Of a stretch of 64,000 bases of DNA, positions 1 through 64,000 are shown piece by piece; within the stretch, counting starts at the first letter, position 1, and each line of letters begins with the position of its first letter. This DNA is from an uncultured Acidimicrobiia bacterium (GTDB taxonomy: Bacteria; Actinomycetota; Acidimicrobiia; Acidimicrobiales; AC-14). The notes beneath the pieces were generated by a model. The model saw nothing but the letters and a program-made list of their open reading frames with translations. It did not search any database and was not told the DNA's origin. The translations under genes were made by a program, and so were the position numbers. The stretch covers positions 160,001 through 224,000 of the forward strand of contig CAWIIV010000006.1 in assembly GCA_963836205.1 (NCBI GenBank). Direction: 5' to 3'.

Positions 1-1770
<1,770 letters not shown>

Positions 1771-1791
1771 AGCGCGTTGGAACCGCCTCTG

Positions 1792-2698
1792 GTGCGGTGC
1801 GCGGTGGCGCCAGGGGTGCCGTCGCCCGCGATCGGCGACGCCGTCGTCGCCGGAGGTGGGGTGATCGTCGACCCGGCGGAGGCTGACGCCCTGGTGTGGA
1901 CCGAGCCCCTGGACGGCCCCGGGTTGGCCAAGACCCTGGCCGGTGCGCCGGGCGTCCGGTGGGTGCAGCTGCCCTTCGTCGGGGGTCGACGCCTTCACCT
2001 CGCTCCTCGACGACACACGGGTCTGGACCAGCCCCAAGGGCGCCTACGCCGAGCCGGTGGCCGAGCACGCCCTCGCCCTCGGCCTGGCCGGGCTCCGCCA
2101 CCTCCCGACCCGGGCCCGGGCCCGGGAGTGGGGCGAGCAGGCGGGACGGCGGCTGATGGGCGGGCGGGTCACCATCGTCGGCGGCGGGGGCATCGCGGAG
2201 GCGCTGTTGCGTTTGCTGGAGCCGTTCACGGTCGACTCGACGGTCGTCCGTCGCCACGTCCGGCCGGTCGTCGGCGCCACCCGGGTGGTGGGAGCCGACC
2301 GCCTCCACGACGCCCTGCCCGGCGCCGACCTGGTCTTCCTCGCCCTTGCCCTCACCCCGGAGACCACCGGGATCATCGGCGGGGCCGAGCTCGACCTCAT
2401 GGAGTCCCACGCCTGGCTGGTCAACGTGGCCCGGGGCAGGCACGTGGTCACCGACGACCTGGTGGCCGCCCTCCGCCGCCGGTCGATCGGCGGGGCCGCC
2501 CTCGACGTCACCGAGCCGGAGCCCCTGCCCGCCGACCATCCCCTCTGGCAGCTCGACAACTGCCTGGTCACGCCCCACACGGCCAACACGTGGGCGATGG
2601 CCGAGCCCCTCTTCGCGGGCCGGGTGGCGGAGAACGTCGCCCGCTTCCGCCGGGGGGAGGAGCTCCTCGGCCGGGTCAGCCCCCGCCTGGGCTACTGA
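1792..2698 (+). CDS. D-isomer-specific 2-hydroxyacid dehydrogenase, frameshifted at G-run 1981-1985
   Basis: VRWVQLP in frame 1 joins GVDAF...VAEHALAL...GGGGIA...NVARG...LDVTEPEP...TPH in the next frame; removing one G restores the frame. Confidence 0.85.
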
Positions 2699-3488
2699 CG
2701 ACCGCGGCGACGGTGACGACCACCCGGTCCATGACCGGCGGGTCGAGGGGCACCCGGTCGGGGGTGCCGGCGACCACCCAGAGGGTGTGGGTGCCGGCGG
2801 CGAGGTCGGGGACGGCGACCGTGGCCTCCGCCGACTGGACCACGCCCGGCTCGTCCGGGATCGGCTGGCCTGCGGGCGGCGCGTCGCGGTCGACCAGCAC
2901 GTAATACAGGCCGTCACCGGGGACGGCGAAGCCCTCGGACTGCACCTGGAGGACGACCGGCTCGCCCGCGGCCGGGTTCGGTGGGGCCGAGGCGTCGATC
3001 GACGGGCCGGCGACGGTGAACGAGGTGGCGGCCTCGTTGCGGCCGATCCGGCGGTGGGTACCATCGCCGTAGACGACGGACACCCGGTGGGGGCCGACCC
3101 GGAGGCCGGGGACGACGATGGGGTCGTCGGTGGTGTGGACGATGTCGGCCGCTACGGGGATCACCATCCCTGTGTCGACCGGGTCACGGTCGATGAACAC
3201 GTGGTAGTGCCCGGTGCGCCCGCCGATCGCCCCGTCGGCGGCGACGATGGTGATCCCCGAGCCGGTGACGTCGAGGCGCAGGACGTTGCCCCCGATCACG
3301 TCGCCGGTGGCAGGCGACACGATGGCGAGCACGCTCGGTGGCCCCGACGTGGTGGGAGGCGTCGCCTCGGCGGCCGTCGTCGGAGTGATGACGGCTTCGT
3401 CGCCACCGCCGCCGCTGTCACCGCACCCGGCCGCCGTCGCCACGAGCAGCGCGGCGAAAGCAACGTTCCGGAGCCGCGGCGACCTCAT
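2676..3488 (-). CDS. Lipoprotein, DUF4399-like
   Basis: Signal peptide with lipobox-like AAGC; GHYHVFID and HTLWVV motifs in two repeated beta-rich domains. Confidence 0.65.
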   Translation of the reverse strand: MRSPRLRNVAFAALLVATAAGCGDSGGGGDEAVITPTTAAEATPPTTSGPPSVLAIVSPATGDVIGGNVLRLDVTGSGITIVAADGAIGGRTGHYHVFIDRDPVDTGMVIPVAADIVHTTDDPIVVPGLRVGPHRVSVVYGDGTHRRIGRNEAATSFTVAGPSIDASAPPNPAAGEPVVLQVQSEGFAVPGDGLYYVLVDRDAPPAGQPIPDEPGVVQSAEATVAVPDLAAGTHTLWVVAGTPDRVPLDPPVMDRVVVTVAAVVSSPGGG

Positions 3489-3520
3489 CGCCGCCGAAGC
3501 TAGCCCCCGGGCATCCGCCG

Positions 3521-4372
3521 TCAGTACACCCAGACCGGCGAGCCGACCGGCATGAGGCCCTCGGCCCAGATCCAGTCCATGGCCGCGTTGCTCACCCGGA
3601 CGCAGCCGTGGGAGGCGGGGTAGGCGGGCACGTCGGAGTAGCCATGCACGGCGATGCCGTCGCCGTGGAAGTACCGGGGCCGGTAGAGGCCGCCCAGCTC
3701 GCCCACGTCGAGGCCGTCGACGACCCACGCCACCTGCCAGTGGCCGGCGGGCGTGTCGGCCATCTCGGTGCGACCGTCGACCCAGTAGGGCTCCTCGGTG
3801 CCGGTGGACGCGTTGAGGACCCACCGCACGGCCCCGTCCCGCACCACGAACAGCACCTGCCGGGCCTTGTCGACCTCGATCAGGTCGCCGCCGGAGCTGG
3901 CCGGCGACGGCCGGGAGGCGTCCGCAAGGGCGGCGACGGTGGCCGCCCCCGCGATGCCGTCCCGCTCCATGCCCTCCACCTTCTGGAAGGCCATGACCGC
4001 CTGGACGGTGAGCCCGCCGTAGGTGCCGTCGGGGGTGCCGAGCCAGTAGCCGAGGCTGCGCAGTGCCTGCTGGAGGGCGAGGACCTCGGGACCGGTGGCA
4101 CCGGGGCGCAGGGTCGTGGGCTCGGGATCGGGGGTCGGGACAGGCGTCGGCACGGGCTCGGGGACGGTCGTCCTCGGCGGACGCGGCGGCGGCTCGGTCG
4201 TGGGCGGGGTGACGGTCGTGGGGGGCAGCGTCGGTACCGTGGTCGCGATGGGAACGGGCTCGTTCGGGACCTCGGCTGCTGCGTTGGTGAGGGCGAAGAG
4301 GGCGACGGCAACGACCGCGGTGAGCGCCGCGATCGCCGCCGACATGCGCTGGAGGATGCGTGTCGTTCTCAT
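3521..4372 (-). CDS. L,D-transpeptidase (YkuD) with peptidoglycan-binding domain
   Basis: Signal peptide, Pro/Thr linker, PG_binding_1 (LQQALRSLGY..DG.YG..T..AV.AFQ), catalytic HG...SHGCVR. Confidence 0.92.
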   Translation of the reverse strand: MRTTRILQRMSAAIAALTAVVAVALFALTNAAAEVPNEPVPIATTVPTLPPTTVTPPTTEPPPRPPRTTVPEPVPTPVPTPDPEPTTLRPGATGPEVLALQQALRSLGYWLGTPDGTYGGLTVQAVMAFQKVEGMERDGIAGAATVAALADASRPSPASSGGDLIEVDKARQVLFVVRDGAVRWVLNASTGTEEPYWVDGRTEMADTPAGHWQVAWVVDGLDVGELGGLYRPRYFHGDGIAVHGYSDVPAYPASHGCVRVSNAAMDWIWAEGLMPVGSPVWVY

Positions 4373-4469
4373 GCCTGGTCGGACGGGTCGGGGGGTGCCT
4401 TCGTTCCGTTGCAGTTCGGTAACAACGGGATTGGAAGGAATGGGTGTCGACACCCGTCGAAGCCCGAGA

Positions 4470-5087
4470 ATGGACATCGTGCTCGCCCTGCCGATCCCCA
4501 CCTGGCTGGTGGGCCTGCTGCGGGCGGTGGCGCCCGTCCCCCCCACCTCCGGCGACGTCGACCGCATGGTCGTGGCCCGGGCCCGGCGGGGTGACCACCG
4601 GGCCTTTGCCCAGATCGTCGACCACTACGACCACCGCCTGCGGGGACTGGCCTACCGCCTCCTGCGCGACCGCGACCGGATGGACGACGTGCTCCAGGAG
4701 GCGTACGTCAAGGCGTTCCGATCGCTGCCCCGTTTCAAGGGCGAGTCGGCCCTCGGGACCTGGCTCTACCGGATCGTCTACAACGCCTGTATCGACGACC
4801 TCCGCTCCCGGAAGGATGCGGTGTCCCTCGACGACCAGGCCGCCCCGGTGGATATGGCCGACACCCGCCCCGGCCCGGCCGACGTCGCCGTGGGCCGGCA
4901 TGACCTGGCCGACGCCCTCGACACCCTGCCTGCCGACCAGCGGGCGGCGGTGATGCTGGTCGATGCCTACGGCCTCGACTACGGCGAGGCGGCCGACGTC
5001 CTCGGGGTGGCCGCCGGCACCGTCGGATCCCGCCTCAGCCGGGCCCGGTCCGCCCTGCGCGCCGTCCTGGGGGACGACGGCCGGTGA
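4470..5087 (+). CDS. ECF RNA polymerase sigma factor (alternative start 4440)
   Basis: Region 2 DDVLQEAYVKAFRSL..F.GES...TWLYRI; region 4 YGEAADVLGVAAGTVGSRLSRAR. Confidence 0.92.
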   Translation: MDIVLALPIPTWLVGLLRAVAPVPPTSGDVDRMVVARARRGDHRAFAQIVDHYDHRLRGLAYRLLRDRDRMDDVLQEAYVKAFRSLPRFKGESALGTWLYRIVYNACIDDLRSRKDAVSLDDQAAPVDMADTRPGPADVAVGRHDLADALDTLPADQRAAVMLVDAYGLDYGEAADVLGVAAGTVGSRLSRARSALRAVLGDDGR

Positions 5088-6511
5088 ACGACCGCCCGCC
5101 CGACCGGGACGAGCTCCTGGGCCAGGCCCTTCGCCGCCTCGAGGTCCCCGACCACGGTCCCGACTTCTACCCGCAGCTGATGGCCCGCCTGGCCGACGCC
5201 GGCACAGGCGCCGGCGCGAGTCGCCTGGCCCGTCAGACCCGCCGGTCTCGCTGGACCAGCCCCTACCTGCTCACGGCGGTGGTGGCGGCGGTGCTGGTCA
5301 TCGTGGTGGGCACCATGTCGGTGCTGCGGCAAGGCGAGCCCAGCATCGACGAGCCGGTGCTCATCACCGCGTCCGAGGTCCGCAGCCGGGTGGCGGGCGC
5401 GCTGGCGTCGCTCGACACCCTCCGGGGCGAGATCACCCTCGACTGCGACATCCCCTGGGGGACCTGCACCCCGCCGGAGACAGGAGTCCGCACCACCTTG
5501 CGGTGGTCGTTCGTCACCACGGCCGACGGCGACGAGCGGGTGACGGGTATCGGGGTCACCGACGACACTGCGTTCAGCGCGTCGACCCGGACCCAACGGG
5601 AGGTCGTCGACTTCGGCGGGGGGCCCCAAGGGGTCGAGACCACCAATGTCGGGGCCGGTCCCCCCGACTACTCGGTGGGACGCTCGCCGCTGCGGCGGGA
5701 GCTGGGGTCGGTGGTGCGGGCGTTCGTCACCGACACGGCCGACGTGCCCGTCACCGACACCGTCGAGCAGGGGCGGGCCGCCTGGCGGCTGGTGACGCCG
5801 GTGGTGCCCAACAAGCTGGCCGGACCGGGCGGCAGCGGCGACCAGTTGGAGGTGATCGTCGACCGCGAGAGCGGCTTCCCGCTGCGCATCACCGAATCGC
5901 TGGAGGGACGATTCCTGCACCAGGTGAGCCTCTCCGGGCTGGTCGCCGACGAGCCCGTCGACCCGGAGATGTTCGAGTTCGACTTCCCCGCGGGGATCGA
6001 CGTGTTCCGCCGCGACGCCGGGTACCGGCGGGTCACCGTCGAGCAGGCAGCGGCCATCGTCGGGTACCAGCCGTTGCTCCCGACCGACCTTCCCGACGGC
6101 TTCGAGCTGGCTGAGGTGACGGCGGCCGGCGAGGGCGGCGGCACCGGCACCGAGGGCATGAACCCGGCCGCCCCCGGCGTGGTGTCGGTGGCCTATCGCC
6201 GGGGCTTCGACCGGATCGTGGTGACGACCCGTCTGACCGACGGGTTCTCCCGCTGCAACCGGGAGCTGCCGGGGTCGGACCCGTCGGCGTGCTGGGCCGA
6301 TCCGCTGTCGTCGGGGGAGGGCTTCGTCGACGAGCCGGCGCCGTTCGTCGTCGGCGACGGCTCACTGGCCGGGGCCGACGCCGAACTGGTCGTCTCGCCC
6401 CGGGGCATCCCCCACGTGTGGACCATCGACGACCGCCTGGTGGCCACCATCGCCGGCGACGCCTCGGCGGTGGAACTGCGGCGGATGACGGAGTCGTTCG
6501 CGCCCGCCTGA
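5084..6511 (+). CDS. Putative anti-sigma factor with one TM helix and a LolA/RseB-like extracytoplasmic domain
   Basis: 4-nt overlap with the ECF gene, short cytoplasmic N-terminus, one TM helix, VIVDRESGFPLR and PVDPEMFEF motifs. Confidence 0.65.
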   Translation: MNDRPPDRDELLGQALRRLEVPDHGPDFYPQLMARLADAGTGAGASRLARQTRRSRWTSPYLLTAVVAAVLVIVVGTMSVLRQGEPSIDEPVLITASEVRSRVAGALASLDTLRGEITLDCDIPWGTCTPPETGVRTTLRWSFVTTADGDERVTGIGVTDDTAFSASTRTQREVVDFGGGPQGVETTNVGAGPPDYSVGRSPLRRELGSVVRAFVTDTADVPVTDTVEQGRAAWRLVTPVVPNKLAGPGGSGDQLEVIVDRESGFPLRITESLEGRFLHQVSLSGLVADEPVDPEMFEFDFPAGIDVFRRDAGYRRVTVEQAAAIVGYQPLLPTDLPDGFELAEVTAAGEGGGTGTEGMNPAAPGVVSVAYRRGFDRIVVTTRLTDGFSRCNRELPGSDPSACWADPLSSGEGFVDEPAPFVVGDGSLAGADAELVVSPRGIPHVWTIDDRLVATIAGDASAVELRRMTESFAPA

Positions 6512-6761
6512 CGGCCGCTACCGGCGGGCCCGGCCGGTGATCCGGACGACGACCCGGTGGCCAACACGCCGAGGGGGACGAGCGGTCCCACTTCGGCCCC
6601 GGGTGAACGGAAGCCGACCCCGGTCGGGCCGGCAGTCCGGTCGGTCCGGGCACCCCGCTCGGCCCGGTCGCATCCGGATCCCGTGTTCACCGGGAGGGAG
6701 CAGTGAGGCGCCCTCTTCCGTACGGCCGTCGGGCGAGCGTCACCCGACGCCTACCCGCGGC

Positions 6762-7277
6762 CTACGTGGGCGGCGGGGGCGGGGGCGGGGGCGGGGGCGG
6801 GGGCGGTATGGCGAAGACGTTGGCCGCGTGGGCGGTGAGGGCGAACTGCGACAGCGCCGGTGACGTGATCGCGCAGCCGGTCCCCACCCGCTGGCCGGTT
6901 CGGGTGCCCGACAGCGTGTAGGTGCCGTCCCCGCCGAACTGGGTGAAATCGGGACCCGTGTAGGCGAAGTCGAACGTGCCTGACTCGCGTACGACCGCCC
7001 GGCAGGTCCTGGGGTCGAGAACCTCGGTGTGGGTGGTGGGCGTCTGGCTCAGGAAGACATCGCCCGCCGGAAGGTGAAGCGTCTCGCTGTTGGCGCTCGT
7101 CTCGATGAAGGTGCCGACCCCGCTGACGACGATGCCTTGGGCAACGGCGATGCGGACGCCGCCGTTCTTCGTCAGGTAGAAGTCCTGGAGCGGAGCCGCC
7201 GAGACCGAGGGGGCGGCAACCATCAGGATGGCTACCGACACGGAGACGCAGAGCGCAGCGAACACACGTCGTTTCAA
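6762..7277 (-). CDS. Secreted hypothetical protein with C-terminal poly-Pro tail
   Basis: Signal peptide MKRRVFAAL...VSAA; ends in 12 Pro residues. Confidence 0.6.
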   Translation of the reverse strand: MKRRVFAALCVSVSVAILMVAAPSVSAAPLQDFYLTKNGGVRIAVAQGIVVSGVGTFIETSANSETLHLPAGDVFLSQTPTTHTEVLDPRTCRAVVRESGTFDFAYTGPDFTQFGGDGTYTLSGTRTGQRVGTGCAITSPALSQFALTAHAANVFAIPPPPPPPPPPPPPT

Positions 7278-7340
7278 GGGGATCTCCTCGCCAAATCGAC
7301 TCTTGAACAGTCGAACAGTAACAACGTGGCGACGGTCCAG

Positions 7341-8087
7341 TTACAGGCGGACCCCCAGCGCGGTCGCACCGGCGTCGAGGAGAGAGCGCAGGGCAATGGC
7401 GCTGGCGGCGACCGCGACCACCTGTACCGCGGGGCCGGCAAGAGCCAGCACGCCCACCTCGCAACCGGGCCCGGCACCGGCGCCGTCGAGCACCACCGGT
7501 GCCGGATGGCGACCGACCGGGTCGACGACCAGTAACGAACCCGTGGCGCGCGCCCCGCCGCCGACCGCCGGGCTGGCCCAGGCCGGGTGAGCGAAGCCGA
7601 GGTCGACCTGGTGGCGGACCAGCGGCCGGCCATCGAGGTCGATGGACAGCCGGCTCGACACCGATCCGCCGACCTCTCGGTGGCGGCCCCGGACGATCTC
7701 CTCCCGCCACACGAGCGTGGCCCCGGCGGCCAGCCAGACCCGGGCACGGGCCCGATGGTCGCAGCCGGACGCGGCGACTGTGGGCTCCGGTAGCCACCGC
7801 AAGCTCCCGCCCTCCCCCACCTGGGCGTCGATCTCGACGACCGACGGGGCCGGTCCGGGCAGAACCACCGCGGCGGCGACCGTCCGCAGGGTGAGCTCGG
7901 CGCCGGGCCCGACCACGATCTCGATCCGCAGGACGTCGCCGCCGAGCGGGCCGCCGGCCCCCCCGACCAGGTGCACCAGTGTCCCCACCGCCGGCCGCAA
8001 CACCAACGGCCCCTCCGACCGCAGGCACGTCAACCGGGTGCCGCCCGCGCCGTCGGCCTCCACGACCACCCGCCCCCGGGCGATCAC
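7341..8087 (-). CDS. ureD: Urease accessory protein UreD
   Basis: GGPLGGD and WLPEP motifs; last gene of the urease cluster. Confidence 0.9.
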
Positions 8088-8767
8088 CCCCCCGGGCCGG
8101 GGTGGGCCGACCGCACCCGCCAGGCGGCCAGCTCGGCCCGCACCCAGGCGGCCGCGCCCGACGCGCCCCGGTCCTCCACCAGCGAGCTGAACAGCACCGG
8201 GCCCGTCCCCCGCCGGGCGCGGGCGTCGCGGTCCATCACGCCCAGGTCAGCTCCCACCAGGGCGGCCAGGTCGGTCTTGTTCACCACCAGCAGGTCCGCC
8301 GACGTCACCCCCGGACCACCCTTGCGAGGCACCTTGTCGCCCCCGGCCACGTCGATGACGAAGACCTGCCGGTCGACCAGGCCCCGGCTGAAGGTGGCAG
8401 TGAGGTTGTCGCCGCCGCTCTCCACCAGCACCAGGTCCAACGGCCGGTGGCGGGCCTCGAGGTCCTCGACCGCCTCCAGGTTGGCGGAGATGTCGTCGCG
8501 GATGGCGGTGTGGGGGCAGCAGCCGGTCTGGACGGCCACGATGCGGTCGTCGGCCAGCACGCCCGCCCGGCGGAGGAACTCGGCGTCCTCCTCGGTGTAG
8601 ATGTCGTTGGTGACGACGCCCAACCGCAGCTCGTCGCCCAGGGTGCGGCACAGGGCCGCCACCAGGGCCGTCTTGCCACTCCCCACCGGTCCGCCGATGC
8701 CGATGCGCAGGGCCCGGCCACCGGCGACCGCCGCCGGGTGGGCGTCGTGCGAGTGGTCATGAGGCAA
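8084..8767 (-). CDS. ureG: Urease accessory GTPase UreG with His-rich N-terminus
   Basis: [19 protein letters not shown] and NKTD motifs. Confidence 0.97.
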
Positions 8768-9407
8768 ACAGACGCACCTCCCGGAGGGCGTGGACCTCGG
8801 CGCCCAGGTCGAGCAGCGGGGCCGACGGGCAGGGGAGGCCGTCGAGCGAGACAGCGCCGTCGCCGGCGGCGAACGCAGCCGCTTCCGCCGCCACCTCGTC
8901 GATGGCGACGCCCAACCCCGCCACCACCGCCGACACCAGGAACGGGTCGAGCCCGAGCAGGCGGACGGCGGCGGTGGCCGGCGTCATCACCCCGTCGTAG
9001 GCCGCCCACCGGGCGGCATCCACCGGCGCCAGCCCGGCGGCGGCCGACACCACCCCGACCGCCACCGCATGGTGCGCCGACGTGACCGCCACCGGCCAGG
9101 CGTGGGCTGCCGACCGCAACAGCTGCCGCCCCTGGCGGCGGGACGCGGCCCGCAACGCGGGCGAGGCCATGCGGGCGTCGGCCTCGGCGTCGAGCACGTC
9201 CACCGACCACCGCCCGGCGCACGCCAACGCGGCCAGGCCCGCGGCCACCCGCACCGCGGTCGCCAACCGTCCGACCACGAAGGCCCGCAGCGACTCCACA
9301 TCGACCACCCCGCCCGCGGTGACCGCCTCCTCCAGTCCCCCCGAGTGGGCGTGTCCCCCCGAGGGGAAGCGCCCGTCCGCCAGGAACAGCGCGGCAACGA
9401 CGCTCAC
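8757..9407 (-). CDS. ureF: Urease accessory protein UreF
   Basis: [18 protein letters not shown]; C-terminal RLFAS. Confidence 0.95.
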
Positions 9408-9477
9408 CGTCCGCCGGTTTCGATCGTCCGGAAGGTGGTTCGGGCCGGAATCACCACGCTGCCGACGCATGAAATCA

Positions 9478-11183
<1,706 letters not shown>

Positions 11184-11187
<4 letters not shown>

Positions 11188-11501
11188 TTGGCGGCATCGA
11201 GGGGACCGCCGACCTCGCCCCGCAGCCCGGCCACCACCCGCAGGCCGCCGATCGGCACCAGGTCGACCTCCCGCTCGATGCCCGGCTCGAAGCGCACCGC
11301 GGTGCCGGCGGGGATGGCCAGCCGCAGCCCCCGGGCCGCGGCCCGGTCGAACGCCAGGGCCGGATTCGCCTCCGCGAAGTGGTAGTGCGACCCCACCTGC
11401 ACCGGACGGTCACCGGTGTTGGCCACCACCAGCGTCGTCACCGGCTTCCCGACGTTGATCGCCACCGGCCCGTCCCCGAGGACGGTCTCCCCCGGGATCA
11501 T
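11184..11501 (-). CDS. ureB: Urease beta subunit
   Basis: MIPGE...[15 protein letters not shown]...GTAVRFEPG. Confidence 0.98.
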
Positions 11502-11568
11502 GGCGAACTGGTGACACATCGGGGGGCCAGGACCCCCCGAATCGTCACCAGTTGCACCCGGGGCCGGC

Positions 11569-11871
<303 letters not shown>

Positions 11872-11877
11872 CGGTGG

Positions 11878-12663
11878 TCAGCTTGCCGCGCCCACGGCGC
11901 CCCCCGCCAGCAGGTCGTCGATGCTCCAGCACAGCTCCCGGAACGTCTGGTCCCGCAGCAGCGCCCGCTCCCGGCCCGGCCCGAAGGGGATGGCCAGCTC
12001 GGCCGCCACCTGCCCCGGCCGTGACGACAGCACGTAGACCCGGCTCGACAGGTAGACCGCCTCCTCCACGTCGTGGGTGACCATGAGGATGGTGGCGCCG
12101 GTGTCGGCCTGCACCTGGACCACGAAGTCCCGCATCGACGCCCGCGTCTGCGAGTCCAACGCCCCGAACGGCTCGTCGAAGAGCAGCACCGACGGCTCGG
12201 TGGCCAGGGCCCGGGCGATGGCCACCCGCTGCTGCATCCCGCCCGAGAGCTGCCGGGGCAGGGCGCCGGCAAAGTCCGACAGCCCCATCACCCGCAGGTA
12301 CTCGGTCACCCGGGAGGCGATGTCCGCCCGATCCATGCCCTTGAGCTCCAACCCGAAGCCGACGTTCTCCGCCACCGTCCGCCACGGATACAACGAGTAG
12401 CTCTGGAAGACGAGTCCCCGGTCGGGACCGGGACCGGAGACGTGGCGCCCGTCGACCAGCACCGCCCCCTCGGTGGCCTCGACCAGGCCCGCCGCGATCG
12501 ACAGCAGGGTCGACTTGCCACAGCCCGACGCTCCCACCAGCGTCACCAGCTCGCCCTCCGCCACGTGGAGGTCGACGTCGACCAGGGCCCGCACGATCCT
12601 GCCCTTGGCGTCGACGTAGTCCTTCGTCACCGCGATCATCTGCAACTTCGGAACCGCGGTCAT
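11878..12663 (-). CDS. NitT/TauT-family ABC ATP-binding protein (probable guanidine import)
   Basis: GASGCGKS, LSGGMQQR, DEPFGALD and VTHD motifs. Confidence 0.92.
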   Translation of the reverse strand: MTAVPKLQMIAVTKDYVDAKGRIVRALVDVDLHVAEGELVTLVGASGCGKSTLLSIAAGLVEATEGAVLVDGRHVSGPGPDRGLVFQSYSLYPWRTVAENVGFGLELKGMDRADIASRVTEYLRVMGLSDFAGALPRQLSGGMQQRVAIARALATEPSVLLFDEPFGALDSQTRASMRDFVVQVQADTGATILMVTHDVEEAVYLSSRVYVLSSRPGQVAAELAIPFGPGRERALLRDQTFRELCWSIDDLLAGGAVGAAS

Positions 12664-13568
12664 CGGGCCCACGGCGCCAGCCGGTTGCGAAGGAGGCGGA
12701 ACCCGAGGTCGGTGGCCACGCCGATGAGGCCGATCACGATGAGCACGGCGAAGATGACGTCGGTGTCGAGGAACCTCCCGGCCCGCACGATGCGGTACCC
12801 GAAACCCTCCTGGGCGGCGATGAGCTCGGCCACCACCACCATGTTCCAGGTGGCGGCGATGTTCACCCGCATGGCGTCGATCAGGCCGGGGACGCAGTAG
12901 GGCACGATCACCTTGCGGATGACCTGCCACCGGCCCGCGCCCAGCGTGTACGAGACGTTGATCAGCTCGGCCGGCACCTGGGCGGCCACGTCGGCGCTCA
13001 TGAGGGTGTTGAAGAACACGGTGCCGATCACCAGCAGGGCGATCTTCGACGACTCCCCCAGCCCCAGCCAGATGACGAGCAGGGGGATGAACGCGGGCGC
13101 GGGCATGTAGCGGAGGAAGCCGATCATGGGCTCGAACAGGCCCCGGACCACGGGCCAGGTGCCCATGGCCAGGCCCAACGGCACGGAGATGGCGACCACC
13201 AGGACGAAGCCGATCACGATCCGGGTCAGGGTGGCCCGGGCGTCGGACCACAGCTCGCCGCTCGACGCCAGCCGACCGAAGGCGCGCAGCACCTTCGCCG
13301 GCGACGGCAGGAACGTCGAGTCGACGACGCCGGTGCTGCTCACTGCCGTCCACACGAGGAGCGGAACCAGCACCGAGATGACGGCCAACGGCAGGCGCAG
13401 CCGTTCGGGGACCTGCTCCCGCAGGCGCAGCATCCGGATCCGGGGCCGGCCCGGAGCCAGCACCCGACGCAGCCTCGGGCCCGGTGGCGAGCCGGGGCCG
13501 ACCGGCCCCCCGTCCACCCCCTGCTCGCCGGGCGCGGCCGCGGGCTCGGTCACCCCGATCTCGGTCAC
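12660..13568 (-). CDS. NitT/TauT-family ABC permease
   Basis: FLPSP, RYMPAPAFIPL, TLGA and VVVAELIAA motifs. Confidence 0.92.
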   Translation of the reverse strand: MTEIGVTEPAAAPGEQGVDGGPVGPGSPPGPRLRRVLAPGRPRIRMLRLREQVPERLRLPLAVISVLVPLLVWTAVSSTGVVDSTFLPSPAKVLRAFGRLASSGELWSDARATLTRIVIGFVLVVAISVPLGLAMGTWPVVRGLFEPMIGFLRYMPAPAFIPLLVIWLGLGESSKIALLVIGTVFFNTLMSADVAAQVPAELINVSYTLGAGRWQVIRKVIVPYCVPGLIDAMRVNIAATWNMVVVAELIAAQEGFGYRIVRAGRFLDTDVIFAVLIVIGLIGVATDLGFRLLRNRLAPWAR

Positions 13569-13572
13569 CGGG

Positions 13573-14580
13573 TCAACCGGCGGCCGCCCGGGCGGTCACG
13601 AACGTGGGATCGAGCAGTCCGGCCAGGTCGGGCGCGGTGTCGACCAGCTTGGAGTCGACCAGGAAGGTGGCGATCTGGCGGGCGGCGAAGTCGAGGTGCT
13701 TCTGGTCGTTCCCCGGCGCCAAGGCCTCGACGTTGTCGGCCAGGGTGAAGATGGTGGTGCCGGCGTCGTACTCGCGGTAGGCGGCCACGTCGACCCCCGC
13801 CCGCTTGGCCATGATGGCCACCGCCTCGTCGGCGTTGGCGCCGATGTAGTCGATCGTGTCGAACCAGGCGTCGACCAGCTTCTGGACGTCGCCCGGTCTC
13901 GCCTGCACGAACGCGGCATCCATCACCAGGTGGTCGGGAATGGCGCCCGGGAAGTCGGCCGAGCTGAACAACACCTTCGACCCCTGCCGCTCCCGAGCGA
14001 CGTCGGTGAAGGGGGCGAAGGCGCCCACCGCGTCGAGCCGGCCGGAGGCGAAGGCGGCCGCGGCGGCGTCGGTGAGGAGGGGCTGGAGGTCGACGTCGGC
14101 CGGCGTCATCCCCGCCCGCTGGAGCCCGAGCAGGAGGAGGTAGTGGTCGACGGTGCCCTCCTCGACCCCCACCTTCTTGCCCCGGAGGTCCGCCACCGAC
14201 GCGATCTCGGCCGCGGCGATGATCTGGTCGTTGCCGGTGGAGTTGTCGTTGACCAGCACGATCGACTGCTTCGACCCGCCCGACACCGACGAGATGGTGT
14301 CGTTGAGGGTCTGGCTGTTCCCGTCGATGTTCCCGGTGGCCAGGGCGTTGAGGGAGTCGGTGTAGCTCTCGAAGTAGGTGAGATCGACGTCGAGCCCGTG
14401 CCTGGCGAAGATCCCCTTCTCCTCCGCCACCTGCCACGGGAACCACCCCGGCCAGGCGCTGAAGCCGAGGGAGACCTTGCTCAGCCCGGGTGTCGACGAC
14501 GAGTCGTCGTCGCTGCCACCGCAGGCGGCCAGCCCCACCAGGCCGATCACGACCACCGCCGCTGCCAGACGTCTACGCAT
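13573..14580 (-). CDS. SsuA/NMT1-like substrate-binding lipoprotein (probable guanidine binding)
   Basis: Lipobox LAAC; SAWPGWFPW and NDNSTGNDQI motifs; lies downstream of the guanidine riboswitch. Confidence 0.88.
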   Translation of the reverse strand: MRRRLAAAVVVIGLVGLAACGGSDDDSSSTPGLSKVSLGFSAWPGWFPWQVAEEKGIFARHGLDVDLTYFESYTDSLNALATGNIDGNSQTLNDTISSVSGGSKQSIVLVNDNSTGNDQIIAAAEIASVADLRGKKVGVEEGTVDHYLLLLGLQRAGMTPADVDLQPLLTDAAAAAFASGRLDAVGAFAPFTDVARERQGSKVLFSSADFPGAIPDHLVMDAAFVQARPGDVQKLVDAWFDTIDYIGANADEAVAIMAKRAGVDVAAYREYDAGTTIFTLADNVEALAPGNDQKHLDFAARQIATFLVDSKLVDTAPDLAGLLDPTFVTARAAAG

Positions 14581-15700
14581 CGCTCGACTCCTTCTTGGGT
14601 CGCGGCAGGTGGCCGTGGTTGACGAGGGTCCCCAGGACGTCGCAGATCACCCGGGTCCCGAGGAGCGACGTGATCTCGGCGCTGTCGTACGGCGGCGAGC
14701 ACTCCACGATCTCGATCCCGGCCAGGCCCCGGGCCGCGACCCCCTTGACCAGCTTCAATGCCTCCCGGGGCAGGAAGCCGCCCGGCTCCGGCCAGCCCGT
14801 CCCGGGGACGAAGGCGGCGTCGAGGCAGTCGACGTCGAACGACAGCCACACCGCCTCGGCCCCGTCCCACGCCACCTCGAGGGCGTGCTCGATGGCGGCG
14901 TCGAGGCCCATGTCGACGCAGTCGTTGACGGTCATGATCGTCGTCTCCCGCTCCCGGCAGACCTTGACCCCGGGTCGGGGCGCCTGCCACCCGCCGATGC
15001 CTATCTGGACCAGGTTCTTGGCCGGGACGTTGGGGATGTCGGTGGCGTGGAACCAGGGGGTGGTGTGCATCCGTTCGTCGAGGTCGGTCTCCTGGGTGTC
15101 GACGTGGCGGTCGAAGTGGATGATCCCCAGGTTGCCGCCGCCCAGGTGAGGAGCCACCGCCCGCACCGTGGGGTAGCCGATGGAGTGGTCGCCGCCGAGC
15201 ACCACCGGGAAGGCCCCGCTGGCGTAGACGTGGGACACCGCCTTGGTGATCTGGTCGAACGACTTCTCGATGTTGCCGGGGATGGTGAAGATGTCGCCCA
15301 GGTCGCACATGGTGATCGACTCCCGCAGGTCGACCCCCAGCTCGAAGGAGTACGGGCCGTAGAGGGTGGAGATCGCCCGCATCCCGCGGGGGCCGAAGCG
15401 GGTGCCGGGCCGGTAGGTGGTGCCCGAGTCGTGGGGGGCGCCCACGACGGCCACGTCGTACCGGCCGCACGTGCGCACGTCCTCGACGTAGGGCGCCTTG
15501 AGGAACGTGGTGATGCCGGCGTAGTGGGGCAGCTCGCCCCGGCTGAAGGTGGGGATGGTCTTGTCGACGATGGAGTCGGCGCCCGGCAGGCCCATCTCCA
15601 GGCCCCGGGCGATCTCCCGGCGCCACCCGTCGAGGGGGATGAGGACCTCCGCCTCCAGCGCCCGCCTCGCTTCGGGCCCGTGCCGGTCGTGAACTGCCAC
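14573..15700 (-). CDS. gdmH: Guanidine hydrolase (ureohydrolase/agmatinase family, GdmH-like)
   Basis: TFSRGELPHYAG, GGDHS, FDRHVD, ERMHTTPW, DVDCLD and GTGWPEPGG motifs; first gene after a guanidine-I riboswitch; GAGGAG RBS before GTG. Confidence 0.85.
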   Translation of the reverse strand: MAVHDRHGPEARRALEAEVLIPLDGWRREIARGLEMGLPGADSIVDKTIPTFSRGELPHYAGITTFLKAPYVEDVRTCGRYDVAVVGAPHDSGTTYRPGTRFGPRGMRAISTLYGPYSFELGVDLRESITMCDLGDIFTIPGNIEKSFDQITKAVSHVYASGAFPVVLGGDHSIGYPTVRAVAPHLGGGNLGIIHFDRHVDTQETDLDERMHTTPWFHATDIPNVPAKNLVQIGIGGWQAPRPGVKVCRERETTIMTVNDCVDMGLDAAIEHALEVAWDGAEAVWLSFDVDCLDAAFVPGTGWPEPGGFLPREALKLVKGVAARGLAGIEIVECSPPYDSAEITSLLGTRVICDVLGTLVNHGHLPRPKKESSDA

Positions 15701-15741
15701 CTGTCGGCTGCTCCTCTCTGGTGACCGACCCGGCGAACGAG

Positions 15742-15778
15742 AAAGCCCGGGACGATCGATGTCGATCTCCCGGGCTTT
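15742..15778 (-). terminator. Riboswitch expression-platform hairpin
   Basis: AAAGCCCGGGA of the aptamer 3' stem pairs with downstream TCCCGGGCTTT; only a weak U-tract follows. Confidence 0.7.
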
Positions 15779-15860
15779 TGTCCCTCCGTGTGACGAGTCG
15801 CAGCTCGCCTGCACCTCTCGGACCAGACCCCCCACGAGTGGGGGCGGAACCCTAGGTGCC
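15767..15860 (-). ncRNA. Guanidine-I (ykkC-yxkD) riboswitch
   Basis: Minus strand reads GCACCTAGGGTTCCG...GTCTGGTCCGAGAGGTGC...ACACGGAGGGACAAAAGCCCGGGAG, matching the ykkC consensus blocks. Confidence 0.93.
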
Positions 15861-15898
15861 GTGTGTTTTCAGTTGTGATGGGACGGTACGCACCCTTC

Positions 15899-15936
15899 GT
15901 TTCTGCCGTGTTTCCGACGAACGACGAACTGGTGAC
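15899..15936 (-). promoter_or_regulatory. Putative GlnR box
   Basis: GTCAC-n6-GTCGT-n6-GAAAC-n6-GAAAC, compared with the consensus gTnAc-n6-GaAAc repeats, upstream of a nitrogen-scavenging operon. Confidence 0.45.
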
Positions 15937-16001
15937 ACGGTCGCCGGACAACGTCACCGCGGCGGAGCATCCGCGGTTGGCGGCGGGCGGCTACGTAGCG
16001 T

Positions 16002-16799
16002 TTGCGACGCGTGCGGCCCGTCCTCTTTCACGCCGGCTCCTACGGGGTGCCGACCCACGCCTTCTTCGTCGCCCTCGGGCTGCTGGCCGCGGGCATGGTG
16101 TTCGTGGTGGAGGCCCGGCGGCGGGGTCGGCTGGACGAGGCCATGGGGTGGATCGTGGCCGGCACCCTCCTCGGCGGCGCGATCGGCGCCCGCCTGAGCA
16201 CGCTGTGGGGCTACGTCGACGACGCCGCCGACCCGAGCCTCGTCGGCGCGGCCCTCGACGGCGGCAAGAGCATCCTGGGCGGGCTGTCCGGCGCCTATGT
16301 CGGAGCCCTCGTCACCAAGCGCATCCTGGGCTACCGCCGGTCCACCGGCGACCTGTTCGTGCCCGCGGTGGCCCTGGGCATGGCCGTGGGCCGGGTGGGC
16401 TGCTTCCTCACCGAGCAGGTCGGCACGCCCACGTCGATGCCGTGGGGCATCCACCTGAGCCCGGAGGCGGCGGCCCGCATCCCCCACTGCCCGTGGTGCG
16501 CGTCGGGCGTCGCCATGCACCCGTCGATGCTCTACGAGATCGCCTTCCACGCGGTCGCCTTCGTGGTGGTCCTCCGCCTCCGGGGCCGCCTGCGGACGGA
16601 AGGCGACGTGTTCAAGCTCTACCTGCTCGGCTACGCCCTCTTCCGCTTCTGGGTCGAGTTCGTGCGGGGCGGCGACCAGGTGCTGGCCGGTCTCACCCGG
16701 CCCCAGCTCTTCCTCGTCCCGTCAGGCCTGGTGCTGGCCGCCTACTTCGCCCGCCGGGTGACGCGGCCGGCCCCGGTGTCCGTGGCGGCGGACCGATGA
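16002..16799 (+). CDS. Prolipoprotein diacylglyceryl transferase (Lgt) family paralogue
   Basis: GARL, GKSILGGL, GRVGCFL..GTPT.MPWG, HPSMLYE and RFWVEFVR motifs. Confidence 0.88.
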   Translation: MRRVRPVLFHAGSYGVPTHAFFVALGLLAAGMVFVVEARRRGRLDEAMGWIVAGTLLGGAIGARLSTLWGYVDDAADPSLVGAALDGGKSILGGLSGAYVGALVTKRILGYRRSTGDLFVPAVALGMAVGRVGCFLTEQVGTPTSMPWGIHLSPEAAARIPHCPWCASGVAMHPSMLYEIAFHAVAFVVVLRLRGRLRTEGDVFKLYLLGYALFRFWVEFVRGGDQVLAGLTRPQLFLVPSGLVLAAYFARRVTRPAPVSVAADR

Positions 16800-16854
16800 G
16801 CCCCGATTGATGAGCCCCGATTGATGAGCCCCGATTGATGAGCCCCGATTGATG
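16795..16854 (+). repeat. Perfect tandem repeat, 14-bp unit GATGAGCCCCGATT x4.3
   Basis: Units start at 16795, 16809, 16823 and 16837, with a partial unit at 16851. Confidence 0.97.
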
Positions 16855-17079
16855 GACACCGTCCTGGCCGTCCTCCTTCTCGTCGGCCTGGCCCTCCTCC
16901 TGGCGTCGGCGGGCGGCGTGGCGCTGGCCAGCATCGTGAGGGCCCGTCACCGGAACCTGCCTCCCGACGAGGTGCAGCGCAAGGCGGCGGCCGCCTTCTG
17001 GATCGGGTCGATCGTGGGACTTGCCCTGGAGCTGGTCCTGTTCGGGATGTGTGTCTCGATGTTGAACCAGATGGGTTAG
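16852..17079 (+). CDS. Small two-TM membrane protein ending ELVLFGMC-x8
   Basis: 75 aa, two hydrophobic helices, similar to the next ORF. Confidence 0.7.
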   Translation: MDTVLAVLLLVGLALLLASAGGVALASIVRARHRNLPPDEVQRKAAAAFWIGSIVGLALELVLFGMCVSMLNQMG

Positions 17080-17082
17080 CGG

Positions 17083-17286
17083 ATGGACATCGTCAACGCC
17101 ATCCTCGGGCTGACCCTGCTCTTCGCGGCGCCGGCCACGATCATCGGCGGCATCGCCGCCATCATCGCCCTCGCGTCCGGCCACCGGGCCGTGCGGGCCT
17201 TCTGGATTGCCTTCGTCATCGTCGTCGCCATCGAGCTCATCCTCTTCGGGATCTGTCTCGCCGCCTTCCGGGACTTCGGCGGCTGA
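17083..17286 (+). CDS. Small two-TM membrane protein ending ELILFGIC-x9
   Basis: 67 aa; shares AFWI..IV...EL.LFG.C with the previous ORF; TGATG coupling to the radical SAM gene. Confidence 0.72.
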   Translation: MDIVNAILGLTLLFAAPATIIGGIAAIIALASGHRAVRAFWIAFVIVVAIELILFGICLAAFRDFGG

Positions 17287-18884
17287 TGCGGGGCATGCCC
17301 CTGCGGGGTGACCGCATCCTGCGCTACGTCACCGCCTTCTGCCCCACCTGCCACGCGGAACGACCCGACCGACCCCTCGCCGAGGTGGCCCGCCTCGGCG
17401 GCTACCTCTCGGAGGCCGACGGGCGGGTGTGGCTGGTCCGGGGCTGCCCGACCCACGGGCGCATCGTCACCCTCTACGACGAGTCGCCCGAGATCCTGGC
17501 CTACCTCGAGCAGTGGACGGCGCCCACCAAGGCCCACCGCCCCGACACCCCGGGCAACTTCGACCCCATCCCGTCCGCCTACCTCCGGGGTCTCGGCGAG
17601 CTCCAGACCCAGCACACGTGCACCCTGCTGGAGGACATCGCCGAGAAGTGCAACCTGCGCTGCCCCACCTGCTTCACCGACTCCGGGCCCGAGCGGGCCG
17701 GTCTCGTACCCATCCACGACGTGGTGGCGAACGTCGACCAGCGCCTGGCCCGGGAGAACGGCGCCCTCGACGTGGTCATGGTGAGCGGCGGCGAGCCCAC
17801 AGTCCACCCGGACCTGGTCGAGATCCTCGACCGCATCCTCGAGCGGGACGTCACCCGGATCCTGGTCAACACCAACGGCATGCGCCTGGCCCACGACGAC
17901 GCGCTGCTGGCCGCCCTGGCCGAGCGCCGCGACCGGGTCGAGGTCTACCTCCAGTTCGACGGGTTCCGGGCCGCCACCCACCGCCATCACCGGGGAGCCG
18001 ACGTGGGAGCCGTCAAGCGGAAGGTGGTCGAGCGGCTGCGCGACGCCGAGATCTTCATGACCCTCACCATGACCGCCGCCCTGGGCGTCAACGACGACGA
18101 GATCGGCGACGTGGTCAACTTCGGCCTCGACACCCCCTACGTGGGCGGGGTCAGCATCCAGCCCCAGTTCGGGTCGGGCCGGTCGGGCGCCATCGACCCC
18201 CTCGACCGCCTCACCCACACCGGCGTGCTGGCGCGCCTCGGCCCTCAGACCGGCGGCCGCTTCGGCTGGCGGGACATGACCGCCCTGCCCTGCTCCCACC
18301 CCCATTGCTGCAGCATCGGCTACGCCATCCGCACCGACGCCGGCGAGTGGAAGTCGCTGGTGGGCATGATCGGCCACGAGGAGCTCAAGGCGAACCTCGA
18401 CCTGGTCAGCAACCGGATCGCCGACCGGGAGCTGCCCGCCCGCCTGCGCCGACTGCTGAAGGACTCGCTCCTGGGCCTACTCAGCGACCAGGCGTCGCTC
18501 ACCCATCCGAGCGTGCCCCAGCTGCTCCGCAACGTGTGCGACCACTGCGACCTGGGCGTGCGCACGCTCGCCCGCATCACCACCCGCCCCGGGGCCGAAG
18601 GCCGCCGCCGCATCCGGGACCTGCTGGCCCACCGGGTGAAGCGCATCGTGGTGAAGCCGTTCATGGACCTCGACACCATGATCGAGGAGCGGCTCCAGCA
18701 GTGCTGCGTGCACGTCGGGTCCCGGGGCGCCGACCACAACGGCGACGGTGGCGGCCACCAGTGCGCCCCCTTCTGCGCCATGCAGGCGTGGCCCGCCCTG
18801 GGCGCCACCCGCCTATCGGCGACGGCGACCGCCGAGTCCGCTGCCGCCGAGGACCAGCCGGTCACGCTCGGCCGCCGTGGCTGA
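17286..18884 (+). CDS. Radical SAM protein, Tes/GDGT-MAS (MJ0619)-like family
   Basis: N-terminal CPTC...CPTHG, CNLRCPTC, SGGEPTVHP, NTNG, YLQFDG and C-terminal CCVH...PFC. Confidence 0.85.
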   Translation: MRGMPLRGDRILRYVTAFCPTCHAERPDRPLAEVARLGGYLSEADGRVWLVRGCPTHGRIVTLYDESPEILAYLEQWTAPTKAHRPDTPGNFDPIPSAYLRGLGELQTQHTCTLLEDIAEKCNLRCPTCFTDSGPERAGLVPIHDVVANVDQRLARENGALDVVMVSGGEPTVHPDLVEILDRILERDVTRILVNTNGMRLAHDDALLAALAERRDRVEVYLQFDGFRAATHRHHRGADVGAVKRKVVERLRDAEIFMTLTMTAALGVNDDEIGDVVNFGLDTPYVGGVSIQPQFGSGRSGAIDPLDRLTHTGVLARLGPQTGGRFGWRDMTALPCSHPHCCSIGYAIRTDAGEWKSLVGMIGHEELKANLDLVSNRIADRELPARLRRLLKDSLLGLLSDQASLTHPSVPQLLRNVCDHCDLGVRTLARITTRPGAEGRRRIRDLLAHRVKRIVVKPFMDLDTMIEERLQQCCVHVGSRGADHNGDGGGHQCAPFCAMQAWPALGATRLSATATAESAAAEDQPVTLGRRG

Positions 18885-19164
18885 CCCCCGCATCCCGGCC
18901 GCCCTCCGGGGAGCGTCGGAGCCTTCGGAGTCGCCGTCCGACCCGCTCCACTGGTGCGTGTTCACCACCGTCAGCCTGCTGACGTGGGCCCTGGGCCCGG
19001 CCGTGCTCGTCGTCTTCTCGACGGCCGGTCTGGTGGCCTACTCACGATCCTTCGCCCGTGGCCGGCGCCGCAGCCGCTGCCTGCTGCGCGACACCCGCCT
19101 GGTGGTGGCCTACCTGGCCGTCACCCTCGCCTTGGGCGTCGTCGCCACCGTCCGCGGCCTGTAA
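18877..19164 (+). CDS. Small membrane protein
   Basis: Overlaps the radical SAM stop; DPLHWCVFTT and SRCLLRDTRLV motifs; hydrophobic. Confidence 0.7.
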   Translation: MADPRIPAALRGASEPSESPSDPLHWCVFTTVSLLTWALGPAVLVVFSTAGLVAYSRSFARGRRRSRCLLRDTRLVVAYLAVTLALGVVATVRGL

Positions 19165-19362
19165 CCCGTCCCCCGGGACGGCCCCGAAGCCGTCAGCTAC
19201 GGGCCACGGAGATGCAAGAGAAGCGACAGGTAATGGTCATGGGGCCTACATGCTCGCTTCACGGACGGGCAATGGCGCCTCCCTATGGTTCGGCGGAAAT
19301 TGATCCGTCGAGCACTGAGGGGGCTCATGGGAATGCGCAGACGATCGGCGCGAAGCCGATCG

Positions 19363-20619
19363 ATGTCGAGAAGTCTGGTCGCGGTCGCAGCGGCGGCGGG
19401 GTTGGTCCTGGCCGCCTGCGGCAGCGACGACGACACTGCAGGCACTGCGACGGGGCCGGAGACGGTCAAGGTCGGGATCCTGCACTCGCTGAGCGGGACG
19501 ATGTCGATCAGTGAGGTCGCCGTCCGGGACGCGTCGCTGCTGGCGATCAAGGAGATCAACGCCGCCGGGGGCGTGATGGGCAAGGAGATCGATCCGGTCG
19601 TGCGGGACGGGAAGTCGGACTGGCCCACGTTCGCCCAGGAGTTGGAGTCGCTCATCACCACCGAGAAGGTGGCGGTGACGTTCGGCGGGTGGACGTCGGC
19701 CAGCCGCAAGGCCATGAAGCCGGTGGTCGAGGGCCTCGACGGGCTGCTGTTCTACCCGGTCCAGTACGAGGGCCTGGAGGTGTCGCCCAACATCTTCTAC
19801 ACCGGCGCCACCACCAACCAGCAGATCATCCCCGCCCTCGACTACCTGAAGGAGAAGGGCCTCACCCGGCTGTTCCTGGTCGGCTCGAACTACGTCTTCC
19901 CCCAAACGGCCAACAAGGAGATCAAGGCCTACGCCGCCGCCAACGGCATGGAGATCCTCGGCGAGGAGTACCTGGAGCTGGGTGAGAAGAACGCCCAGAC
20001 CGTGGTTCAGAAGGTGCTCGACGCCAACCCCCAGGTCGTGTTCAACACCCTCAACGGGGACACCAACGTGAGCTTCTTCCAGGAGCTGAAGGCCAAGGGC
20101 AACACCCCCGACAAGATCCAGACCATCTCGGTGTCGATCGCGGAGGAGGAGACCAGGGGCGTCGGCATCCCCAACCTGGTCGGCCACCTGGTGGCCTGGA
20201 ACTACTACCAGACCACCGACCTGCCCCGGAACACGGCGTTCGTGGCGGCCTACAAGGCCGAATACGGGCCCAACCGCAACACCGACGACCCCATTGAGGC
20301 CGGCTACAACTCGGTCTACATCTGGAAGGCAGCGGTGGAGAAGGCCCAGTCCTTCGACGTCGAGGCCGTTACTGCCGCCGCCGGGGGCCTGGTGCTGGAC
20401 ACGCCCGAGGGCCTCCTCACCGTCCACCCGACCAACCACCACGTGGCCAAGACGGCACGGATCGGCGTGATCAACGACCAGGGGCTCATCGACGAGGTGT
20501 GGACCTCGGGCAAGCCCATCGAGCCCGATCCCTGCCTCGACACCTACCCCTGGGCGGCGGCCGCGGGACTGGCCACCCCCGAGGCACGCGCCGAGTGCGA
20601 CGCGGCCAAGGCCAGCTAG
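19363..20619 (+). CDS. urtA: Urea ABC transporter substrate-binding lipoprotein
   Basis: Lipobox LAAC; GILHSLSGTM, FGGWTSASRK, YPVQYEGLE, NQQ and FNTLNGD motifs. Confidence 0.96.
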   Translation: MSRSLVAVAAAAGLVLAACGSDDDTAGTATGPETVKVGILHSLSGTMSISEVAVRDASLLAIKEINAAGGVMGKEIDPVVRDGKSDWPTFAQELESLITTEKVAVTFGGWTSASRKAMKPVVEGLDGLLFYPVQYEGLEVSPNIFYTGATTNQQIIPALDYLKEKGLTRLFLVGSNYVFPQTANKEIKAYAAANGMEILGEEYLELGEKNAQTVVQKVLDANPQVVFNTLNGDTNVSFFQELKAKGNTPDKIQTISVSIAEEETRGVGIPNLVGHLVAWNYYQTTDLPRNTAFVAAYKAEYGPNRNTDDPIEAGYNSVYIWKAAVEKAQSFDVEAVTAAAGGLVLDTPEGLLTVHPTNHHVAKTARIGVINDQGLIDEVWTSGKPIEPDPCLDTYPWAAAAGLATPEARAECDAAKAS

Positions 20620-20638
20620 CGCTAGCGGAGTGAGGAAC

Positions 20639-20670
20639 GTCCGCCGCCCGGCCCCGCCCGGGCGGCGGAC
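20639..20670 (+). terminator. GC-rich hairpin between urtA and urtB (attenuator or mRNA stabiliser)
   Basis: GTCCGCCGCCCGG...CCGGGCGGCGGAC inverted repeat. Confidence 0.6.
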
Positions 20671-20706
20671 CTTCATGCTGGCCTCACCTCGCGAGGAGCA
20701 CACGAC

Positions 20707-21600
20707 GTGGACACCTTCCTGAGCAACCTCTACATCGGCATCACGCTCGCCTCGCTCTTCCTCCTGGTGGGGCTGGGCCTCACCTTCACCTTCGGCCAGA
20801 TGGGCGTCATCAACATGGCCCACGGCGAGTTCATCATGGCCGGGGCCTACGTTCCCTACGTCCTGCAGACCACGTTCTTCGAGGGCACCAAGGGCGCCGC
20901 AGTCCTCGTCGCCCTCCCCGTCGCCTTCCTCGTCGCCGGCCTCATGGGCGTCGTGCTCGAACGCCTGCTCCTCCGGCGGATGTCGGGCCGGCCCCTCGAC
21001 ACCCTGCTCGTCACCTTCGGCGTCAGCCTGATCCTCCAGCAGCTGGCCAAGGACCTCTTCTCGGCCAACAACAAGGAGGTGGTGACGCCCACCTTCCTCC
21101 GCGGTCAGTCCGACCTCCTGGGCGTCACGGTCACCCACACCCGCCTGTTCGTCCTGGCCGTGGTCCTGCTGTCGATGGCCGGCGTGGCCTTCTTCCTCGG
21201 CAAGCTCGCCGCCGGGCGCCGGATGCGGGCCGTGATGCAGAACCGCGACCTGGCCGCGGTCAGCGGCCTACCCGTCTCCCGGGTCGACGCCACGACCTTC
21301 TTCATCGGCTCGGGGCTGGCCGGCGTGGCCGGCGTGGCCGTGTCGCTGATCGGCTCCGTCGGCACCGCCACCGGCACCTCGTACATCCTCTTCGCCTTCC
21401 TGGTCGTGATCGTGGGCGGGGTGGGCAGCCTCAAGGGGGCGGTCATCGCCGCCGTCGCCCTCGGCATCCTGAACTCCTACGTCGAGTTCTGGACCTCGTC
21501 CAGCCTGGCCAAGGCGGCCGTGTTCGCCTTCGTCATCCTCTTCCTGCAGTGGCGCCCCAACGGGATCGTCTCCTTCCGCACCCGGGGCCTCACCGCGTGA
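20707..21600 (+). CDS. urtB: Urea ABC permease
   Basis: TFGQMGVINMAHGEF and RPLDTLLVTFG motifs. Confidence 0.94.
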   Translation: MDTFLSNLYIGITLASLFLLVGLGLTFTFGQMGVINMAHGEFIMAGAYVPYVLQTTFFEGTKGAAVLVALPVAFLVAGLMGVVLERLLLRRMSGRPLDTLLVTFGVSLILQQLAKDLFSANNKEVVTPTFLRGQSDLLGVTVTHTRLFVLAVVLLSMAGVAFFLGKLAAGRRMRAVMQNRDLAAVSGLPVSRVDATTFFIGSGLAGVAGVAVSLIGSVGTATGTSYILFAFLVVIVGGVGSLKGAVIAAVALGILNSYVEFWTSSSLAKAAVFAFVILFLQWRPNGIVSFRTRGLTA

Positions 21601-22799
21601 GCGACACGACCATCGTCGGTCCGCCGCCAGACCCTGCTCCGACGGCGCCCACGGTGACCGGCGCCGAGCCGCGCCGCACCCCGCGCTCCCGCCTCGCCGC
21701 CGGCTCCAGCAGCCCGTGGACCGGCCGGGGCGCCTTCGTCGTCTTCGCCGTCGTCCTCCTGGCGGTGCCCACCGTGGCCAGCAACCCGGCCGACATCCGG
21801 CTGTGGGCCGAGTGGCTCTGCTACGCCATGATCGCCATCGGCCTCGACATCGCGTGGGGCTACGGGGGGATGCTCGCCCTCGGCCAGGGGCTGTTCTTCG
21901 GCCTGGGCGCCTACGCCATGGGCATGCACCTGTCGCTCGAGCAGGTTCCCGACGGCTCCCTGCCCTCGTTCATGGCCCTGTACAGCGACTACACCAGCCT
22001 GCCGGCGTTGTGGCGCCCGTTCCAGAGCCTGTGGTTCGCGGCCGCGGCGGCGGTGCTGGTGCCGGTGCTGGTGGCGGGGCTGCTCGGGCTGCTGGTGTTC
22101 AAGCGCCGCATCCGGGGCCCGTTCTTCGCCATCCTCACCCAGGCCACGGCGGTGATCTTCGTCCTGGTCCTCATCGGCAACCTCAAGCTCACGTCCGGCA
22201 CCAACGGGCTCACCGGGTTCACCACCATCTTCGGCCGCAGCCGCTACGCGCCCGGCACCAACAAATGGCTGTTCACGGTGGCTGCCATCGGCCTGCTGGT
22301 GGTGCTGGCCATCGCCATGAAGGTGGTCCGCAGCCGCTACGGCAAGCTCCTCCAGGCGACGCGCGACAGCGAGGACCGGGTCCGCTTCCTCGGCTACGAC
22401 CCCGCCATCGTCAAGACGGTCGGTTTCATGATCGCGGCCGGCATGGCCGGGCTCGCGGGTGCCATCGCCGCCCCCGTCTTCGGCATCGTCTCCCCCGCCC
22501 AGTTCGACTACGTGCCCTCGATCCTCATGGTCTGCTGGGTGGCGGTCGGCGGCCGGGGGACGCTGTGGGGGGCGGTGCTGGGGGCGCTGGTCGTGAACTG
22601 GGCCCGGGTCGAGGTGAGCGCGGCCCGTCCCGACGACTGGCTGTACCTCCAGGGCCTGCTGTTCGTGGTCGTGCTGGCCTTCGCCCCCGGGGGTATCGCC
22701 GGGCTCCTGCGGGGCCGGTGGCAGTGGCTTTCGGCGTCGCTCGCCCGTCGCAACCGACCCTCGCCCATCGAGAACGCCCCAGTAGGAGGGACCGTATGA
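21597..22799 (+). CDS. urtC: Urea ABC permease
   Basis: WGYGGMLALGQG.FFGLG, FAILTQA and WVAVGGRGTL motifs. Confidence 0.94.
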   Translation: MSDTTIVGPPPDPAPTAPTVTGAEPRRTPRSRLAAGSSSPWTGRGAFVVFAVVLLAVPTVASNPADIRLWAEWLCYAMIAIGLDIAWGYGGMLALGQGLFFGLGAYAMGMHLSLEQVPDGSLPSFMALYSDYTSLPALWRPFQSLWFAAAAAVLVPVLVAGLLGLLVFKRRIRGPFFAILTQATAVIFVLVLIGNLKLTSGTNGLTGFTTIFGRSRYAPGTNKWLFTVAAIGLLVVLAIAMKVVRSRYGKLLQATRDSEDRVRFLGYDPAIVKTVGFMIAAGMAGLAGAIAAPVFGIVSPAQFDYVPSILMVCWVAVGGRGTLWGAVLGALVVNWARVEVSAARPDDWLYLQGLLFVVVLAFAPGGIAGLLRGRWQWLSASLARRNRPSPIENAPVGGTV

Positions 22800-23591
22800 C
22801 CAAGGTGCTCGAAGTCAGTGGCCTGGCGGTGGAGTTCGACGGGTTCAAGGCCCTCGACGGGGTCAACTTCTCCGTCGAGCAAGGTGAGCTGCGCTTCCTG
22901 ATCGGTCCCAACGGCGCGGGCAAGACGACCCTCATCGACTGCATCACCGGGCTCACCAGGCCCACCGCGGGCGACGTCCGCTTCGAGGGCCGGTCGCTCA
23001 ACGGGTTGGCCGAGCACCGGCGGGTGAAGCTCGGGATCGGCCGCAGCTTTCAGACGCCCACCGTGTTCGACACCCTCACCGTGGCCGACAACCTCGACCT
23101 GGCCGAGGTCTTCCGCAGCCGCCTGCCCCGGTTGTTCCTCCGCCGCAAGGGCGTGAGCCCGGGCGTGTCGGCCACGCTCGAACGGGTCGGGCTCACCGCC
23201 GTGGCCGAGCGGCCCGCGGGCGCCCTCAGCCACGGCCAGAAGCAGTGGCTGGAGATCGGGATGCTGCTGGTGCAGGAGCCCAAGCTCCTCCTGCTCGACG
23301 AGCCGGTGGCGGGCATGAGCCCCCAGGAGCGGACTCGACACCGGCAAGCTGCTCCACGAGCTGGCCGGCGAGCACACCGTGGTCGTCATCGAGCACGACA
23401 TGGCCTTCCTGCGCCGCTTCGCCCACACCGTCACCGTCCTCCACGAAGGCAAGGTCATCTCCGAGGGCTCGGTCGACAAGGTGCAGGCCGACCCCATCGT
23501 GCGCGAGGTCTACCTCGGCCGGTCCCGCGACGAGCGCTCGGGTCAGGTCAGGGAGCCGGCCATTGCCGGGGGACGCCGAGGGCGGGGCTGA
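22796..23591 (+). CDS. urtD: Urea ABC ATP-binding protein, frameshift near 23335
   Basis: GPNGAGKT, LSHGQKQWLEIGM and DEPVAGM, then TGKLLHEL..VVVIEHDM in another frame. Confidence 0.9.
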
Positions 23592-24289
23592 TGCACCTCG
23601 AAGTCGACGACGTCCGCATCGCCTACGGGCGCACGGAGGTTGTCTACGGGGCATCGCTCGACGTCCCCGACGGGAGCTGCACGTGCCTCATGGGCCGCAA
23701 CGGGGTGGGCAAGACCACCCTGCTCAACGGGATCATGGGCATGCTCCCGCTCAAGGCGGGCACCATCACGCTCGACGGCCGCGACATCACCGGGATGGCC
23801 ACCCCCGCCCGGGCCCGGGCCGGCATCGGCTACGTCCCCCAGGGCCACCAGGTGTTCCCCCACCTCACCGCGAGGGAGAACCTGCGGGTGGTGCTCGAGC
23901 GCGACCGCAATGGCGACCCGAAGGCGATCGACGACGCCCTCGACGTGTTCCCCCGCCTGCGGGCCCTGCTCGACCGGCCCGCGGGCCTGCTGTCGGGCGG
24001 CCAGGCGCAACAGCTGGCCATCGCCCGGGCGCTGGTGTCCCGGCCCCGGCTGCTCGTGCTCGACGAACCCACCGAGGGCATCCAGCCGTCGATCATCCTC
24101 GAGATCGAGGACGCCATCGCCGAGCTGCACAAGGCGGGTGGCATGACGATCCTGCTGGTGGAGCAGTACGTGGAGTTCGCCCTCCGCCTGGCCGAGCACT
24201 ACGCGGTCATGGAGGGCGGCCTCATCACCCACCGGGGCGAGACGTCCTCCGTCGAGCTCTCCGCCTTCTCCGACCTGCTGGCGGTCTGA
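23591..24289 (+). CDS. urtE: Urea ABC ATP-binding protein
   Basis: GRNGVGKT, LSGGQAQQLAIAR and DEPTEGIQPSI motifs. Confidence 0.94.
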   Translation: MHLEVDDVRIAYGRTEVVYGASLDVPDGSCTCLMGRNGVGKTTLLNGIMGMLPLKAGTITLDGRDITGMATPARARAGIGYVPQGHQVFPHLTARENLRVVLERDRNGDPKAIDDALDVFPRLRALLDRPAGLLSGGQAQQLAIARALVSRPRLLVLDEPTEGIQPSIILEIEDAIAELHKAGGMTILLVEQYVEFALRLAEHYAVMEGGLITHRGETSSVELSAFSDLLAV

Positions 24290-24347
24290 CCGCCGCAACT
24301 GGTGACGGATCCGGGGGTCCTGGCCCCCAGAGACGTCACCGGTTCGT

Positions 24348-26181
24348 TCAGGGGACCCGCACGTTGACCCGGTGGTGGCCGGTGGCGCCGTCGGGGAAGG
24401 GCGAGCTCTTCTCGGCCGTCTGCACCTCGCCGTCGCCGGTGGTGGCCCGCACGGTGAGGACGTGCTCGCCGGCGGTGGCGTCCCAGGGCATCGACCACTG
24501 GCGCCAGGCGTCGTCGCCCAGGGCCGGACCCAGGGTCGCCTCCCGCCACGGCCCCTCGTCGACCCGCATCTCCACCCGACCGATGCCACGGTGGGGGACC
24601 CAGGCCACCCCCGCCGCCGTCGCCGGACCAACCGCCACGCGGCCGTAGTCGCGTGGAACGTCGATGCGGGACTGCACCTTGACCGGACCGTTCCGGGCCC
24701 AGTTGCGCTGCACCCAGTAGGCGTCGTATTCCTCGAAGGTGGTGAGCTCGATCTCGGTCAGCCACTTGGTGGCGGACACGTAGCCGTAGAGCCCGGGCAC
24801 CACCAGGCGGGCCGGGAACCCGTGGGGCGCCGGGAGGGGCTCGCCGTTCATGCCCACCGCCACCAGGGCGTCGCGGCCGTCGGTGGCGACGCCGACGGGG
24901 AAGCCGACGGTGAAGCGGTCGACCGAGCGCCCGACGAGCTGGTTGGCCCCCGGCTGGACCCCGGCCCGCTCGAGCAGGTCGGCCAGGCGCACGCCCAGCC
25001 ACTTGGCCGTCCCCACCAGTGAGCCGCCGACCTGGTTGGACACGCACGACAGGGTGATGTGGCGCTCCACCAGGGGCAGGGCGAGCAGCTCGTCGTACGT
25101 CAGCTCGAAGGGGCCGTCGACCATGCCCTTCACCCGGAGGCGCCAGGTGTCGACGTCGACCGACGGGGTGACGAGCGCCTCGTCGATCCGGTAGAAGCTG
25201 CGGTTGGGGGTGACGAGGGAGCTGAGGCCCTCCACTTCCTGGAATCCGGGGCCGGCGTTGCCGATGGTCGGCGGCGGGCCGGAGGCGGCGGGCAGGGTGA
25301 CCGACGCGCCCGGGTCGGACCGGCCGAACGTCCGGCGCAGGAAGGTGGCCCCGCCGAGCAGGACCGCGGCGCCACCCGCGGCCGTCGAGCCCGCCACCAG
25401 AAACCGCCGCCGGCTGACGACGAGGGCGCCGGGCCAGGCCGTGGGTCCGGCAACCTCGGCCTCGGGCTCGGCGGCTGGTGTGGCGGGCGGCGGGTCGACC
25501 GGTGTGGGCGGCGGGTCGGCGGTCGGGGTGGCGGCCGGCAGGTCGGCGGTGGCGGTGGCGGCCGGCGGCGGCGGTGGCGGCCGGCGGGTCGGCGGTGGCG
25601 GCCGGCGGGTCGGCGGTGGCGGCGGCGGGCTGCGGCGGGCCGGGCGGCGGCGGGTCGACCGGCGGGTCGGTGGCGGCCGGCGGATTGGCGAGGCGGCGGG
25701 CCGGCGAAGCGGTGGCGGCGACGAGGAGGCGGCGGAGGGTGACGGCCCCCACGACCGCGGCCACCGTCGCGCCCACGATGGTCGCGCCCACCGGGACGTG
25801 GTCGAGGGAGGCGGCACAGACCACCGCCAGCAGGCCGAAGGCGGCGAAGGCGACGTCGCCCGCCCGTGGCCTGCGATGGGCGGCGACGCCCACCCGGGTG
25901 CCGATGGCGACGGCGAGGACGACGATCACGGCCAGGAGCAGCGGCTTGTCGGCGGTGCCGACGGTCTCCGTCGCCCCCCGGCTGAGGAAGCCCGGCGTGT
26001 GGCGGATGACGGCCTGGCCGACCACCGCCACGAGGGACGGGACGGGGGCGGAGACGGCGTCGGCGAGGCTGGCCGTCGCCAGTGCCACCGCCCCCGCCAG
26101 GCCGCCCGCCACCGCCGCTCGGCGGGAGTCCACCGGCGTCGAGGAACCAGGCGGGCGCGTCTCGACCTTCATGCGAGCCAT
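24348..26181 (-). CDS. Membrane-anchored molybdopterin-dependent oxidoreductase (sulfite oxidase/MsrP-like), frameshifted in the repeat linker
   Basis: N-terminal GTADKP TM region; FYRID, TLSCVSN, HGFPARLVVPGLYGYVSATKW and PDGATG motifs. Confidence 0.88.
25520..25680. repeat. Imperfect 21-bp tandem repeats (GGCGGTGGCGGCCGGCGGGTC) encoding an AATADPP linker
   Basis: Repeated units are visible and coincide with the frame change. Confidence 0.7.
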
Positions 26182-26268
26182 GGTCCGGACGGCACCGTCA
26201 TCCGTTACAGGTTCTCACCGCCGAGCAGCGGACGGCCGGCGCCGGCCGCGGTGGTCTAACCTGGCCCG

Positions 26269-27036
26269 ATGCTTCAGGGTGCGAAGAGAAGCGTGGCGGG
26301 ATCCGTGGCCGGGCTGGCGGTGTCGATGATCGCCTTGGGGGTCCTCGCCCTCCCGGCCGGAGCCCAGACCGCCACCGGGGCGTCGAGCGTCGGCACGTCC
26401 GACTCGAACGGGGGAGGCGCGGGCGGAGCCACCGTGATCGCCAGTCCCACGGCCGTCTCCGGCAGCACCGGCAGCGCGTCGGCCGGCTCCACCGCCACCA
26501 ACACGGGCGACACCGGCGACGCCACCTCGATCGCCATCACCAACCCCTTCGCCGCCTCCGGCACCTCCGGCGCGGCCGGCGACAGCGGGGCCACCGCGTC
26601 CACCCCCACCGCCACCAACAGCGCCACCCTCGGCACCGCCGTGGCCGGGTCCACCGCCTCCGCACCCGTGGGCGGCAACCAGGCCACCAGCACCGCTTCG
26701 GGCACCGGATCCCCCGCCCCCGCCCCCGGCACCGGCGCCGTCACCGCTGCGGAGGCGGCCGCCGGCGGACTCAGCGCGGCCGACGCCGCCCTGGCCGAAG
26801 CCGCCGTCCTGGCCACGCCACCCGCCTTCGAGCCGCCGTCGGCACCCTCGGTCGACGTCGCCCCCGCACCCAGTGGCATCGACGAGACCCTGGCCGCCTT
26901 CAGCCGCAGCCTGGTCAACGACTACAGCGACGCCGGCGCCACCAACCTCCTGGTCCTCTTCCTCGGGTTCATGCTGGCCGGCAAGATCGCACGCGAGTTC
27001 TTCCGCCTGCACAACTACTGGGACCTGCTGCCCTAA
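26269..27036 (+). CDS. Secreted Ala/Ser/Thr/Gly-rich surface protein with C-terminal TM anchor
   Basis: Signal peptide (AGA-Q), low-complexity body, C-terminal hydrophobic helix. Confidence 0.65.
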   Translation: MLQGAKRSVAGSVAGLAVSMIALGVLALPAGAQTATGASSVGTSDSNGGGAGGATVIASPTAVSGSTGSASAGSTATNTGDTGDATSIAITNPFAASGTSGAAGDSGATASTPTATNSATLGTAVAGSTASAPVGGNQATSTASGTGSPAPAPGTGAVTAAEAAAGGLSAADAALAEAAVLATPPAFEPPSAPSVDVAPAPSGIDETLAAFSRSLVNDYSDAGATNLLVLFLGFMLAGKIAREFFRLHNYWDLLP

Positions 27037-27039
27037 GCG

Positions 27040-27879
27040 TCACCCGGTCGGCGGCAGCGGGACCAGCTCGACCGTCGATACCTCGGGCAGCAGGTTGAGG
27101 GTGGCGCACGGGCGCTCGGCCGAGAAGCCGGTGCCGTCGGCACCGATCCGCACCACCACGCTCCACCTGGCCAGCCCGGCTCGCGCCAGCTCCTCCCGGA
27201 CGATGGCCTCCGCCGGCCCGGCACCGATGCACCCCTCGCTCAGCCGACGGGCGACGGCGTCCCGGAAGGCGAGGAACCGGGCCGGATCGACCACGGAATC
27301 GTTGGGTACGGGATGCGGCCGGGCGCTCGAGCCGGGTCCCGACGCCGCCGGCGAGGTTACGGCGGCCAGCCCCAGATCGAGGCAAACGTCGCGGCCCGCC
27401 GGCTGGGGGAACACGCCGACGACGCCCGACGCCAGGACGCAGTCCCTGAGCGCCGGCCGGGGCTGAGCCCCGAAGTACCCCTCGTCCCACACCCTCGAGC
27501 ACGCCGCCGACGGCCCCTCGTCCTCGACGGCCACGACTGCGGTGGTCGACCGGAGATCGGCCGCCGCGAAGCAGGCTGCGGTCTGGGGCTTGGAGACCTG
27601 GGTCGCGACCAGGGCGTAGCCGGCGACCGCCACCGACAGGCTGACGAGCACACCCAGCGCGGCCACGCGGGGGCCGCGCCGGCGGCGGAGGCGGCCCGCC
27701 ACCGGCCACGGCGCCCGACCCCGCCGAGTGCGCACGGCGACCCCCGGCTCGAAGGCCACGATGCGCTGGAACAGCGCCTGCGCCGGTTGGGCCAGCACGA
27801 GGTCGTCGTACTGGCCCGCTCGCACAGGGTTCAGCATCCGTAGCCGCTCCAATGGGTCACGGTCACGCTCAGTACTCAT
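27040..27879 (-). CDS. Putative anti-sigma factor with a Cys-rich extracellular domain
   Basis: Overlaps the ECF stop; DPLERLR..NPV N-terminus; one TM helix; six Cys. Confidence 0.6.
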   Translation of the reverse strand: MSTERDRDPLERLRMLNPVRAGQYDDLVLAQPAQALFQRIVAFEPGVAVRTRRGRAPWPVAGRLRRRRGPRVAALGVLVSLSVAVAGYALVATQVSKPQTAACFAAADLRSTTAVVAVEDEGPSAACSRVWDEGYFGAQPRPALRDCVLASGVVGVFPQPAGRDVCLDLGLAAVTSPAASGPGSSARPHPVPNDSVVDPARFLAFRDAVARRLSEGCIGAGPAEAIVREELARAGLARWSVVVRIGADGTGFSAERPCATLNLLPEVSTVELVPLPPTG

Positions 27880-28439
27880 GGCGGCGCCTTTCCGTGATGT
27901 TCAGGGGGCTCCGATTGGGTCTCGTGTCCGGCTCGGGGACGACCTTTCTCGATTTCCTTCCCCAGGCGGTTCCGGGCTCTGTGCATGCGGACCGCCACTG
28001 CCGCCTCCGAGCAGCCCACCACCAGGCCGATCTCCCGGTGCGACAACTCCTCCCAGACTGCGAGGCGGAGGATCTCCTGGTCGCCCGGGCGCAACCTCAG
28101 GAGGGCCGACAGCACCGTTCGCCGCTCGTCGTCGAAGAGAACGCCGGCGTCGACATCGCTGCTTGGCAGCCACTCCCGGGCCAGCCGGGAGGACAGTTCG
28201 ACCCGCCGCAGGTTGCCCCGACGCTGGTTGGCGATGACCCGGCGGGCGACCCCGTAGAGCCAGGGCAGGGTGTCGGCGCCGGCGGGTACGTCGGCCAGCC
28301 GCCGCCAGGCCACCAGGAACGTCTCCGACACCGCGTCCTGGGCCAGGTCGCCGTCCGGAAGGCGGCGACGGGCATAGGCGGAGACGGCCCCGTAGTACGA
28401 CTCGTAGATCTGGCGGAACCGGAGCGTCCCGTCGTCCAT
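27876..28439 (-). CDS. ECF RNA polymerase sigma factor
   Basis: DAVSETFLVAWRR, PWLYGVARRV and REIGLVVGCS...RMHRAR motifs. Confidence 0.93.
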   Translation of the reverse strand: MDDGTLRFRQIYESYYGAVSAYARRRLPDGDLAQDAVSETFLVAWRRLADVPAGADTLPWLYGVARRVIANQRRGNLRRVELSSRLAREWLPSSDVDAGVLFDDERRTVLSALLRLRPGDQEILRLAVWEELSHREIGLVVGCSEAAVAVRMHRARNRLGKEIEKGRPRAGHETQSEPPEHHGKAPP

Positions 28440-28467
28440 GGATCAGCTTTCTAGACGGCAGACGCGG

Positions 28468-28497
28468 AAGCGGCCGGCTTGGTAGCCGGCCGCTTCA
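28468..28497. terminator. Intergenic hairpin
   Basis: GAAGCGGCCGGCT-tggt-AGCCGGCCGCTTC. Confidence 0.55.
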
Positions 28498-28546
28498 CGT
28501 TTCCCGCAAGGACGCGGCTGCTGGGGAAGCCGCGTCCGCAGGGGAC

Positions 28547-29155
28547 CTAGGCCATGTAGATGGAAGACACCCTGTTGTCCCACCCGGCGGCCGGCCACGC
28601 GACGGCCGTCCAGGGCGGGAGGGGACCGGGGGGATACAGGGCCCCCCCGCCACCGGTGTGCTCGGCCAAGTAGGAGTAGCAGGCGCCGACCTGGAACGAC
28701 GTCATCTGGTCGTTGAAGCCGTAGTCGGTCAGGTTCTGCCAGAACAGGCGATCGAAGAAGAGCAGTTGCCGGCCCCCGTAGGTGTTGTGCTCGAAAAGCC
28801 GCAACGGCGAGGAGCACGTGTACGGGTACGCCGCCGCCTGGGGAGGGATCTTCGCCACCCGGGCCTCGGCGTCGGCCAGGGAGCGGAAGCACTCGACCAG
28901 TTTCGCCTGGAGCATGACGATGCACGCCCGGGCCTGCTGCCAGGTGGAGGAGAGGTCGATCCGCCGACCCTCGAAGTCGGCCGTCACCGGCTGGCCGTTG
29001 GAGTGGGCGGCGCGGGCGGCGGCGGGGTCGTGCTCTGCTGGCCGGGCGCCGCCCCGCGCCGTCTGGGCAGAGGCGGGTCCGACGGACGCGACCCACCCGG
29101 CGGTGGCGATCGCGAGCGCCACCCAGCCGACCCATTCCTTGCGCAGCAACCGCAT
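28547..29155 (-). CDS. Secreted protein with a peptidase inhibitor I36/beta-gamma-crystallin-like domain
   Basis: Signal peptide; LFEHNTYGGR...NLTDYGFNDQMTSF and WDNRVSSI Greek-key-type motifs. Confidence 0.7.
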   Translation of the reverse strand: MRLLRKEWVGWVALAIATAGWVASVGPASAQTARGGARPAEHDPAAARAAHSNGQPVTADFEGRRIDLSSTWQQARACIVMLQAKLVECFRSLADAEARVAKIPPQAAAYPYTCSSPLRLFEHNTYGGRQLLFFDRLFWQNLTDYGFNDQMTSFQVGACYSYLAEHTGGGGALYPPGPLPPWTAVAWPAAGWDNRVSSIYMA

Positions 29156-29396
29156 TCCCCCCCTGCTTCCTGACGAACCCGCCCATCACGATGGGCGCGG
29201 ACGTCATGGGAACCAATGTCCGGGTCGGGTGCGAACCTTTCACCGTTTTTTGAGCCGGTTCGGCCCGGGTCGGGCGGCGGCGGGATGCCTGGTCGGCGGG
29301 GGCGGCCGGGGGGTGCTCAGGCTGTCGTCGTGCGCGTCGTCGCCGGCACCGCCGCCGATCGACGGTCGGGTCCCGCCAGAGAGCCTCTGGGCGGGG

Positions 29397-30483
29397 TTAG
29401 AACTTCCCGCCGTTGACCAGGCTGTCGCCCGACGGCAGGGGCTCCATGGCGTCCCAGTGCTCGACGATCAGCCCGTCCTCCAGGCGGAAGATGTCCATGG
29501 CGGCCATGTCGTTCCCGGCCCACACCAGGTGCGACAACGTCGCCACGAAGTTGCCCTGGCCGACGATCCGGTGGACGGCTTCGTAGTACATCGGCGGACC
29601 CGTCGGCACCGCCGCTTTCGAGCAGGTGCCGGAGGGCGTCCAGGCCGTCGGGTGCGCCCGAGTTGTGCTGGAGGTACTGCTCGGCCGAGATGAAATCGCC
29701 CACGTCGGCGGTCGGCGACTTGGACAGTCCTTCGGTCAGCAGCCGGCGGACGACGTCCTTGTTCTTCTCGGTCAGCTCCAGGTCGTCGATCTCGGTGGCC
29801 CCGTCGACCTGGGTCCGTCCCGACGGGTTGGGTTCACGCGTCGCGGTGATGACGTCCCAGTGCTCGACGATCTTGTCGTTCCCGTCGACCAGGAAGATGT
29901 CGGCGGTCACCCAGCGAGCGGCTCCGCCGTCGAGGACCTGATTGGCGTGCACGAAGACGTACCGGCCGTCGGTGAGGGTCCGGACGAGCTCGATCTCGCG
30001 TTGGGGGTGCGCCTCGAGGAAGGGCTCGAAGAACTCGAGGAAGCCATCGCGTCCGTCGCGAACACCCGTGCTGTGCTGGGTGTAGTGGTCGCCGAGGTGG
30101 GCGTCGAGTGCTTCGTGGATGTTCCCGCCGCCGATCCCGTCGAGGTAGAGGGCGTGGACGTGGGCCGCGGGGCGAGGCGTGATCAGCGGGACCTCCACCT
30201 GCTGGTCCATCGACATCATGGACGGGTCGACGGCGTCGAGGTACGCAGCCGTCGCCGGCGACGACATGAACGCCTCCATCGACGCGTTGGCCTCGGCGGC
30301 CGAGTCCCACCGGAGCATGATGGTCCAGAGGCCCTCCGCATCGACTTTGATCCTCCGCGAGAGCTCGTCGTACCCGGGGCGCGTCATGAGGAAGTCGCGC
30401 ACCATCACGTCGTTCGCCGCCACGAACTCCTTGGCGGTGACGCCGTCGCGCAGGTGAAGCTTGATCGTCTCGATCACGGCCAT
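29397..30483 (-). CDS. ABM-like plus tandem SnoaL/NTF2-like domain protein, frameshift near 29600
   Basis: Two YxQH..xDG...D(I)F..D..IVEHWD repeats; the last 70 aa are in another frame. Confidence 0.75.
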
Positions 30484-30732
30484 GTCTCGCTCCTATCGGC
30501 TTTGTCGGAAGAGAAGCCCCAGCCGCTGCTGACCTTCCACGGTCTCGTCGACCGGCCGCGACACGGTGCGGACGCGTCGCACCAGTCCTCGTAGCCCTCG
30601 AGCCCGCTCCTACTGTCGCCCACGGTACACGTGCCCACGAAGCGATCGGGACCGATGTCCGTTCGCCGAGACGTGTCGCAAATCTGTCGCGTCGATGACG
30701 CGAAAGGCGTCGCGAGCCGGGACCCTCGACCC

Positions 30733-31422
30733 TCAGGTCGCCTCGAAGACCTTCCGTTCCAGGCAGCGGGCGTCGTCGATCTCGATCACCTGCTCGGCCT
30801 CGACCCGCACCATCCAGCCTGAGGTCGGGTCGTAGGCGTAGCGGATGGTGTTGCGGATGGTGAAACCGCTGACCTCGTCGGCCATCGCCCTGCTCTCGTC
30901 CTCTCCCACCAGGTCGACCAGGGACTCGATGAGGATCTCGGCCGTGGCGTCGGGCTCCGGCGTGACCGTCATCTCGACCACGGCACAGCCGTCGCCGTCC
31001 CGGGGCGTGAGGAGGGCCACCGAAGATGTCGCGGGGAACGGCCGCCCCCCGAACGGGTTGGGCAGCTCGTCGGGGGCGGTGATCCTCTCGTCGGGATCGA
31101 GCACGAGCCCATAGGCGGCGTGCATGACGGCGACGTCCTCCACCACGGTCGTCTGGAGGAACGAGTCCGAGAGCAGGAGGTCGCGCATGGCCGCCGTCGA
31201 CTCGGCCAGTTCGGGTGAGCTGCCCCGCAACCCTTCGAGCTTGTCGACGATCCGCTCGGCTTGGCCGCGAAGGGCGTCCAGGTTCTCCACGTGACCGTAG
31301 GCCCCCGACTCGTCGGTGGAGTACTCGATCGACCGCGCTGCCTGAGTTCGCCTGGCAAGCTTGGTCTGCGCCTTCGGCAGCTGCGGCATCGCATTCGACC
31401 CATCCGTCACCTCGGTAGGCAT
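30733..31422 (-). CDS. Hypothetical protein, possibly 5'-truncated
   Basis: Protein-like composition; no family recognised. Confidence 0.5.
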   Translation of the reverse strand: MPTEVTDGSNAMPQLPKAQTKLARRTQAARSIEYSTDESGAYGHVENLDALRGQAERIVDKLEGLRGSSPELAESTAAMRDLLLSDSFLQTTVVEDVAVMHAAYGLVLDPDERITAPDELPNPFGGRPFPATSSVALLTPRDGDGCAVVEMTVTPEPDATAEILIESLVDLVGEDESRAMADEVSGFTIRNTIRYAYDPTSGWMVRVEAEQVIEIDDARCLERKVFEAT

Positions 31423-31424
31423 CT

Positions 31425-31610
31425 GTGACCCTCCTATACCCCTTGATGGCCGTGGCAATCGCCCTGCAGGCGCGGCCAGGGGCATATGCAGCGCTCATCG
31501 GCTCTGGCGTGTCGTCGGGAGCTGGCGTCCCCACCGGCTGGGGGATCGTGAGGACCTCATTCGACGCGTGGCTACGATCCAAGGCGCCGATGGCGGGAGA
31601 TCTGCGGTAG
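31425..31610 (+). pseudogene. N-terminal fragment of a SIR2-like (SIR2_2) protein
   Basis: ALQARPGAYAALIGSGVSSGAGVPTGWGIV matches the SIR2 GxGxS..AGIPTGW start; stops after about 60 codons. Confidence 0.7.
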
Positions 31611-31618
31611 TGGACACG

Positions 31619-31706
31619 AAAAAAAGCCCCGGTCATCCCAGAAGGGAAGCCGGGGCCCCAAAACAGATACGAATGTTTTCTACTCCGTCGCAGGGAGGGG
31701 TGTCAA
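31619..31706 (-). ncRNA. Candidate ~55-nt small-RNA unit (promoter plus intrinsic terminator), divergent from NYN
   Basis: TTGACA-18-TAGAAA, short leader CATTCGTATCTGTTTT, hairpin GCCCCGG..TCCC/GGGA..CCGGGGC followed by T7. Confidence 0.45.
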
Positions 31707-32260
31707 CCCGCTCTCAGCGCTAACCGTCTCCGTCCCTGCGATCATAGCGTTCGGCTAGTCCAACGGAAACCTTGAAGGTTTTCTTCCGCCCCGACTCCGG
31801 AGCGACCGCCGCCCGTGTCCGTCGCCTGGATCCGCGACCGACCATCATCAAGGTAGGGGGTAGCGTCGTGGCTCCATCGGTTCCTCGAGTACTTCGAAGT
31901 TCATGCCTGATCCCGCAGTGGCCGCACTCGCCACCGACTCGAACGCCCGAGTCCTGGTGTTCGTCGATGGTCAGAACCTCTACAAGACGAGCCAGGAGTT
32001 ATACGGGCACCCGCTGTGCCATCCGCACCTGCTGGCGCAAGAACTGGCCGGGGGAAGGTCGAACGTGCAGTGTCGGTTCTACACCGGCCGCCCCGACCCC
32101 AACGAAGATCCCGCCAGAGCCCGCAGCCTTGATCGCCGTCTCAGTGCGATGAGGTCCGTCGGCGTTACGGTGGTCACTAGGCCGCTCCGATACCACTGGG
32201 ACTGGAGCTACAGAGGACAAGGAGTACCCCGGGCATCGGCACGCGCATCGCCAAAGCAGG

Positions 32261-33690
32261 GGTCACGTCCACGGACGTGGTGTATGACCACCACCACGTC
32301 AACCTCGGGGACTTGTTTACCCCACCTTGGCCAGGTCGGTGTCGTTGGTCGTGTCATCGAGCCCTCCGTCGATGACGATCATTCGGGCCTTGGCCAGCAG
32401 CTCGGGGGACATGTAGCGCCGGGCGACGGCCCACTCGTCGTTCTGCTCGGCCAGCACTGCCCCCACGAGGCGGATCACGGCGGCCCGGTTGGGGAAGATG
32501 CCGACCACGTCGGTGCGCCGGCGCAGCTCCTTGTTGAGCCGCTCCTGGGGGTTGTTGGACCAGATCTGGCGCCAGTGCTCCTTGGGGAAGGTGGTGAAGG
32601 CCAACAGGTCCGCCCGGGCGTCGATGAGCATCCCGGCGGCCTCGGGGTACTTGGCCACCAGCTGTTCCACCACCCGGGCGTGCTGAGCGACGACCTGGGT
32701 GGCATCGGGCTGCTCGAAGATGGTGCGCACCCCCGTGGCCACCATGGTCTGGGCCGAGCGGGGCACCTTGGAGAGCAGGTTGCGCACGAAGTGGGTCCGG
32801 CAGCGCTGCCAGGTGGCGCCCGGCAGCACCCCCGCGATGGCGGCCTTGAGGCCCTCGTGGGCGTCGGAGACGACGAGGCACACCCCCGACAGGCCCCGGG
32901 CCACCAGTCCCCGCAGGAACGTCGTCCAGCCTGCTCCCGTCTCGGTGGTGAACACGTCCATGCCCAGGATCTCCCGGTGCCCGTCGGCGTTGACGCCGCA
33001 GGCCACGGCGCAGGCGATGTTGACGATGCGGCCCTCCTCCCGCACCTTCTGGGTCAGCGCGTCGATGGCCACGTAGGCGTAGGGCCCGGCGTCGAGGGGC
33101 CGGGAGCGGAAGGCGTCGACGGCGGCGTCGAGGCTGCGGGCCATCTCCGAGACCTGGGACTTGGAGATCCCGTCGATGCCCATGGACTGCACCAGGGCGT
33201 CCACCCGCCGGGTCGACACGCCGGCCACGTAGGCCTCGGCCACCACCGCCACCAGGGCCTCTCCGCCCGCCGGCGGGGCTCGAGCAGCCAGTCGGGGAAG
33301 TAGCTGCCCGAGCGCAGCTTGGGCACGGCCAACTCGATGGTGCCGGCCCGGGTGTCGAAGCCACGGCCGCGGTAGCCGTTGCGGGAGTTCACCCGCTCCG
33401 GGCTGCGCTCGCCCCAGGCCGCGCCGCAGGCGTTGTCGGCCTCGGCCGACATGAGCTGCTCGGCGAAGACCTTGACCATGTCGCGGATGACGTCGTTGCC
33501 GCCCTCGCCGTCGATGTGCTTGCGCAGCCAGGCGAGTGCGCTAAAGGTGTCAGGGACCACCGTGTTCCTCCTCAGTTGGTTGCTTGGTCTCTTCCTTCTG
33601 AGGTTGACGCGGTGGTCGTCGCGTCGGGGGGATGGTCAGGCCGTCAGGCCCTCAGCGCCGACTCGTACACCACGTCTGTGGACGCAACTC
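32261..33690 (-). mobile_element. IS256-family insertion sequence
   Basis: Terminal IRs GGTCACGTCCACGGACGTGGTGTA and (G)AGTTGCGTCCACAGACGTGGTGTA; 8-9 bp target duplication (C)AAAGCAGG at 32253-32260 and 33691-33698. Confidence 0.95.
32317..33560 (-). CDS. IS256 transposase, frameshift near 33255
   Basis: RNGYR, VPKLRSGSYFP, GVSTR, SDAHEGL, WQRCRTHF and SNNPQERLNKE motifs. Confidence 0.95.
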
Positions 33691-34082
33691 AAAGCAGGTG
33701 ACGCTTACCCCTTGGCAACGCCCTCACGAGAAGGGCATCGATCTGGTACTCGGGCTCGATGTTGTCGAGTTCGTTCTGACTGGCGTATGCAACGTGGCCA
33801 TCATCGTGAGCCTCGATCGCGATCTCTTCGAGATTCCGCTGGCACTTCAGAACCTCGGGAACCTGGTCCCCAAACCCGTTCGCCTTGAAGCGGCCGTCCC
33901 GGTTCCCGAGGGCCAGAAATGGCCCAAGGTGCTACCCCGGTTCTCCTACACGCACCAGATCACGCGATCGATGTTCGAGAAGGTCAGGGACGACACGAGC
34001 TACACCGTCCCGGAGCACCTCTGGACTCCCCCGACCTTGCCGCTACACCTGCCGTAGATCGCCCGGCAGCGACGGGCCTAAG

Positions 34083-34118
34083 AAAAAATCGGGAGGCCCG
34101 CCATGCGAGCCTCCCGAT
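34083..34118 (-). terminator. Intrinsic terminator (minus-strand polarity)
   Basis: ATCGGGAGGC...GCCTCCCGAT stem followed by a T-tract on the minus strand. Confidence 0.8.
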
Positions 34119-34179
34119 CGTACACAGGCGTTCGGGGCCGATTCTTCGTCTCCGAGCGACCGTCGCTTCTTAGCAAGGT
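34083..34179 (-). ncRNA. Candidate ~97-nt small RNA whose 5' end is antisense to the neighbouring tRNA-like anticodon arm
   Basis: TAGACT -10-like box (34192-34187), TTGACA at 34208-34203, 5' ACCTTGCTAAGAAGC, ends in an intrinsic terminator. Confidence 0.55.
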
Positions 34180-34238
34180 GGGACTAAGTCTAGCGTCAGC
34201 GGTGTCAAGTGTGTCGCCTTTGGCGACAACTTGGTTCG

Positions 34239-34310
34239 AGGCCGGGATGGGATTCGAACCCACGTGCGCCTCCTTGCTAAGAAGCTACCTAGCCACTCGG
34301 TCACCCGGCC
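34239..34310 (-). tRNA. tRNA-Cys-like gene with an aberrant anticodon loop (8-nt TTAGCAAG, or 7-nt with anticodon AGC)
   Basis: Cloverleaf GGCCGGG-TG-ACC GAGTGGCTA GGT-A-GCTTC TTAGCAAG GAGGC-GCAC-GTGGG TTCGAAT CCCAT-CCCGGCC-T; U73 discriminator; 72 nt; CCA not encoded directly. Confidence 0.85.
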
Positions 34311-34322
34311 TTCCGGCGGACA

Positions 34323-34331
34323 GGGTACCAC
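34323..34331 (-). promoter_or_regulatory. Extended -10-like promoter of the tRNA-like gene
   Basis: TGGTACCCT (TGn-TACCCT) 12 nt upstream of the tRNA 5' end. Confidence 0.5.
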
Positions 34332-34483
34332 CGCTCTCTCTCTGGAAGAACAGCCGTGTAATTCCGGGCGCCACGACCGCCGAGATCCTGTCGGTATGAG
34401 CAGCTCGACGGCGGGCTCGCTGCTGTCGTAGGTCGTGGATACCCTCAGCCCCAACTATCGGCCAGGCGAAGAGAAGCCTTGAC

Positions 34484-34612
34484 CTGGCACGTGTCGAGCT
34501 GCGGGGCTCGGGACGATGGAGGGCGAGATACCGGGACCCGGACGGCCGCGAGCGACCGAGGACCTTCGATCAAAAGGCGGATGCCGAGAGATTCCTGACC
34601 GGTCTGGCCTGA
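34484..34612 (+). pseudogene. N-terminal arm-binding fragment of a tyrosine integrase
   Basis: Translates GRWRARYRDPDGRERPRTFDQKADAERFL..stop, typical of actinobacterial integrase N-termini; absent from the ORF track. Confidence 0.7.
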
Positions 34613-34640
34613 CTCCGAGGACCTCACGAGGCGCTCAATC

Positions 34641-36098
34641 GAGGTTGTCCCGGTCGTCGTAGAAGTTTGAGGTGGCGGTCCCCCGCCTGAGACCTGCCGG
34701 ATGGTAGGTGTCGGGCGACCGCCAAGTCACTCGACCAGCAAGGGGACCGCCAGTGAAGAAGAACTATCAGACCAAGGCCGCGCACGCGGCGACCGCCGAG
34801 CTCGCCCTGCCCGACACCGTGAGCCTGGCCATGGCCGAGCTGGCCGAGACAGTGCGCGAGGGCCTTCTCGCCTTGGCCGTCGGGGCTGGGCTGCAGGTCA
34901 TGCACGTGATGATGCAGGAGAGCGTCACCGCCGCCTGCGGGCCCAAGGGCGTCCATGATCCCGATCGAACCGCCGTCCGCCACGGAACCGAGGACGGCTC
35001 GGTGACCCTCGGCGGGCGGCGGTTGCCGGTGCAGCGGCCGCGCATGCGCAGCGCGGACGGAACCGCCGAGGTGGCGGTGCCGGCCTACGACCTGTTCGCC
35101 TCCACCGAGCTGCTCGATTCGATGGCGCTGGAGCGCATGATGGCCAAGCTGTCGACTCGGCGGTACTCGGCCGGACTCGAGCCGGTCGGCACCGGGGTCG
35201 AGGCAGCAGCTCGATCGAAGTCGAAGTCGGCGGTCAGCCGGCGGTTCGTGACCGCCACCGAACGGCCCTGGCCACCATGTTGGCCGCCGACCTGTCGGGC
35301 CTCGACCTGGTGGCGCTGATGATCGACGGCGTGCACTTCGCGGACCACGTCTGCGTGGTGGCACTGGGGATCGGCATCGACGGGACGAAGCACCCGCTCG
35401 GGGTGGTGGAGGGCGACACCGAGAACGCCACCATCGTCAAGGACCTCCTCACCGGCCTTCGGGATCGGGGCCTGGACACCACCAGGCCCATCCTGTGCGT
35501 GCTCGACGGGGCAAAGGCGCTGGTGGCGGCGGTCAAGGCGGTGTTCGACCACCCGGTCGTGGCTCGTTGCCAGCTCCACAAGATCCGCAATGTCGAGTCG
35601 CGACTGCCCAAGGACATGGCGGCCACGGTGGCCCGCAAGATGCGAGCGGCCTACCACGACGCTGACGCGTTGGCCGCCGAGGCGACACTCGAAGCCCTGG
35701 CCCGGGATCTGGACAAGGGCCACCCCGGTGCCGCTGGCAGCCTGCGGGAGGGCCTGGCCGAGACGCTCACCGTCAGCCGCCTCGGGGTGCCGCCGACGCT
35801 GGCCCGAACGCTGCGCTCGACCAACGCCATCGAGTCGATGATCGAGATCTGCCGGGATCACTCGACCAACGTGAAGCGCTGGCGGGACGGGACGATGGCG
35901 CTGCGCTGGTGTGCGGCGGGCATGGTGGAGGCGGCCAAGCAGTTCCGCCGGGTGAACGGATTTCTCCACCTGCCCGCCCTCCGGACCGCCCTTGACGCTC
36001 ACGTCACGAAGGTTGTCGCACCCCCGTGCGAGGATGGGGAAGTAGCCGCCTGATCATCGGGGCCGCCACCGAAGTTCCACGGAACTCGGGACATCCTC
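34641..36098 (+). mobile_element. IS256-family insertion sequence (different from the first)
   Basis: IRs GAGGTTGTCCCG / GAGGATGTCCCG; 9-bp flanks CGCTCAATC / CGCTCTATC (one mismatch). Confidence 0.92.
34753..36053 (+). CDS. IS256 transposase, frameshift near 35265
   Basis: LSTRRY, SKSAVSRRF, MIDG, LDGAKAL, RCQLHK and STNAIES motifs. Confidence 0.93.
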
Positions 36099-36176
36099 CG
36101 CTCTATCGACGCGGCATTCGGCCGTCTCGCGGCCTTTCCGCGGCCTGCGACGAACGCTCACCTCTAACATCGCAGG

Positions 36177-37060
36177 TCAAAGTCCGCTCTTCAAGCGATC
36201 GGATGGCCAGTTGGGCTGGAAGAGGTGCCATTGCTCAGGGGCGCGGCGGATGAGATTCTCGAGCTCGGTCGCCATGCGTTGGGTGACGTCGGACACCGTG
36301 CCCTCCAGCGATACGGCCGGGCGGATAACCACGTGGTGGCCGCGGCCGCGGAAGAAGATGGCGGTGGGGTGCAGGGGCGCCTTCATACGGCGGGCCAGCA
36401 TGGCGGGGCCGGCGGGCAAGGTGGTGCGCTCGCCAAAGAAGTCGACCTCCACTCCGCCACCGCCGATGTCACGGTCGGCGAGGAGGGCGACGATCTGGTT
36501 GGCCCGCAGCGCTCGCACCAAGGCGGTGCCGGCCCGCATACCGAGGGGCACGACCGTGAAGCCGAACGACTCCCGGAGCTTCACGAACCAATCGAACAGC
36601 TCGGGCGGCTGGAGGGCCTCGACGACCACCGTGAGCGGGAATCCCTTGCGCACGAACCACGTCCCGCCCACCTCCCATCCGCCGAGGTGGGGAATGGCCA
36701 GGACCGCCCCGCGGCCGGCGGCGAGGGCGTCCTCGAGCTGGCCCAGGCCCTCGATGGACAGGCCGGCCGAGATCCGCCCGGGATCCATGGTCGGCACCCG
36801 CAACGACTCCATCCAGTACCGCCCGTACGATCCGAACGCGCCTCGCACCGCCCGGTCGACCTGACGCGGGGTGAGGGCCCGAAATGCCGCCCGCCGCTGG
36901 TGGCGGGCGACGATCTCCCGGTTGCCGACGAAGGGCACCGCCATCGACGCCAGCCCCCGAGCGAGCGGGACCGCGATCCGCTCGGGGAGGGCGTTGGCCA
37001 CCGCCGACGCGGCCCGGAACACGTAATACGGCCGCAAGCGACGCCACTCCGGGACCGCCT
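36177..37060 (-). CDS. patA: Phosphatidylinositol mannoside acyltransferase (start uncertain)
   Basis: YGRYWMESLR, PHLGGWE, LLADRD, LPAGPA and PEQWHLFQPNW motifs; downstream of pgsA. Confidence 0.88.
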
Positions 37061-37384
37061 CCTTGCCAGCCGCTGGTCCGAGGTCGTTCTCCGCGGCGCG
37101 TCCGAGTCGCCTGCCGACCGAATCGGGCCCCGAAACCGGCGAATCCGCCGCTAGGGGTGGCGACGCCTTCGCCGCAGTCGGCGCGCCGGCGGCCGCTGGT
37201 GCGTCGGCGGACGTAGCCGGTGCCGGGTCGCCGGCCGGGACGGGCCGATCGGGGGCCGGAACGACGGGTGGGTCGACCGCGGCCTCAGGCGAGTCGGTGG
37301 CGGACGGCGAGTCGGTGGCGGACGGCGAATCGGGTGCCGGGACGGGCGGGACGCCCGGGACCGGCGGGTCGGCGGGGGGCGGGT

Positions 37385-38140
37385 CTACGGTCGGCGGGGG
37401 CGGCGGGGGGCGGCGTCGGAACGCGGGCCGCCGGCGGTGCCCGTCCCCCAACGAGGACGCTCCTTGCCCCGGGTGACGGGACGGGAGCTCACGCTCGGGG
37501 TCCAGCCCCGCCAGCGCCCGGCCACGCCGGCCAGGGTGGGCTTGGGCTTCGCCGGGCCAACCGTGCCCGCCTGGCGCCACACCATCACGAAGCGGTGGCC
37601 GGCGGTGAACAACGTCAGCGCCAGCATCACCCACAGGATCGGCACCATCAGGGCGCTGAACAGCAGGCTCGCACCCAACGCGAGCATGCGCTCGGCCCGT
37701 TCCATCAGCCCGCCGCGGGCGGTGAACCCGAGCGACTCGGCCCGGGCCCGCTCGTAGGACACCAGGCTGGAGGCGGCCATGACCGCCAGCGGCAGCATGG
37801 CCGCGTGCCCGCCATCGACCGACGTGAGATACCAGGCGAACCCGCCCAGCACGACCATGTCGCTCGCCCGGTCGACGACCGAGTCGAAGAAGGCCCCCCG
37901 GGGCGACGCCGTGCCCGACGCCTTGGCCACCGCCCCGTCGAGCAGGTCGGGGACGGCGGAGGCGGCGAGCAGGAAGGCGCCCAGCCCGAGGCGCCCCTGG
38001 GCGACCGCGAAGGCGGCAGCGACGGAGATCACGAGGCCCACGGCGGTGAGCTGGTCGGCGCTCACTCCGGCGCGCTTCAACCCCGTCCCCACGGGGCGCA
38101 AGCCCCGCTCTACACCCGCGCGGCACCGCTTGTCGAACAT
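37385..38140 (-). CDS. pgsA: CDP-alcohol phosphatidyltransferase (phosphatidylinositol phosphate synthase)
   Basis: DLLDGAVAK...GAFFDSVVDRASD, VSYERARAE and GLMERAER motifs. Confidence 0.92.
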   Translation of the reverse strand: MFDKRCRAGVERGLRPVGTGLKRAGVSADQLTAVGLVISVAAAFAVAQGRLGLGAFLLAASAVPDLLDGAVAKASGTASPRGAFFDSVVDRASDMVVLGGFAWYLTSVDGGHAAMLPLAVMAASSLVSYERARAESLGFTARGGLMERAERMLALGASLLFSALMVPILWVMLALTLFTAGHRFVMVWRQAGTVGPAKPKPTLAGVAGRWRGWTPSVSSRPVTRGKERPRWGTGTAGGPRSDAAPRRPRRP

Positions 38141-38233
38141 CCGACTCCCGACGGTAGCAGCAGGTACGGTTGAATTGGTCGGAAACCCCTGGTTAACACT
38201 CCTCCGCAAGGGCGCCCAAATGAGGTCAACTCT

Positions 38234-40288
38234 GTGAAGAGCTTCTCCCCTGCCCAGATCCGAAACGTCGCCCTCGTCGGCCACGGCGGAGCGGGCAAGA
38301 CCACTCTGACCGAGGCCCTGCTGTTCTCCGCCGGCGCCATCAGCCGCCAGGGACGGGTGGAGGACGGCAACACCACCACCGACTTCGACCCGGAGGAGGT
38401 CAAGCGTGGCATCTCCCTGGCCCTCTCCCTCGCCCCCTTCGAGTTCGAGGGCCACAAGATCAACCTTCTCGACTCCCCCGGCTACGCCGACTTCGTCACC
38501 GACCTCGAGACCGCGCTCGACGTGGCCGACCTGGCCGTGATCGTGGTCAGCGGGGTGGAGGGCGTGGAGGTGCAGACCGAGGCCGCCTGGCGCCTGGCCG
38601 CCGAGCGGGGCCTGCCCCGCATGTTCTTCGTCAACAAGCTCGACCGGGAGCGGGCCAGCTTCGACCGCACCCTCGACCAGCTCCGCGACATGTTCGGGGC
38701 CGGCGTCGCCCCCCTGGAGCTGCCGATCGGCGAGGAGAGCGGGTTCCGGGGCATCGCCGACCTGCTCACCGACAGCGCCGTGTTCTACGAGGGCGGCAAG
38801 GCGGTCAAGGGCGAGATCCCCGACGACATGACCGAGCGCGAGCACGAGGTGCGCGACAACCTGGTCGAGGGCATCGTGGTGGCCGACGACGACCTCACCG
38901 AGCGCTACCTGGAGGGTGAGACCATCAGCCCCGCCGAGCTGGAGAAGGCCCTGGCCAAGGGGGTGGCCGAGGCCAGCGTGTTCCCCGTCACCTGCGGTTC
39001 CGCCACCAAGCTCATCGGGATCGACCGTTTGGCCCAGCTCATCTGCGAGGTCGGCCCGTCGCCCCTCGACCGCCCGCCGGTGACGGTGGAGGCGGGCGAC
39101 GGCACCGCCGAGGTCACCCCCGATCCGGGCAGCCAGCCCCTCGCGCTCGTCTACCGCACCATCGCCGACCCTTACGTGGGGAAGGTCTCCTTCCTCAAGG
39201 TGCTGTCGGGCACGATCCGGCCCGACGTGGTGCTCACCAATCCCCGCACCCACTCCGACGAACGCCTGCACGGGCTGTTCACCATGCGGGGCAAAGAGCA
39301 GGTGCAGGTGCAGTACCTGCCCGCCGGCGACCTGGGGGCGGTATCGAAGCTGTCCGACACCTCCACCGGCGACACCCTGGCGCCCAAGGGCACCCCCGTC
39401 ACCGTGCCGGCGCCCGAGGCCCCCGTCCCGGTGCTGTCGGTCGCCATCCTGCCCAAGTCCAAGGGGGACGAGGACAAGCTCATGACGGGCCTCCACCGCC
39501 TCCAGGACGAGGACCGGTCGCTCTTCGTCCGCCGCGACGACGAGACCCACCAGACGATCCTTTCGGGGATGGGTGAGACCCACCTGTCCATCGTCACCGA
39601 ACGACTGGCCCGCAAGTTCGGGGTGGAGGTCCAGACGGAGGACGTGAAGGTCGCCTACCGGGAGACGATCACCGGCAGCGCCGAGGCCGAGGGCAAGTAC
39701 AAGAAGCAGACGGGCGGCCACGGGCAGTTCGGGGTGGCGTTCCTCAGGGTCGAGCCCCTCGAGCGAGGCGGCGGCTTCGAGTTCGTCGACAAGATCGTGG
39801 GCGGGGCCATCCCCCGCCAGTTCATCCCCGCGGTCGAGAAGGGCGTGGCCGAGACCATGGTGACGGCCGGCGTGTTCGGCTACCCGGTGGTCGACGTGCG
39901 GGTCACCGTGTTCGACGGCAAGTTCCACCCCGTCGACTCGTCGGAGATGAGCTTCAGGATGGCGGGTTCGCTCGGGTTCAAGGAAGCCATGGCCAAGGCC
40001 GGGCCGGTGCTGCTCGAGCCCATCTCGGTGCTGGAGGTGACGGTCCCCACCCAGTACCAGGGCGACGTCATGGGCGACCTCAACTCCCGCCGGGGACGGG
40101 TGCAGGGCACCGAGGCCGTCGGCAACGGGGAGCAGACGATCACCGCCCAGGTCCCGACGTCGGAGGTCCTGCGCTACGCCATCGACCTCCGCTCGATCAC
40201 CGGCGGCCGGGGACGCTTCACCGTCGCCCACGACCACTACGACCCGCTGCCCCCCCACCTCGTCGACAAGGTCGTCAAGCCCGGGTGA
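38234..40288 (+). CDS. fusA2: Elongation factor G-like protein (EF-G2)
   Basis: GHGGAGKT, RGIS, DSPGYADF, NKLD, GMGETHL, KQTGGHGQF and VDSSEM motifs; outside the str operon. Confidence 0.92.
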   Translation: MKSFSPAQIRNVALVGHGGAGKTTLTEALLFSAGAISRQGRVEDGNTTTDFDPEEVKRGISLALSLAPFEFEGHKINLLDSPGYADFVTDLETALDVADLAVIVVSGVEGVEVQTEAAWRLAAERGLPRMFFVNKLDRERASFDRTLDQLRDMFGAGVAPLELPIGEESGFRGIADLLTDSAVFYEGGKAVKGEIPDDMTEREHEVRDNLVEGIVVADDDLTERYLEGETISPAELEKALAKGVAEASVFPVTCGSATKLIGIDRLAQLICEVGPSPLDRPPVTVEAGDGTAEVTPDPGSQPLALVYRTIADPYVGKVSFLKVLSGTIRPDVVLTNPRTHSDERLHGLFTMRGKEQVQVQYLPAGDLGAVSKLSDTSTGDTLAPKGTPVTVPAPEAPVPVLSVAILPKSKGDEDKLMTGLHRLQDEDRSLFVRRDDETHQTILSGMGETHLSIVTERLARKFGVEVQTEDVKVAYRETITGSAEAEGKYKKQTGGHGQFGVAFLRVEPLERGGGFEFVDKIVGGAIPRQFIPAVEKGVAETMVTAGVFGYPVVDVRVTVFDGKFHPVDSSEMSFRMAGSLGFKEAMAKAGPVLLEPISVLEVTVPTQYQGDVMGDLNSRRGRVQGTEAVGNGEQTITAQVPTSEVLRYAIDLRSITGGRGRFTVAHDHYDPLPPHLVDKVVKPG

Positions 40289-40830
40289 GCGACGCCGATC
40301 CCGATTGCGAGGAGTGCGGGTTCGTCTACGGAGACCTGGCCGCAGCCGACGCCCCCGCCGCCATCCGGGCCTTCGCCCGCCGCTACCGGGCGCCCCTCAC
40401 CCGCTTCCTGCCCGGGGAGGACGGCGACGCCCTGGTCCGCCGGCGGCCGGCGCCCGAGACGTGGTCGGCGCTGGAGTACGCGGCCCACGTGCGCGACGTG
40501 TTCGGCAACTACGACCGGTGGGTGCGCCTGACGTTGGTCGAGGACCGGCCGCTGCTGGAGGGGCCCGGCCCCGACGAGCTGGCCGCCGACGGGAACTACA
40601 ACGCCGACGACCCGGCGGCGGTGGCCGACGCCCTGGCCACCAACGCCGAGCGCCTGGCCGCCACCGTCGAGGCCGTCCCCGACGACGGCTGGGACCGCGT
40701 CGGCCTCCGCCGGGACGAGGAGCGCAGCGTGCTGTTCACCGCCCGCCGGGCCGTCCACGAGGGCAACCACCACCTGCTCGACATCGGGCGGGGCCTGCGA
40801 GCGGTGCGGGAGCAGGCCAAGCAGGCCTGA
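40285..40830 (+). CDS. DinB-family protein
   Basis: CEECGF, WSALEYAAHVRD and HEGNHHLLD motifs. Confidence 0.85.
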   Translation: MSDADPDCEECGFVYGDLAAADAPAAIRAFARRYRAPLTRFLPGEDGDALVRRRPAPETWSALEYAAHVRDVFGNYDRWVRLTLVEDRPLLEGPGPDELAADGNYNADDPAAVADALATNAERLAATVEAVPDDGWDRVGLRRDEERSVLFTARRAVHEGNHHLLDIGRGLRAVREQAKQA

Positions 40831-40998
40831 GGCCCCGCTTCCGGCGCCGCGCTCTTGCCGGACCCTCGGGCGAGTGCCGTCGGATCACTTCGCAGTCCTG
40901 GCCCGGTGGCTGACCCATCACGACTTCGGCTGAGAGGCCGACCGGCGCCGAGGCAGGGATCGCCTGCGTAGCGTCGGCCCGGGCCGTACCGTCACGTC

Positions 40999-42033
40999 GT
41001 GGACATGCTCGCCCTGGTGAAGGCGGCCCCTGGTCCGGGCCTTGCGCTGTGCCACGTCCCCCGTCCCCGGTTCGGGATCAACGACGTGCTCATCCGAGTC
41101 CTGCGCACCGGGATCTGCGGCACCGACCTCCACATCGACGCCTGGGACGGGTGGGCCCGGCGCAACGTCAAGCCGCCACTCGTCGTGGGCCACGAGTTCG
41201 TCGGGGTCATCGAGGACGTCGGGTCGAACGTCACCGGTTTCGCCCCCGGGGAGTCGGTCTCGGGCGAGGGACACGTGGTGTGCGGGCGCTGCCGGCACTG
41301 CCTGGCCGGGCGGCGGGAGCTGTGCGCCCACACCGTCGGACTGGGCGTGGGGCGCGACGGCGCCTTCGCCGAGTATGTCGTCCTGCCCATGACCAACGTC
41401 TGGCGGCACTGGCCCGGCGTCGACCCCGACGTGGCCGCCGTGTTCGACCCGCTGGGCAACGCCGTCCACACCGCGCTGGCGTTCCCGGTGCTGGGCGAGG
41501 ACGTGCTGGTGAGCGGGGCCGGACCCATCGGGCTCATGGCGACCGCGGTCGTCCGCCACGCCGGCGCCCGCCACGTGGTGGTGAGCGAGCCCAACGCCTT
41601 CCGCCGGGAGCTGGCCCTGAGGATGGGGGCCACCGTGGCCATCGACCCGGCGGTGACCCGTCTCGACGACGTCTTCCGCGACCTGGCCATGGTGGAGGGC
41701 TACGACGTGGCGTTGGAGATGTCGGGGAACCCCTCCGCCCTGCAGTCCGCCATCGGGGCCATGGCCCACGGCGGGGGCATCGCGGTGCTCGGCCTGCCGG
41801 CCGACGACGTCCCCATCGACATCAGCGAGGTCGTCCTCAAGATGCTCACCATCCGGGGGATCTACGGCCGGGAGATGTACGAGACCTGGTACAAGATGAC
41901 GGTGATGTTGCAGTCGGGGCTCGACATCCTCCCCGCCATCACCCACCGCTTCGACTTCCACGACCACGAAGCCGCCTTCGCCGCCGCCCGCTCGGGGGAC
42001 TCGGGCAAGGTCGTCATGAACTGGGCGACGTGA
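40999..42033 (+). CDS. tdh: L-threonine 3-dehydrogenase
   Basis: GICGTDLH, GHEFVG, SGEGH..CGRCRHC and GIYGREMYETWYKM motifs. Confidence 0.96.
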   Translation: MDMLALVKAAPGPGLALCHVPRPRFGINDVLIRVLRTGICGTDLHIDAWDGWARRNVKPPLVVGHEFVGVIEDVGSNVTGFAPGESVSGEGHVVCGRCRHCLAGRRELCAHTVGLGVGRDGAFAEYVVLPMTNVWRHWPGVDPDVAAVFDPLGNAVHTALAFPVLGEDVLVSGAGPIGLMATAVVRHAGARHVVVSEPNAFRRELALRMGATVAIDPAVTRLDDVFRDLAMVEGYDVALEMSGNPSALQSAIGAMAHGGGIAVLGLPADDVPIDISEVVLKMLTIRGIYGREMYETWYKMTVMLQSGLDILPAITHRFDFHDHEAAFAAARSGDSGKVVMNWAT

Positions 42034-43238
42034 GCGACCCGTCGCCGGCCGACCCGCTGGCGTTCCTGGAGGCGGAGGTGGCCGCCCTCCGGGAGAAGCA
42101 CTTGTACCGGTCGCTGCGGGTGATGACGAGCGCCCAGGGACCGGTGGTGGAGGTCGACGGGCGGCGGCTGGTGAGCCTGTCGTCGAACGACTACCTCGGC
42201 CTCACCCACCATCCCCGGCTCAAGGAGGCGGCCCTGGCCGCGGTCGCCGACTTCGGGGTGGGGTCGGGGGCGGTGCGCACCATCGCCGGCACCATGGCCG
42301 CCCACGAGGCCCTGGAGGCGGAGCTGGCCGAGTTCAAGGGCGTGCCCGCGGTGCTCACCTTCCAGTCCGGGTTCACGGCCAACACCGGCCTCATCCCCAC
42401 CATCACCGGCGAGTCCGACCTGATCGTGTCCGACGCCCTCAACCACGCCTCGATCATCGACGGGATGCGCCTGTCGAAGGCGCCGAGGCGCATCTACCCC
42501 CACGCCGACGTCGAGGCCCTGCGCGTCATCCTCGACGAGGCCGTCGCTGAGAGCCGCTACCGGCTGATCCTGGTGGTCACCGACGGGGTGTTCAGCATGG
42601 ACGGCGACATCGCCCCGCTTCCCGGGATCGTGGACGCGGCTGAGGCGGCGGGGGCGGCGGTGCTGGTCGACGACGCCCACGGCTCGGGCGTTCTCGGCCG
42701 CCAGGGTCGGGGGACGGTCGACCACTTCGGGCTCACGGGGCGGGTCTCCATCCAGGTGGGGACGCTGTCGAAGGCGGTCGGCGGGCTGGGCGGCTACGTG
42801 GCCGGGCCCACGGCGTTGCGGGAGATCCTCACCCAACGGGCGCGTCCGTTCCTCTTCTCCACGTCGCACCCACCGTCGGTGGTGGCCGCCTGCCGCGCCG
42901 CCCTCCGGGTCATGCAGGACGAGCCCGAGCTGCTCGAGCGGCTGTGGGCCAACACCCGCCGGTTCAAGGCCGAGCTGGCGCGGCTGGGCTTCGACATCGG
43001 CCGGTCGGAGACCCCGATCACCCCGGTGATGATGGGCGACCCGGAGACGGCCATGCACTTCTCCGATCGCCTGGCCGACGAGGGCGTGTTCGCCCAGCCG
43101 GTGGTCTTCCCCACCGTCGCCCTGGAGAAGGCCCGCATCCGCACCATCGTCACCGCCGCCCACACCGACGAGCACCTCGACCGGGCCGTGGCCGCCTTCG
43201 CCACGGTCGGCCGGGAGCTGGGACTGGTCGGCGGCTGA
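42030..43238 (+). CDS. kbl: Glycine C-acetyltransferase (BioF/Kbl family)
   Basis: SNDYLGL, LNHASIIDG, DGVFSMDGD, DDAH and GTLSKA motifs; coupled to tdh. Confidence 0.9.
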   Translation: MSDPSPADPLAFLEAEVAALREKHLYRSLRVMTSAQGPVVEVDGRRLVSLSSNDYLGLTHHPRLKEAALAAVADFGVGSGAVRTIAGTMAAHEALEAELAEFKGVPAVLTFQSGFTANTGLIPTITGESDLIVSDALNHASIIDGMRLSKAPRRIYPHADVEALRVILDEAVAESRYRLILVVTDGVFSMDGDIAPLPGIVDAAEAAGAAVLVDDAHGSGVLGRQGRGTVDHFGLTGRVSIQVGTLSKAVGGLGGYVAGPTALREILTQRARPFLFSTSHPPSVVAACRAALRVMQDEPELLERLWANTRRFKAELARLGFDIGRSETPITPVMMGDPETAMHFSDRLADEGVFAQPVVFPTVALEKARIRTIVTAAHTDEHLDRAVAAFATVGRELGLVGG

Positions 43239-43301
43239 GCCCGAGAGCGAACCGGTGACGGTGAAGGTCGTCAGACGAGGTTCACCGTCACCGGTTGCTG
43301 G

Positions 43302-43949
43302 TCAGTTCAGGCGTTGCAGGTAGCCGTTGTCGACCAGCCACAGCACGTTGAGCTGGGCCGGCGCACCCGGGACGAGCGAGCCCTGGAGCATGTACTGGAC
43401 GCCCTTGCCCGGCTGCCCGAAGGCGGGTGCGATGGGCCCGCCGTCGACCCGGAACTCCTTGAGCACCCGGTAGGCCCGGTAGTTGCACTTGGCCGGCGTG
43501 GTCGTGTTGTCGAGGCTCTGGGGCGGGATCGCCCGCTGCGAGTAGAGGATGCCGAACGGGGCGAGGAACGCACCGAACTCGCTCCCGTAGCGGTCGACCT
43601 GCTGACCGATGCGCAAGGGGATGGGCGCCTCGATGGGCTGGCCGTCGGGACCGACGAGGAAGCCGTTGAACGGCGGGTAGCGCCAACCACCCTGGCCCCC
43701 GAAGGCGGTGGGATCCCAGTAGGTGGCGATGAAATCGTTGGGACTGAGACCGGCGAGCCGGTCGTACCGGGTGAGCTCAAGGCCGACCGAACCGGTGGTG
43801 GGGAGATCTCGCGGACCCAACCGGGCGTCGCCGTTGAAGTTCTCCTCGGAACACTGGTTGGGCGGCGTCGCCGTCGCCGACAGCGCCGGCGATCCCCACG
43901 CCCAGACCAGGGTGATCACAGCCGCCGCAAGTACGCGCCGAACCTTCAT
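43302..43949 (-). CDS. Secreted TNT-domain (tuberculosis necrotizing toxin-like) NAD+ glycohydrolase
   Basis: Signal peptide; WRYPP..GF, DRYGSEFGAFLAP...RAIPP and IAPAFGQPG.GVQY motifs. Confidence 0.9.
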   Translation of the reverse strand: MKVRRVLAAAVITLVWAWGSPALSATATPPNQCSEENFNGDARLGPRDLPTTGSVGLELTRYDRLAGLSPNDFIATYWDPTAFGGQGGWRYPPFNGFLVGPDGQPIEAPIPLRIGQQVDRYGSEFGAFLAPFGILYSQRAIPPQSLDNTTTPAKCNYRAYRVLKEFRVDGGPIAPAFGQPGKGVQYMLQGSLVPGAPAQLNVLWLVDNGYLQRLN

Positions 43950-44074
43950 CCGCGCCTCCCTACTCGATGGTTGCGGGACATTACCCCGCCGCGGTCGCGA
44001 GGTCGGTCTGGCATCATGCTTCTGTACCCGCAAGCACCTCCCTCGACGGCGGGGACGGGATCGGAGACGAGCGG

Positions 44075-45640
44075 ATGCTCCTGCCCATGCTGTTGAGCAG
44101 CCAGACTCCCAGGCTGGCCGCCATGGTGGGCAAGGTCCCACCGCTCACGGAGTGGATCAGCCGACGGGTGATCGAGGGGTACTGCTCGGCGACGGTGCCC
44201 CGGCCCCGGGCGTTCTCCATGGCCGGCGACTACACGACGTGGCGGGGTCTCACCGACCGGAGGTGGACCGGCCGGCACCTCCCGGCGGTGGCGGCGTCGA
44301 CACAGGTCGACCTGCCGAGCGCGGCCGACGTGGTCGCCCTGTTCCGGCGGGAGCAGGAGGTCAAGTCGACCGACACCAGCGTCCTGTTCGCCTTCTTCGC
44401 CCAGTGGTTCACCGACAGCTTCCTGCGGACGAGCCACGGAAAGCTGAACCTCGGGAAGAACACGTCGAACCACGAGATCGACCTGTGCCAGATCTACGGG
44501 CTCACCGAGGACAGGACCACGATGCTGCGCTCGGGGGGCGGTGGTCGCCTGCGCACCCAGCTGATCGAGGGCGAGGAGTACCCCGACTATCTGTTCCAGC
44601 CACGGCAGCCGGCCGGTCCTCTGGCCGTCAAGCCGATCTTCGCCGGACTCCACGACGACAAGTTCCTCCTCGACGTGATCCTTGGCGAGGTGGCCGACGA
44701 GCGCAAGGACTTCGTCTTCGCCGTCGGGCTGGAGCACGGCAACGCCACCATCGGCAACACGATCATGAACGTCGTCTTCGTGCGAGAGCACAACCGGGTG
44801 GCCGGCGTGCTTCAGAAGGCCAACCCCGGATGGGACGACGAGCAGCTGTTCCAGACCGCACGCAACGTCCTGACCGTGATGCTCCTGAACCTGGTGGTGC
44901 AGGAGTACATCGTCCATATCGCACCCATCGACTTCCCCCTGAAGCGGGTCCCGTTCCTGGCCGACGAGGCGGGGTGGAACCGGTCGAACTGGATCGCGAT
45001 CGAGTTCAACCTCCTCTACCGCTGGCACTCGCTCGTACCCGATGTCATCGGCCAGGGTGACACGAAGATCGAGCCGCAGGACTTCCGCAACAACAACCCG
45101 CTGGTTCTGGCGAGGGGCATCGAGTCCCTGATCTCCCAGTTCTCGAGCGAGAAGGCGGGACGGATCGGCCTCATGAACACCCCCCGGTTCCTCGTCGACC
45201 GGCACGACCCGAGCGAACCCTCCACCGAGGAGCGGACCGTCGACCTGATGCGCAACGCCCGCCTGGCGTCGTACAACGACTACCGGACGAGGTTCAACCT
45301 GGAGCCGTACACGAGCTTCGACCAGCTGACCAAGAACGCCGCCCTCCGGGCTCGGCTGGAGGAGCTCTACGGAACCATCGACCGGCTCGAGTGGTACGTG
45401 GGCATCTTCGCCGAGGACTACGGCAAGAACTCGATGATGGGTGGCCTGCTCACCACGATGGTGGCCTACGACGCCTTCACCCAGGCCCTGACCAACCCGC
45501 TGCTGGCGCGACGTGTGTACACCGAGGCGACGTTCTCGGCCGCCGGACTGGCGCAGATCGAGTCCACCGAGAGCCTGCAGCAGATCGTCACCCGCAACTC
45601 GGATCCGGGGAAGAAGGCCCACGCCCGCTTCAAGATCTGA
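44075..45640 (+). CDS. Animal-type heme peroxidase / cyclooxygenase-like fatty-acid dioxygenase
   Basis: FAFFAQWFTD, IDLCQIYG, REHNRV, WDDEQLFQTAR, EFNLLYRWH and SYNDYR motifs. Confidence 0.9.
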   Translation: MLLPMLLSSQTPRLAAMVGKVPPLTEWISRRVIEGYCSATVPRPRAFSMAGDYTTWRGLTDRRWTGRHLPAVAASTQVDLPSAADVVALFRREQEVKSTDTSVLFAFFAQWFTDSFLRTSHGKLNLGKNTSNHEIDLCQIYGLTEDRTTMLRSGGGGRLRTQLIEGEEYPDYLFQPRQPAGPLAVKPIFAGLHDDKFLLDVILGEVADERKDFVFAVGLEHGNATIGNTIMNVVFVREHNRVAGVLQKANPGWDDEQLFQTARNVLTVMLLNLVVQEYIVHIAPIDFPLKRVPFLADEAGWNRSNWIAIEFNLLYRWHSLVPDVIGQGDTKIEPQDFRNNNPLVLARGIESLISQFSSEKAGRIGLMNTPRFLVDRHDPSEPSTEERTVDLMRNARLASYNDYRTRFNLEPYTSFDQLTKNAALRARLEELYGTIDRLEWYVGIFAEDYGKNSMMGGLLTTMVAYDAFTQALTNPLLARRVYTEATFSAAGLAQIESTESLQQIVTRNSDPGKKAHARFKI

Positions 45641-45754
45641 CCCCCAAGGGTCCGGACGGCCCCGTAAGCAAGCCCGGCCTGACGCTGGGCCCCGGGATCG
45701 TCCTCCAACTCGCCTCAAGGCGACGCTCGCTCATCGGCGATCGCGCCATGCTGC

Positions 45755-45965
45755 GGCCGGTGGCGACATCCAGGACGACAGGTTCGACGCGAAGGACTCG
45801 GTCACCGTCTGCGCGTTCACCACGGATCTATCCGAGGCGCCGCTGATCAGACTCTCGTCGAAACCGGACGACATCAACGGACTGCGGGAGAGGTGCAGCC
45901 TGATGGTCGACAAGATCATCACGATCCCCGCTCGAAGCTCGGCGAACACGTCGGTCGAGTCAACA
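45755..45965 (+). pseudogene. Degenerate partial copy of the mazF gene
   Basis: Near-identical to 46320-46530 (IQDDRFDA.DSVTVCAFTTD...DDINGLRERCSLMVDKIITIP) with indels. Confidence 0.85.
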
Positions 45966-46021
45966 GTGTTCGACCGGCGATAAGGGGTCAGTGTTCAGGC
46001 GGTGCGACACGGCGGCGTCGC

Positions 46022-46033
46022 GTTACATGTAAC
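46022..46033. promoter_or_regulatory. Perfect palindrome GTTACATGTAAC, probable TA operator
   Basis: Lies about 10 nt upstream of the antitoxin start. Confidence 0.65.
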
Positions 46034-46042
46034 AATTGCCTC

Positions 46043-46264
46043 GTGGCCACGCCGCAGGAGAAGTCGGACACCACGGCGCGCGTCCGTGACTACCGCACGC
46101 GACTTCGGGCACAAGGCCTGCGTCCAGTACAGATCTGGGTACCGGATGTCCGATCGCCGCTGTTCGCCGAGGAGGCGCATCGTCAATCGGCCGCCGTGGC
46201 CAACAGCGACTGTGCCGGCGACGACCAAGCCTTCATCGACGCTCTCAGCGCCGAGGACGGGTGA
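46043..46264 (+). CDS. MazE-like antitoxin (DUF3018)
   Basis: RVRDYRTRLRAQGLRPVQIWVPDVRSP.F.EEAHRQS. Confidence 0.9.
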   Translation: MATPQEKSDTTARVRDYRTRLRAQGLRPVQIWVPDVRSPLFAEEAHRQSAAVANSDCAGDDQAFIDALSAEDG

Positions 46265-46590
46265 GGCGCAGCGAGATCTGGACCGCTGCGGCCGGAAGCG
46301 GCTACGCCGGCAAGCCGCGGCCGGTGGTGATCATCCAGGACGACCGGTTCGACGCGACGGACTCGGTGACCGTCTGCGCGTTCACGACGGATCCCACCGA
46401 GGCGCCGCTCATCAGACTCCTCGTCGCACCAGACGACATCAACGGACTGCGGGAGAGGTGCAGCCTGATGGTCGACAAGATCATCACGATTCCCCGCTCG
46501 AGGCTTGGCGAACACGTCGGTCGACTCAGCGACGACGACATGGTGCGGCTGGGCCGCGCCATCCTGGTCTACTTCGGCCTGGCGGGCTGA
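46261..46590 (+). CDS. mazF: PemK/MazF-family toxin
   Basis: GKPRPVVIIQDD and NGL...SLMVDKI motifs; 4-nt overlap with the antitoxin. Confidence 0.92.
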   Translation: MRRSEIWTAAAGSGYAGKPRPVVIIQDDRFDATDSVTVCAFTTDPTEAPLIRLLVAPDDINGLRERCSLMVDKIITIPRSRLGEHVGRLSDDDMVRLGRAILVYFGLAG

Positions 46591-47104
46591 GAGCCTCCGA
46601 CCGTCGGTACCGCTCCTCCCGTGGGACACGAGGGCCTCGCGTCGAGCGACCGAGATGGCACGTTCGAGGACGGCGCCGCCACGGCCGGGATCCGCGCTTG
46701 TCGCCCGCCCCCGATCCGAACCACCGGGTCACTCCGGCGGCATCCGACGTTTCTGGTTCTGGGACACCGCTGTCACCTCCTGTCGCGCCCGGAACCGTCG
46801 TTCGGCCACGGTAAGGGGGGTGCCGAGCGCTGTGCGCGGTCTCGTAAGAACCGATCGGTCGCCTCGACGGTTGCCGTGGTCATTTGCTTCCCGCCGGTAT
46901 GCCCGGTGTCGACAACGATCACGGCTGCGTCGGTCCATGCCTCCGCAAGGAGCCACGGCGCGCCCACGCTGCCGCCGTGCAGACTGATCGCACGCCCAGT
47001 GCGTGACAGCCATGAGACCAGTGCCGCCCTCCGGCGCGATGACTGAGCAGGTAGGGGCGGCCCGTGGAAGGTCCCCCGACGGCGTTCAGTCGGAGGAAGC
47101 CACA

Positions 47105-47713
47105 ATGATGCTCGGTGTGAGGATCGGCGTTTGTTCCGACGTGCACGGTCGGCATGACCGGCTCCTGACTGTGCTCGGCGCCATGGCGGCGGCCGGGGTC
47201 GACGAGCGCTGGTGCCTCGGTGATCTGGTCGGAAGCGAGCCGGTCACGGCTGAGCTGGTGGGCGCGGCTCGCCAACTCGACCTGCTCATCGCCGGAAACC
47301 ACGACGCCTGGGTGCTCGGGCCAGACCGGGTCACCGCCCACGGGCGCGACGTGTTCAGGTTGGCGAGGCGCGCGATGGCCAGCCGTCACGGCATCGACTG
47401 CTGGCACGGCTCGCCGCGCCACCCCCTGCTCGGTTTCCTCACCGAGGCGTCTGCCGCCCGGGTCCTGCCCGACCGCCCCCTGGGCTCGCTCGGCCTCGTC
47501 GGCCATACCCATGAACCGGCGCTCTTCGCCTACGACGGCGCCACGACGCGCGCGGTCCGACCCGTCCCGGGCGAGTCGTACGACTGGCTCGGGACCGGCG
47601 CCTGCATGGCCAACCCGGGGGCGGTCTGCGGCAACCCGCGTGACGCCGCCAGCTGGTGGCTCATCGTCGACATTGATGCCCGCGTGCTGCGGTGGCAGCG
47701 CGAGGAGCTCTAG
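47105..47713 (+). CDS. Metallophosphoesterase (calcineurin-like)
   Basis: SDVHG, LGDLVG, GNHD, HGSP, GHTH and NPG motifs. Confidence 0.88.
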   Translation: MMLGVRIGVCSDVHGRHDRLLTVLGAMAAAGVDERWCLGDLVGSEPVTAELVGAARQLDLLIAGNHDAWVLGPDRVTAHGRDVFRLARRAMASRHGIDCWHGSPRHPLLGFLTEASAARVLPDRPLGSLGLVGHTHEPALFAYDGATTRAVRPVPGESYDWLGTGACMANPGAVCGNPRDAASWWLIVDIDARVLRWQREEL

Positions 47714-48179
47714 TCCGAAGACGCTGCCGCTGCCGGCTTGCGGTCGTCCTCACCACCGGCTCGGGAGGGTCCTGGAGCTGGCCGTGACCGAGCGCGGCGA
47801 GTCCCGTTTTCTCAGGCAGCGACAGGCGCGTCCGATGGCGGCGACGGTCGGCCGGAGACGGGCCGTCCGAGCCAAAGCGGGAAGTGCGGCGCCGGCTCCA
47901 CGCGAGAGCTCGTCGTTCGTGAGGCCCGCGAGTCGTCGGGAGGTGCGGGCGAACCTGTCGTCGGATTGGTCGACAAGCAGATCGCGGACGTTCATCGGGT
48001 TCCTCAGGGCCGGAATGATTGGCACGGCCCACCCGCCGAACGCCCCCAGCCGTCCGCGCAATTGGTTCCTGGGTCAGAGATCTCGCGCCACTACTCGGCC
48101 TTGCCTCTCCCGCCGTGGAGCACTATGGCGCGCCAGAACCACACCCCGAAGAGCACCAGGCGTGCCGCGAGCGGCCGCG

Positions 48180-49115
48180 TCAGTCCCGCTTCCACGCCGG
48201 TAGAGAGGTTGGCGCCTCCCCCCGAGCTTCGGCTCTGACAGCCACCAAGGCCAGCTCCGAGTGTCGAGGGCGATCTCCGCGTACTGCGGCCTGAAGGGCG
48301 TAGTCGCCGATGGTCGGTGGACGGAAGCTGGAATTCCAGGTCCCGATGCCGTTGGGTTGGAGCAACAGCGTCGTCACGAACTCCCCGTCCCTCGTGACGA
48401 CCGCACATGGGGCGTCGGCAGCGGTCGCCTCACCGAGGCGAACCGTCACGGCGACCTCCCCGTTCGGTGCCACTTCGCTCGGGCTCGCGTCGATCGTCAG
48501 CCTGCGGGTCGTCAGGCCAAAGACGATGACACCGATGTTCTCGGCATCGCCGGTCTCGTTCCGTACGAACAACTCACCATCGTGCGGAGAGGTGATCGCA
48601 GCGGTGACCACCGGGGCACCAAGCAGGTCCTCCCTGCTGAACTCGGCGCCGTCCATGCTCGCTGAGATGCCATCTACCCCAGGCAGGATCCACAGGAGGG
48701 CGGCAGACGCGCCGTCGAAGTTGACCGGGAAGGTGGCGGTTTCGCCGCGTGGCACCGTCTGCGCCTGCTGGTCGATGACGTCATAGCCCTCGGGCGCAGC
48801 TTGGCCGAGGATCGCTGAACCTGAGCCGGGGTCGTCCGCTGGGTTGGCCTCGCAGCCGGACGTAGGTCGGTCGCTCGATGTCGGGGTCGTCGAAGCCTGA
48901 CTACCAGAGCCGGTCGAACCAGCCTCGATAGTCGGGTCCGGACCGCCGCAGCCACTCCCGAGAGCGATGATCGCCGTCACCGCCACGACCCAGCGATGTC
49001 CTCTCGATCCGACGGCCTCCAGGCCGTGGCCGTCGGCTGGCGCCACACCTTGCGTGCCCTGAGCCTGCCTGGCTCCAAGTCGGAGGAGCGTGCGAGTGCG
49101 CCCGTCGCTCATCAT
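48180..49115 (-). CDS. Hypothetical lipoprotein-like protein with Ig-like C-terminus
   Basis: Hydrophobic stretch ending GSGC, Ser/Thr linker, beta-rich remainder. Confidence 0.5.
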   Translation of the reverse strand: MMSDGRTRTLLRLGARQAQGTQGVAPADGHGLEAVGSRGHRWVVAVTAIIALGSGCGGPDPTIEAGSTGSGSQASTTPTSSDRPTSGCEANPADDPGSGSAILGQAAPEGYDVIDQQAQTVPRGETATFPVNFDGASAALLWILPGVDGISASMDGAEFSREDLLGAPVVTAAITSPHDGELFVRNETGDAENIGVIVFGLTTRRLTIDASPSEVAPNGEVAVTVRLGEATAADAPCAVVTRDGEFVTTLLLQPNGIGTWNSSFRPPTIGDYALQAAVRGDRPRHSELALVAVRAEARGEAPTSLPAWKRD

Positions 49116-49993
49116 GAACCTCCGCCGGCGGCTCGGTTGACCCTAAGACTACCGCTGCGAGGCGGCTCGTAGTCGGCGAGCGCCAATTCATTCTCGGGCC
49201 GAAAACCCTTCGGGAGCAATGTCGAGGGCACCAGGCCACACGAGGACGACACCAAGCTTCCGGCAGAGGTCGGCCCAAGTCGGACCGGACGGCCGATGCT
49301 CGACGGCAAGGACTGCGGTTACAACGTCCGAGTCGTCTCCCCTATGTCCCGCTCCCAGAGCGGCTGGCCGTACCGACGGTCTGGGGTCCCGTCAAGGTTG
49401 ACCCGGGCCGGGCGGCCCGTGGCGGGTCGAACATTTTCGAGAACGCCAGGGCGCCCCGCTGGATGCGGCATCGCTCGATGCAGGATGCGGTAGGGCGGCG
49501 GGCCGGCGGCCGCGAGCAAGCCTCGGTTGATGAGCGCGTGCATTTCGCTCACGGACGCCCAGCAAATCGCGCCGCCCCGTCCTCGTCCAGCCACTCACCC
49601 TCGATGGCGGTCGGGACGCGAGAGTACAGAGCACGCAGGGCACGGCGGCGGGGCCGCTGCATCCACCCGGCGGCTCGAAAGACCACGTGGCGGCGCGCTC
49701 CCCTGGTTGTCATGGAGGGTCCGAAGTCGCGACCCGCCACCCTCCCCTCCCTCCCCTGCCTTTGACATCACCGCCATCAGGCTTTCCGTCCCTGAGGGGA
49801 ACCCCGGGAAGAGCGCGGGCGACGACGCTGACAAGTCGCTCGTTATGAGAATGAGTCGGTCGTGAGGGGAACCGTCACGCACCGGCAACGGTCTCCACAT
49901 GTCGTCGGCCGCCGAGCACGGCTACGCGTGACTGCGTTTCAACATCGATGCCGGCGGTTGAGCCTGCCCGGGTCGCCGCTGGTCCCGTGACTC

Positions 49994-50534
49994 CTACTTG
50001 TCGAACTGGGCCCAATCTTCGGGGTTGTCCTCCACGAAGTGGTCGAGGACGGCGCCGTCGACACCGTCGACGAGCACGAGACCCCTTTGCTTGGGGGGCT
50101 CGTCGTTGGAGTAGAGGAGGATGCGCCACGTGGGGCGGCTGCGGAGGCCGCGCCAGCCGAGTTGGGCGGACGCGTGGCCGACGGGGAAGCCGACCTGGCC
50201 GGCCGCGGCCACCAGGGCGTCGCCGTCGCGAACCTTCAACGGCCAGGCCGCGGCCAGGTGGTAGGCGCCGATGGCGAGCAGGGCGATGGCTCCGCCGAGC
50301 ATGCCGTCGTTGACGAGGACGGCGTCGTCGCCCCGGCTGGTGGCCCACAGGGCGAAGCAGGCGGTGGCGACCAGCAGGTACACGTACGCCGGCCACCGGC
50401 GGCGGCGGATGTCGGGGAAGGTGTACTGGCCCACGTAGGCGGTGACGTCGAGCTCGGCCGGGAGGGTGTCGCCGCGGTCGGCGTGGTCGCCGGCGGCGGC
50501 GGGAGTGAGCCGGCGCCTGCTTGTCGTCTTCCAT
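49994..50534 (-). CDS. Membrane protein of unknown function (5' end uncertain, possible frameshift)
   Basis: ELDVTAYVGQYTFPD, two TM helices, GF.VGHASAQLGWRGLRSRPTWRIL. Confidence 0.7.
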
Positions 50535-50561
50535 CTCGGGTGCCAGCGTACGCTCGTCTCC

Positions 50562-51572
50562 GTGAGCGACCTGCCGCCTCCGCCGCCCGAGCCGCCGCCG
50601 CGCCCACCGCTCGAGGCGCCGCGCCGGCCGCCCGAGCCGCCGCCCGAGCCGCCGCTCGATCCATCGGTCGAGCCTTCGCCTCCGCCGGCCGATCCGCCGT
50701 TCGAGCCATCGCTCGCACCCCCACCGCCCGAGCCGCCGGCCGAACCATCGCTCACACCGCCGCCGACTCCCCCGCCGCCCATCCCGACGCCTCCTTCGCC
50801 GCCCCATACTCCGCCCGAGCCGCCCGTCGAGGCACCGCTCCCGCCGCCGCCGCCGCCGCCTCCTCCTCCACCGCCTCCTCAGCCGCAGTTCCCGCCGGCC
50901 CTGCCCAACCTGCCGGCCGCCGAGCGGGTGCGCATCGCCTACCAGCGCCGGTACGAGACCGACTACCTCTTCGACTTCTGGACCGCCCTCGGCTGGACCG
51001 TCCTCACGTGCGGCGTCTTCGGGTACTACGTGATCTACCAGCTCGTCCGGCGCATGCGCGACCACAACCGTCGCCGGCTCGACCTGCTTGAAGCGGGCAT
51101 CGCCTTCGCCTGGGAACAGGCCCAGCGGCGGCCGGCGGTGGCGGACGAGCTTCGGCCCACGTTCGAGTCCATGGCTTTCAACCTGGGCGTCCTCCGTCAG
51201 ATGTCGTCCGACTTCCGCGACCCGGCCATCTGGACCCTTCTCACCCTCGTCAGCAGCGGGATCGCCACCGTCGTGGCCTTCGTCCTCCTCGACGGCGACC
51301 TCGTGCGCCACACGGCCGCCGAGCGGGCGGTGCAGGCCGACCTGGCGCGGGTCTACACCCGCCTCGGTCACGACCTGGGGCCGGTCGGCGACACCCAGGC
51401 CAAGGGCCGCCACAACTACGGCGGGCGGATCGCAGCCACCATCTTCAGCCTCGGGATCTACCTCCTGTGGTGGTACCGCGACGTCATGAACGAGCCCAAC
51501 CGGCACTTCGCCGAGGACTGGGCGTGGGAGGACCGGCTCGGTGCCGCCGTCCACGCCATGACCCCCGCCTGA
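50562..51572 (+). CDS. DUF4234-like membrane protein with a Pro-rich N-terminus
   Basis: About 115 aa Pro-rich region, then LTCGVFGYY and FSLGIYLLWWY. Confidence 0.7.
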   Translation: MSDLPPPPPEPPPRPPLEAPRRPPEPPPEPPLDPSVEPSPPPADPPFEPSLAPPPPEPPAEPSLTPPPTPPPPIPTPPSPPHTPPEPPVEAPLPPPPPPPPPPPPPQPQFPPALPNLPAAERVRIAYQRRYETDYLFDFWTALGWTVLTCGVFGYYVIYQLVRRMRDHNRRRLDLLEAGIAFAWEQAQRRPAVADELRPTFESMAFNLGVLRQMSSDFRDPAIWTLLTLVSSGIATVVAFVLLDGDLVRHTAAERAVQADLARVYTRLGHDLGPVGDTQAKGRHNYGGRIAATIFSLGIYLLWWYRDVMNEPNRHFAEDWAWEDRLGAAVHAMTPA

Positions 51573-51722
51573 GGCTTTCCCGGGGACCGGAAAGGGGTGG
51601 TGCTAGCACCCCCCCGGAACACGCATGGAGGCACGGTTCCGATTCCGCCGCGGCCGTGACTGAATGGTGTTCACCGAACAGAAGGTGAACGACCGGGGTC
51701 AGTGGGACGGAGGGTTGTGGCG

Positions 51723-53873
51723 ATGGCGATCGACACGGTTGACCGGCGGCATCCGGGGACCACGGACGTCGTGGCCCTCGACGACCCAGAGGCGGCGAAC
51801 TCGCAGCTCACGGGGGCCAAAGCGGCGGCCCTGGCCCGGGCCGCGGCCGCCGGCCTCCCCGTGCTGGCGGGGATGGTGGTGACCACCCACGCCGCCGGCC
51901 GCCCCGAGCCCGAGGTGGAGCAGGGACTGCGCACGGCCTGGTCGATCGTGTCCGACGGCGGGCGCCGGCCGATCGTGGTGCGGTCTTCGTCGACCATCGA
52001 GGACAATGCCACCAGCTCGATGGCGGGGATGTTCACGTCGGTGCTCGACGTGACCTCGTGGGACGGCTTCCGGATGGCCCTCGACGCCGTCCTCGCCTCC
52101 AGCAACGTGGTCGCCCTCACCGGCCCCGACGTCGGCCGCCGGGACCGGGCGCCGATGGCCGTCCTGGTCCAGCCCCAGCTGGCGCCGTCCGTCGGCGGCG
52201 TGCTCTTCGGCCTCGACCCTGTCTCCGGCCGCCGCGACCGCCTCGTCGTCTCCGCCAGCGAGGCGGGACCGTCGGCAGTGGTGAGCGGCGAGGTCGACGG
52301 CACCCGCTACGTCCTCTCCCGGCACGGCCGGCGGGTGGAGGGACCGGCGCACACACGGGGCAAAGGAAGCGGGCCGCTCACCGCCGGCCAGCTGCGGCAA
52401 CTGGCCCACCTCGCCCGCCGGGCGGAGGAGGTCTTCGGCGGTCCCCAGGACGTGGAGTGGGCCTTCAGCGCCGGCGGGCGCCTGTGGCTGCTCCAGAGCC
52501 GGCCCATCACCGCGGCTGCGTCCGACGACGTGCCCGCCCACAGCCCCGTCCTCGGCCCCGGGCCGGTGGCGGAGACCTTCCCCGACGCCCTCTCGGCGCT
52601 GGAGGAGGACCTGTGGGTCGCGCCGCTGCGGGACGGGCTGCGCTCGGCCCTGGCCCTGGCCGGCACCGCCCCCAAGCGCCGGTTGGCCTCCTCGCCGGTG
52701 GTCACCACCGCCGGCGGCCGGGTGGCCGCCGACCTCGAGCTGCTGGGAGCGGACGACGGCCCCCCCTCGTTCCTCCGCCGCTTCGACCCCCGCCCCCCTG
52801 CCCGCCGCCTGATCGCCGCCTGGCGCGTCGGCCGGCTGCGGGCCGCCCTGCCCGCCTTGGCCGACGACCTGATCGCGGTCGCCGATCGCGACCTCCTCGA
52901 CGTCCCCGACCTCGCCACCCTGTCCGACCGCGACCTTCTCTCGCTCCTCGGTCGGGCGGGGACGGCGCTGTCGTCCCTCCACGGGCACGAGGTGCTCATG
53001 GGGTGGCTGGTGACGCCGACCGGCGGCTCCACCACGTCCGCCGCCTCCGTCGCCCTCCGGGCCGTCGCCTCGGGTCGGGCCGACGGCCTGTCGGACGAGG
53101 AGATCGTCGCCACCTACCCAGGGGTGCTGGCCCTGGTTCCGCCCCGAATCGGCGTCGCCACCGTCCTCCCCCCCACGCCCGACTCGCTGGCGGCCAAGGA
53201 GTCCTCCGGCGACGGCGCCTCGCCCGGCGACGGCCTCGGGCCCGAACGGGCCGCGGTCCTGCGGGAGGCCCTCCGGCTGCGGGCCCGCTGGGTCCACGAG
53301 TTGACGGCCAAGGCGGCCGAGGAGCTGGGCCGGCGCCTCCAGGCCAAGGGCGTGCTCGCCGGCGCCGAGCAGGTCCGCCACCTGCGGCTGGGCGAGCTGG
53401 CCGAGGCCGTCCGCCACGGCCGGGTGCCCGACGACATCGACGCCCGGGGCCACGCCCTGCGGGGCGCGCCCCTTCCCACCCGGTTCCGGATGACCGCCAA
53501 CGCGGTGGTCGTTCCGGTCGGCGGACGCCGGCGGTCCAGTGCCAGTGCCAGAGCTGGGGCCGGCACTGGCGCCGGAGGCGGCCGGGGCATGGGGCCGGTG
53601 CACACCGGCGACGGACCCCCCGCGCCCGGATCGGTCCTGGTCGTGCGCACGCTCGACCCGGGGCTGGCCTCGGTGCTGCCCCGCCTGGGCGGGCTGGTGG
53701 CCGAGACCGGGAGCTTCCTGTCCCACCTCGCCATCCTGGCCCGGGAGCTCGGTATCCCCACCGTGGTGGGGGTCGACGACGCCCTCGGCCGCTTCCCGGC
53801 GGGGTCGGTGGTGGTGGTCGACGGCACGACCGGCGAGGTCAGCCGGCAGGACGTGGAAAGGGGTGCGGCATGA
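51723..53873 (+). CDS. PEP/pyruvate-binding (ATP-grasp) plus phospho-His swivel-domain protein (PPDK/RPH-like)
   Basis: GAKAA.L, VRSSS..ED..SMAGMFTS, PQDVEWA, LQSRPIT and LSHLAILARELGIP motifs. Confidence 0.88.
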   Translation: MAIDTVDRRHPGTTDVVALDDPEAANSQLTGAKAAALARAAAAGLPVLAGMVVTTHAAGRPEPEVEQGLRTAWSIVSDGGRRPIVVRSSSTIEDNATSSMAGMFTSVLDVTSWDGFRMALDAVLASSNVVALTGPDVGRRDRAPMAVLVQPQLAPSVGGVLFGLDPVSGRRDRLVVSASEAGPSAVVSGEVDGTRYVLSRHGRRVEGPAHTRGKGSGPLTAGQLRQLAHLARRAEEVFGGPQDVEWAFSAGGRLWLLQSRPITAAASDDVPAHSPVLGPGPVAETFPDALSALEEDLWVAPLRDGLRSALALAGTAPKRRLASSPVVTTAGGRVAADLELLGADDGPPSFLRRFDPRPPARRLIAAWRVGRLRAALPALADDLIAVADRDLLDVPDLATLSDRDLLSLLGRAGTALSSLHGHEVLMGWLVTPTGGSTTSAASVALRAVASGRADGLSDEEIVATYPGVLALVPPRIGVATVLPPTPDSLAAKESSGDGASPGDGLGPERAAVLREALRLRARWVHELTAKAAEELGRRLQAKGVLAGAEQVRHLRLGELAEAVRHGRVPDDIDARGHALRGAPLPTRFRMTANAVVVPVGGRRRSSASARAGAGTGAGGGRGMGPVHTGDGPPAPGSVLVVRTLDPGLASVLPRLGGLVAETGSFLSHLAILARELGIPTVVGVDDALGRFPAGSVVVVDGTTGEVSRQDVERGAA

Positions 53874-54397
53874 GTCCGAGACGGTTGGCGACGCTGTTCG
53901 GCGTGGCGGTGATGGCCGCCGCCGGCCTGTACTTCTTCGTCTACCTCTGGCGGTGGGAGTGGAACCGGGCCCTCGTCGCCGGTGTCCTCTTCGTCGCGGC
54001 CGAGGTGGCCATGCTGACGGTGGCCGTCCTCGAGCGCATCCGCCGCCTGAGCGACCACGTCGATGCCCAGCTGGACAAGGGCTTCGACCGCCAGGTCCTC
54101 AACCGGATCCACCAGTCGGCACCGCCGGCCCACGACCACTTCGCCTGGCTCTCCCCCACCCGCGGCCACACCAACGTGTTCGTGCCTGTCCTCATGGGGA
54201 TGGGCGTGGTCATGTCGGCCCTGGCCTGGCTGGTCGAGCGGGTGGCCCGAGCCACCGCCGCCCCGGCGTTGGAGCGGGGCCTGGCCGGCCGCATGAACAC
54301 CCTGGCCTGGCCCAAGGGCGGGCTGCTCGTGCCCCTGCCGGTCGACGAGCCGTCGGAGCTGCTCGCCCGGCCCGTCCGCCGGGAGTTGCACCCGTGA
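53870..54397 (+). CDS. Membrane protein
   Basis: YLWRWEWNRAL and FVPVLMG motifs; coupled by ATGA overlap. Confidence 0.75.
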   Translation: MSPRRLATLFGVAVMAAAGLYFFVYLWRWEWNRALVAGVLFVAAEVAMLTVAVLERIRRLSDHVDAQLDKGFDRQVLNRIHQSAPPAHDHFAWLSPTRGHTNVFVPVLMGMGVVMSALAWLVERVARATAAPALERGLAGRMNTLAWPKGGLLVPLPVDEPSELLARPVRRELHP

Positions 54398-54792
54398 AGC
54401 GGGCCGCCTTCGTCCTCCTGGCGATGGCCGCCCTGGCCGTGTTCGTCGACGTCCTGGGCGACCTCACCCAGGACCGCCCCGATCGGGTGCAACCGGGGAC
54501 GCAGAGCGAGATCGTCCTCCAGCTCCGCGCCAAGGACTACCTGGGCTCGGCTCTGGGCGCGGCCCAGGGCCTCTGGGGCGCCTGCTCCGGCACCGTCACC
54601 CAGCAACTGGTCGACCCGGGCGTGGTCGACCTCGGCGGAGGCCAGTTCCGGCTCCTGACCGATCGGGCGATCGGCGAGCATTCGTGGCGCCGCCTGCAGG
54701 GCTGCCTGGAGGACGCCACCATCGACCGGGTGACGGCCGAGGTGGTGGCCAAGCGCGACGTCCTGCTCACCGCCGAAGCCGCCGCTAGCTGA
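54394..54792 (+). CDS. Small exported or membrane protein
   Basis: N-terminal TM helix; LWGAC and RRLQGCLEDAT motifs; GTGA overlap. Confidence 0.7.
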   Translation: MKRAAFVLLAMAALAVFVDVLGDLTQDRPDRVQPGTQSEIVLQLRAKDYLGSALGAAQGLWGACSGTVTQQLVDPGVVDLGGGQFRLLTDRAIGEHSWRRLQGCLEDATIDRVTAEVVAKRDVLLTAEAAAS

Positions 54793-55480
54793 CGCGGGTC
54801 CAGATCCGGCGGGGGGCGTCGAGCACCCGGCTGACGGCGGTGAGGAGGGGGTTGGGGCGGTCGACATCGCCCTGGTCGAGCCCGAACACGAACGCCAACT
54901 GCTCGAGGCTGGGTGGCCCCACCGCCAGGTTGCGACGAAGGGCGGCGGTGCCGAGGCCGCCCTGGTCGACAAGGTAGGCACCCACCATGGTGCCGGTGCG
55001 CCCGACGCCCGCCCCGCAGTGGACGAACACGGTGCCGCCCGCCTCCTGGGTGGCGGCCAGGAACTGGGCGACCTTGTCGGACGACGGCGCCTGGCCGTCG
55101 CGGATCGGGATGCTCACCAGCTGCATACCCAGCTCCGACACCAGGCGGGCGTCGGCGCCCAGCCCGTCCTCCGCCCGGAGGTCGACCACGGTGGTGACTC
55201 CTGCCGCGGCCAGGTTGCGATAGCCCTCCTCCGACGGTGCCCCGCCCCGCCACAGGTGGCCGTCGACGGCGGTGAGGTTGGAGATGCCGGCGACGTTGTC
55301 GATCGGGACCGCCGACATCGTGCCCTGGGCCCACCACGAGGCGGCGGCGATGGCGAGGTTGCCGAGGACGAGGAAGGCGGCCATGCCGGCCACGAGCTTG
55401 GTCCCGAGGACCGCGACGCGTCTGAACGAGCTCAGGGCTTTCCCTCCACTTGGGGCAACGCTGTCAGCCGGGGCCGGCAA
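54785..55480 (-). CDS. Dual-specificity/tyrosine phosphatase with N-terminal TM or signal
   Basis: VVDLRAE and HCGAGVGRT (CX5R) motifs. Confidence 0.9.
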   Translation of the reverse strand: MPAPADSVAPSGGKALSSFRRVAVLGTKLVAGMAAFLVLGNLAIAAASWWAQGTMSAVPIDNVAGISNLTAVDGHLWRGGAPSEEGYRNLAAAGVTTVVDLRAEDGLGADARLVSELGMQLVSIPIRDGQAPSSDKVAQFLAATQEAGGTVFVHCGAGVGRTGTMVGAYLVDQGGLGTAALRRNLAVGPPSLEQLAFVFGLDQGDVDRPNPLLTAVSRVLDAPRRIWTRVS

Positions 55481-55528
55481 CAGTCAAAATTCGATCAACA
55501 ACCTCATCGGCACGAGGTGCCGAAGGCC

Positions 55529-56053
55529 TTAGCCGTTCTCTTTCCCCGGCCACGCCGTCCGAACCCGGGCGAGGGTCTCGGGGAGCGACTCCGGCAGCAC
55601 CCGGGTCTCGGCCACGGTGGTCATGAAGTTGGTGTCGCCGTCCCACCGGGGGACGCAATGGAGGTGGAAGTGGGCGGGGATGCCTGCCCCCGCCGGCCGG
55701 CCCAGGTTGGCGCCCAGGTTGAGGCCGTGGGGGTGGTAGGCGGCCTTGAGGGCGGCCACCGCGGCCACGACGGTCGACCACAGGGCGGCCCCCTCGTCGA
55801 AGTCGAGGTCCTCCACCTCGGCCACGTGCCGCACCGGCATCACCAGCAGATGGCCGGACGTGTAGGGGTAGGCGTTGAGGACGGCCGCCACCCGGTCGTC
55901 GCGCCACACCACGTTGGTCTCCTCCGGGGGACCGTCGCTGGCCAGGATGCGGCAGAAGACGCACGCCTCCTGCGACCGGTCGTCGGGATCCTCCTCGGCG
56001 GCCCGGGTGACGTACTCCCGCCGCCAACCGGCCCACAGCCGCTCGAGCGTCAC
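55529..56053 (-). CDS. HIT-family hydrolase (Ap4A phosphorylase-like)
   Basis: CVFC, LNAYPY.SGH and HFHLH.VPRW.GD motifs; downstream of thrS. Confidence 0.93.
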   Translation of the reverse strand: MTLERLWAGWRREYVTRAAEEDPDDRSQEACVFCRILASDGPPEETNVVWRDDRVAAVLNAYPYTSGHLLVMPVRHVAEVEDLDFDEGAALWSTVVAAVAALKAAYHPHGLNLGANLGRPAGAGIPAHFHLHCVPRWDGDTNFMTTVAETRVLPESLPETLARVRTAWPGKENG

Positions 56054-56077
56054 TCCGCGACGATCACGACGGGACGA

Positions 56078-58015
56078 TCACGACTTGGTGGCGACCTCGT
56101 CGGACAGCCGGGCCAGGAAGTCGTCGACGGCCACGCCCCGCTCCACCTCGCCGCCCCGGGGGTTCACGCCGACAGTGCCGGCGGCCACGTCGGCGTCGCC
56201 CACCACCAGGACGTAGGGCAGCTTCTCCAGCTTGGCCCGCCGGATGCGCCCGCCCAGGGGCTCGTCGGCCGCCACCGTGTCGACCCGCAGGCCGGCCGCC
56301 TTCAACTTCCCCACGACCGAGTCGGCGTACGGCTGGTGGTCGTCACGCACGGCCAGCACCCGGGCCTGCACCGGCGACAGCCAGGCCGGCAGGGCGCCTG
56401 CGTAGTGCTCGAGGAGGATCCCGAAGAAGCGCTCGACCGACCCGAAGAGGGCTCGGTGGATCATGAACGGCCGGTGCCGCTGGTTGTCGGCGCCGACGAA
56501 CTCCATGTCGAAGCGCTGCGGCATCTGGAGGTCGACCTGGAGGGTGGAGATCTGCCACCGCCGGCCGATGGCGTCCTTGACGTGGACGTCGATCTTGGGG
56601 GCGTAGAAGGCGCCCTCCCCCTCGGCCAGCTTGTAGGGGATGCCCACCCCCTCCAGCGCCTCCCGGAGGGCGTCGGTGGCCACGTCCCACTCCTCGGGCT
56701 CGCCCACGAACTTGTCGGGACGGGTGGCCAGCTCGGCCTCGAAGTCGGTCAACCCGAAGGTGGCCAGGATGCGCAGGACGAAGGCCAGCAGCGAGGTCAG
56801 CTCGCCGGCCAGCTGGTCGGGGGCCACGAAGATGTGGGAGTCGTCCTGGGTGATGCCCCGGACGCGGGTGAGGCCGTGGAGCACGCCCGAGCGCTCGAAG
56901 CGGTACACCGTCCCCAGCTCGAACAGCCGCAGAGGCAGCTCCCGGTACGACCGGGCCTGCGACTTGTAGATGAGGATGTGCATGGGGCAGTTCATGGGCT
57001 TGGGGTAGTAGGTGGCGCCCTCCATCTCCATGGGCGGGTACATGCCGTCGGCGTACCACCCGAGGTGGCCGGAGATCTCGAAGAGGGTGGACTTCGACAG
57101 GTGGGGCGTGAAGACGAAGTCGTAGCCGGCCTTCTCGTGTTCCTCCCGGGAGAAGTCCTCCATGAGCTTGCGGATGAGCCCGCCCTTGGGGTGGAAGACG
57201 GGCAGGCCGCCGCCGATCTCGGGCGGGAAGTGGAACAGGTCGAGCTCGAGCCCGAGTTTGCGGTGGTCGCGGCGCTCCGCCTCTTCAAGCCGGTGGAGGT
57301 GCTCGGCCAGGGCCTTGTCGGACTCCCAGGCGGTGCCGTAGATGCGTTGGAGCTGGTCGCGGTGCTCGTCGCCCCGCCAGTAGGCGCCCGACACCCGCAT
57401 CAGCTTGAACGAGCCCAAGCGCTTGGTCGTCGGGACGTGCGGTCCCCGGCACAGGTCGGCCCACCCGTTGTTCTTGTACACGCTGACCGCGCCGCCCTCG
57501 GCCCCCTCGGCCGGGTCGACGCCCTCGATGATCTCCACCTTGAACGGCTGGTCGGCGAAGCGGGCCAGACCCTCATCCCGGGACAGCTCCTCCCGGACGA
57601 AGGGCTGGTCCTCGGCCACGATCTCCCGCATGCGGGCCTCGATGCGGACGAGGTCGTCGTCGGCGAAGTGGGCTCCGCCGGGGAGGGCGAAGTCGTAGTA
57701 GAAGCCGTCCTCGATGGCGGGACCGATGGCGTACTTGGCCCCCGGGAAGAGGTCGGTGACGGCCTGGGCCATCACGTGGGCGGTGGAGTGGCGCAGGACG
57801 TAACGGCCCTGGTCGGTGTTGGTCGTGACGATGGCGACGGTGGCGCCGTCGGGCAGAGGGGTGGTGAGGTCGACCTGGCGGCCGTCGACAGTGGCGGCCA
57901 CCGCCGCCTTGGCCAGGCCCCGGCCGATGCTGGCGGCCAGGTCACCGGCCGTCGCCCCCCCGGGCAGGGTGCGGGCGGAACCGTCGGGCAGCGTGACTGA
58001 AATCTCTTCCGGCAT
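56078..58015 (-). CDS. thrS: Threonine--tRNA ligase
   Basis: TGS domain; RHSTAH, DLCRGPH, RDHRKLG, KPMNCP and IHRALFGS motifs. Confidence 0.99.
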   Translation of the reverse strand: MPEEISVTLPDGSARTLPGGATAGDLAASIGRGLAKAAVAATVDGRQVDLTTPLPDGATVAIVTTNTDQGRYVLRHSTAHVMAQAVTDLFPGAKYAIGPAIEDGFYYDFALPGGAHFADDDLVRIEARMREIVAEDQPFVREELSRDEGLARFADQPFKVEIIEGVDPAEGAEGGAVSVYKNNGWADLCRGPHVPTTKRLGSFKLMRVSGAYWRGDEHRDQLQRIYGTAWESDKALAEHLHRLEEAERRDHRKLGLELDLFHFPPEIGGGLPVFHPKGGLIRKLMEDFSREEHEKAGYDFVFTPHLSKSTLFEISGHLGWYADGMYPPMEMEGATYYPKPMNCPMHILIYKSQARSYRELPLRLFELGTVYRFERSGVLHGLTRVRGITQDDSHIFVAPDQLAGELTSLLAFVLRILATFGLTDFEAELATRPDKFVGEPEEWDVATDALREALEGVGIPYKLAEGEGAFYAPKIDVHVKDAIGRRWQISTLQVDLQMPQRFDMEFVGADNQRHRPFMIHRALFGSVERFFGILLEHYAGALPAWLSPVQARVLAVRDDHQPYADSVVGKLKAAGLRVDTVAADEPLGGRIRRAKLEKLPYVLVVGDADVAAGTVGVNPRGGEVERGVAVDDFLARLSDEVATKS

Positions 58016-58061
58016 GATGGTCCGAGGTTACCGGCGGGCGTGGCGGGGTCCGTCTGAGCAA

Positions 58062-58685
58062 CTGGCATCCATCGGGGACCGGTTCGAGTATCGCAACGTG
58101 GGGGTGGACGGGGACGGCGGCCGGGCCATCGTGGCCGGATTCTCGGCCCGCATCCCGGCGGATGGGCTGACGGCGATGGTGGGGCCGTCGGGGGCGGGGA
58201 AGACCACCCTCCTCCGCCTGCTCAACCGGCTCGACGACCCCGACCGGGGCGAGGTCGTCTTCGACGGCCACGACGTGCGCTCCTCCGACGTCATCGCCCT
58301 CCGCAAGCGGGTGCAGTACGTGGGCCAGGTGCCGGTGACGTTCCCGGGGACCGTCGCCCAGAACCTCGGTCCGGGGGCCGACGTGGCCGCCATTCTGGGG
58401 CGGGTTGGCCTCGACCCGGCCCTGGCCGGGCGGGTGGCCGACCGGTTGTCGGTGGGCGAGGCCCAGCGCAGGTGCCTGGCCCGGGCCCTGGCATTGGCCC
58501 CCGAGTGCCTGCTGCTGGACGAGCCCACGTCGGCGTTGGACGCCGGCTCCAAGGCCGGGATCGAGGTTCTGGTCCGCTCGCTGGCCGACGACGGGCTCAC
58601 CGTGGTCATGGTCACCGACGACCGCCGCCAGGCCGAGGAGGTGGCCGACCGCATGCTGGTGGTCGCGCCCGCGCCACCGTCATGA
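58062..58685 (+). CDS. ABC ATP-binding protein (FetA-like), start uncertain
   Basis: GPSGAGKT, LSVGEAQR and DEPTSALD motifs; H-loop reads VTDD. Confidence 0.75.
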   Translation: MASIGDRFEYRNVGVDGDGGRAIVAGFSARIPADGLTAMVGPSGAGKTTLLRLLNRLDDPDRGEVVFDGHDVRSSDVIALRKRVQYVGQVPVTFPGTVAQNLGPGADVAAILGRVGLDPALAGRVADRLSVGEAQRRCLARALALAPECLLLDEPTSALDAGSKAGIEVLVRSLADDGLTVVMVTDDRRQAEEVADRMLVVAPAPPS

Positions 58686-59086
58686 CCGACCTCAGCGGGC
58701 GCATCTCCATCGCCGACGTGGGCCTGTCCCTGCTCCTGGTCCTGGTGGCGGTGGTCGTCTCCCGCACCCGCAAGGCCGACCTGGAGCGCGACATCGTCGT
58801 CGCCACCTTCCGCTCGTTCGTCCAGCTCCTGGCCGTGGGCTTCGTCCTGGACTTGTCTATCGGCGGCCAGACCAAGGTGGTGGGCCTGGTCGCCCTGCCC
58901 GGGGCCATGACCGGGATGATCCTGGCCGGAGCGTCGCCGACGGCGGCCATCCGCCTGCAACTGGTGGTGATGTACATGCTCCTCGGCGGCAACGCCTTCG
59001 CCGCCCTGGTCGCCGGCCAGCTCACCGTCCGCCGCCTGTTCACGGCCGACCACCAGCTCATCCGCTCGCTCTCGCGCAACGGCTGA
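58682..59086 (+). CDS. UPF0014/FetB-like permease, internally deleted
   Basis: RSFVQLLAVGFVL joined directly to GLVALPGAMTGMILAG.SP..A...Q; only 134 aa. Confidence 0.7.
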   Translation: MTDLSGRISIADVGLSLLLVLVAVVVSRTRKADLERDIVVATFRSFVQLLAVGFVLDLSIGGQTKVVGLVALPGAMTGMILAGASPTAAIRLQLVVMYMLLGGNAFAALVAGQLTVRRLFTADHQLIRSLSRNG

Positions 59087-59635
59087 TCAGCCCAGGAGCC
59101 CGCGCTCGCCCTTCAGCGTCACTTCCACCTGTCGGGGAGCGTTGGACGCGGCCACCGCCAGCTTGGCCGCAAACTCCCCGGGCTGGGGCGCGGCAAAGGT
59201 CACCGTGATGTCGCAGCTGCGACCGGGCGCCAGCGTCGAGTTGCAGTCATCGTCGGCGACGGTGAAGGCGGCCTCCCCCGAGCCGGAAAGGTCGGGGGCC
59301 CGAATGGTGAGGGGGATGTCGCCCGTGTTGCGGACGGTGATCGTGGCTTCCTTCGTCTTCAGGGGCTCGAAGGTGATCGACTGCGGCTCGACCTCGAACT
59401 CCCCGACGCGAGTGGTGGCCGTCGACGGCGACGAGGTGGTCGTCGCCCCCCGCACGGTAGGCGAGGTGGTGGTGGCCACACCGTCGGTGGACGAAACGGA
59501 CGCCTTGTCGTCGTCGCCGCCGATCCATCCCGCCTGCACCGAGATGCCCAGCAGGCCGACGATGGCGGTCACGATGGAGGCGATTCCGGTGACGACGCCG
59601 GGCATGGTCGACCAGTAGGACTTCCCGTCACTCAT
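59087..59635 (-). CDS. Membrane protein with an Ig-like (choice-of-anchor D/ASH-like) domain
   Basis: TM helix, Thr-rich linker, TVRNTG..PL and C..TLAPGRSC.I.V.F motifs. Confidence 0.7.
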   Translation of the reverse strand: MSDGKSYWSTMPGVVTGIASIVTAIVGLLGISVQAGWIGGDDDKASVSSTDGVATTTSPTVRGATTTSSPSTATTRVGEFEVEPQSITFEPLKTKEATITVRNTGDIPLTIRAPDLSGSGEAAFTVADDDCNSTLAPGRSCDITVTFAAPQPGEFAAKLAVAASNAPRQVEVTLKGERGLLG

Positions 59636-59805
59636 CTCCTCCGACCCTAACGGCCGGATCCGGGGGGTCGTGACGCACGCGCCGGATTCCGCCGGGCCCA
59701 CGGCGAGCGATTGGCGCGGGAGCCCCAGCGGAGGGGGTGCTCGTGGCGATCGCTCGATGGTGGGACGCCGCGCCGGGTGTCGCAGGCGATCGGTAGGCTC
59801 CGGGC

Positions 59806-60366
59806 ATGGCCGTCGCCGTGGGGCGCATGAGCGCCCAGGACTACCTCGCGACTCCCGAGAGCCGCCCTCGTCACACCGAGTTGATCGACGGGACGGTCGT
59901 GGTGAGCGAACCGAGATTGCCCCACGCTCGGGTCCAAACCGAGCTCGTCTACCGGCTCCGCCTCTGGATCGACGGTGGCGAGGGGCGGGGCTACGTGAGC
60001 ATGCCCTCCGACATCGTGATCGACGAGACCAACGTGTTCGCCCCCGACGTCTGGTGGGTGGGCGAGCATCGCCGGCCGACGCTCGACCAGCTCGACCTCG
60101 AGGGCCTGCCCGACCTGGTGGTCGAGATCCGCTCGCCGTCGACGTGGGCCCGTGATCTTGGGGTCAAGCTTCCCCGCTACGAGGCCGCCGGTGTCCCTGA
60201 GGCGTGGTTCGTCGACACCGAGGCCCGGACCGTGCTCGTGTTCCGCCGCTCGCAGCCCGACGCCGCCGAGTTCGACGTCGCGCTCGAGGTCGGCGTCGAA
60301 CAGGAGCTCACGTCGCCGTTGCTGGACGGGTTCGTCCTCCGGGTGGGGGCGATCTTCGGCGGCTGA
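59806..60366 (+). CDS. Uma2-family (PD-(D/E)XK) endonuclease
   Basis: ELIDG, PDV, PDLVVEIRSPST and K..RY..AGVPE.W.VD motifs. Confidence 0.92.
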   Translation: MAVAVGRMSAQDYLATPESRPRHTELIDGTVVVSEPRLPHARVQTELVYRLRLWIDGGEGRGYVSMPSDIVIDETNVFAPDVWWVGEHRRPTLDQLDLEGLPDLVVEIRSPSTWARDLGVKLPRYEAAGVPEAWFVDTEARTVLVFRRSQPDAAEFDVALEVGVEQELTSPLLDGFVLRVGAIFGG

Positions 60367-60372
60367 CCGGGG

Positions 60373-61494
60373 TCAGTCGCCGGTGACCACCACGCCCAGC
60401 ATGGCGGCGGCCTGGCTGATCCCGTGGCCGGCAGCGGCGGCCTCGTCGACGGCGGCGATGGCCCGGGGGAAGTCGAGGTCGTCGTCGATCGCCTCGCGCA
60501 CCGCGTCGAGGGCGTCGTCGCCCGTGCCTGTCGCCCGCCACCGGGCCAGGCGTTCGGTGGCGGCCGGGAGCAGGCCGTCGTGCCACGACCACGGCGCCCG
60601 GTAGGAGTGGTCGAGGATGGCCAGTCGCACCGCCATCGGGTCCCACTCCCTGACCAGCTCGCTCACGAACACCAGGTTGCCCAGCGACTTCGACATCTTG
60701 ACCCCGTCGAGCTCCACCATCGGGGCGTGCAACCACCGGCGGACGAACCGTTCGCCGATGGCGGCCTCCGACTGGGCCGCCTCGCACTCGTGGTGGGGGT
60801 AGATGAGGTCGCTGCCCCCGCCGTGGAGGTCGATGCTCGTGCCCAGCTCCCGCAGGGCCAGGGCCGAGCACTCGATGTGCCAGCCGGGCCGTCCCGGTCC
60901 CCACTGCGACGGCCACGAGGGCTCGTCCGGCGCCGACGGCTGCCAGAGGACGAAGTCGAGGGGGTCTCGCTTCACCGGATCGTCGACGTTCCCGCCCCGC
61001 TCGGCCGACAGCTTCAGCATCTCGTCCCGGTCGAGGTGGCTGACCTGGCCGAAGCGGTCGAACGAGGCCACGTCGAAGTAGACCGCCCCGCCCGCCGGGT
61101 AGGCGTGGCCCCGGTCGAGAACCATGCCGATGAAGCCGAGGATGTCGTGGATGGCGGAGGTGGCCCGAGGCTCGCTGAAGGCGGGCAGCATGCCCAGGGC
61201 CTTCATGTCGGCGTCGAACCTGGCCACCTCCCGGGCGGCCAGGGCGAGGTAGTCGATCCCCAGCTCGCGGGCCTTGCGCAGCAGGTCGTCGTCGACGTCG
61301 GTGACGTTGCGCACGCACAGGGTGCGGTGGCCGATGTCGCGCAGGCGGCGCTGGAGGACGTCGTAGAGCAGGTAGGTGGCGGCGTGGCCGACGTGGGTGG
61401 CGTCGTACGGCGTGATCCCGCACGTGTACATGGTGACGACCGGGCCGGGCGAGAAGTCCACCACCTCCCGGCGAGCGGTGTCGTAGAACCGCAC
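60373..61494 (-). CDS. mshC: MshC-like cysteine ligase (CysRS catalytic core without anticodon domain)
   Basis: YTCGITPYDATHVGH, NVTDVDD, GRPGWHIECS, HHECE and KMSKSLGN motifs; 373 aa. Confidence 0.8.
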   Translation of the reverse strand: MRFYDTARREVVDFSPGPVVTMYTCGITPYDATHVGHAATYLLYDVLQRRLRDIGHRTLCVRNVTDVDDDLLRKARELGIDYLALAAREVARFDADMKALGMLPAFSEPRATSAIHDILGFIGMVLDRGHAYPAGGAVYFDVASFDRFGQVSHLDRDEMLKLSAERGGNVDDPVKRDPLDFVLWQPSAPDEPSWPSQWGPGRPGWHIECSALALRELGTSIDLHGGGSDLIYPHHECEAAQSEAAIGERFVRRWLHAPMVELDGVKMSKSLGNLVFVSELVREWDPMAVRLAILDHSYRAPWSWHDGLLPAATERLARWRATGTGDDALDAVREAIDDDLDFPRAIAAVDEAAAAGHGISQAAAMLGVVVTGD

Positions 61495-61498
61495 CGGC

Positions 61499-62152
61499 CT
61501 AGGCCTGATGTATCGGGTCGATGCCGGTGAGGCGGAGGCTGGCCTTGCGGAAGCGGACGAGCACGGCGGTGAAGGCCTCCACCGTCCCCGCCATGGCCAG
61601 CGAGCCGGCCGACAGGGGGCGCAGGCCGGGGATGGCCCGCACCAGGGCCGACGTCGCCTCCAGGGCCTCGGGGTGCTCGGTGCAGATGAGGACGTCGCCC
61701 TCCATCACGTGGTCGAGGTGGCCCAGCTCCTTGGCCGGGACGTGCTGGAAGGCGGCCGCCACCAGGGCGTCGGGCGCCGCCGCCTGCACCGCGGCGGCCA
61801 CCGATCCCGCCGGCAGGTGCACCGGCAGCAGCTCCCGGCCCACCTTGGCCAGGGCGTTGCCCATGGAGACGACGACCTTGCCCCCGAGGGCGTCGACCAC
61901 CGAGGCCACCGTGGGCTCGGCCGCCTCCCACTGCGTGGCCACGACCACCAGGGACGACTTGGCCGCCCCCTCGTTGGTGGACGGCTCCAGGCTCAGGGTG
62001 TACCCCGGCCACCGGGTGCGCAGCTCGTCGCAGACGGCCGCCGCCTTGTCGTGCGACCGGGAGCCGACGACCACGTCGTACCCCACCGCGGCCAGGCGGA
62101 CGGCGAGTGCCCGCCCGGCGGGGCCCGTGCCCCCGAGGATTCCGACGTCCAT
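61499..62152 (-). CDS. npdG: NADPH-dependent F420 reductase
   Basis: GGTGPAGRALA, GSRS..KA and AAFQHVPA motifs. Confidence 0.85.
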   Translation of the reverse strand: MDVGILGGTGPAGRALAVRLAAVGYDVVVGSRSHDKAAAVCDELRTRWPGYTLSLEPSTNEGAAKSSLVVVATQWEAAEPTVASVVDALGGKVVVSMGNALAKVGRELLPVHLPAGSVAAAVQAAAPDALVAAAFQHVPAKELGHLDHVMEGDVLICTEHPEALEATSALVRAIPGLRPLSAGSLAMAGTVEAFTAVLVRFRKASLRLTGIDPIHQA

Positions 62153-62267
62153 CCCGCCAGACTGGCACGAACCGGCGGTCGTGTCGCAACCCGGACCCGC
62201 CTGACCCTCCGGGGGACCTGGTGGGCGCGCAGTTCGCCGATCGATCATCGATGGGTACAACAGGGCC

Positions 62268-64000
62268 GTGGAACCCACCTTCCGGCTGCTGCGCCTGCGT
62301 GGCATCCCGGTGGGTGCCCACTGGACGTGGCCGGTCGCCTTCACCGTCGTGGCCTGGACCCTCGCCCGGTCGGTCTTCCCCTCCGCCTACCCCGGGGTCG
62401 GCGACGGTGGCCACCTGGCCATGGCCGTGGCCGCGACCGGCCTGCTCTTCCTGTCGGTCGTGCTCCACGAGCTGGCCCACGCCGTCACCGCCCGCCGGGA
62501 GGGCATGCCGGTGCACGGGATCACCCTGTGGCTGCTGGGCGGCGTGTCCGACGTGGGTGGCCGGCCCCGCTCGCCGGGCCAGGAGCTCCGGGTGGCCGCC
62601 TCCGGTCCGGTGGTGTCGCTGGTGCTGGCCGCGGCGCTGGCCTGGATGGCGGCGGCGGCCGAGGGCCGGGGTTGGCCCGAGTCGGTCCACGGCGTGCTCG
62701 AGTACGTGGCCCGCCTCAACGTGGTGGTGGCCGCCTTCAACCTCATCCCCGCCCTCCCCCTCGACGGTGGCCGCATCCTGCGGGCGTGGCTCTGGCGTCG
62801 CCAGCGCGACCTGCTGGCCGCCACCCGGTCGGGGGCCCGGGCGGGACAGGCCTTCGGCCTCACGCTCGTGGTCGTCGGCGTCCTCGACCTGGGGGCCGGC
62901 GCCGGCCTGGTGGGGCTGTGGCTGGTGGTGCTGGGCGCCTTCCTGCTGCGGGCGGCGTCGTCGGAGCTGGCCGACGCCCGCACCCGCCATCGCCTCGACG
63001 GCCTCACCGCGGCCGACGTGATGGCGTCCGACCCCGGCGTCGTGCTCAACGACACCCCGGTGGCCCGGCTGGTGGCCCACCCGCCGGCGCCCGAGCGCAC
63101 CGGCTACCCGGTCCTGGGCGGGGGACGCCTCCAGGGGGTGGTGCTGCTGGCCCACGCCCGGCAGGTGCCGGCGGGCGAAGCCGCCGAACGCCGGGTGGAG
63201 GACGTGATGACGCCCCTCGACGACGTCCCCATCGTCGACGCCCACCTGCCCGTGGTCGACGTCGTCGAACGGCTCAACGGGACGAACCGCACCGGGCAGG
63301 TGGTCGTGGTCGACGACGGCTGCGTCGTCGGCATCCTCGACGAGGACGACGTGGCCGGTGCCCTCGACCGAGCCCCGGCGGCGGCAGGCGGGCGGGGGCG
63401 CGGGCGCGCCGCCGGCCCCTGGGCCTGGGCCGTGGTGGCGATCGTGTGCCTCCTGGCCGGGGGCGCCCTCTATCGGCCCCCCTACGCGGTCGTCTCCGCC
63501 AGCGCCCCGGTCGACGTGACCGGCGACGTGTCGATCACCGGCGTCGCCGTCACGCCGGTAAACGGCCGGTACATCGTCCCCCGCGTCGAGTACCGGCGCA
63601 CCAACGGCCTGGCCACCCTCGTGGCGGCCGTCCGCGACCGGCACCGGGTCGTCCCCGTCGGCCAGGCGGACGACGACGAGGCCGTCGACGCCCCCGGTCT
63701 GTCCCGGGAGGCCCGGATCCTGGCCGCGGTGGCCGCCGCCCTCTCCCAGGGGCTGCCGGCGACGGTCACCGGCACCGGCGTCCGGGTCGTGGCCGTGCGG
63801 GCGGGCTCACCGGCGGCGGGCGCCCTCCACCCGGGCGACGTGATCCTGGCCGTCGACGGGCGCCCCGTCAGCCAGGCCGCGCTGGTGGCCGAGCTCGTCC
63901 GGGCCGGGCCCCCGGGGACAGCCGTCACCCTGTCCGTCGAACGGGCCGACAGGGTGGAGCACGTCGCGGTCACCACCGGCATCCAGGGGATTGGGATCAC
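62268..64000 (+). CDS. Site-2 protease (M50) + CBS pair + TM + PDZ (YlbL-like) fusion, 3' partial
   Basis: One open frame not in the ORF track: GIPVGAHWTW, HELAH, FNLIPALPLDGG, CBS repeats, then GSPAAGALHPGDVILAVDG. Confidence 0.85.
   Translation, partial: MEPTFRLLRLRGIPVGAHWTWPVAFTVVAWTLARSVFPSAYPGVGDGGHLAMAVAATGLLFLSVVLHELAHAVTARREGMPVHGITLWLLGGVSDVGGRPRSPGQELRVAASGPVVSLVLAAALAWMAAAAEGRGWPESVHGVLEYVARLNVVVAAFNLIPALPLDGGRILRAWLWRRQRDLLAATRSGARAGQAFGLTLVVVGVLDLGAGAGLVGLWLVVLGAFLLRAASSELADARTRHRLDGLTAADVMASDPGVVLNDTPVARLVAHPPAPERTGYPVLGGGRLQGVVLLAHARQVPAGEAAERRVEDVMTPLDDVPIVDAHLPVVDVVERLNGTNRTGQVVVVDDGCVVGILDEDDVAGALDRAPAAAGGRGRGRAAGPWAWAVVAIVCLLAGGALYRPPYAVVSASAPVDVTGDVSITGVAVTPVNGRYIVPRVEYRRTNGLATLVAAVRDRHRVVPVGQADDDEAVDAPGLSREARILAAVAAALSQGLPATVTGTGVRVVAVRAGSPAAGALHPGDVILAVDGRPVSQAALVAELVRAGPPGTAVTLSVERADRVEHVAVTTGIQGIGI

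Follow-up and report, generated by a model that had tools for sequence, protein, structure and literature searches.

Within a 64,000-nt window of DNA from an uncultured Acidimicrobiia bacterium, an altered copy of Lgt (Lgt-HC) is encoded together with a radical SAM (rSAM) enzyme of the Tes/GDGT-MAS superfamily and three small membrane proteins. The architectures of these proteins, the strict genomic coupling of the two enzymes, one natural fusion and a conserved cysteine geometry point to a lipid or lipid-protein modification that is undescribed. The explanation that we tentatively favor, at a probability of about 0.4, is that Lgt-HC lipidates a cysteine carried in a G-x-C motif by the small proteins and that the rSAM enzyme modifies the lipid tails. 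Our literature search found no description of an Lgt-HC/rSAM/miniprotein module, and nothing relevant on a diacylglyceryl transferase combined with radical SAM and Tes.

Reading the ORFs of the window confirmed five abutting or overlapping genes on the + strand at 16002-19164 (Table 1). The tight coupling proposed in the initial annotation is real, as all the ORFs were found and their junctions overlap or nearly abut: sm1 and sm2 are separated by 3 nt, sm2 and the rSAM gene overlap by 1 nt, and the rSAM gene and sm3 overlap by 8 nt. The spacer between lgt and sm1 (52 nt) is filled by a perfect 14-nt repeat (4.3 copies, TRF score 120, 100% matches). This repeat unit is absent from the other 82 loci and present only in the source genome's own copy; it can be read as four chained 4-codon mini-ORFs, with neighbors overlapping by one base. 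The start of sm1 is the ATG at 16852, with a TTG present at 16849. For sm3, a start at 18748 was rejected and the GTG at 18877 retained, because its relatives begin M-T-D-P-R at the same position. No promoters or terminators were found in a scan of 15500-19500.

Table 1. Features of the five-gene unit, with positions counted from the first letter of the window.
Feature	Position	Strand	Basis
Lgt-HC (Lgt-family paralog, 265 aa)	16002..16799	+	Pfam PF01790, alignment to E. coli Lgt 5azb
14-nt tandem repeat, spacer lgt-sm1	16795..16854	.	TRF
sm1, 75-aa two-TM miniprotein, G-M-C + 8 residues at end, candidate substrate	16852..17079	+	ORF, TM-GxC criterion
sm2, 67-aa two-TM miniprotein, G-I-C + 9 residues at end, candidate substrate	17083..17286	+	ORF, TM-GxC criterion
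rSAM enzyme, Tes/GDGT-MAS superfamily, 532 aa	17286..18884	+	Pfam PF23545 + PF04055, Foldseek
sm3, 95-aa two-Cys membrane protein, conserved accessory component	18877..19164	+	tblastn/HMM, alignment of relatives

Lgt-HC adjoins the rSAM gene in 75/80 loci from several phyla (Actinomycetota, Gemmatimonadota, Acidobacteriota, Dormibacterota and others), and each of the five loci lacking an adjacent Lgt-HC has 370 nt or less of upstream sequence. Among 400 sampled Actinomycetota genomes, the rSAM ortholog and Lgt-HC were found in the same six, adjacent in 6/6, with identities of 61-70% for the rSAM enzyme and 47-58% for Lgt-HC, the next best Lgt match being at 35%. A natural Lgt-HC-rSAM fusion of 775 aa comes from a cluster of eight member sequences. 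By these three measures, the lgt/rSAM pair first singled out in the initial annotation is inseparable. A second potential fusion, P0123 (615 aa), was set aside, as it reads as a frameshifted gene call. No further gene family in the flanks of the loci is common across phyla.

Lgt-HC passes the Pfam LGT model (PF01790, 123.7 bits for a gathering score of 24.9) but fails the NCBIfam equivalog TIGR00544 (87.8 bits, cut-off 118.9), and it is far under the cut-off of each of the remaining NCBIfam Lgt equivalogs. With E. coli residue numbering and 5azb as the reference structure, it retains 10 of the 13 residues of the Lgt motif Y26-H103-G104-G142-R143-G145-N146-E151-G154-Y235-R239-E243-R246 given in the available part of a recent study (10.1101/2025.03.27.645668), R143, G154, Y235, R239, E243 and R246 being among those kept. 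The three substitutions, Y26H, H103L and N146C, are conserved within the paralog family (25 and 67 paralogs), and the same source, as far as available, describes Y26, H103 and N146 as each essential in E. coli Lgt. Compared with the canonical enzyme (E. coli; PDB 5AZB, 5AZC), Lgt-HC has the same Pfam family and 7-TM body but carries three invariant replacements and scores under the equivalog cut-off; the presumed acceptor also differs, being a G-x-C near the C-terminus instead of an N-terminal lipobox. Two further Lgt-family genes are found in the source genome, so that Lgt-HC is a third copy, in agreement with the earlier idea of a dedicated Lgt. The diacylglycerol transfer that had been ascribed to it is allowed and not supported, given the three missing residues.

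These replacements could also mean that Lgt-HC is an inactive relic, a decaying duplicate fortuitously located next to the rSAM gene. The conservation observed in the alignments already contradicts this reading, which we regard as extremely improbable: the substitutions are themselves invariant (H19 and C134 of Lgt-HC, 25/25 sequences), 32 positions are invariant across phyla in the same 25-sequence set, and both the strict co-occurrence with the rSAM gene and the natural fusion argue against it.

The second Lgt homolog of M. smegmatis, MSMEG_5408, resembles Lgt-HC by its residues: it is reported to carry Y26H and N146C and is termed "presumed low Lgt activity" (10.1101/2025.03.27.645668). It differs in that the literature, in the portions available, sees a weak or redundant Lgt and makes no mention of a radical SAM partner. 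Many Mycolicibacterium species have the Lgt-HC/rSAM module. For MSMEG_5406, 5407, 5409 and 5410, the literature yielded one zinc-regulon study, in which MSMEG_5406 is a hypothetical protein that is 9-fold down under zinc starvation.

The rSAM enzyme matches the Pfam families Radical_SAM (PF04055, 76.6 bits) and MJ0619-type zinc ribbon (PF23545, 38.2 bits) and has no TM segment (top 19-aa hydropathy 0.84). Its predicted model (mean pLDDT 62.5, pTM 0.71, with low confidence in the cluster-binding loops) was matched by Foldseek to 7tol (E 7.4e-21) and 7tom (E 1.9e-20) over 549-552 columns, with TM values of 0.55-0.63, SkfB ranking next at E 1e-6. The model contains the four domains of the Tes fold (rubredoxin-like, N-terminal, rSAM core and C-terminal). 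The motifs C19-x2-C22, C54-x2-H57, C122-x3-C126-x2-C129, C473-C474-x-H476 and P495-F-C497 show conservation of 95% or more among 77 members of the family. They include the CX3CX2C and a Tes-type rubredoxin-like 3Cys+1His site (C19, C22, C54, H57), the same ligands as those given for the N-terminal site of Tes in the available text of PMC13459092. Nine further Cys and several His are conserved in the 77 sequences, CC-x-H alone aligning to 7tol by sequence; set against the auxiliary-cluster ligands of Tes (3Cys+His for [4Fe-4S]N, 3Cys+Met for [4Fe-4S]C), these residues would be enough for two auxiliary clusters. The Tes/GDGT-MAS architecture recognized in the initial annotation is thus borne out by the Cys/His motifs and the whole-chain Foldseek match, and the likeness to the M. 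jannaschii enzyme (MJ0619; 7TOL, 7TOM) extends to the whole-chain fold, the 3Cys+1His site, CX3CX2C and CC-x-H.

By sequence the enzyme is more distant, with 94.6 bits and 19% identity to PDB 7tol and 146.3 bits against the NCBIfam Tes model (NF045702, cut-off 450). The family also differs from Tes in being bacterial and paired with an Lgt paralog and Cys-bearing miniproteins. The best NCBIfam model is TrsS (NF045646, 195.2 bits, residues 38-358), at less than half of its cut-off of 490; in the literature available, TrsS is a selenoprotein table entry only, given without function (PMC13188914). Mss, the Thermotoga membrane-spanning lipid synthase (Sahonero-Canavesi et al. 2022), is comparable by description: the joining of fatty-acyl tails, in a reaction resembling that of Tes, has been proposed for this rSAM enzyme, and the available text mentions neither an Lgt partner nor a Cys miniprotein for it (PMC13459092).

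Other actinobacterial rSAM subfamilies have scores closer to Tes and TrsS, yet their partners are DVU_1556-family (ArsM-like) methyltransferases and not Lgt, so a Tes fold does not guarantee lipid chemistry. Some sister subfamilies in Actinomycetota have an arsenosugar-type glycosyltransferase-like gene as partner. Non-lipid chemistry, such as metal, metalloid or cofactor handling with the Cys of Lgt-HC (C134), the G-x-C proteins and sm3 as ligands or relay thiols, would agree with these partners, with the uncharacterized (seleno)protein TrsS as top NCBIfam match, and with the ArsR-type-regulator-like and metal-transporter-like genes that mycobacterial loci share upstream (by-eye reading of translations). 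We nevertheless consider it very unlikely: the latter neighbors are lineage-specific, the phospholipid-phosphate arginines are retained in Lgt-HC, and the whole-chain fold match of the rSAM enzyme is a lipid enzyme.

The small proteins sm1, sm2 and sm3 have no Pfam or NCBIfam family, and nothing over the Pfam cut-off was obtained for ten counterpart miniproteins and the sm3 homologs. sm1 and sm2 are paralogous (38% identity; invariant G22, E51, G56 and C58), and in both the "Cys motif" comes down to the one invariant Cys of L-F-G-[MI]-C, 8-9 residues before the C-terminus. As tblastn with sm1 and sm2 detected relatives in just 5/80 loci, these sequences are not conserved; in place of sequence homology we used a motif-and-topology criterion, namely an inside-to-outside helix ending in G-x-C. 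An in-unit membrane protein of this type is encoded in 66/81 loci when two scans are combined, a uniform scan (59/81) and a C-terminal criterion (56/81) that contributes seven loci beyond the former; a stricter overlap filter gives 45-53/81. The small ORFs that the initial annotation expected to be conserved with the pair are therefore conserved as a class of Cys membrane proteins and not as sequences, and of the findings it had listed as refuting none was obtained in full.

The G-x-C motif is concentrated in the unit. A "hydrophobic 20-mer ending in G-x-C" was matched 66 times in the 484 kb of the unit zone (59/81 loci); the same scan gave one match in the 421 kb that this strand has outside the zone, and one on the opposite strand, over 905 kb. 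With GC3-based gene calls, which missed many small genes, the motif is in 24/84 in-zone genes vs 2/666 outside. K+R averages 1.85 ahead of the helix and 0.30 beyond the Cys; among 67 instances it is higher before the helix in 57, equal in eight and lower in two. By the positive-inside rule, the helix is predicted to run N-in, C-out, with basic residues ahead of it and the Cys at its outer end. The residue at -2 is G, and that at -1 is in most cases F, V, L or I. The lipobox has the consensus [LVI][ASTVI][GAS]C at the end of an N-terminal signal peptide, and neither sm1 and sm2 nor the counterparts have the N-terminal signal peptide and lipobox of a canonical lipoprotein precursor. Prediction of an Lgt-HC and sm2 complex from alignments, run without control pairs, gave scores of 0.00 and 0.09 for a mark of 0.32 and is evidence neither way.

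The Cys is 4-16 residues from the C-terminus in 41/50 instances, and the tandem G-x-C copies number one to three per locus. Such a variable "leader" with a short conserved-Cys tail is reminiscent of RiPP-like maturation, where the rSAM enzyme would act on a peptide, for example by cross-linking the Cys of sm3 or of the G-x-C proteins through a thioether or in another way, and Lgt-HC would tailor or anchor what becomes a small lipopeptide; the weaker fold matches to the peptide-modifying rSAM enzymes SkfB and SuiB would fit as well. Several results make this quite improbable. No SPASM or twitch Pfam family was found in the rSAM enzyme at E up to 0.1, and NCBIfam peptide-maturase models reach 30-47 bits over the rSAM core only. 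The Cys is predicted across the membrane from the cytoplasmic rSAM enzyme, and in some Acidobacteriota it is followed by 55-123 residues that include another TM segment. Finally, the loci share no conserved protease, transporter/exporter or immunity gene, either within the unit or in its flanks; the released "lipopeptides" proposed as products in the initial annotation are accordingly allowed and not supported.

Relatives of sm3 are located directly 3' of the rSAM gene in 60/80 loci (tblastn, HMM). They share D22, P23, C27, T31, W37, Y55, G62, C68, L70, Y79 and L80 as invariant residues, two of which are Cys. A search of the ESM Atlas with sm3 returned unnamed actinobacterial clusters only.

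In our favored explanation, the unit would be a self-contained membrane modification module for which we infer three steps. Lgt-HC would move a glyceryl-lipid from a phospholipid donor onto the invariant Cys of the co-encoded membrane proteins, here sm1 and sm2; it keeps the two arginines (R143, R239) that hold the phosphatidylglycerol phosphate in canonical Lgt, and the target Cys, which closes an inside-to-outside helix on its outer side, would have the geometry of a lipobox cysteine. The rSAM enzyme, docked at the cytoplasmic face beside Lgt-HC, would functionalize an unactivated lipid-tail carbon, as in Tes, by means of a 5'-deoxyadenosyl radical together with auxiliary Fe-S clusters; the tail would belong to the donor lipid or else to the lipid bound to the protein. 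The cross-linking or cyclization of acyl tails that the initial annotation ascribed to this enzyme is allowed and not supported. According to the available text of PMC13459092, the lipid with which Tes itself was crystallized has a phosphoglycerol headgroup and corresponds, in archaea, to the Lgt donor. sm3 may serve as a membrane adaptor, dispensable in mycobacteria. A more specific version is doubtful: Lgt-HC would put diacylglyceryl on the outer-face Cys of the miniproteins, and the Tes-like enzyme, acting from the cytoplasmic side, would weld a tail of this anchor to an inner-leaflet lipid tail, or to the second tail of the anchor, giving a protein-anchored, membrane-spanning lipid.

Several observations count against the favored explanation: all three E. 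coli-essential residues are replaced in Lgt-HC, and the Y26H/N146C bearer MSMEG_5408 is, in the available source, presumed to be of low activity; G-x-C is not a canonical lipobox, having a bulky -1 residue and a Cys close to the C-terminus; the rSAM family is far under the Tes cut-off; and this enzyme and the Cys are on different sides, the former in the cytoplasm and the latter, by prediction, at the outer face. Moreover, nine loci whose flanks are adequate, including seven from Gemmatimonadaceae or Gemmatimonadales, have no G-x-C gene near the unit, and the ~65% identity that the rSAM family shows between phyla is more usual for an enzyme acting on an invariant small substrate. These last two points would suit a lipid-only pathway, in which the product of the pair is a modified bulk membrane lipid, such as tail-to-tail coupled, membrane-spanning or macrocyclic phospholipids; Lgt-HC would serve as a partner for lipid binding or headgroup transfer, and the small proteins would be structural subunits instead of substrates. 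The Tes fold and Tes-like metal sites are in line with this, as is the presence of the family in Blastocatellia, Thermoanaerobaculia and other Acidobacteriota; bacterial Tes homologs have been proposed, in the texts available and without a test, as brGDGT synthases (PMC8941075; PMC11868695). We judge such a pathway possible, if somewhat unlikely, since it leaves unexplained one invariant Cys in otherwise hypervariable co-encoded proteins, the rSAM enzyme reaches 146 bits for a Tes cut-off of 450, and lipid genes, whether for ether lipids or others, are not conserved near the unit across the loci. The family is also found in Mycolicibacterium, Nocardia and Nonomuraea, which to our knowledge are not known for membrane-spanning lipids.

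Metagenomic counts in geochemistry take bacterial "Tes homologs" as markers of brGDGT production, and here caution is warranted: the contexts of the Lgt-HC-linked and the methyltransferase-linked rSAM subfamilies do not fit this reading. Two well-studied enzyme families, one that lipidates lipoproteins and one that makes archaeal tetraethers, are joined by this module in a single conserved unit of bacteria, with its own candidate substrates. Should the protein-anchored, membrane-spanning lipid exist, it would be a covalent transbilayer tether or macrocyclic anchor, a post-translational modification not yet described. The Y26H/N146C signature held in common also suggests what the "second Lgt" of fast-growing mycobacteria, a puzzle so far, may do, and the module is testable in a laboratory host.

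The five open reading frames that the initial annotation had joined into one unit (16002-19164) indeed form a tight forward-strand cluster in the window, which has a GC content of about 70% and whose nearest relatives are Acidimicrobiia metagenome genomes. The cluster encodes Lgt-HC, a variant Lgt paralogue (Y26H and N146C in E. coli Lgt numbering); two miniproteins with two transmembrane (TM) helices and a G-x-C motif, sm1 and sm2; a 532-aa Tes/GDGT-MAS-like radical SAM (rSAM) enzyme; and sm3, a 95-aa membrane protein with two cysteines. In order, the genes are separated by 52 nt and 3 nt at the first two junctions and overlap by 1 nt and 8 nt at the last two. With a divergent operon upstream and an ABC-transporter operon downstream, the unit is discrete.

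Features of the lgt/rSAM unit and its immediate surroundings
Feature	Position	Strand	Remark
lgt-like gene (Lgt-HC)	16002-16799	+	ORF
sm1	16852-17079	+	ORF
sm2	17083-17286	+	ORF
rSAM gene	17286-18884	+	ORF
sm3	18877-19164	+	ORF
Perfect 14-nt tandem repeat, 4.3 copies	16795-16854		between lgt and sm1
Guanidine-I riboswitch	15765-15866	-	89.9 bits (gathering score 63); precedes the divergent operon
Arginase/agmatinase-like ORF	14573-15835		divergent operon; named from appearance of the translation
ABC-transporter ORFs	11878-14580		divergent operon; named from appearance of the translations
Operon resembling a urea/branched-chain-type ABC transporter	19285-24289		downstream; binding protein, two permeases, two ATPases, by appearance

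The downstream operon and the guanidine riboswitch suggest a nitrogen-scavenging neighbourhood. The tandem repeat can be read as a chain of four mini-ORFs (M-S-P-D-stop) in which each shares one base with the start of the next, the chain ending on the ATG of sm1. Among 83 loci compared it occurs only in the window's genome; it may have arisen by slippage or serve as a translational relay.

With 2064 proteins at E ≤0.001 among 8000 scored candidates, the rSAM family is a large one; its best 120 show 65-92% identity. When each species is represented by a single genome, a relative is encoded in 275 stretches, and at the best 80 of these 275 loci tblastn found Lgt-HC in 75, upstream and on the same strand in 73. 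The exceptions in placement are L059 (opposite strand) and L068 (downstream of the rSAM gene); each of the five loci lacking a match has at most 370 nt of upstream flank. All-against-all clustering of the flank genes revealed no other gene family common to several phyla. By eye, L026 and 10 other mycobacterial loci share three upstream genes (1-4.7 kb) resembling a P-type ATPase, an ArsR/SmtB-type regulator and a ZIP-like transporter, probably synteny by descent. Among 400 sampled Actinomycetota genomes, an rSAM orthologue (61-70% identity) occurs in six, and Lgt-HC (47-58% identity; next-best Lgt match, 35%) in exactly the same six, adjoining the rSAM gene in each. In a further 15, one of which is an unpublished genome used for no other result, all that was found is a distant paralogue of the rSAM enzyme (33-39% identity). 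A search for longer proteins also retrieved a natural Lgt-HC-rSAM fusion, the 775-aa metagenome protein P0121 (cluster of 8 member sequences). In it the rSAM domain comes after the final helix of Lgt, an order that fits the cytoplasmic C-terminus of E. coli Lgt. P0121 lacks three otherwise conserved cysteines, at the C418, C421 and C493 positions of the rSAM enzyme, and may represent a variant short of one cluster.

Lgt-HC matches Pfam LGT at 123.7 bits and falls under the NCBIfam Lgt equivalog cut-off (87.8 versus 118.9 bits). A separate lgt had been proposed as a check, and the genome (88.6% complete) holds two further LGT matches (221 and 153 bits), both on contigs other than this one, so that the window's gene is an extra copy. 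The product of the 153-bit gene (G000:C22:57083-57799, L002) carries D where E. coli Lgt has N146, ends in a long acidic tail, and is neither a canonical Lgt nor Lgt-HC. Alignment to E. coli Lgt and across 67 and 25 paralogues showed that Lgt-HC keeps R143, G154, Y235, R239, E243 and R246, as well as E151 if a one-residue shift is allowed. The substitutions Y26H and N146C are invariant, and H103L is nearly so. In the accessible text of a 2025 preprint defining a 13-residue Lgt motif (10.1101/2025.03.27.645668), Y26, H103 and N146 are shown to be essential in E. coli, phosphatidylglycerol entry is assigned to Y26 and N146, phosphate binding is assigned to R143 and R239, and a Y26H/N146C variant of M. 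smegmatis is mentioned. Compared with E. coli Lgt, Lgt-HC thus retains the phosphate-binding arginines, whereas donor-guiding and acceptor-handling residues are altered. Against this pattern of kept and uniformly replaced residues, it is extremely improbable that Lgt-HC is a decaying duplicate.

For the rSAM enzyme, Pfam reports an MJ0619-type zinc ribbon and an rSAM core, while the NCBIfam models TrsS and Tes score 195 and 146 bits, below their respective cut-offs of 490 and 450. A PDB sequence search matched GDGT-MAS 7tol to residues 35-339 at 94.6 bits, an additional weak stretch aligning the CC-x-H motif. The AlphaFold2 model (mean pLDDT 62.5, pTM 0.71; core confident, cluster loops weak) had 7tol (E 7e-21) and 7tom (E 2e-20) as top Foldseek matches, with TM 0.55-0.63 over ~550 columns, followed by SkfB (E 1e-6). 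Positions at least 95% conserved in the family (n=77) are C19, C22, C54, H57; C112; C122, C126, C129; C336, H338, H340, C341; C418, C421; C473, C474, H476; and C493, C497. By count only, these fit Tes, which according to section 2.1 of PMC13459092 has two auxiliary clusters in addition to the rSAM cluster and an iron site with 3Cys+1His ligands. The Tes-like architecture noted initially is therefore borne out, the enzyme being a member of the Tes superfamily and not a Tes equivalog. Hydropathy analysis found no TM-like segment.

None of the unit's small proteins matches a Pfam or NCBIfam family. On sequence grounds sm3 is a true conserved family (37-67% identity; eleven invariant residues, two of them Cys). 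In 60 of the 80 loci its gene comes right after the rSAM gene; no copy was found in any of the 17 mycobacterial loci or in L027, and L046 and L068 have no downstream flank. The miniproteins sm1 and sm2 are 38% identical, with G22, E51, G56 and C58 invariant. Elsewhere the lgt-rSAM gap usually encodes another membrane protein, 45-260 aa long, whose N-terminal part is unrelated between lineages and whose last inside-to-outside helix ends in G-x-C. A search of all ORFs of at least 40 aa with GC3 >0.6, on both strands, for G-x-C behind a hydrophobic 18-mer and no more than 25 residues from the C-terminus gave matches in 56 of 81 loci (window counted), all on the unit's strand and within or beside it. 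A uniform G-x-C scan gave 66 matches in 484 kb of unit zone (59 loci), compared with one in 421 kb outside it on the same strand and one in 905 kb on the opposite strand. The early view of the small proteins thus holds for the G-x-C class, present in 66 of 81 loci by both searches combined, but not for the sm1/sm2 sequences, whose relatives tblastn found at only 5 of 80. L008 and L059 have a TM-Cys protein lacking G at -2, and four loci have inadequate flank. In nine (L013, L027, L046, L047, L050, L052, L065, L066 and L069) no G-x-C gene was found despite flank; seven of these are Gemmatimonadaceae or Gemmatimonadales. A lipid-only pathway, to be weighed between these nine loci and the many that encode a G-x-C protein, is rather unlikely.

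On average there are 1.85 basic residues in the 13 positions preceding the helix and 0.30 following the Cys (more before than after in 57 of 67 instances, equal in 8, fewer in 2), and by the positive-inside rule the Cys is predicted to lie at the outer face, like that of a lipobox. The surrounding residues (G at -2, mostly F, V, L or I at -1; Cys within 16 residues of the C-terminus in 41 of 50 instances) indicate that the motif is not a canonical lipobox. The Acidobacteriota/Blastocatellia proteins (L011, L012, L015, L028, L036, L064, L067, L071, L073, L082, L083) carry a helical N-terminal domain of ~50 aa with no Pfam match, doubled in L067 and L073, and in some, which have two TM helices, the Cys stands behind the first and not behind the last.

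We favour, at a probability of about 0.4, a combined reading in which Lgt-HC would S-lipidate the G-x-C cysteine of its partner membrane protein, the rSAM enzyme would functionalise a lipid tail by radical chemistry, and sm3 would act as an adaptor. It is favoured by the membrane setting (three of the unit's four kinds of part are integral membrane proteins), by the kept arginines, by the single cysteine in lipobox geometry that is the sole conserved feature of the variable partner, and by the fold shared with Tes, which draws the tails of lipids into its active site and, according to the available part of PMC13459092, was crystallised with a phosphoglycerol lipid. Against it count the replacement of three E. 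coli-essential Lgt residues, the unlikeness of G-x-C to a lipobox, the nine loci without a miniprotein in cis and an rSAM superfamily not tied to lipids. Peptide-directed, RiPP-like chemistry appears improbable; with the rSAM enzyme in the cytoplasm and the Cys on the outer side of the membrane, a radical attack on the tail is more plausible than one on the Cys.

Four distant actinobacterial rSAM paralogues (L084-L087, from G369, G357, G252 and G086; 33-39% identity) lie nearer to both TrsS (331-334 bits) and Tes (293-328 bits) than the window's family. Two adjoin DVU_1556-family (ArsM-like) methyltransferases and one an arsenosugar-type (TIGR04282-like) glycosyltransferase-like gene; these loci are a different module, likewise uncharacterised. 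For the Lgt-HC unit itself, non-lipid thiol or metalloid chemistry is highly improbable.

The portions available of PMC8941075, PMC11868695 and PMC13459092 report bacterial Tes homologues, proposed as brGDGT synthases without test. We found no publication linking an Lgt variant with a Tes-like rSAM enzyme or describing the G-x-C proteins, although supplementary tables could list such loci. Of the original interpretation, a lipid-modifying system built on this cluster, the module with its Tes-like enzyme and extra Lgt stands, and the interpretation as a whole is partly supported. The chemistry we only infer; the Lgt-HC/rSAM unit itself is a real, widespread and undescribed module of known families.

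Follow-up and report, generated by a model that had tools for sequence, protein, structure and literature searches.

A foreign-looking cysteine-type tRNA gene with an eight-nucleotide anticodon loop, a candidate relic stranded between insertion sequences

The DNA analysed here, a stretch of 64,000 nucleotides from an uncultured Acidimicrobiia bacterium (the window), carries a tRNA gene with an enlarged anticodon loop inside a strain-specific island (Table 1). The island replaces unrelated filler between conserved flanks, the same spot holding 1.16 kb in one genome and 6–13 kb in others, and its GC content is 0.60–0.69 across the island stretch versus 0.71–0.72 for the contigs. Two insertion sequences of the IS256/Mutator family, IS-A and IS-B, are separated by 948 bp, and the tRNA gene lies within this interval together with the 3' half of an NYN-domain gene, a minus-strand terminator, an inverted partial copy of the tRNA, and the N-terminal stub of a tyrosine integrase. 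The stub amounts to the first ~35 codons, lies ~190 nt from the tRNA, and faces the tRNA 5' end. In the split NYN gene, the Pfam NYN match falls in the N-terminal part, and an intact homologue at L158:1021–1854 matches NYN at 1.1e-9; no tRNA adjoins the homologues of two other genomes. PADLOC found no match among the island reading frames, its only match being a weak one of HEC-09 to the NYN homologue of another genome, and tblastn for a remnant of an IS1595-type transposase beside the window's tRNA returned only chance-level matches. Judging from these surroundings, the tRNA looks like the cargo or the neighbour of an integrative element that has since been destroyed.

Table 1. Features of the tRNA locus and its island, in window coordinates
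Feature	Position	Strand	Details
Strain-specific island	29245–36124		6.9 kb; synteny breaks in all same-genus genomes (7)
NYN-domain (predicted RNase) gene	31903–34057	plus	Split by IS-A into 31903–32260 and 33692–34057; convergent with the tRNA
IS-A, IS256/Mutator family	32261–33691	minus	Pfam Transposase_mut, 7.5e-107; five identical genome copies including this one
Intrinsic-terminator-like hairpin	34087–34119	minus	15 pairs, then TTTTTCTT; would end the minus-strand tRNA transcript
Degenerate inverted copy of tRNA nt 8–43	34148–34183	plus	Core 14-mer at 34165–34178 identical, extra A included
Small 3'-trailer hairpin	34211–34230	minus	Read from the sequence; forms in the precursor fold
Cys-type tRNA gene	34239–34310	minus	72 nt, CCA not encoded; ARAGORN, Rfam RF00005, cloverleaf
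8-nt anticodon loop UUAGCAAG	34273–34280	minus	Extra A at 34278, between U33 and G34
Possible extended -10 TGGTACCCT	34330->34322	minus	11 nt before the tRNA 5' end; read by eye
Tyrosine integrase N-terminal stub (...GRWRARYRDPDGRERPRTFDQKADAERFLTGLA*)	34493–34612	plus	PHROG_1, E 1.2e-4; ends 28 nt before IS-B
IS-B, IS256/Mutator family	34640–36101	plus	Four identical genome copies including this one; transposase in two overlapping frames

ARAGORN called the gene "tRNA-???" with the four-base anticodon agca, and it matched the Rfam tRNA model RF00005 over model positions 1–71 at 45.1 bits (gathering score 29), ranking 39th among the 41 Rfam tRNA matches of the genome. All stems of the cloverleaf are paired (acceptor 7/7, D 3/3, anticodon 5/5, and T 5/5, with one G.U in the T stem). 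The gene has the U73 discriminator, a 4-nt variable loop (G-N-A-C), and a G13.A22 mismatch in its 3-bp D stem, and it retains U8, A14, G18G19, and the T-loop GGTTCGAATCC; pair 3:70 is C3:G70, and the tRNA-Ala identity pair G3:U70 is absent. A sequence-only reading of this locus had described a body of the Cys type whose anticodon loop departs from the canonical form, with intact acceptor, D, and T arms, U73, a short D stem, and no G3:U70, all of which the gene calls and the cloverleaf bear out. It had also counted one nucleotide more than in a typical 71-nt tRNA-Cys; the count is right, but the canonical tRNA-Cys of the host is 72 nt long too, owing to a longer D loop.

The anticodon arm reads GCUUC-UUAGCAAG-GAGGC, with a 5-bp stem containing one G.U pair (−4.0 kcal/mol). 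Two folds had been proposed, an 8-nt loop presenting AGCA and a 7-nt loop, UUAGCAA, presenting the anticodon AGC, and both exist, but the second requires a G27.G43 mismatch and reaches −1.3 kcal/mol, 2.7 weaker than the first. Without the A at 34278, the loop reads UUGCAAG, the textbook loop of tRNA-Cys; as it stands, GCA is present but shifted by the extra A from positions 34–36 of a 7-nt loop. The predicted fold thus combines a single-base insertion with an 8-nt loop, as in +1 frameshift-suppressor tRNAs. The anticodon loop is the sole deviation, and the gene has lost neither pairing nor conserved nucleotides, as a pseudogene would be expected to.

For CysRS, the identity elements are U73 and GCA (available text of PMC7609411). 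We built a covariance model, R1, from this tRNA plus three that resemble it; because GCA is part of the model, the isotype test is not fully independent. On its own genome, R1 gave the canonical tRNA-Cys second rank (69.6 bits), with tRNA-Gly next at 54.3. Run on 150 Acidobacteriota genomes, it found canonical tRNA-Cys at 29/29 fetched non-self loci, and on 150 genomes of the same class it found canonical tRNA-Cys only (11/11 fetched loci). Taken together, U73, the D stem, the variable loop, and the R1 ranking support a cysteine-type assignment.

A read error had been argued against on the strength of an inverted copy at 34165–34178, and both the copy and the argument hold up. The 14-mer GCTTCTTAGCAAGG occurs twice in the window, at 34165–34178 (+) and 34272–34285 (−), against a chance expectation of 0.06 matches at ≤2 mismatches, and it was not found outside these two sites in the 4.05-Mb genome. 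The extra A lies outside any homopolymer. Six further sites of the insertion-free palindrome CTTGCAAG exist elsewhere in the assembly, all uninterrupted, and we rejected a systematic assembly error at this palindrome on that ground. Because the inverted copy carries the same 14-mer and the CTTGCAAG sites are uninterrupted, the extra A looks genuine, and a read error is unlikely.

The inverted copy proved longer than the core that had been noted, corresponding to tRNA nt 8–43 with 28 identical columns, a 2-nt gap, and the identical 14-nt core. In the predicted fold, the 30-nt inverted arms at 34152–34181 and 34269–34299 form a ~26-bp helix, and the 3' trailer pairs with tRNA nt 11–39. The minus-strand precursor, taken to the terminator, has a minimum free energy of −85.2 kcal/mol (z = −4.64), compared with −67.8 kcal/mol when the cloverleaf is enforced and −80.1 kcal/mol for the plus strand. 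Three differences within the 10-bp outer CCGAGUGGCU arm are all transitions, and they preserve pairing, as G.U, only in the RNA of the minus strand; in this folding model they hint at selection on RNA structure, three sites being too few to establish it. The segment of the small trailer hairpin (34211–34230) is paired in the inverted-repeat listing with 35669–35688 and does not appear there as a local hairpin. Upstream of the gene, the extended −10 that had been reported is visible by eye as TGGTACCCT, but a sigma-70 consensus scan found no promoter.

Attachment repeats of integrases are direct, not inverted, and cover the 3' part of the tRNA. At this locus, the integrase stub is located beyond the tRNA 5' end, and the window holds no second copy of the tRNA 3' 22-mer at ≤3 mismatches. 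With the integrase facing the 5' end and the 3' segment not repeated in direct orientation, the usual layout, with an island in the 3' end of a tRNA gene, does not fit.

A normal tRNA-Cys(GCA) is encoded elsewhere in the genome, at G000:C8:131363–131434 (64.4 Rfam bits). It shares the architecture of the odd gene (3-bp D stem, G13.A22, G-N-A-C variable loop, and U73) at 59% identity, a level at which we rejected a recent duplication of the host tRNA-Cys, and plain alignment to the host tRNAs revealed none close to the odd gene. With its own canonical tRNA-Cys, the cell can dispense with the odd gene. No counterpart was found in 40 relatives, where the best matches reached 80% identity over 50 nt and 10 of the 11 loci scanned among them are tRNA-Ala(UGC), or in seven same-genus genomes. 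The 948-bp block, searched against 400 same-class genomes, gave matches limited to the NYN part and the integrase stub (one genome, G558). Phage and plasmid collections held no match to the odd tRNA, and viral contigs none to its 3' 22-mer or its D-arm-to-loop pattern. Scanning metagenomes with TTAGCAAGG-N10-12-GGTTCGAWTCC returned 21 loci, 0 of them Cys-like: three are tRNA-Ala(AGC) by ARAGORN, four are uncalled with like sequence, and the remainder are non-tRNA. The locus is thus without a conserved counterpart in the searched genomes and collections, a result that the sequence-only reading had counted against itself and that is also expected of a pseudogene. On these sequence comparisons, the odd tRNA gene is supernumerary and foreign, that is, horizontally acquired.

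A further scan, with the pattern YTAGCAAR-N12-GGTTCRAWTCC, covered viral contigs and 185,579 species, each represented by one genome, and gave 81 matches at 77 loci; the pattern demanded TAGCAA, so that recurrence of the A among the matches is partly built in. Among the 81 matches, seven represent Cys-type tRNAs that have U73 and carry an A ahead of GCA: L025 and L081 in two Acidobacteriota genomes, L045, three identical sites in one Bryobacterales genome, and L092 on a viral contig. L025 and L081 have the loop UUAGCAAG and share 67% and 64% identity with the gene in the window; for the Acidobacteriota relatives, ARAGORN prefers the 7-nt register. L092 has a perfect stem and adjoins a tRNA-Arg. 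The lineages are 53–70% identical among themselves and to the window's gene, and canonical tRNA-Cys is also present in 4/4 bacterial genomes that carry an odd tRNA. Pattern matches in Chitinophagaceae were set aside as a different thing, with canonical length and A33 in place of U33.

Several of these genes sit in mobile DNA. In the Bryobacterales genome, the tRNA lies inside a ~2-kb IS1595-family element present at three identical sites, in the order transposase, tRNA, 165-aa frame. A 25-nt terminal inverted repeat was read at one copy, and two copies show 8-bp target duplications (TTTCGTTG and TTAAAAAT). A 1.3-kb unit of tRNA and 312-aa IS1595/IS1-like transposase is common to L025 and L081, in differing surroundings; between the two loci, the ~370-nt non-coding part that includes the tRNA has 95% mean column identity and the tRNA itself 97%, versus 64% for the transposase. 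At L045, a C-terminal fragment of an L025/L081-type transposase lies 12 nt from the tRNA. This type of transposase was found in 49/301 Acidobacteriota genomes. Among 30 fetched transposase loci, the odd tRNA occurs at two, both already known, canonical tRNA-Cys at one, and no tRNA at 24; the idea that the odd tRNA is a regular part of this transposase family was rejected on the count of 2/30, the closest other copy, L129, sharing the transposase region only. Examples of recurrence comprise an active Bryobacterales IS1595-family element, an Acidobacteriota unit of tRNA and transposase, a viral contig, and the actinobacterial island. The surveys included genomes flagged as unpublished, namely six of the 40 relatives, G558 in the 948-bp search, G201 in the transposase survey, and G073 and G098 among the Acidobacteriota scanned with R1.

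We favour, with moderate confidence, the reading that a Cys-type tRNA of unproven function, bearing a genuine one-base insertion, reached this locus by horizontal transfer and is now most likely an unselected relic. The tRNA would have been gained horizontally, as cargo of an integrative element or beside one, and insertion of an A between U33 and G34 would have enlarged its anticodon loop to 8 nt. The element would then have been destroyed, one IS256-family copy cutting the integrase to a stub and a second splitting the NYN gene, so that the 948-bp remnant with the tRNA is all that is left. A transcript reaching the terminator (34119->34087) would carry the trailer that pairs with tRNA nt 11–39 and so competes with the cloverleaf. 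Since U73 and the GCA triplet are present, the matured molecule would probably still be charged by CysRS, and the charged tRNA might be a poor decoder of UGC and UGU, prone to some extent to +1 shifts at UGC-U. This ribosomal behaviour is suggested by analogy with the classical 8-nt-loop suppressors and with yeast mitochondrial tRNA-Thr1.

Favouring a relic are the singleton and dispensable status of the gene, its dead element between active IS copies, its weak score, the non-tRNA fold of its precursor, and the poor performance of engineered quadruplet Cys tRNAs, whose protein yield in E. coli was too low to characterise (available text of PMC9094753). Against a relic, the cloverleaf is flawless apart from the loop, unlike what long neutral decay predicts, and the inverted copy has diverged while the gene has stayed perfect. 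A strand-specific terminator follows the gene, extra-A Cys-type tRNAs are kept on mobile DNA elsewhere, and between L025 and L081 the tRNA is far better conserved than the transposase beside it; these points, too, speak against unselected decay.

A rival that we consider unlikely, yet serious, is a functional mobile-element tRNA in which the extra A is selected, either evading an anticodon nuclease of tRNA-Cys while serving Cys codons or reading UGCU for +1 recoding. The sequence-only reading had proposed mistranslating, recoding, decoy, or nuclease-resistant roles; its description of the gene stands, whereas these functions gain no direct support from a locus that is without counterpart, flanked by insertion sequences, and followed by a self-complementary trailer. 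What keeps the functional reading alive is the occurrence of similar extra-A Cys-type tRNAs on mobile elements in other phyla. Supernumerary tRNAs with an A before GCA recur on mobile DNA, including the three IS1595-family sites and the viral contig with its adjoining tRNA-Arg, and the four bacterial hosts all retain a canonical tRNA-Cys, but the search pattern required TAGCAA, and lineages only 53–70% identical do not require a shared function. The L025/L081 unit has conserved its non-coding part better than its transposase; set against this, the odd tRNA accompanies few of the Acidobacteriota transposases. In the window itself, the intact cloverleaf and the terminator behind the gene suit a working tRNA, but the locus has no homologue in the searched genomes and collections, and its element is dead. 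Phage tRNAs with altered anticodon loops escape tRNA-cutting defences (available texts of PMC10264068 and PMC11555353), and a predicted RNase (NYN) gene is convergent to the tRNA here, but the NYN homologues in the two other genomes lack an adjoining tRNA. For recoding, UGCU arises at 381/3195 UGC codons, and no frameshifted gene near the tRNA needs a +1 shift, the IS-B frames differing by −1. The wider proposition, which we regard as doubtful, is that supernumerary extra-A Cys-type tRNAs are recurrent, selected mobile-element cargo, acting as UGCU/+1 decoders or as nuclease-proof substitutes for tRNA-Cys; at this locus, the self-complementary trailer would be a brake on a potentially toxic tRNA.

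It is improbable, in our estimate, that DNA or RNA structure is what matters at this locus, the quasi-palindrome and 30-nt inverted arms being either left over from recombination or an att site, or else a precursor hairpin under selection, and the tRNA shape being incidental or a processing signal. The 26-bp helix, its greater stability on the minus strand than on the plus strand, and an integrase stub 190 nt away are consistent with such an origin. The IS-borne tRNAs, too, occupy either the leader of a transposase or the space between two frames, positions at which an RNase P/Z site could punctuate the transcript. Running counter to this are the missing direct repeat of the tRNA 3' part in the window, an integrase facing the 5' end, the lack of an inverted copy at the Bryobacterales or viral loci, and the small number of transitions, too few to show selection.

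Very unlikely is an Ala-to-Cys mistranslator that would adopt the 7-nt loop with anticodon AGC, be charged by CysRS through U73 and the nearby GCA, and insert Cys at GCU codons. The 7-nt fold exists and is the choice of ARAGORN for the Acidobacteriota relatives, but in the window's gene it is the weaker fold, with the G27.G43 mismatch, and GCA would lie at 35–37 instead of 34–36, making CysRS recognition doubtful. GCU makes up 2.3% of Ala codons (1325/57793), which would limit damage, and the host reads it by wobble only, via tRNA-Ala(GGC). An actinobacterial precedent is the mistranslating tRNA-ProA (available texts of PMC10404621 and PMC11415595), but the gene studied here is not conserved and has no dedicated synthetase nearby: a CysRS-like gene in the window (60373–61494) lies 26 kb from the tRNA and best matches the mycothiol ligase MshC (412 bits, model cut-off 485), and we rejected it as a dedicated CysRS; an MshC-like gene points to an actinobacterium, and the true CysRS of the genome is on contig C22. 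Hardly credible at all is an assembly error concealing a canonical second tRNA-Cys(GCA). Deleting one base does yield a perfect 7-nt loop, and the genome is metagenome-assembled and 88.6% complete, but the identical 14-mer at two inverted sites, the non-homopolymer context, the uninterrupted palindromes, and comparable loops in independent assemblies all stand against it.

If active, such a tRNA would be a natural mobile source of +1 recoding or Cys misincorporation and a ready scaffold in genetic-code research. Should it be a relic, the locus still points to better test cases, the best being the IS-borne tRNA at three identical sites. To our knowledge, there is hardly any record of natural bacterial tRNA genes whose anticodon loop is enlarged. 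Within the openly accessible literature, a scope that stops short of subscription journals and supplementary tables (e.g., Mukai 2017, PMC5389517; Table S1 of a 2026 NAR survey, PMC13092985), we found no bacterial Cys-type tRNA with an 8-nt loop and no tRNA inside an IS1595-family element. An eLife study of engineered tRNAs expects natural quadruplet tRNAs to be very rare (available text of PMC9094753).

Among known systems, the locus resembles the tRNA attachment sites of integrases in having an adjacent tyrosine integrase and a partial second tRNA copy. It is unlike them in the inverted orientation of the partial copy, which spans nt 8–43 rather than the 3' end, in the placement of the integrase on the 5' side, and in the lack of any direct repeat of the 3' end in the window. 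The Streptomyces tRNA-ProA/ProX family has a dedicated ProRS paralogue. Members of that family place an Ala AGC anticodon on a Pro body, and the window's tRNA is like them in possibly presenting AGC on a non-Ala body in an actinobacterium, with a rare codon as target (available texts of PMC10404621 and PMC11415595). They form a conserved family with a normal 7-nt loop, however, whereas the gene in the window is a singleton with no dedicated synthetase nearby, and of its two folds the one presenting AGC is the weaker. The window's tRNA shares its supernumerary status, its place on mobile DNA, and a loop unlike that of the host isoacceptor with tRNAs of phages and mobile elements whose loop changes let them evade anticodon nucleases (available texts of PMC10264068 and PMC11555353). 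The cases described in those texts have substitutions in 7-nt loops, with no insertion among them, unlike the window's tRNA, and no tRNA-Cys-directed nuclease was recognised in the genome.

The classical +1 frameshift suppressors sufD, SufB2/SufA6, and SufJ have one extra anticodon-loop nucleotide and keep the identity elements of their cognate synthetase; like them, the window's tRNA is predicted to read four bases, here UGCU (available texts of PMC9094753 and PMC4238358). Those suppressors, lab-selected chromosomal alleles of tRNAs for Gly, Pro, and Thr, are of proven activity, unlike this natural supernumerary Cys-type gene on mobile DNA, whose insertion lies 5' of the anticodon and whose activity is a prediction. 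The yeast mitochondrial tRNA-Thr1(UAG), in turn, is organellar, essential, and conserved and reassigns CUN, whereas the window's tRNA is bacterial, dispensable, and not conserved. The likeness lies in a natural 8-nt loop derived from another tRNA, and tRNA-Thr1(UAG) indicates that such loops can serve ordinary triplet decoding (available texts of PMC3113583, PMC4267643, and PMC7609411).

Insertion-sequence-borne tRNA genes came to light among loci from other genomes that resemble the window's odd tRNA in anticodon loop and T arm. In a Bryobacterales genome, an IS1595-family element carries as cargo a Cys-type tRNA with an 8-nt anticodon loop (CUAGCAAA), U73 and an encoded CCA, positioned between the transposase and a 165-aa reading frame. 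The tRNA-bearing element occupies three identical sites in this genome; 8-bp target duplications were found at two copies, and the sequence of one copy shows a 25-nt inverted repeat. A literature search for a tRNA within an IS1595-family insertion sequence found no description.

A shorter unit, present in two Acidobacteriota genomes, consists of an odd tRNA (UUAGCAAG) followed by an IS1595/IS1-like transposase of 312 aa. Its two versions share 95% mean column identity across the ~370-nt non-coding leader that includes the tRNA but only 64% in the transposase, and in L025 tRNA nucleotides 39–52 recur in inverted orientation, with all 14 nt matching, at the edge of the unit.

Features in the window, its genome (G000) and the compared loci
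Feature	Location	Strand	Detail
IS1595-family insertion sequence, ~2 kb	L071:4427-6425; also L076, L085, L208, L209, L213		Bryobacterales genome
Unit of odd tRNA and transposase, 1.3 kb	L025:3482-4803; L081:1251-2577		two Acidobacteriota genomes
Inverted copy of tRNA segment	L025:4805-4818
Cys-like tRNA with A33	L027:6380-6450; L031, L043, L057, L077, L054		Chitinophagaceae (Niastella, Longitalea, others)
tRNA-Ala(AGC)-like genes	L091, L096, L104, L106, L110, L114-L116, L118		viral and metagenome contigs
tRNA-Ala 3' halves	L035:~2890-2950; L036:~4010-4075		start in anticodon loop (UUAGCAAG)
IS-B	window 34640-36101
IS-B transposase frames	window 34708-35319; 35277-36053
NYN-domain gene	window 31903-32260 + 33692-34057
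CysRS paralogue	window 60373-61494	-	412 bits
Guanidine-I riboswitch	window 15765-15866	-	89.9 bits
5' ureB sRNA family match	window 10746-11038	+	51.8 bits
tRNA-Sec	G000 contig C7:273666-273761		ARAGORN

The Cys-like tRNAs of Chitinophagaceae are of canonical length, with A33 in place of the universal U33. They have A1:U72 and G73, with one exception (L054: U1:A72 and C73), and the L027 gene scored below the threshold of the Rfam tRNA model. A reading frame of ~411–431 aa lies directly upstream in four of the six loci; at L027, the sole locus checked, Pfam identifies it as a fatty-acid-hydroxylase gene. By pattern search, a canonical tRNA-Cys was seen besides the A33 tRNA in two of five genomes checked.

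Viral and metagenome contigs contributed tRNA-Ala(AGC)-like genes that have G3:U70 and an unusual, CAUGUUCCAAGGCGGCGAA-type D arm, most of which ARAGORN does not call. Two further loci, one of them in an Acidimicrobiaceae genome, hold only 3' halves of tRNA-Ala, which look like att-site remnants of elements recombining in the anticodon loop.

Within the window, IS-B, one of two IS256/Mutator-family elements flanking the odd tRNA, has three more identical copies elsewhere in the genome. Its Mutator-type transposase lies in two overlapping frames offset by -1, an arrangement that may reflect either programmed frameshifting or a defect common to the copies. The other element, IS-A, interrupts an NYN-domain gene (a predicted RNase), whose intact 277-aa homologue in a same-class genome (L158) gives a weak PADLOC match to HEC-09. 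The ureB sRNA family match probably reflects a ureB coding region, and contig C14 of the genome encodes a tmRNA with the tag AKPHLALAA. The best match of the CysRS paralogue, a gene suggestive of an actinobacterial genome, is the mycothiol ligase MshC, at 412 bits, a score below the model cut-off of 485 bits.
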